Part shown: positions 1-23,198 of the stretch, piece by piece
Numbering within the stretch: the stretch's first letter is position 1
How the letters are laid out: each line of letters opens with the position of its first letter
Virus record (IMG/VR): IMGVR_UViG_3300018481_000002
Span: 1-23,198 of that record
Direction: 5' to 3' (one strand)
DNA length: 23,198 bases
From: a virus
Taxonomy: Duplodnaviria; Heunggongvirae; Uroviricota; Caudoviricetes
The notes under the pieces: model-generated
Told to the model about the DNA's origin: nothing
Databases searched by the model: none
What the model saw: only the letters and a program-made list of their open reading frames with translations
Position numbers and translations under genes: made by a program

Positions 1-486
1 AACCCGTTCAACGCGGTCGCTACCTTCACGGCCTTCCGTGACGCTGCACCGCCCGAGCCGGTGATCCTGCACCGCGACCGGACTTCCATCTCCTACACCG
101 CCATCGAGACGTTCTCTCACGAACAGTCCAACGATGACACTGGAGGCGGCTACTACCCGGGCAAGAAGCAGGTCATCAAGCCGACCACGGACCTGGTCAG
201 CAACCTCCTTCTGGAGTGCTGCCCAGTGACGGAAGAAGACTTCCTTCACATGGCGGCCGGGAAGTTCGGGGTGTCACTACCGACTATTAAGCCGTACTTT
301 TTCGACGCCATGAGCCGTGGTGACTTTGAACGGACGTCTGGAAAGCCGCCGATCATCAAGTTCAAGTACGAGCCTGAGCCTGAGCAGACGTGGGAGGCGG
401 AGCACAACCTGCCTGAGCGTCGCCTGCCTGATGGTGCGACGGTGGATGATGTGGAGCTCTTCGAAGCTGCATCGGAACTCGTCTGA
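1..486 (+). CDS. 5'-truncated phage protein, possibly the C-terminus of a primase-associated AAA/RecA-type helicase with a winged-helix-like tail (product uncertain)
   Basis: Frame 1 is open from base 1 (NPFNAVATFTAFRDAAPPEPVILHRD...) to TGA at 484-486, so the GTG at 61 is probably internal. The product guess rests only on the loose 'FRDAAPPEPVILHRD' strand-turn pattern and the helical C-terminus. Confidence 0.6.
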   Translation, partial: NPFNAVATFTAFRDAAPPEPVILHRDRTSISYTAIETFSHEQSNDDTGGGYYPGKKQVIKPTTDLVSNLLLECCPVTEEDFLHMAAGKFGVSLPTIKPYFFDAMSRGDFERTSGKPPIIKFKYEPEPEQTWEAEHNLPERRLPDGATVDDVELFEAASELV

Positions 487-572
487 TGTGTGACTGCAAG
501 CGTCACTGGGACCTGAGCCAGCCTTGCACATGCCCGTGCTCGCACACCGACCATGGTGACGGGCGAACATGA
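486..572 (+). CDS. 28-aa Cys/His-rich micro-protein MCDCKRHWDLSQPCTCPCSHTDHGDGRT
   Basis: Its ATG overlaps the upstream stop (TGATG, 484-488) and its stop overlaps the sigma-factor start (ATGA, 569-572). It fills the whole gap and has 5 Cys and 3 His. Confidence 0.6.
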   Translation: MCDCKRHWDLSQPCTCPCSHTDHGDGRT

Positions 573-1141
573 TCAGCGACGGCTACGGCGATGAGTCTGA
601 GTTCGAGTCCTACGTACGGGACCGCGAACCTTTGCTGCGTATCCAGGCGTACGAGCGGATCCACCCTGACAACGTCCCCGATGCCGTCAACGAGGCCCGC
701 TACACCATCTGGGAGGTACTCCAGAAGCGTCCTGACGCTCCACCGGAGTACGTGCGGGCGGCGGCGAAGACACGCATCACCGAGGTCTCCATGCGGGGCA
801 ACTGGCTGGGTCAACCCAGTCAACGGGGAAAGCCTTCAGTTGACCCGCTCCGGCGTGCTGACAGGGACTCGTTCGATGACCCTGACTTCCTAGTCGAGGC
901 GTCTGCACCGGAGATTCTGGACACTCTGGAGTTGGCTTACCACGAGGGGCAGATACTGGAAGCGATCCGGACTCTTCCCAGGCGGCACCAGGAGTACGTA
1001 GTGTTGCGATTCTGGGGTGGTTGGACGCACGCAGAGCTAGCTCCGTTGATGGGTGTGAAGACCAACAACATGGCCCGGATGTGGACTGAGACGATCAAGC
1101 CGCTGCTGGCGGAGAGGTTGGCGCATCTTGCTGAGGTGTGA
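569..1141 (+). CDS. Phage RNA polymerase sigma factor, ECF/sigma-70 family
   Basis: Region-2-like 'PDAVNEARYTIWEVLQK...YVRAAAKTRI' and region-4 HTH 'ILEAIRTLPRRHQEYVVLRFWGGWTHAELAPLMGVKTNNMARM'. Confidence 0.85.
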   Translation: MISDGYGDESEFESYVRDREPLLRIQAYERIHPDNVPDAVNEARYTIWEVLQKRPDAPPEYVRAAAKTRITEVSMRGNWLGQPSQRGKPSVDPLRRADRDSFDDPDFLVEASAPEILDTLELAYHEGQILEAIRTLPRRHQEYVVLRFWGGWTHAELAPLMGVKTNNMARMWTETIKPLLAERLAHLAEV

Positions 1142-1148
1142 AAGCGCT

Positions 1149-1183
1149 AGACCCCGGCAGCCCGCCATAGGCTGCCGGGGTCT
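1149..1183 (+). terminator. Perfect 14-bp inverted repeat with 7-nt spacer; probable intrinsic terminator lacking a U-tract
   Basis: agaccccggcagcc-cgccata-ggctgccggggtct, starting 8 nt after the sigma-factor stop. Confidence 0.6.
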
Positions 1184-1240
1184 GACTCACGGAGCATCTC
1201 GACCTCCGTCAAAACCGGTGCTCAACGTGAGTCGCGCGTT

Positions 1241-1255
1241 TCTCCACTCACCAGG
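1241..1255 (+). repeat. 15-bp direct repeat, copy 1 (tctccactcaccagg)
   Basis: Identical to 1808-1822; both copies are intergenic. Confidence 0.8.
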
Positions 1256-1266
1256 GCAAAAACTAT

Positions 1267-1319
1267 CAGACGTCCGTCTGTTTCTGGAAGTGTCCAGTTA
1301 CGGCGTGTTGTACGTACAA
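1267..1319. promoter_or_regulatory. Cluster of palindromes, possible operator sites upstream of the 1344 gene
   Basis: cagac-gtcc-gtctg (1267-1280), ctgga-agtg-tccag (1284-1297) and the perfect 12-bp palindrome ttgtacgtacaa (1308-1319). Confidence 0.4.
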
Positions 1320-1343
1320 AATTCAAGGCCCTAGGAGGCACTG

Positions 1344-1679
1344 ATGACACACCCGAAGTTCAAGTCCCCGGCAGAGCAGATGGCATGGGTCAAGTCCCAG
1401 AAGGCCGGGAAGGACTGGCAGTCGTACGTCACCCTCACCACCTCTGACCCCAGGCAGTGGATCACCAACGGCACTCCGTACACGAACACGACGACCGTCC
1501 CGTACACCTCATCGGGGGTCTCCTGGTCCACCGCAGGTGGCGGGACCATCACCCACGGGATGATCTACGACGCAGCGTCCCCCGGTAACGCGATCACGTT
1601 CGACATCGACCCAGTGACGCTCGCCTCGGGTGACGAGTTCACGATGACCGTCGACGGCTTCGACATCAGCACCATCTAG
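1344..1679 (+). CDS. Small virion-type beta protein, apparent paralog of the 5312-5677 fibre-associated protein
   Basis: RBS aggagg. C-terminal 'TITHGMIYDAASPGNAITFDIDPVTLASGDEFTMTVDGFDI' resembles the 'THFGTW.A.T.GT...T.AAGALTL' pattern of the 5312 protein. Confidence 0.7.
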   Translation: MTHPKFKSPAEQMAWVKSQKAGKDWQSYVTLTTSDPRQWITNGTPYTNTTTVPYTSSGVSWSTAGGGTITHGMIYDAASPGNAITFDIDPVTLASGDEFTMTVDGFDISTI

Positions 1680-1807
1680 TTTCTCTGTTCTCCGTCCGGG
1701 GTTGAGGCGTCCCCGTTACCCGCATCTCGCCGGAGTAGTTGGCCGGTCTAACCCAGGTCAGAGCTGGTTGTAGCCCCTTGCCGGTTGGGCCCCGGCCATG
1801 TGAAGGA

Positions 1808-1822
1808 TCTCCACTCACCAGG
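1808..1822 (+). repeat. 15-bp direct repeat, copy 2 (tctccactcaccagg)
   Basis: Identical to 1241-1255. Confidence 0.8.
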
Positions 1823-1896
1823 ATGTCGCGCACGAGGGCGGGAAGATGGCCGCGCGTTCAAAAGACGCGAGAGGATGATGGGAAACCTGGGGGTCT

Positions 1897-1930
1897 GGGG
1901 GCGAAGCCCCCGGTTAGCCCGCCGCAGGCG
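1897..1930 (+). other. Doublet of C(GNA)G mini-hairpins
   Basis: gggggc-gaa-gccccc (1897-1911) and cgcc-gca-ggcg (1920-1930). Confidence 0.7.
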
Positions 1931-1992
1931 ATGTCCTCCAACACGCCGAGACGGTCGTGCACCTGATCGATTTCGGATGTATGTTCTAACCC

Positions 1993-2178
1993 ATGACCAT
2001 GACTCCAGAAGACAGACGCAGCAGGCTGCACGGGATGCAGGAGATCCAAGATCCGTTGCGCATCGAAGCGCTCAACATGGCCCTGAGATACAGCGAGGCC
2101 GGTGGCCACTCCCCAACAGACACCGTTGTGGAGACAGCAGAGAAGTTCTACACCTTCCTGAAGGGCGGGAAACCGTGA
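1993..2178 (+). CDS. Small phage hypothetical protein (61 aa), possibly from a leaderless mRNA
   Basis: C-terminal 'VVETAEKFYTFL' pattern is common in small phage proteins. The stop overlaps the next start (GTGA). A TATGTT -10-like hexamer at 1980-1985 lies 7 nt before the ATG. Confidence 0.7.
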   Translation: MTMTPEDRRSRLHGMQEIQDPLRIEALNMALRYSEAGGHSPTDTVVETAEKFYTFLKGGKP

Positions 2179-2456
2179 GTAACAGGGTTGAGTTTCATAA
2201 GGACGCGTCCGGTGACTGGAGGTGGAGGTACGTCTCAGGGAACAACCGGATCATGGCCACCTCAGGAGAGGGCTACAACAACCGCGAAGACTGCATCAAC
2301 AGCTGCCAGATCGTTCTGGACGCGTATCTGGGAACCCTGGGAGACGTAGCAGGGGAGACCGTAGAGGTCCTGACGCCGATGGCTACCAGGATGCCCCTGA
2401 TGGTGGAATGGGTGGACCGTCCTGAGAAGGACGAACCGCCCGAGAAGCCTCAGTGA
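2175..2456 (+). CDS. YegP/DUF1508-family protein
   Basis: 'FHKDASGDWRWRYVSGNNRIMATSGEGYNNREDC' fits the DUF1508 pattern. The true start is GTG 2175, overlapping the upstream stop; the 1785 start in the ORF track runs through non-coding DNA and another gene. Confidence 0.8.
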   Translation: MSNRVEFHKDASGDWRWRYVSGNNRIMATSGEGYNNREDCINSCQIVLDAYLGTLGDVAGETVEVLTPMATRMPLMVEWVDRPEKDEPPEKPQ

Positions 2457-2476
2457 GTGGCTTCGTCCTCGGACTC

Positions 2477-2497
2477 GCTTCGCTCGCCCTGCGGGCG
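2477..2497 (-). other. Doublet of C(GNA)G mini-hairpins on the minus strand
   Basis: The minus strand reads cgccc-gca-gggcg (2497-2485), then gc-gaa-gc (2483-2477). Confidence 0.6.
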
Positions 2498-2526
2498 TGC
2501 ACCCCTCCCTTCGTGAAGGAAAAAAG

Positions 2527-2745
2527 ATGATCGAAACCCTAGATACCAGGCGTGCAGTCCTGAAGGACGTTGTGTCGGCTAGGCAGGCCTTGCAGGCGTC
2601 CCAGGACCAGTACGCGGCGGCTCTGATCGCTGCCAGTGACGCGGGGATCAGCAACGTGAAGATCGCTCGGGAGCTCAAGCTCTCGGAGACAGCTATTCGG
2701 TTTCACCTCAAGCGTCTCCGTGAGAAGAGTGAGAAGCGGGCGTGA
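2527..2745 (+). CDS. Helix-turn-helix DNA-binding protein
   Basis: 'AGISNVKIARELKLSETAIRFHL' HTH. The gaagga RBS before ATG 2527 favours this start over 2497. Confidence 0.8.
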   Translation: MIETLDTRRAVLKDVVSARQALQASQDQYAAALIAASDAGISNVKIARELKLSETAIRFHLKRLREKSEKRA

Positions 2746-3116
2746 CAGAAACAGACGAGCGTCAGAACCTCCCAGATGTGGTCCACAAGACCGCCCAAGC
2801 GCTAGAAGTCCCAGTCGCCGAGTTCGAGGGCGAGTTCATTCGCACGATGAACGGGAAACTTCCGGCGATCACCTTGGACATGCCGGTCGGCTACAAGCGT
2901 GGGACACACCTGAAGTTGGAACTGGAGGTACGTGTACGGGATGTGTCCGTCACCGCTGACAAGAACGACGAACTGACACGTGTCCACGTGTTCTCCCTGG
3001 AGGAAGTGAAACTTCTCGGGGTCTACACAGCCGATGAACTAGACCCAGGCGTAGGCGGGAACGCTGCTGTCGGGGCCCAAGATGAAGGAGAAGAAGATGG
3101 GATCAACGAATTCTGA
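2742..3116 (+). CDS. Hypothetical protein (124 aa)
   Basis: GTGA overlap with the upstream gene; globular-looking composition. Confidence 0.75.
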   Translation: MTETDERQNLPDVVHKTAQALEVPVAEFEGEFIRTMNGKLPAITLDMPVGYKRGTHLKLELEVRVRDVSVTADKNDELTRVHVFSLEEVKLLGVYTADELDPGVGGNAAVGAQDEGEEDGINEF

Positions 3117-3396
3117 GAGGGCCGTGGAGGCGTTCGACTCGCTTCCAGCCGACAGTGAGGGCGAGAAGGACTATGAGGTTGGTCCTGCCAGAGTGGAGAC
3201 AGTGAACAACTTCGCCTCCTACCAGCGACCTGACTTCGCTGAGGTCCGGCTGTACATCGAGATCCCTGGCCAACGGGAGATCGAGATCGCTGACCGGGTC
3301 CCCATGGATCAGTTCGACATGGGACAGCTGGAAGAGCTGATCCGTGTCGTCACCAAGATGGGACTACTCCGCTTCTCGGACGTTGCCCAGAGGTGA
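3097..3396 (+). CDS. Hypothetical protein (~99 aa)
   Basis: An aaggag RBS precedes ATG 3097; coupled to the HNH gene by a GTGA overlap. Confidence 0.7.
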   Translation: MGSTNSERAVEAFDSLPADSEGEKDYEVGPARVETVNNFASYQRPDFAEVRLYIEIPGQREIEIADRVPMDQFDMGQLEELIRVVTKMGLLRFSDVAQR

Positions 3397-3761
3397 AGTA
3401 CACCGGCCTGTCCGATGGGCTGCGCCGGGACATCAACGAACGCGACGGGAACCGATGTAGATGGTGTGGGTCCACCAACCAGGGAGTGGACCACCACCAC
3501 ATCGAGTACCGGAAGGGCGCATCCCATGATGTTCTGGAGAACCTGGTCAGCCTCTGTCGTCCCTGCCACGGTTTTGTGCATGGGACTCCCCGTCCATCTG
3601 GTGAGCGGATCAGCAAGGACGTTGCGCAGCAGGTGCTGTTCTGGGTCGTCTCCAACAGTGGCCGAGTCGGAACCAGCCGCTACCGGGCCCTCAAGCGGCG
3701 GTTTGTTCTGGAAGGTCTATGTCGCCACGGTCAGAAAAAGGACACATGCCCGTACTGCTAG
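3393..3761 (+). CDS. HNH endonuclease
   Basis: 'ERDGNRCRWCG...VDHHHIEYRKG...LENLVSLCRPCHGFVH': CxxC-HNH-CxxC architecture. Confidence 0.92.
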   Translation: MKYTGLSDGLRRDINERDGNRCRWCGSTNQGVDHHHIEYRKGASHDVLENLVSLCRPCHGFVHGTPRPSGERISKDVAQQVLFWVVSNSGRVGTSRYRALKRRFVLEGLCRHGQKKDTCPYC

Positions 3762-4204
3762 ATGAACCCACTCTGGCGTACCTGGCAGGCGTGCTGGACT
3801 ACGAAGGGGTGATCCGGGTCAGGGAGCTCCCCACTGGGACACAGATCCCGTACGTCGGGCTCAGTGGGTCGAACGCACCGATGCTGGCCCTGTTCGCGAA
3901 GCACACCGGGACCCGCTCTGTGGTCACCCGCAGGAAGTACGTGAAGGCCGGGTGCAACGAACACTGCAAGGAGAAGCACGTCCACGTGCAGTCGGTGTCG
4001 GGTCGATGGTCTGTGACTGGCGCGAAGGCGACCGTGCTGCTGTGGAACGTCCAGCCCTACGTACGATTTCAGACGGGTGTCCTTTCTGAGGCCCTAGCGG
4101 TTGGACTCAGGGCACCGTTCAAGAACGCAACGGTCGAGAAGATGCGTGAACTCGGTTGGGACGTACCAAACGCACGCAAACTGAAGCTAATAGAAGCTAA
4201 CTAG
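3746..4204 (+). CDS. Single-motif LAGLIDADG-type endonuclease-like protein
   Basis: N-terminal 'LAYLAGVLDYEGVI' helix, later 'RWSV' strand and 'VQPYVRFQ'. An aagga RBS precedes ATG 3746. Confidence 0.75.
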   Translation: MPVLLDEPTLAYLAGVLDYEGVIRVRELPTGTQIPYVGLSGSNAPMLALFAKHTGTRSVVTRRKYVKAGCNEHCKEKHVHVQSVSGRWSVTGAKATVLLWNVQPYVRFQTGVLSEALAVGLRAPFKNATVEKMRELGWDVPNARKLKLIEAN

Positions 4205-4256
4205 GTACGAACTTCCCTGGTGTTGAACTAGGGACAGGCAGCGCCGAAACTCATGG

Positions 4257-4712
4257 GTGACGGCAGCTCCGAAGAATCTCACGATCGAGCAAGGATCCAC
4301 CTTCGTGTGGGGCATGACCTTGCTGGATGTGGAGATCGACGTCGACGGCACAGAGACCGTCATCGGACCTCGCGACCTCACCGGCTACTCCGCCAGGATG
4401 CAGATTCGGCAGAAGCAGGGTGCTGAGATCCAGATCGACGCCAACACCACGAACGAGAAGATCGTCCTCGGTCGGGTTGCGTATGGCGACGACCCTGGTG
4501 ACGACGACCCTTCAAACGGGCGTCTGATGGTGGTCTTCACCGACGAAGAGTCCGATGTCTTCACGATCAAGAAGGGCGTCTACGACCTGGAGATCGTGGA
4601 CCCAGTCCCATCTCCTGCCGGGTACACCACCCGTATCGCCCAGGGCACCGTCACGATCAGCCCGAACATCACCCAGATCTTGCCGCCTACCGGCAACGAC
4701 GAGGTGCTCTGA
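4257..4712 (+). CDS. Fibre-attachment/adaptor beta-sandwich protein (BppU-N/LtfC-like)
   Basis: 'NLTIEQGSTF...DLTGYSARMQIR...GVYDLEIV...RIAQGTVTISPNIT' is the pattern of this widespread virion family. Confidence 0.75.
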   Translation: MTAAPKNLTIEQGSTFVWGMTLLDVEIDVDGTETVIGPRDLTGYSARMQIRQKQGAEIQIDANTTNEKIVLGRVAYGDDPGDDDPSNGRLMVVFTDEESDVFTIKKGVYDLEIVDPVPSPAGYTTRIAQGTVTISPNITQILPPTGNDEVL

Positions 4713-4984
4713 TGGCTGAAGCTCTCAGGGTTCTGTTCGACCAGCCCACCTGGAAGGTGGTGTTTGATGTCGAGCCTGTTGTCCTCACATATGAACAGGT
4801 GTCTGAATCGCCTGCTCCTGAGGAGTACACCCCGACCGTAGCCCTAGCTGTGGCTATTGATAGCGGTCCCCGAGGAAGAACTGGGGATCGAGGTCCTGCC
4901 GGTGTCGTCGTTATCGACGCCGACGAGACGGTCCCTCCACCCGACACACCGGTCGGGACTGTCGTCTACCAACTGATCAACTGA
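4712..4984 (+). CDS. Small virion protein with a short collagen-like G-X-Y stretch
   Basis: GPRGRTGDRGPAG; TGATG coupling to the upstream gene. Confidence 0.7.
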   Translation: MAEALRVLFDQPTWKVVFDVEPVVLTYEQVSESPAPEEYTPTVALAVAIDSGPRGRTGDRGPAGVVVIDADETVPPPDTPVGTVVYQLIN

Positions 4985-4993
4985 GGAGAAGCA

Positions 4994-5296
4994 ATGGCTA
5001 TCAAGATCACCCCGGGCAGCATCGAGTCGACTGGACATGTCCTCCTGACTGGCCCCATCACCGGAAGCGTGGAGTTGGAAGACGGCACCGTCGTCGACGT
5101 GACTCCAGGATTCATCGAGGTTGACCCCGACCTTGCCGACGAGATCGCCGACAAGATCGGCCAACGGTATGCAGCGGAGGGTCATCCCGATGATGTCGAA
5201 CTCGACCCTGAGACCGGTGAAATGGTCCAGCGAGAGTTCGTGTACGTCACGCCCGAAGAGCTCGCCAACTCCGGCGACGACACCAAGAAGAAGTAA
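4994..5296 (+). CDS. Hypothetical protein in the fibre module (100 aa, acidic)
   Basis: Strong gaggag RBS; beta-rich N-terminal half. Confidence 0.75.
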   Translation: MAIKITPGSIESTGHVLLTGPITGSVELEDGTVVDVTPGFIEVDPDLADEIADKIGQRYAAEGHPDDVELDPETGEMVQREFVYVTPEELANSGDDTKKK

Positions 5297-5311
5297 GGAT
5301 AGGTATCTGAA

Positions 5312-5677
5312 ATGGCTCTCGCCTCTGTTACTGCCACGAACCAGGCCCTCAACGGCTTGGACGCGAGTGGTACCCCGACCAACCTGATGACCCACGTGTC
5401 GCTGCACACGGCGACCACGTCCACCACGGGTGCCGCCGAGGCTACCGGTGGCGGTTACGCCCGTCAGGCGTGCTCGTGGAACGCCGCGTCATCTGGTTCG
5501 AAGACGAACTCTTCGGCCTTGACGTTCACCACGTCTGGCGGCTCCGCGCACACCCACTTCGGCACCTGGTCGGCTTCGACCTCGGGCACCTTCGGCATCG
5601 GTGGCGCTCTGACGTCCTCGGTGACGGCTGTGACCATCACCGTTGCTGCTGGCGCACTCACGCTGTCTGCTTCTTGA
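5312..5677 (+). CDS. Small fibre-associated structural protein (widespread phage family with 'GGGYARQ' and 'THFG.W.A.T.GT' motifs)
   Basis: 'VSLHTA...EATGGGYARQACSWNAASSGSKTNSSALTF...THFGTWSASTSGTF'. Confidence 0.8.
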   Translation: MALASVTATNQALNGLDASGTPTNLMTHVSLHTATTSTTGAAEATGGGYARQACSWNAASSGSKTNSSALTFTTSGGSAHTHFGTWSASTSGTFGIGGALTSSVTAVTITVAAGALTLSAS

Positions 5678-5701
5678 TTTAGACGCACGTTCTAAGGAGG
5701 G

Positions 5702-6325
5702 GTGGTGGCCGACACCAAGTACAGCGCGCTGTCTGCGGCGTCGGCTTTGACCGGTGCTGAGGAGCTCGGCGTCAACCAGGGTGGAGTGTCGAAGAAGACC
5801 ACCACGGCGGACATCGCCGCCATCGGCGGGCCCACCACGGTCACGAAGGTGATGACGGCCACCCAGTCCAACAACACGACCACCCCAGCCGCCATCACCG
5901 AGTTCACGACGTCGCTTGACCCAGGGACCTACGAGGTCAAGGTGACGCTCATCTGGCAGGCCACAGGGGCGGCCACCACCGGGGCAGGCTTCTTCATCAA
6001 CTGCTCCGGTGGAACGGTCACGAAGAACGTCGGCCACGTCTACACCACCACCACCGGCACGACGGCGACGACCGGTGTCGCTGACCAGGCGACGGTGGCG
6101 GCCACCTTCCAGATGATCGAGGCTCGGGCCTGGCGAGCCAACAACACCGACCCAGGACCGTTCGCGGGTGTCGACACGCAGAGCGCTGACCAGCTTGCGA
6201 TCCTGGAGGCGGTGGTGGTCGTGACCAGCACGACCTCGATGCAGATCATGTTCGACAGCGAGGTGGCCTCATCCGCCATCGTCATGCAGATCGGCTCGAT
6301 CTTGAAGGTCATCGAGGCGGCATGA
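5702..6325 (+). CDS. Fibre/virion structural protein
   Basis: The N-terminal 'DTKYSALSAASALTGAEELGVNQGGVSKKTT' is a common fibre N-terminal module, followed by a Thr-rich beta domain. RBS aaggagg. Confidence 0.75.
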   Translation: MVADTKYSALSAASALTGAEELGVNQGGVSKKTTTADIAAIGGPTTVTKVMTATQSNNTTTPAAITEFTTSLDPGTYEVKVTLIWQATGAATTGAGFFINCSGGTVTKNVGHVYTTTTGTTATTGVADQATVAATFQMIEARAWRANNTDPGPFAGVDTQSADQLAILEAVVVVTSTTSMQIMFDSEVASSAIVMQIGSILKVIEAA

Positions 6326-6357
6326 TCACGCCCATCGTTGTCCGTACGGTGTAGCCC

Positions 6358-7194
6358 GTGGCTACCCCGCCGACTTTCGTCGGGTGGTACACGTCGGCAA
6401 TCTGGTCCACCGCTGGCGGCGCGACGACGCGCACTACTACGTACTCTGGTCAAGCAGGCGACCGGATTGCTCTAGTCTTTGCCGCCGAGAACGCAGACTT
6501 CAACTTGGTCTCAATCGCCAACGATGGGGCGGCTCTGACGTGGACTCCGCAGGAAGTCCACGATCCCGGTGCTGCTGATCGACCATACGCGGGTATCTAC
6601 AGCTCCACGCTGGACACCACCCGCACCATCGTCGTCACGATTACCAAGAGCGGTCCCACGATGGAATGGGGCCTGGGCCTGTCCGTCTGGCGCGACTCCG
6701 ACGGATTCGGAGTCTCCGAGAAGGCCGACAACGCAGGTCTATCTGGGCAGCCAGCACTGACTATGGTCACCCAGCCGAACTCTGCTGTGGTGGCCGTCAA
6801 CTCAGACTGGAATGCCACCTCTGGATCCCGCACCTACCGCAACCCCTACACGTCCTCCGCCGTAGAGGACCTCTACGGCGGCACCATCGGCCTCCAGTAT
6901 GCGGTTGAGGTGTTCCACTACGCCGACACTGCCGCTGGTGGGTCTGATGTCATCGGTCTTACCGCACCGTCGACACAGCGATACGGAATCGTCGGCCTCG
7001 AAATCCTCGGTACCTCCACCCCTCTCGACCCAGGGTGGGGCAAGTACCTCCTGGAGGATGGGAGTGGCTACTACGAGATGGAAGGCACCACTGACGACTA
7101 CCTGCTCGACACTGCAGCGGCCGACCCTAACGGTCCTCGACCAAGGAATGTCTTCAAAAGTAACCCTGCATTGAACAGGTCTTTCAACTACTAG
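6358..7194 (+). CDS. Virion structural/minor tail-like protein (278 aa)
   Basis: Thr/Gly/Ala-rich, beta-strand patterned, and within the co-directional fibre module. Confidence 0.7.
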   Translation: MATPPTFVGWYTSAIWSTAGGATTRTTTYSGQAGDRIALVFAAENADFNLVSIANDGAALTWTPQEVHDPGAADRPYAGIYSSTLDTTRTIVVTITKSGPTMEWGLGLSVWRDSDGFGVSEKADNAGLSGQPALTMVTQPNSAVVAVNSDWNATSGSRTYRNPYTSSAVEDLYGGTIGLQYAVEVFHYADTAAGGSDVIGLTAPSTQRYGIVGLEILGTSTPLDPGWGKYLLEDGSGYYEMEGTTDDYLLDTAAADPNGPRPRNVFKSNPALNRSFNY

Positions 7195-7203
7195 GAGAAG
7201 GTA

Positions 7204-7686
7204 ATGGCCAGCACAAGTGAAAGAATGTATGTAGTCCGGTCGGGAACGTCGGCTACAAACTCAACAACGGTCGCTCTGACTGCTGCTACCGCCAAGACGG
7301 TCGTGGGAGTGTTCGGTACGGCTGGCACGTCGATCTGCCTGAAGAGGGTGCGAGTGTCGTTCGCGTCGATCACCGCAACTGATGTGCCTGCGCTGGTGGA
7401 GGTCGGGATCACGACGGCTGCTGGAACTGTGGGCACATCGTTCACGCCAGTTCAGATGGTCGGCCATACCTTGGCTTCGGCGTGTTCGGCGGGCTACAAC
7501 TACTCCGGCGAGCCGACCTACAACCGGATTCTTGAGTCGACCTACGTGCCGGTCAACAACGGGCTCATGGAGTGGTGGTACCCGCTCGGTGAGGAGCCTC
7601 AGTGTGACCTCAGCCAGGGTCTTGGGATCCGGATCACCTCCCCTCAGGCTCAGAACTGCTTCGCTTCCCTGATCTACTCCGAGTGA
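7204..7686 (+). CDS. Virion structural beta-sandwich protein (160 aa)
   Basis: aggag RBS; 'VALTAATAKTVV...RVSFASITATDVPALVEV' pattern seen in phage structural proteins. Confidence 0.7.
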   Translation: MASTSERMYVVRSGTSATNSTTVALTAATAKTVVGVFGTAGTSICLKRVRVSFASITATDVPALVEVGITTAAGTVGTSFTPVQMVGHTLASACSAGYNYSGEPTYNRILESTYVPVNNGLMEWWYPLGEEPQCDLSQGLGIRITSPQAQNCFASLIYSE

Positions 7687-7694
7687 GGTAGCCG

Positions 7695-10600
7695 ATGGCT
7701 CGTTGGGGTCGGTCTTCGCCGATCCAGGCGAAGGTCGTACGGAAGCCCGCACCGCATGTTCCTTTGGCGGCGACCGGGACCGCTTCGCTGACCCTTTCGG
7801 GATCCGCGAAGCCCAGCATCCCGCTTTCCTTGGTGCCGAGCGATCTGTCGTCTGCAACCTGGCAGATCAACGGGATCGGTGCGTCACAGACGAGCACACG
7901 ACTGTCGTTTACCGAAGGCGGCGACGGTGCCGCGTTGGACACAAACTTCGAGGTGTGGAGCCTCGATGAGTCGCGGTTCTTTGCCAAGTTTGTTGATGTT
8001 CCTTCTATTGGTAGTGCCGTCATGGAGTTGTACGACGACACGGGCGACGCGCAGGTCATGTTCCAGGTCCACGACGATGCCATCTTGGAGGTCTGGAACG
8101 CCACTGGTCCGCTGACTTCGGTTGGGTGGGATCGAGCCAAGCCGTACCTGTCGATCCGTGAGACAGGCGGAACGATCTACTGGGAGCGCAGCCCGTCCGG
8201 GCAGCCCGGCACCTGGGAGACGGTTCATTCGACCGCCTCGATCGGACCGGTGCACTACCTTTGGAGCCCGTCGTTCCACGCCATCGGCTTGCCGTTCGTC
8301 GGCTTCTTCTGGGTCGAAGACGTCAACACTCCAGGTGCTGGTGGCGGCGCTGCCTCGGGTACAGGAAGCCTGACTCTCTCGGGTACTGGTGGCGCATCTG
8401 GACAGGTGTCTGGAACTGGCTCACTGTCCTTGTCGGGGACGGGTACCCCGCGAGCCGTAGCCGCTGCGACCGCTTCGTTGACGCTTTCCGGTACGGGAAC
8501 AGCGAGATCTCCAGCTGTCGGAACTGGATCTCTGTCTCTCTCCGCCACTGGTGGAGCGCGGGCGACGCTCGCTGGATCTGGATCCCTGTCTCTTTCCGCT
8601 GCCGTGGGGACAGGTGTAGCGGCAGTCTCTACCGGATCTGGATCCCTGTCTCTTTCTGGGTCTGGTGCAACAACCAGTCCTGCGGCGGCTACCGCATCCC
8701 TCGCCTTGGCGGGCACAGGTACCGCTGGTCACGCCACCTCAGGTACCGCTAGCCTTTCCCTCGCCGGATCCGGTGCCGCTGCATCCCCGACCACGGCGTC
8801 TGGTTCGCTTTCGCTGACCGGGTCCGGCGCTACTGCTGCTCGGGCCGTAGCGACAGGTTCCATCACCTTCTCGGCAACCGGTACCGCCCGCGCTACGGGT
8901 ATCGCAACTGCTGCCCTGACTTTGACGGGCACTGGTGTCACTGCCGCTGCTGCCGCCGCTTCGGCGTCGCTGACCCTGTCTGGGGCCGGGTTCGCGTCCG
9001 CCCTGATGGATGGTGGTGCTGCCGCCTGGATCGACCTCTTCGCGACAGCGGACACGAGTGTTCCTTCTGTTGCGACCGGATCGCTGACCCTGGACGCGAG
9101 CGGTAGGGGTACATACGAACCCGAGATTGTCGCCTACAGCGGCACCTTCGACACGGACTTGAGTGGGACAACTCATGGTGGTTCCGTCACCCATGACGGC
9201 ACTGTGGGTCGATCTGGGGTCGGTTCGGCCAGGGTGGATGAGTCCTCCATCTACTCGTCTTACCCCGCTTACGCCGTAGTGCCGGGGCGTAGGTATCAAC
9301 TGACGGCCTGGGCCAAGGGTGACGGGACGCCTGGGCAGACCGCCTACTTCGAGAGCTACTACCTCAACTCGTCAGCGTTCGACATCACGGCGTCCCTCCG
9401 GAGCGACGAACAAGAAGTCTCCGATACTGAGTGGACGCTGCTCACTGTCGACATGGGTCTGGTGCCTGCCGCAGCCGTCTATGTCTACTGGTACTTCGAA
9501 ACCGGCTCCGGAGTCGTATGGCTCGATGACGTTCGCGTCGTTGCGGTAGAGGAACTCGCGGTATCCGGAGACATCGATGGGTCCGGAACAACCGGTACGG
9601 CCAGCCTGACTCTGAGTGCAACCGGAACGGCTGAAGATGGCTCGCTGGAAGCAACAGGCACCGCGTCTCTGACCTTGAGCGGTTCCGGCGCACCGGTTTC
9701 AACGGGCGTCGGAACCGGTAGCCTGTCCCTCTCTGCGACTGGCACGGCGACTGTTCCGAACACAGCGACTGGTTCGCTGACACTGAGCGCAACTGGGACC
9801 GCTCAAGCGGCCACTACAGGATCCGCATCGCTGACCCTTTCGGGGACTGCCGGAGCCGGGTACGGCACCTCGGGCACCGCCTCACTCTCACTTTCGGGTA
9901 CTGGTGCTGCATCTGGACAGCCGTCCGGTACCGGTTCTCTCACGCTTACCGGTACCGGCCAGACCTCAACGGTTGTAACCGGGTCCGGATCTCTGACACT
10001 TTCTGGTTCAGCAGTCGCAGGCTACGCAGCCAGTGGCACCGGGTCGATCACCCTCAGCGGCACGGGATCCACATCTGGACAGGTGTCTGGAACCGGTTCG
10101 CTCACCTTGTCCGGTGCCGGTGCAGTATCCGCGACGGCTTCAGGCACCGGTTCGCTGACTTTGTCTGGTGCAGCTGTCGCTGGCCATGCCATCACCGGCA
10201 GTGCCGCACTGACCCTCAGCGGTACAGGCACCGCTGCAACCGTCGCCACCGGATCGGGAAGCCTCACACTCTCCGGAACGGGCGCAGGCACCACCCCCAC
10301 GACGGCGACCGCCAGCCTCACACTCTCCGGTACAGGGGCCACGGCGGCACCACAGGTAGGCACCGGCAACCTGACCCTGAGCGGGTCCGGCGCAGCGGGG
10401 TACGGAACCACCGGAACCGCATCGATCACCCTCTCCGGTGCCGGTAACGGATCTGGACGTGCGTCTGCAACGGCATCCCTGACCCTGGATGGCTCTGCTG
10501 AGCCTGAAACGGTCGTAACTGGGACTGGAGCTCTGCAGCTCACAGGAACTGGAGGAGCGGGGTACGGGACCCAGGCGACCGGCTCCCTCACCCTCTCCGG

Positions 10601-11876
10601 TGCTGGCGCTGTAGCCGCTGCAAGCGCCGCAACCGCCGAGATCGACCTCACGGGTAGCGGTTCGATCACTAGTGTCGCCGTTGACGGTCAGGGCGAACTG
10701 AACCTGTCGGCGTACTCCGGTACCGCCATCGCCATCGAAGGCACCGGCAGCATCACCCTCTCCGCCTCCGGTGACGAGGCGCAGGCAGCCCCCGAGGGCA
10801 CCGCAACCCTGGAACTGTCCGGCCAAGGCGCAGGCACGACCGTAGGTGCTGGGTCCGCAACCCTTGACCTGTCCGGATCGGCGGCTGTCAGGGCAGAAGG
10901 GTCCGCGTCCGGTTCGTTGTCACTGTCCGGGTCTGCCGGAGTATCCGCACCCACAGACGCAACCGCGTCGATCACCCTGACCGGATCCGCCAGCCTTGAG
11001 GGCTACTCGGCCGCATCAGGACAGGGATCGCTCACGCTCAGTGGTTCCGGCACGGCAGGGGCGTCCGCTACTGGACAGGCATCCATTTCGCTGTCTGGCC
11101 AGGGCGCAACCGCTACGACATCAGCCGGAACCGGCAGCATCAGCCTGCAAGGAAGCAGTCTTGTCGCTGGAAGAGCGGACGCATCCGGGTCACTGACCTT
11201 GAGCGGGTCCGCTGGTGTCAGCGCACGCGCGGTCGCTTCCGGTTCGATGGACCTGTCCGCTACCGGAACAGCAGTCCCCATCTTCGGTGTGATGGGAACG
11301 GGCAGCCTGAGCCTGAGCGGTACCGGTGGCGCGACCATCCAGACAGTCGGGTCCGCTTCTCTGTCCCTGAACGGAACAGGGCAGACCCGCACCCCGGTCA
11401 CAGGGTCCGGCGCGTTGAACCTGTCCGGAACAGGACAGGGACGCGCCCGCGCCGATGCCACAGCGGACATCAACCTGCTCGCCAGCGCCGGGGTGAGCGG
11501 ACGCATGGCCGCGAGCGGCAGCATCGTCCTCTCCGGTGACAGCGCTGTCGAAGTGGTCGTCACCGGGTCCGGCAGCATCACCTTGTCGGGCTCGGCAGCC
11601 GGTGAACAGGCAGACCGTCCCGCTGAAGGGCAGGCGAACCTGCTGCTCTTCGCGGCTTCAACAGCACAGGCTGCGTTTGCTGGTTTGGCAGACCTGTCCC
11701 TCAACGGGTACGCGCTTGTTGACGACGCGCACAAGGTGTGGACGGGCACGGGTTACCGTGACGCGGTCCTGCGTGGAACCTGGACTGGTTCCATTCCCGA
11801 TCCCTACTTGGCTGTGCGGATCCTGGGGCCGTACAACGGCACCACAGTCGACGAGGTCGAGATCGACTTCGTCTGA
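7695..11876 (+). CDS. Giant (1393 aa) beta-repeat fibre/adhesin with inserted lectin-like and CBM4/9-like domains
   Basis: About 54 repeats of ~18 aa (xGTGSLTLSGxGxxxxxx) counted by eye. Non-repeat domain at ~7836-8330 ('PYLSIRETGGTIYWERSPSG', ConA-like). CBM-like domain at ~9135-9555 ('YAVVPGRRYQLTAWAKG...EWTLLTV...GVVWLDDVRVV'). Confidence 0.85.
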   Translation: MARWGRSSPIQAKVVRKPAPHVPLAATGTASLTLSGSAKPSIPLSLVPSDLSSATWQINGIGASQTSTRLSFTEGGDGAALDTNFEVWSLDESRFFAKFVDVPSIGSAVMELYDDTGDAQVMFQVHDDAILEVWNATGPLTSVGWDRAKPYLSIRETGGTIYWERSPSGQPGTWETVHSTASIGPVHYLWSPSFHAIGLPFVGFFWVEDVNTPGAGGGAASGTGSLTLSGTGGASGQVSGTGSLSLSGTGTPRAVAAATASLTLSGTGTARSPAVGTGSLSLSATGGARATLAGSGSLSLSAAVGTGVAAVSTGSGSLSLSGSGATTSPAAATASLALAGTGTAGHATSGTASLSLAGSGAAASPTTASGSLSLTGSGATAARAVATGSITFSATGTARATGIATAALTLTGTGVTAAAAAASASLTLSGAGFASALMDGGAAAWIDLFATADTSVPSVATGSLTLDASGRGTYEPEIVAYSGTFDTDLSGTTHGGSVTHDGTVGRSGVGSARVDESSIYSSYPAYAVVPGRRYQLTAWAKGDGTPGQTAYFESYYLNSSAFDITASLRSDEQEVSDTEWTLLTVDMGLVPAAAVYVYWYFETGSGVVWLDDVRVVAVEELAVSGDIDGSGTTGTASLTLSATGTAEDGSLEATGTASLTLSGSGAPVSTGVGTGSLSLSATGTATVPNTATGSLTLSATGTAQAATTGSASLTLSGTAGAGYGTSGTASLSLSGTGAASGQPSGTGSLTLTGTGQTSTVVTGSGSLTLSGSAVAGYAASGTGSITLSGTGSTSGQVSGTGSLTLSGAGAVSATASGTGSLTLSGAAVAGHAITGSAALTLSGTGTAATVATGSGSLTLSGTGAGTTPTTATASLTLSGTGATAAPQVGTGNLTLSGSGAAGYGTTGTASITLSGAGNGSGRASATASLTLDGSAEPETVVTGTGALQLTGTGGAGYGTQATGSLTLSGAGAVAAASAATAEIDLTGSGSITSVAVDGQGELNLSAYSGTAIAIEGTGSITLSASGDEAQAAPEGTATLELSGQGAGTTVGAGSATLDLSGSAAVRAEGSASGSLSLSGSAGVSAPTDATASITLTGSASLEGYSAASGQGSLTLSGSGTAGASATGQASISLSGQGATATTSAGTGSISLQGSSLVAGRADASGSLTLSGSAGVSARAVASGSMDLSATGTAVPIFGVMGTGSLSLSGTGGATIQTVGSASLSLNGTGQTRTPVTGSGALNLSGTGQGRARADATADINLLASAGVSGRMAASGSIVLSGDSAVEVVVTGSGSITLSGSAAGEQADRPAEGQANLLLFAASTAQAAFAGLADLSLNGYALVDDAHKVWTGTGYRDAVLRGTWTGSIPDPYLAVRILGPYNGTTVDEVEIDFV
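8395..10093 (+). repeat. DNA-level direct repeats inside the fibre gene
   Basis: The 22-bp catctggacaggtgtctggaac occurs at 8395-8416 and 10072-10093. The 23-bp ggatctggatccctgtctctttc occurs at 8574-8596 and 8634-8656. Confidence 0.85.
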
Positions 11877-11877
11877 A

Positions 11878-12197
11878 TGGACCCTGCGGCGGTGCCCCTC
11901 ATTCAGGCTTAAGAGGAGGGCAGCCCACGAACCTGTCCTCTACCGCGACAGGGTCCAACGCACAGCAAATCTGGGATCTCATGCGTGTTTCCCAACGAGC
12001 CGCAGAACCCTCCCGGGCTAGGCGGTTGTTGGTACTTCGATGCATGGCCAATGGGCGAATCAGCTAGTGCACTCACTGCATTACACACATTGCCTCTATG
12101 CAGTCAGCGCCTACGGTCCAGCGTGGATCTTTAAGTGCCGGTTCCGAGGGTGGACGTGGCGGGTGTCGCTCCCGCGTCGGCGCTTAGCCTCACGTCC
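11878..12197. ncRNA. Candidate structured non-coding RNA (or complex bidirectional terminator) between the convergent blocks
   Basis: A ~330-bp gap with no convincing ORF and several stems: 11878-11886/11949-11957, 11889-11893/11942-11946, 11958-11962/11982-11986, 11992-11996/12028-12032, 12075-12081/12098-12104, 12152-12158/12191-12197. Confidence 0.35.
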
Positions 12198-12206
12198 TAC
12201 CGTTCA

Positions 12207-12527
12207 TCAGGCTGGAGGCTCCTCGAAGAGAGCCATTTCCAGCCATGCGTCGACCGTCCTCACGGGACGGCCAGTGTCGTTGGCGACGTACGTCTCCAGT
12301 CTCGCTCCTCGCGAGTCCTCGTAGCCGTCCAGGACAGCCACACCTTCGGAGTTGAGCACGTCGATGACACCTAGTTCTCGATACTTCTCTTGGGTCAGTC
12401 CTTCCTGCTGTCGGGTTGGGTTCAACACTTCAAACCCAGCAGCCGTCAGCACTCTCTCGGCCCGGTTGAACGCTTTGAAGTTCAGCCCAGCTCGACCTGA
12501 CATAGGTCCGGCGATGTAGAGGATCAT
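12207..12527 (-). CDS. DUF4406-family protein (nucleoside 2-deoxyribosyltransferase-like fold)
   Basis: 'ILYIAGPMSG...NFKAFNRAERVL...GFEVLNP...VAVLDGYEDSRGARLE'. ATG 12527 overlaps the upstream stop (TGATG). Confidence 0.88.
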   Translation of the reverse strand: MILYIAGPMSGRAGLNFKAFNRAERVLTAAGFEVLNPTRQQEGLTQEKYRELGVIDVLNSEGVAVLDGYEDSRGARLETYVANDTGRPVRTVDAWLEMALFEEPPA

Positions 12528-13969
12528 CAGAGGCAGACGTTGTAGCGCCGCTCGTAGTCCCAGTCCCAGCCGCCACCGTCGTCGCAGTACTCGTACCCGT
12601 TCGGGTCGTAGCACGTCACTTGACCCGGTGCTCCACAGTTGGACGGAGGTGGGTTGTCACCTCCACCGCCAGTGGGCGGCTCAGGGCAGACGTAGTAGCC
12701 GAGAGCTGCGTCATAGACCATCTCGCTGTCCTCACAGGCAGCGGGCGGGTCCTCCGGGTAGTTCGGCGTACAGCCACCGCTGAACCCACAGCCCGTGTTC
12801 GGACCGGCCACGAACGGGTTGCCATTCGTGTCCTCGCACCGACGGTCCACCGGGTCCCAGGTTCGGTAGGGAGCAGGCGCGTACGTGGTGCAGTTCGGCG
12901 TGTAGCAGTTGACCGGAGAGATCGCGTCCCGGATCTGCCCGTTGGTGCACGGCTGCAAGTTGCACATGCCGTGGTTCCACACACCCCACTGGCAGTTCGG
13001 GAACGTCTCCGGTGCCACACAGGACAGGCCGTAGAACCACTTGTAGCCCGGCGCGCACTGCGTCCACGAGTAGTACTCGCAGCCACCGAGAGTGGGGCAG
13101 CCCTGAGCGTCGTAGGTGACCACCGGACGCACCGACGGATCACCGAGATACGGCGGAATGGGTCCGTCGTCCACGATATTTGCGTCGCTGAAGTTGGCTT
13201 CAGGTCCGCCGTACCACCCGCCGATGTTCGTGTCCGAGCGCGGGTTGATGTAGGCGATGCGGTTGCCGTCCTCGGTGACGGAGTCGAACGACATCGGGTC
13301 GGCGTTGGACTTCATCCAGAACTCGGTGGTCCAGCGAGCCGGAAGGACGTTCCGAACCACGCGATACCAGACACGCTCCTCCTTGGGAACGCGGTACTCG
13401 CGGCACACACCACCACCACTACCGGGGCCTGTGCCGTCCTCTGCCTTGGGGACGAAGAACGCAACGTGGGGGCCAGGGGTTGGAGATCGAGGGTAGTCGC
13501 GCATCTTCTTGTCGTCGGTGAGCCAGGTGACGAAGTGCACGCCCTGGAATGAGCCGGGCTGGCCCTCGGCGCTGTGGAGGTGGCAGTACTTGAACCGGAA
13601 CGGTTTGAACTTGTCCGGCTTGTCGCCGTTGGGGCAGTACCGGTAGAACATGGTGTCGCCAGCCATGAGGTACGCCTCCATCTCCAGGTAGCCGTTTGGG
13701 ACGTTGGAGGCGGGCACGATGTAGTCATACTTCGAGTTGGAACCCCGAGTGTGGTACTTGTTGATCCGCTTCGACATGCACTCCTTCCAGGTACTGGTCG
13801 AAGCTCCACCAGTGGCGAGATCACCCGATGGCCCGGAGTTGTCGGTGCCGGTGCGCGAGGCAGCGGTCTGCTCTTCCGAGTCGATGCCTTCTGCGTTGGC
13901 CGTTGTTGCGACGCCGAACAGCACGAAGCAGGTCGCGAGCGCTGTGAACAGCGCTGTAAGCCGTCTCAT
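12527..13969 (-). CDS. Secreted cysteine-rich protein (480 aa)
   Basis: Sec-type signal peptide MRRLTALFTALATCFVLFGVATTANA-E. 22 Cys in the predicted mature part, 18 of them in the C-terminal ~190 aa. Confidence 0.85.
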   Translation of the reverse strand: MRRLTALFTALATCFVLFGVATTANAEGIDSEEQTAASRTGTDNSGPSGDLATGGASTSTWKECMSKRINKYHTRGSNSKYDYIVPASNVPNGYLEMEAYLMAGDTMFYRYCPNGDKPDKFKPFRFKYCHLHSAEGQPGSFQGVHFVTWLTDDKKMRDYPRSPTPGPHVAFFVPKAEDGTGPGSGGGVCREYRVPKEERVWYRVVRNVLPARWTTEFWMKSNADPMSFDSVTEDGNRIAYINPRSDTNIGGWYGGPEANFSDANIVDDGPIPPYLGDPSVRPVVTYDAQGCPTLGGCEYYSWTQCAPGYKWFYGLSCVAPETFPNCQWGVWNHGMCNLQPCTNGQIRDAISPVNCYTPNCTTYAPAPYRTWDPVDRRCEDTNGNPFVAGPNTGCGFSGGCTPNYPEDPPAACEDSEMVYDAALGYYVCPEPPTGGGGDNPPPSNCGAPGQVTCYDPNGYEYCDDGGGWDWDYERRYNVCL

Positions 13970-14145
13970 AGCTTTGGTCCCCCCCTATTCTCCTTCGTTA
14001 CCCGTGCAACGAAGGTCTCTTTCGCGCTCCACGAATCCGAGCGCAACTCCCTCGCGCTATCTGAGCGCGTCGAAGTTTTGTACACGTAGAACACGTAGGC
14101 ACCAACGATCACGATCCACGCGGCGATGACTACATAGCCGAGCAT
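13966..14145 (-). CDS. Small single-pass membrane protein
   Basis: Hydrophobic N-terminus 'MLGYVVIAAWIVIVGAYVFYVY'; coupled by overlaps at both ends. Confidence 0.7.
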   Translation of the reverse strand: MLGYVVIAAWIVIVGAYVFYVYKTSTRSDSARELRSDSWSAKETFVARVTKENRGGPKL

Positions 14146-14894
14146 CAGAACCACACCGGTTCAAGGGTGTCGAGGTTCAGCAACGCGAGGCAACCACGTC
14201 TCCCGTTGCAGTCCAGCGCCAGGAAACGAGTCCCGTTTCTGAACTCCTCGGTGTCGTCGGCGACGTGGTAGTGGCCGTGAGCGAAGATGCTCGGACGGAC
14301 TCCCTCCCACGCCTGGTCCATCATCTTGCGACCAGCAGCCGCGTACGCCAGCTCCGTCAAACTCCAGCCCATCGGGTTGGTAGCAAGGATGTGGCGCACC
14401 TTCAGGGTGCTGTCAGCGGGAGCGTCGTGGGCGAGCATGACGTCAGCGAACCCACCTTCCACGGTCTTCTTGACTTCCTCTGGGGTGATCAGTTCTCCGT
14501 TGGGCCACCAGTCGACTCCAGCGACACGGCCCATGTAGTCGATGCTGGGTGCACCGCCTAGACCCACGAACGTGCGCCCACCTTGTTCCCAACGGTGCCC
14601 GCGAGGGATCAGGGCAACGTGTGGACGAATCCACTGGAGCCCATCGTCACTGACTGGGACATCCCAGATCTGGTCGTAGTCGTCGTGGTTGCCAGGCACA
14701 GCCCAGATCTCCACGTCCAACTCGATACACAGGGCTTCCAGACCATCGAGGAACTGGACGCCACTTGGACCAGGCCAGACGCCGAGGTCACCAAGCTGGT
14801 AGATCCTGGTGGCACCGTTGTCGACTAGCGCCTCGCAGGCGAGTCGTGCCGATGGCAGGTGCTTGTGCCAGTCACCGGCTAGTCCGACGTACAT
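14145..14894 (-). CDS. Calcineurin-like metallophosphoesterase
   Basis: Motifs GDWH, GDLG, GNHD, HDAP and HGHYH. The start is at ATG 14894 after a gaggag RBS; the track's 15041 start overlaps another gene. Confidence 0.9.
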   Translation of the reverse strand: MYVGLAGDWHKHLPSARLACEALVDNGATRIYQLGDLGVWPGPSGVQFLDGLEALCIELDVEIWAVPGNHDDYDQIWDVPVSDDGLQWIRPHVALIPRGHRWEQGGRTFVGLGGAPSIDYMGRVAGVDWWPNGELITPEEVKKTVEGGFADVMLAHDAPADSTLKVRHILATNPMGWSLTELAYAAAGRKMMDQAWEGVRPSIFAHGHYHVADDTEEFRNGTRFLALDCNGRRGCLALLNLDTLEPVWF

Positions 14895-15100
14895 CACTCC
14901 TCCTCTCTGCTCAGCCAGTCGCGAATCTTCTCCAACATCCGAGTGTCCGAGACGTTCCACACGTCCCTGGCCACACCGTGGTCGGTGCGTCCCAGGTTGA
15001 CGACCAGCTGGCCGAGACGCTGGTCCGGGTAGGCACGCCACAGAGCTTCCAGTTCACCCAGGATGAGCCCGATCTCCATCTGGCGGGTGTCGTCGGTCAT
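14894..15100 (-). CDS. Small conserved-looking phage hypothetical protein
   Basis: 'ILGELEALWRAYPDQRLGQLVVN' pattern; coupled overlaps. Confidence 0.75.
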   Translation of the reverse strand: MTDDTRQMEIGLILGELEALWRAYPDQRLGQLVVNLGRTDHGVARDVWNVSDTRMLEKIRDWLSREEE

Positions 15101-15744
15101 GGCCTGAACTCCTTCTCAACGACGAACTTCCCCAGCTTCGCAACCTCCTGTTGTGCCAGCACCTGCCCGAGACTGAACCCTTCCCCGTACATGGCAGTGT
15201 CATAGGACACCGCCGACTGCATCTTCACCGGCCTGCCCTCCTGGACTGCGAGCACCTGTCCGAAGACACCCCACAGTTCGTAGTCCAGGACCTTCAGAAT
15301 CCTGTAGCCGTTCGTCTTCAGGTGGGGACACAGTTGCAGAGCCAGGTCGATGCACTCTGCACAGGTTGGTGCCTGCAAGGTGATGGGTGTGTCAGCGTCC
15401 ACGTACTCGATGGAGTCATCCAGAACTGGCACCAACCAAGGGATGGGTCGGTCAAGGATCTTCTTCCCACACACCTGACACAGACACTTCCTCATGGCTG
15501 CACGCTGGCGGTACGTGGAGACGTTCTTGAACTCCGGGTGCCCGTTCCTACCGAGCCCCTCTCGTTGCCACAGAAGGTCACCTTCACGGGTCTCGTTCCC
15601 GTCTGGGTAGACGAGGCTGAAACCCTTGGAGGTGCGGATGATGTCGTACTTGAATCTGTCCTTCGACGTCTCGCCCGACCAGCGGGTGATCCAGGGGACA
15701 GGCTTCCCCTTGTAGGAGGGCAGATCACTCACTGGGGTTGTCAT
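15097..15744 (-). CDS. Actinobacterial phage/ICE-type hypothetical Zn-binding protein
   Basis: 'PVPWITRWSGE...QRAAMRKCLCQVCG...PTCAECIDLALQLCPHL'. ATG 15744 follows a ggag RBS. Confidence 0.75.
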   Translation of the reverse strand: MTTPVSDLPSYKGKPVPWITRWSGETSKDRFKYDIIRTSKGFSLVYPDGNETREGDLLWQREGLGRNGHPEFKNVSTYRQRAAMRKCLCQVCGKKILDRPIPWLVPVLDDSIEYVDADTPITLQAPTCAECIDLALQLCPHLKTNGYRILKVLDYELWGVFGQVLAVQEGRPVKMQSAVSYDTAMYGEGFSLGQVLAQQEVAKLGKFVVEKEFRP

Positions 15745-16012
15745 CCCACTCCCTCCGCAACTCCTCCAGGAACAGTCGGTCGTACACACCTGGGTAGAGG
15801 TTCTTCAGACGTGTCAATGCACGTCCCCGGGCCTTCAGCTGCCTGTTCCTGGTGCTCATCGAAGGTGGGTTCCTGGCGTGATACTCCCGCAAGTAGTCGT
15901 TCCAGGCGTCCTTGCACTTCCGACAGGCTGTCTCCCCTCGGTGCCTGTGAGCGGAGTATCCACCAGTGGTGCCGTGGTTGATCGGCTTAGTTGTTTTCGT
16001 CTTCGTCGCCAC
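15725..16012 (-). CDS. Small basic protein with an HGT..GY..H...C..C Zn motif
   Basis: 'INHGTTGGYSAHRHRGETACRKCKDAW'. Confidence 0.75.
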   Translation of the reverse strand: MATKTKTTKPINHGTTGGYSAHRHRGETACRKCKDAWNDYLREYHARNPPSMSTRNRQLKARGRALTRLKNLYPGVYDRLFLEELRREWDDNPSE

Positions 16013-16991
16013 TGTTGTCGCCTCTCGTGAGCTGGCTGATGAGCGGGTTGATCACCTTGTCGTGGGACTCCTTCAACTTGGGGTCGTTGACCCTGGAGTA
16101 AGCCATGGTCTGCGCCCTCTGTGTGTGGCCCATCATCTTCATGATCCGTTCCACCGGCACGTCGTTGTCGAGCATTTTTGTCCCGAACGAATCACGCAGC
16201 CGGTGTGGGTTGATAGTCACCCCGGCACGCTGGCCGAGTTCAGTCACGATCTTCCGGACCATGTCTTCGCTCAGGGTCTGCCCGTTGGAGTCGATGAACA
16301 GGGAATCCTGGCCCGGTAGGGCCTTCTTCGCCCGCTGGATCAGCCAACGGTTGACGACCTGCTTCATCTCGTCCGCGTAGGGCAACACCTTGGTGCCACC
16401 ACCCTTGTTGCGGGCGGTCACGAACTCCTGACGCATGTCCATACCTGTGACAGTGAGCGCCCGGAGTTCGTGGATCCTCAGCCCCCACCCGTACAGCAGG
16501 ACCAGGATGGCCTCGCGACGGTGGTAGAAGAACGGGGAGATCGAGAACGCTGTCCGACGATGTGCATCGAACAGCGCCGCGATCTCCTCATCCTCCAACG
16601 GCTTCGGAACCTTCTTCGAGTAGCCGATGCGGATACGCACCCAAGGGTTCCTAGTGATGTGCTCGACCTCAGCGAGCCAGTTGATCCAGGTCCGGATGTA
16701 CTTCATGGTCTGCTGCCGGTAGGACAGAGCCAACGGTTGGCCGTCTGCCTTGGTCGCATTCAGGAGGTACGCCTGGAACCTGAGGATGTGTGCGCGTTCC
16801 ATCTCCTCTGGGTGCTTGATGTTCTCGGACTCCGCGAACATCGCGAAGTGTGCGAGCCCAACCTTGCAGGCCTTGATGTACCCGTCGCTGACCCCGTCGA
16901 CTGCGAGGTTGTCGAGGTACTCCTGCATGTGCGGGAGGGGCTTCCAAGGCAGCGCCTTCGGTGACTTGCCCCCGAACAGGGGCTTAGGCAC
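15987..16991 (-). CDS. Tyrosine recombinase (XerC/D- or Cre-like, no arm-binding domain)
   Basis: The catalytic set is present: R (GLRIHEL), K (RNKGG), HxxR (PHRLR), H (MMGH), Y (TMAY). A core-binding-like helical domain starts near the N-terminus. Confidence 0.92.
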   Translation of the reverse strand: MPKPLFGGKSPKALPWKPLPHMQEYLDNLAVDGVSDGYIKACKVGLAHFAMFAESENIKHPEEMERAHILRFQAYLLNATKADGQPLALSYRQQTMKYIRTWINWLAEVEHITRNPWVRIRIGYSKKVPKPLEDEEIAALFDAHRRTAFSISPFFYHRREAILVLLYGWGLRIHELRALTVTGMDMRQEFVTARNKGGGTKVLPYADEMKQVVNRWLIQRAKKALPGQDSLFIDSNGQTLSEDMVRKIVTELGQRAGVTINPHRLRDSFGTKMLDNDVPVERIMKMMGHTQRAQTMAYSRVNDPKLKESHDKVINPLISQLTRGDNSGDEDENN

Positions 16992-17218
16992 TACTCCTCC
17001 TTGCGCGGAGGCTCAGGGATCTCCAGCGTGAAACCGCCATCTTCCTTGTGAGTGATCCGCGCTCCAGTAGCAGGGTCCACGAAGGTTCCGTCGACAGCGA
17101 GTGCCGTCTCGACCTCCTTGTGCCTCTTCTCCACCTCAGCCATGAACTCGGGGTCTTCCAGGGCACCCATCAGGAGCTTGGTGATCTCCGCGATGGTTGG
17201 CCCCTGGCCCTCGGACAT
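16991..17218 (-). CDS. Hypothetical protein (75 aa)
   Basis: MSEGQGPTIAEITKLL..., starting at ATG 17218. The longer track ORF (to 17581) is a shadow overlapping the next gene. Confidence 0.65.
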   Translation of the reverse strand: MSEGQGPTIAEITKLLMGALEDPEFMAEVEKRHKEVETALAVDGTFVDPATGARITHKEDGGFTLEIPEPPRKEE

Positions 17219-17219
17219 G

Positions 17220-17708
17220 TCAGCGCCCAGAGTTGCGGGCGGACCCGGCGAGCTTCTCCAGGGCGCGGCGGTACTGCTCCTCCTGGACGATGTTCTTCGG
17301 CTTGACACCACGCGGGACACCCTTGATCTGGTAGCCCTGCGGGTACTCGTAGACCTGGCGGGTCTTGTCGAGACCGAACCCGCTGTGGCTGTAGAGCTCC
17401 TTGCGGCGGGTCTCGCAGCGTATGCACACGAGGACTCGGGTGATCTGCTGGATGCCCTTGAACGCGGCGACGTGGAAGTCGGTGTGGACCTTCCAGGCGT
17501 GACGCATGTCGCGGCAGTCGAGCCAGGCGTCGGAGATCCCGACGATGGCGGAGGCGAGCTTGGCGGCTGCCTTCGCGTCACGCTGGTACCGACGGGGTGT
17601 AGCAGCCTTCTTGATCGCCGGAAGCGACGTCATGTCAGGCGTTGCAGCGACCGTCCGCTTGGCGGGACGGCTCGATGCGGTACGACGGGTACGAGTTGCT
17701 GTAGCCAC
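17220..17708 (-). CDS. Actinophage-type Zn-binding hypothetical protein with a basic N-terminal tail
   Basis: 'WLDCRDMRHAW...RVLVCIRCETRR...YEYPQGY'. GTG 17708 follows an AG-rich RBS. Confidence 0.75.
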   Translation of the reverse strand: MATATRTRRTASSRPAKRTVAATPDMTSLPAIKKAATPRRYQRDAKAAAKLASAIVGISDAWLDCRDMRHAWKVHTDFHVAAFKGIQQITRVLVCIRCETRRKELYSHSGFGLDKTRQVYEYPQGYQIKGVPRGVKPKNIVQEEQYRRALEKLAGSARNSGR

Positions 17709-17722
17709 TGTGTTCTCTTTCT

Positions 17723-18073
17723 CTAGGTGAGTGCTTTGTAGGTCGTGCATCCTGAACGGAATGCCTGGTGGACTATGCGGATCTGCTCGCGTCCGGCGAG
17801 CTTCGCCGCTTCCTTGTTGGGGCTGGCGTCCAACCAGGCGGACACGACCAGATCTTGTTCAAGTTCCATGAGGGCACGCTGTAGGAGCGCGTCCCACTTC
17901 TCTTGGAGGATCAGGTCGTGACAGGTGTTGCAGACGTACCAAACTTCGTCTTGGTACCAGGGAACGTCGTGTTCGCGGGCCTCCTCGATGGAGGGGTACT
18001 GGTTCGGCGTGGTCCATGCCCAGAAGGGGTGTGGCCTGCCACATAGGTCGCAGGTGCCGAACTCGCTGCTCAA
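17723..18073 (-). CDS. Hypothetical protein with two CxxC motifs
   Basis: CDLC and CNTC; aaggag RBS before TTG 18073. Confidence 0.7.
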   Translation of the reverse strand: MSSEFGTCDLCGRPHPFWAWTTPNQYPSIEEAREHDVPWYQDEVWYVCNTCHDLILQEKWDALLQRALMELEQDLVVSAWLDASPNKEAAKLAGREQIRIVHQAFRSGCTTYKALT

Positions 18074-18111
18074 CGGGCTCCTTGGGATACGTGACGGTGG
18101 GACATGTGAGG

Positions 18112-18141
18112 AACTCTAACCAGACAACACCCGCCTCGTCT
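18112..18141 (-). promoter_or_regulatory. Possible housekeeping-sigma promoter
   Basis: The minus strand reads TAGACG-N18-TAGAGT at the start of the intergenic gap upstream of the 18073 gene. Confidence 0.3.
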
Positions 18142-18547
18142 ATATGTTCGTTCGATTTTTCTTGTGTTGGAGCTTCTCGATCGTCTTGATTGCACGCTCA
18201 TCCGGGTCCTTGACCCCGCTTAGACCATGCTCAGCAGCCTCCTTGCCTGTACCAAACAAAGGAACAGGCGACACGTACGCATGCGTCGCATCAAGGTCCT
18301 CAGGCGTCATGTGACCAAACGCAGCGGACAGGCGGAGCCCAAGGTTCTGCCCCATGTCGTGACACCCCACCCACCCCGAGCACAGGTGCCCGTTGTTCTG
18401 GTGGCAGCCGAACACTCTCGTCGGCTGGTCGGGGGTGTCGTTGTCGTATGCCGGGAGGCGCTCGTACTCCTCCTCATGCCAGACGCCGCTGGGTACGTCG
18501 CGCCGGTACGGACAAGAACCACACGGGTTCTTCGCCGGAGCCTTCAC
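18140..18547 (-). CDS. DUF6283-like Cys/His-rich protein
   Basis: 'PCGSCPYRRDVPSGVW..EEY..L..YD..T..QP...F.CHQ...LCSGW'. GTG 18547 overlaps the upstream stop (GTGA). Confidence 0.75.
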   Translation of the reverse strand: MKAPAKNPCGSCPYRRDVPSGVWHEEEYERLPAYDNDTPDQPTRVFGCHQNNGHLCSGWVGCHDMGQNLGLRLSAAFGHMTPEDLDATHAYVSPVPLFGTGKEAAEHGLSGVKDPDERAIKTIEKLQHKKNRTNI

Positions 18548-19011
18548 CAGCGCACTTCCGCATTCAGCCACTTGTCCAAAGTGTCACGCAGTCGCTGCAC
18601 CTGAGCCCGGTCCAACACCACATCAGCCTGTCCGGAGAGCATGCCGTGGTAGGTCGACGGGTCTTCACCTACAGAGAGGCGCAAATAGTCGACCAACTCC
18701 CCCGAGTCGTCGATGTTTCCCCGCGCGTCGGGGTGACAGTGGTCTGGGATGGCGGACGCCATGACGTACCCACCCCTGGTGTCGTCCTCGGAGGGGTTCA
18801 CGTGACTCCCCTGGTACACGTAGGGGGCCTTGTCCTCAGGGGAACAGGTGCAAGGCTTGCTCGCATCGAAGTCCCACCAGGCTTCATCTTCCAAGGTGAA
18901 AGCTTCGGGGGAAGACCTAGGTCCCCCTTCTGGTCGTCGGGTCCAGCGATCGCATGTCCCTGGTTCATGATTGTCGTCGTCTATGTGCAGCCAGGTGCTG
19001 TAGATACTCAC
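18544..19011 (-). CDS. Hypothetical protein (~155 aa)
   Basis: GTG 19011 overlaps the upstream TGA; continuous frame to 18544. Confidence 0.7.
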   Translation of the reverse strand: MSIYSTWLHIDDDNHEPGTCDRWTRRPEGGPRSSPEAFTLEDEAWWDFDASKPCTCSPEDKAPYVYQGSHVNPSEDDTRGGYVMASAIPDHCHPDARGNIDDSGELVDYLRLSVGEDPSTYHGMLSGQADVVLDRAQVQRLRDTLDKWLNAEVRW

Positions 19012-19295
19012 GGTTCTACCGGGTAGACGGGGTACACAGTGACCTCCCAAGGGGTGTCGTGTTCACCCAGATTTCTGTTGACGGACTCGTTGTGCGTGTC
19101 GGCCCACTCGAACGCCTCGACCATGTTCAGGAAGGGGCCGTTGAAGTAGTGGCGGTCGATGTCACGGTCGTAGGTGTTCACGATCCACGCCGACGCGTTC
19201 TCCGTCTCCGCGTAGTCCTGTTGGGCGACCAAGTCGTTCAACCAGTTCCTCGCGAACTCCATACGACGGTTGTGGTCCTCCTCAGGGGTTGTCAC
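19008..19295 (-). CDS. Hypothetical protein (~95 aa)
   Basis: ggag RBS before GTG 19295; coupled to the downstream gene. Confidence 0.7.
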   Translation of the reverse strand: MTTPEEDHNRRMEFARNWLNDLVAQQDYAETENASAWIVNTYDRDIDRHYFNGPFLNMVEAFEWADTHNESVNRNLGEHDTPWEVTVYPVYPVEP

Positions 19296-19581
19296 GGCGG
19301 TGTCTCCACTCCTTGTGGGCGATGCGGTGAGCATTCCGACAGTCGTCGCATGAACAGCTGTAGTTGTTGTAGCCGTTCTCGGTGCCGTGAGGGATTAGAT
19401 CCCAAGGGGTCATCGCGAGCCGGTCACGGTACTCGGCTTGCCGGTCGCTGTTGGCTCTTGAACATCGTGTGCAACGGCAGCCAAGGTTGGTGTATCCGTT
19501 GTTGGTGCCGTGCCTCGGGTCGGTCTTGTCCGCTCTGAACAGTTGCTTGGTCAGCTCATAGCTGTGGCTACGCTTCGCCAT
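19282..19581 (-). CDS. Protein with two HGT..GY...CxCxxC Zn motifs
   Basis: 'RHGTNNGYTNLGCRCTRC' and 'PHGTENGYNNYSCSCDDC'. Confidence 0.8.
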   Translation of the reverse strand: MAKRSHSYELTKQLFRADKTDPRHGTNNGYTNLGCRCTRCSRANSDRQAEYRDRLAMTPWDLIPHGTENGYNNYSCSCDDCRNAHRIAHKEWRHRRDNP

Positions 19582-19792
19582 CCTTCAACTCCCATCGACT
19601 GATCAGGTACTCCCTGGTGGCGAAGCCGTTTGAGTTCTTCTTCGCCTTCCACCAAGGACCATCGGTCTTCTGTCCACCCTCTGTCCAGGTCACCGGGCCG
19701 AGAGCAGCCTGCGCAAGTTCCAACTTGCCGAAGACACCCAGAAGCTCGCCCGTGTCGTACGGAATTATCTCTTCAAGGACGTAGACGTACAT
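19568..19792 (-). CDS. Small phage hypothetical protein
   Basis: aggag RBS; 'MYVYVLEE...ELLGVFGKLELAQ...EYLISRWEL' pattern. Confidence 0.75.
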   Translation of the reverse strand: MYVYVLEEIIPYDTGELLGVFGKLELAQAALGPVTWTEGGQKTDGPWWKAKKNSNGFATREYLISRWELKDGEA

Positions 19793-19809
19793 GGTTTCTC
19801 CTATCTACA

Positions 19810-19926
19810 CGCGGCGCGGGCGCAGGTACTAGCTCGCCGCATCCCAGGGCCAGAAAGGTCAAGGAACCCCGGGCGGGGTCATGGCGGTCCTTCGGATCAT
19901 GCCCTTCCGTTGACGCCCGCGCCGCG
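19810..19926. ncRNA. Candidate 117-nt structured RNA closed by a perfect 13-bp stem
   Basis: cgcggcgcgggcg (19810-19822) pairs with cgcccgcgccgcg (19914-19926), with nested internal stems. The element fills the gap from just after the upstream stop (19931-19933) to just before the next RBS. Confidence 0.55.
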
Positions 19927-19930
19927 CTGC

Positions 19931-20215
19931 TTACTGGGTTATCCCCAGGCTGGTCATGACGTCTGCGATCTCTTCATCGGTGGGTGGAGGACATTCGAGG
20001 TCGATCTCCACCACGTACCAGGTGTTTCCGGACTCGACGCCCTTGCACCTCCAGATCAAAGGAGGCTGGCCATCGAACCGCTCCGTCAGTTCGATCAGTT
20101 CAACCACTTCGCCGGTCTCGAATCGGTGCTGCCAGTCGGCCTTGTCACCCGTCACGATGACGTGATCGCCAACCTTGAACCCCTTCTTCGACACTTGCTG
20201 AACTTGCTGAGTCAT
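19931..20215 (-). CDS. SH3/KOW-like small protein, paralog A
   Basis: 'FKVGDHVIVTGD...HRFETGEVVEL...W...WYVVEIDL...PPTDEEIADV'. Confidence 0.75.
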   Translation of the reverse strand: MTQQVQQVSKKGFKVGDHVIVTGDKADWQHRFETGEVVELIELTERFDGQPPLIWRCKGVESGNTWYVVEIDLECPPPTDEEIADVMTSLGITQ

Positions 20216-20217
20216 CG

Positions 20218-20523
20218 TCAACTCCCTCCACGAATGCTTGCCAACACCTCGGCGATCTCATCGTCAGTCGGTGGAACCCATGCGTGTTTCAGATCCTGCT
20301 CGGCCACGTACCAGGAGCGGTCATGGTCCAGCGTTAAGGCCTCCCAGATGACGAGAGTTTCCTCGTGCCCGTGACTTTCCAGGATCGGGTTTTGAAGCTC
20401 CACCTCAACACCAGGCTCGTAGTTGTGACCCCAACGTGCGGTGTCACCAGTGACGATCGCGGTGTCGTGCTCCTGGAAGTTGCTGACCTCTAAAGCTTCG
20501 AAGTGGGTTCTGCTCTTGGACAT
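20218..20523 (-). CDS. SH3/KOW-like small protein, paralog B
   Basis: 'FQEHDTAIVTGD...HNYEPGVEVEL...W...WYVAEQDL...PPTDDEIAEV'. Confidence 0.75.
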   Translation of the reverse strand: MSKSRTHFEALEVSNFQEHDTAIVTGDTARWGHNYEPGVEVELQNPILESHGHEETLVIWEALTLDHDRSWYVAEQDLKHAWVPPTDDEIAEVLASIRGGS

Positions 20524-20678
20524 GACTTGCTCCTAGCGATCCGCTTCTCCAACGTCTTCTTCGAGACGCCCATCCGCTTGGCGATCTGAGCCAGCGAGAG
20601 GCCGCTCCCCCGGAGGAACTCAAGGTTCTCCAAGAAAGCGGCCTCTCTGTGGCTGGACCAGTCAGGCTGAGCCGTCAC
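20490..20678 (-). CDS. Small HTH DNA-binding protein
   Basis: 'GSGLSLAQIAKRMGVSKKTLEKRI'; probable start at GTG 20678. Confidence 0.7.
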   Translation of the reverse strand: MTAQPDWSSHREAAFLENLEFLRGSGLSLAQIAKRMGVSKKTLEKRIARSKSCPRAEPTSKL

Positions 20679-20868
20679 TGGACGACATCTCAGCGACCTT
20701 CTCCGGCTCCACGGCCTCTTTGACCTCCAGGATGGTCCCGTAGGAGGCAAGCAACCGCTTGACCTCCTCCATCTCCCCTTGGTCAACCGCGAGCTTCGTG
20801 AGTCGGCTTACCTCACGGTCGAACTGCTTCCACCAGCCTTCACTGGCCGGTCTCACTTGGCGTGTCAT
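20662..20868 (-). CDS. Hypothetical protein (68 aa)
   Basis: aaggag RBS; ATGA overlap with the upstream gene. Confidence 0.7.
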   Translation of the reverse strand: MTRQVRPASEGWWKQFDREVSRLTKLAVDQGEMEEVKRLLASYGTILEVKEAVEPEKVAEMSSSDGSA

Positions 20869-21173
20869 GACTCCTCCTTCTCGATCTTCGTGATTATGGA
20901 CGATCGTCTGAACCTCTCGAACAGGTCCGGCATCTCCGGGTCGTCGAACCAGATAAACGATTGCCCGCCTATCTCAGGCCATTTTTCAACCCGTGTGATC
21001 GGATGAGGTCGACCGTCGTACAGGAATGGCCCGGCATGACTGTCCGGTCCAGGCCTGCGTTCGTACGTCATGGCGTCCAGGTCCCACAGGTGGGTGCTTC
21101 CTTGGGTGGTCACCAACCATCTGCCGGTCATGTCCTCCGTCAGACGTTCAACCGTTGCCACGTCAGGCGACAT
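20865..21173 (-). CDS. Actinophage-type hypothetical protein
   Basis: 'GRWLVTTQGSTHLWDLDAMTYERRPG...DG...G...SSIITKIE'; ggag RBS. Confidence 0.75.
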   Translation of the reverse strand: MSPDVATVERLTEDMTGRWLVTTQGSTHLWDLDAMTYERRPGPDSHAGPFLYDGRPHPITRVEKWPEIGGQSFIWFDDPEMPDLFERFRRSSIITKIEKEES

Positions 21174-22332
21174 CGGTAACTCCCTTCCCTACAGAGATGA
21201 ACTCCTCCGCCCGAGCAATCCCAGACGGAGTCAGACGACGACCCCGAGGGGTCCGGTCAACCAGCCCGCGTTCCACCAGGAAACGCTCCACCCGACCGAT
21301 GCCCTGCTTGGTCTCACGCAGGATCTGCTGGATCGCAGCCTCACCCACGATGTACTCCACGCTGCCGTCCTTGGTCTCACGACCGAAGTACTGACGCATC
21401 GCAGTCAGGTAGTGGATGTGCGTCCTGGTCAACCCATCCGGCTCCACCTCCAAGAACTCCAACAGTTCATCGGGTGTCGGGTTTCGCTTCAACGCCTTCG
21501 CCATCGCACGGCACGCCAGCACCATCTCCTCGATGATGCGAGGTGTCCCACGGCAAGCGTCAGCGATCGCGAACGCCGTCCGGTCCTCCACTTCAGCTAG
21601 GGCCCGGTGCCGGTCCGCGAAGGTGATCGCGATCCGACCCAGGTCCGTCAAGGAGTACGCCCCGAAGTACGGCTTGATCTTGAACCGGTCCAACACGGTG
21701 TCAGGGAGCGTGTCCTTGTCCGTGGTGGCACCGATGATCGTGATGTCGTCCAACGGAACCGCCTCCCCGTTGGGGAGGTACGCCACCCGGTCCTCCAACA
21801 CCTTGAGCAGGATCTCTGCCCCACGCTTCCCACTGTCGGCGAGCTTGTGGATCTCGTCGATGAACAGGATGTCCTTGTCGCGCAGCTGAGTGGCTGCCTC
21901 GACCAGCGTGTACATGTTGAACGGAGGAACCAGTTCGATGATCTTCACGCCCATGGTCTTGGCGATCAGACGTGCCATCGTGGTCTTGCCGACACCCGGA
22001 TACCCGGACGCCAACAGGATGTGCGGAAGAGCCTCGTCCATCTCCTTCGCCGCCTGGATGTACACCATCAACTGCCGCTTCAACGGCTCTTGGCCGATGT
22101 AGTCCTCCCAGTCGTCGGGCATCTGCACAGTGGCGAAGTCCAGGTGGTTGATCGGGGAGATCCCCGGCTGATCCTCATCACTGTGTACATGAACATCGAT
22201 CTGCGTCGGTTCTATGTTCTGGATCGCCCGCACGATCTGTGCGGCTTGGCGGTCCTGACCGTGCCGGAACAGGGCGTACCCGGTTCCGAGCATCATGGCG
22301 TCGGTTGCGTCGAACTCGTCAAAATCACTCAC
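21163..22332 (-). CDS. ruvB: RuvB-like Holliday-junction branch-migration AAA+ ATPase with an N-terminal extension
   Basis: 'DYIGQE', 'HILLASGYPGVGKTT' (Walker A), 'ILFIDEIHKL' (Walker B), 'IIGATT', 'DRF', 'RGTPR' (sensor 2) and the C-terminal winged helix 'ERFLVERGLVDRTPRGR'. Confidence 0.9.
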   Translation of the reverse strand: MSDFDEFDATDAMMLGTGYALFRHGQDRQAAQIVRAIQNIEPTQIDVHVHSDEDQPGISPINHLDFATVQMPDDWEDYIGQEPLKRQLMVYIQAAKEMDEALPHILLASGYPGVGKTTMARLIAKTMGVKIIELVPPFNMYTLVEAATQLRDKDILFIDEIHKLADSGKRGAEILLKVLEDRVAYLPNGEAVPLDDITIIGATTDKDTLPDTVLDRFKIKPYFGAYSLTDLGRIAITFADRHRALAEVEDRTAFAIADACRGTPRIIEEMVLACRAMAKALKRNPTPDELLEFLEVEPDGLTRTHIHYLTAMRQYFGRETKDGSVEYIVGEAAIQQILRETKQGIGRVERFLVERGLVDRTPRGRRLTPSGIARAEEFISVGKGVTDVA

Positions 22333-22362
22333 ATTGGCCTCCTTGGGCCTGAGTTACGCATC

Positions 22363-22956
22363 CTACTCCAGGATCTCGTCGAACACCGGTACTTCCTGCT
22401 CCGGTGCTCCCTCCACCAGCTCACCCAGACGGTTGCCGTGGGCTCGCATGATGCCCCGACGGTTCTCCTGATCCACACCCTCATGACGAGACGCGTAGTA
22501 GAAGACACCGTCGACCATCTGCCCGTTCTTCTTCGCCTTCTTCAACATCTTCGGGTCGAACATGTTCTCCGTCGTGTCATCACCGAGACCAACCTTCGTC
22601 TTCCGAACGAAGAAGAACCAGGTCGCCTCCACCCGTCGCGCCTCCTTGGCGAGACGAGTCAGATAGTCCCCGAGCGACTCGTGATCCTCCGGCGTATGCA
22701 ACCAGCAGGTGGTGGCGTTGGCCAGGACCGCGATCGGGTTGATCTCACCATCGGCTGCCAAGAAGGCGAACCGGGTGCTCTCGATGTGCCGCTCTACAAA
22801 CTCGGCGAACGCATCCTCCCCCACGTTGGGGGTTTGAACGTCCGTCGAAAACAGTCCAGCAAAATCGTCTGGTTCCAGCTCGTCGAAGATTCCGGAGAAC
22901 TCATCGTTGTCCATGTGTCTCCTCTCGTTGGCCTTGTGGGCCACGATCGACGTCAC
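22363..22956 (-). CDS. Hypothetical protein (197 aa, acidic N-terminus)
   Basis: Long ORF in the co-directional run. The start may be GTG 22956 (overlap) or the later ATG in MDNDEF, which follows a gaggag RBS. Confidence 0.75.
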   Translation of the reverse strand: MTSIVAHKANERRHMDNDEFSGIFDELEPDDFAGLFSTDVQTPNVGEDAFAEFVERHIESTRFAFLAADGEINPIAVLANATTCWLHTPEDHESLGDYLTRLAKEARRVEATWFFFVRKTKVGLGDDTTENMFDPKMLKKAKKNGQMVDGVFYYASRHEGVDQENRRGIMRAHGNRLGELVEGAPEQEVPVFDEILE

Positions 22957-23180
22957 TCGGGTGGAGCGACATCAACCTTCTTGCGACGTGCGTCCACCTG
23001 TCGGCGGGCAGCGTTGCTGAGTGTTCGGTGTAGCCAAAGCATCACTGGCGTGTCCCCCGCTGCTTCCTCGAACAGTGAAGCCTCATCCCCATCAAAGCGC
23101 AGGCGAAGACGGACAGATCCGTCATCCTCCCGGGCGAAGAAGTTGGGGGAGTGCTTCTTCCTGGGCTTCGCTTCAGTCAT
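22953..23180 (-). CDS. Small possible ribbon-helix-helix DNA-binding protein
   Basis: A strand 'SVRLRLRF' followed by two helices 'DGDEASLFEEAAG' and 'PVMLWLHRTLSNAARRQ'; gagga RBS. Confidence 0.6.
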   Translation of the reverse strand: MTEAKPRKKHSPNFFAREDDGSVRLRLRFDGDEASLFEEAAGDTPVMLWLHRTLSNAARRQVDARRKKVDVAPPE

Positions 23181-23198
23181 CGGTTCCTCAGTCTTCGT

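Follow-up and report, generated by a model that had tools for sequence, protein, structure and literature searches.

A 117-nt non-coding spacer in the genome of an uncultured phage is bounded by a perfect, all-G/C 13-bp inverted repeat (positions 19810-19926 of the window, the entire 23,198-nt stretch of DNA that was analyzed). It most likely represents an enlarged form of the hairpins that lie between many of this phage's genes. We propose that the repeat forms a cis-acting intercistronic hairpin on the sense mRNA, where it could stabilize the message, direct its processing, or cause a pause, and its loop may hold an insertion; we assign this reading a probability of roughly 0.4. The first-pass annotation of the region had put forward a plus-strand small RNA, possibly an SRP-derived decoy or mimic, and, as a fallback, an element of the minus-strand mRNA that acts in cis or is processed. 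The fallback is the interpretation favored by the genomic context, in which a class of hairpins shares the same layout of stop codon, hairpin, Shine-Dalgarno sequence, and ATG, while the SRP decoy is not supported.

The window corresponds to the first 23.2 kb of an IMG/VR virus record, 147,685 bp long, that has direct terminal repeats and a GC content of 61.6%. The genes near the spacer are all on the minus strand, and most of them are small open reading frames that abut or overlap (Table 1). The record belongs to a lineage of uncultured ~145-kb phages for which the host side is probably actinobacterial. The RuvB-like ATPase encoded in the window has hundreds of relatives at ~60-73% identity, mostly on uncultured contigs, several of which are 130-147 kb long, and one contig with such a relative was binned with a Nonomuraea MAG. 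No close relative of the phage was found among cultured phages. The genes that flank the spacer are similarly isolated, with the 74-aa and 96-aa proteins giving only self-matches in a 5.8-billion-protein set, INPHARED, and IMG/VR. The N-terminus of the 74-aa protein has a weak resemblance to DUF7336, at 22.5 bits, which is below the 25-bit cut-off. A leader common to DUF7336 genes was considered and dropped, as the genome has only one such gene. The 96-aa gene and the adjacent 101-aa gene (window 19931-20523) are tandem paralogues joined by an ATGA overlap, and their products have similar C-terminal ends that follow the pattern PPTD[DE]EIA[DE]V.

Table 1 Features in and around the 117-nt spacer, and the second long-loop clamp of the same genome.
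Feature	Position	Strand	Remark
RuvB-like ATPase gene	21163-22332	minus	
62-aa ORF	20490-20678	minus	GTG start at 20678
Paralogue gene, 101 aa	20218-20523	minus	tandem with the 96-aa gene
Upstream gene, 96 aa (94 aa in the other call)	19931-20221	minus	TAA at 19933-19931, 4 nt before the clamp
Clamp 5′ arm on sense RNA	19914-19926	minus	13 nt, all G/C
Interior ("loop")	19823-19913	none assigned	91 nt, 64% GC
SRP domain-IV-like string	19843-19865	plus	5 edits from the real actinobacterial core
Clamp 3′ arm on sense RNA	19810-19822	minus	exact reverse complement of 19914-19926
Shine-Dalgarno sequence AGGAGA of the 74-aa gene	19797-19802	minus	7 nt past the clamp, not sequestered
Downstream gene, 74 aa	19568-19792	minus	N-terminus weakly similar to DUF7336
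17-bp clamp	108761-108854		perfect stem, 60 nt enclosed
tmRNA match	108859-108940		82 nt, 5 nt after the 17-bp clamp

The geometry of the spacer is exact. A perfect, GC-rich terminal helix of 13 bp had been described as lying between a stop codon and the next ribosome binding site, and both parts of that description are borne out: the arms are exact reverse complements with 100% G/C, and they begin 4 nt after a TAA and end 7 nt before an AGGAGA. Read on the minus strand, the TAA (19933-19931) is followed after 4 nt by the first arm, the 91-nt interior, and the second arm; a further 7 nt lead to AGGAGA (19802-19797), and another 4 nt to the ATG (19792). The whole gap between the 96-aa and 74-aa genes is 138 nt, and removal of positions 19810-19926 would leave an ordinary 21-nt junction. 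The genome contains four perfect inverted repeats of at least 13 bp with arms 30-200 nt apart, compared with 0.93 expected per genome in second-order Markov copies of the same sequence. The clamp is beyond chance only moderately; the repeat alone is not remarkable, and what is unusual is its exact fit to a non-coding junction. By rough inference, the expectation for such a repeat exactly filling a non-coding gap is of the order of 0.01-0.05. The 13-nt half-site is absent elsewhere in the genome, and the spacer is single-copy in the 147,685 bp. It is also not an assembly artifact, because a second assembly (an ENA contig of 144,524 bp) encodes identical flanking proteins around the same 138-nt gap, and a ~92%-identical contig spans the region without an indel.

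Folding of the spacer is dominated by the clamp. In a 186-nt context, each base pair of the clamp has a pairing probability of 0.84-1.0 on either strand, and the minus-strand centroid structure consists of the clamp alone, at -29 kcal/mol. The entire spacer folds 1.85-1.91 standard deviations better than shuffled sequences, and this gain comes entirely from the clamp. The 91-nt interior by itself has z = +1.49 on the plus strand and +1.26 on the minus strand, so that it is less structured than shuffled sequence. The alternative pairings tcaa/ttga, ggaa/ttcc, and gggc/gccc, to which the first-pass annotation had drawn attention, can be read in the sequence. Neither the MFE nor the centroid fold shows sequestration of the Shine-Dalgarno sequence by the clamp.

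The interior is also free of recognizable signals. A consensus scan found no promoter-like or terminator-like sites in or beside the spacer, and no motif is shared with the phage's other intergenic regions apart from the ribosome binding site. There is no complementarity of more than 12 nt elsewhere in the phage, and no Rfam family has a significant match to the spacer; a match to Acido-Lenti-1 at 14.9 bits is noise relative to the gathering score of 37. On the minus strand, no open reading frame exceeds 13 codons, and the small-ORF reading was rejected, as the sole 13-codon frame has a badly spaced Shine-Dalgarno sequence. A leader peptide was dropped as well. A decayed gene was likewise rejected for want of GC3 periodicity: the long genes of the genome have GC1-3 values of 0.62/0.47/0.78, whereas the spacer is flat. 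Translational bypass was dropped because there are no matching take-off and landing codons. A retron ncRNA (msr-msd), whose a1/a2 inverted repeats adjoin a reverse transcriptase gene, does not fit a genome that has no RVT_1 match anywhere and thus no reverse transcriptase. Integron attC sites have R″/R′ core boxes (RYYYAAC ... GTTRRRY) and are repeated after each cassette, while the spacer has one partial TCAAC/GTTGA box at one end, is single-copy, and is not part of an array. An attC, loxP, or dif-like site was therefore rejected, with the spacer length wrong and the core boxes absent.

Perfect G/C-rich hairpins are a recurrent feature of this genome. Defined by a stem of at least 11 bp and a loop of 3-25 nt, 19 perfect short-loop hairpins are present where 1.3 are expected. 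Only ~13% of the genome is non-coding according to rough gene calls, yet this fraction holds 14 of the 19. Hairpins listed for the same minus-strand block occur at 40554, 54288, 57147, 64828, 71201, and 76406, and wherever a stop codon is in view the order is stop, a few nucleotides, a G/C-rich hairpin, a few nucleotides, a Shine-Dalgarno sequence, and ATG. Following plus-strand genes, the hairpins lie 4-21 nt after the stops. A distant 144-kb relative, G001, has 14 hairpins of this kind. Perfect G/C-rich hairpins straight after stop codons are thus a systematic form of punctuation both in the phage and in G001, most of them without a clear U-tract.

The clamp shares its stem length and its placement with these gene-end and intercistronic hairpins. 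Its stem is at least 11 bp long, it lies within ~30 nt of a stop codon in non-coding DNA, and a Shine-Dalgarno sequence and ATG follow it. The resemblance does not extend to the loop, which at 91 nt falls outside the 3-25-nt range of the class and compares with 3-19 nt in the other hairpins, nor to copy number or sequence, as the spacer occurs only once and its sequence is unrelated to theirs. Outside called genes, the genome has only one other long-loop clamp, which has a 17-bp stem. Similarity to known gene-end and intercistronic hairpins, such as actinobacterial terminator-like structures without a U-tract and REP-type mRNA stabilizers, lies in the perfect G/C-rich stem a few nucleotides past a stop codon, the co-directional operon, and the Shine-Dalgarno sequence that comes next. 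Classical intrinsic termination at the clamp is unlikely because the tail that follows it, UGUAGAU, is not U-rich and has no U-tract; the stem is G/C-rich as in an intrinsic terminator, but it encloses a 91-nt loop and is not flagged by the terminator scan.

These features suggest how the spacer could function as a cis-acting hairpin. It would be transcribed together with the small accessory or early genes that form a long block on the minus strand. In the resulting mRNA, the two 13-nt G/C arms are predicted to pair nearly always, which would pinch off the 91-nt interior and leave the upstream stop codon and the downstream ribosome binding site at the base of a single very stable helix. In cis, the clamp could block exonucleases that degrade the mRNA, admit double-strand-specific processing enzymes, or cause pausing or weak termination, and any of these actions would uncouple the fates of the upstream and downstream segments of the mRNA. 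Translation of the 74-aa gene would start from its own strong Shine-Dalgarno sequence. The interior is probably a passenger that may have arisen by insertion into, or expansion of, the loop of an ordinary hairpin. No RNase III gene was found in the phage genome, and therefore any processing would rely on host enzymes.

The cis-acting hairpin is consistent with the clean geometry, the genome-wide pattern of hairpins, the stability of the clamp, the signal-free interior, and the relative at ~92% identity with no indel in the spacer. Against it stand the 91-nt loop, which is unlike the loops of the phage's other hairpins, a contiguous helix of 13-14 bp, shorter than is typical of RNase III substrates, and the absence of a counterpart in relatives with ~70% identity in RuvB. 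Two known systems offer partial parallels. Like the RNase III sites of T7 early transcripts, the clamp would place a double-stranded segment between cistrons of a polycistronic phage transcript, and as in rRNA processing stems, flanking complementary sequences clamp the enclosed RNA. Unlike the T7 sites, the helix is only 13-14 bp long and has no internal-loop architecture.

Relatives of the spacer itself are scarce. A search for homologs with the spacer DNA, which had been suggested as a check, returned none from INPHARED, PLSDB, IMG/VR, metagenomes, or 401 actinomycete genomes. Comparison with the relative G001 gave one 21-nt match with E = 0.06, and BLAST against the 401 actinomycete genomes gave only G/C-rich fragments of 22-45 nt, with a best per-genome E of 1.3e-4. 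The pattern of exact arms occurs 0 times in IMG/VR, 43 times in GTDB genomes, and 58 times in JGI metagenomes. These 101 places have similar spacing but are scattered across phyla and have unrelated interiors. The best interior score among them is 17, compared with a shuffle maximum of 14, and the place with this score looks coding. We rejected them as homologs and regard them as chance matches in high-GC DNA. A literature search found nothing relevant to the spacer.

Related phages show how local the spacer is. In the relatives with RuvB proteins of ~70% identity (L002-L006), the region downstream of RuvB is tightly packed and contains no counterpart of the spacer. The spacer is thus of recent origin or can be dispensed with. 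Between RuvB and the DUF6283 gene, these genomes have a shorter interval with different small genes; as this block differs between relatives, it is hypervariable, and the spacer is part of it. One relative alone is informative, a 5,605-nt contig (run X1) that is ~92% identical, spans positions 19697-20878, and has no indel in the spacer, while its neighboring genes have a 9-nt deletion and a 3-nt insertion. Within window positions 18500-21200, the same contig lacks the 102-aa gene (20878-21163 are skipped), has a non-alignable 83-nt replacement of 19616-19697 inside the 74-aa gene, and has several compensated pairs of 1-nt indels at 19322-19345 and 19456-19461. These changes show fast turnover of the small accessory genes. 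The indel-free spacer beside these altered neighbors may be taken as mild evidence for constraint.

The spacer could alternatively be a functionless relic at the level of DNA: a solitary insertion resembling a MITE, REPIN, ERIC, or Correia element, or a scar of recombination or template switching, that arose in a short junction and was tolerated as a self-folding sequence. We consider this possible but unlikely. The sharp ends of a perfect, mismatch-free terminal inverted repeat are what such an insertion would leave, exact removal of the spacer restores a normal junction, the interior carries no signal, and the site is in the hypervariable gene block and is empty in the ~70% relatives. The spacer also matches these elements in its size (they are ~100-130 nt), its intergenic position in a transcribed operon, and its ability to form an RNA hairpin. 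In contrast to these elements, the spacer is present in one copy, has no homolog in the 401 actinomycete genomes or in phages, plasmids, or IMG/VR, and the interiors at all 101 GTDB and JGI metagenome places with the same arms are unrelated to its own. Nor is the spacer flanked by a target-site duplication: the neighboring bases read GCAG and TGTA on the sense strand, or ...CTACA (left) and CTGCT... (right) on the plus strand, with no direct repeat. A Y1 (IS200-type) transposase that could act as its partner is missing from the phage. Elements of the REP, ERIC, and Correia families serve as hairpins in mRNA too, and the relic reading overlaps with the cis-acting hairpin rather than excluding it.

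It is considerably less probable that the spacer gives rise to a stand-alone or processed small RNA from either strand, for example by cleavage of the clamp in the manner of an rRNA stem to release a trans-acting RNA of ~90-100 nt. Precursors of rRNA do use clamp-enclosed layouts for the excision of stable RNAs, the second clamp of the genome (a 17-bp stem around 60 nt, z = -6.25) is located in a cluster of tRNA and tmRNA-like genes, and the spacer has no indel in the ~92% relative. However, the interior has less structure than shuffled sequence, and the spacer has no promoter or terminator, no complementarity of more than 12 nt elsewhere in the phage, no match to an Rfam family, and no homologs. 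A more specific proposal is a long shot: that the clamp is a processing stem with a 91-nt payload, either a trans-acting small RNA from the early polycistronic transcript or a tiny insertion of a novel type directed at gene-end hairpin loops in phage genomes, with the 17-bp clamp near the tRNA and tmRNA-like genes as its sibling.

The 17-bp clamp itself makes a far better candidate structured RNA than the 117-nt spacer does. It starts 9 nt after a stop codon, and none of 200 shuffled sequences folds as stably. The adjacent match to the Rfam tmRNA model scores 55.6 bits (gathering score, 47) and spans model positions 1-374. It covers the tRNA-like domain only, as in a mini-tmRNA-like gene. Genes for tRNA-Met, tRNA-Lys, and tRNA-Arg are nearby, with a tRNA-Leu gene at 80648 and a weak Rfam tRNA match at ~88.9 kb.

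There is a similarly small chance that the inverted repeat is pure coincidence or a protein-binding site on DNA, used by a looping regulator or by the nearby tyrosine recombinase. About 0.93 such repeats are expected per genome, although chance is unlikely to have matched one exactly to the single true non-coding gap of this stretch of genes. The two 13-bp half-sites are 104 bp apart from center to center, or ~10 helical turns, and a small HTH gene and a tyrosine recombinase gene are in the same operon; against a binding site, the half-site occurs nowhere else in the genome, and the spacer lacks R″/R′ boxes of the integron attC type and does not form an array. The arms here are 91 bp apart, compared with spacers of 6-8 bp in known recombinase core sites.

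A plus-strand decoy or mimic derived from SRP RNA that binds Ffh can scarcely be correct. In bacterial SRP, the tetraloop and the 3′ AGCA make the Ffh-binding site, and the RNA binds the Ffh M domain and stimulates the Ffh-FtsY GTPase. The spacer resembles bacterial small SRP (4.5S) RNA (RF00169) in being a G/C-clamped hairpin of ~100 nt with a string, CCCAGGGCC...GAA...GG...CAAGG, that is similar to domain IV. This string can indeed be read in the plus strand, and 18 of 23 positions (19843-19864), including CCCAGGGCC, match the actinobacterial domain IV core. The core sequence given in the first-pass annotation is accurate, as the SRP genes of Actinomadura, Arthrobacter, and Streptomyces contain CCCAGGGCCGGAAGGCAGCAAGG or a close variant. 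However, matches at least as good as this one (5 edits) occur at five places in the phage genome, compared with ~1.75 per random Markov genome, and the resemblance is at chance level. The first-pass annotation had itself recognized that the loop is a pentaloop and the 3′ half degenerate, and the sequence agrees: the loop is AGAAA rather than GGAA, so a GNRA tetraloop is absent, CAA stands in place of the 3′ AGCA, and the 5′ CAGG is present. It had also noted that the SRP-like reading is antisense to the flanking genes, which are both on the minus strand; this is the wrong strand for transcription of the operon, and no promoter was found.

The covariance model gives the same answer. A search with RF00169, named in the first-pass annotation as a check, found no match at E ≤ 10 on either strand of the spacer (801-nt and 146-nt searches), an Rfam scan likewise returned no SRP family, and RF00169 found nothing across the entire phage genome. 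As a control, the model recovered the true SRP RNAs from the Actinomadura, Arthrobacter, and Streptomyces genomes with scores of 62.8-70.4 bits, where membership is set by a gathering score of 40 bits. Therefore, the spacer falls outside RF00169.

The result matters little beyond annotation, where it removes an attractive but unsupported "phage SRP decoy" reading. The lineage punctuates its operons with perfect G/C hairpins, among which the 117-nt spacer is an outlier with a very large loop. It is an ordinary kind of feature at an unusual size and an orphan in sequence, and there is no evidence of a new mechanism. If the clamp does direct RNA processing or carry an inserted payload, the spacer would be a modest and inexpensive way to study how expression is tuned by large soil phages along long operons of tiny accessory genes.

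The gene calls leave a second 138-nt gap in the same operon, at 20524-20661, where a protein is probably encoded. A 62-aa ORF there, overlapping with the 101-aa gene at the latter's start (Table 1), matches Sigma70_r4_2 at 27.2 bits, above the 25.7-bit cut-off, and looks like a small HTH protein. A 32-nt imperfect inverted repeat at 20589-20654 lies inside this ORF.
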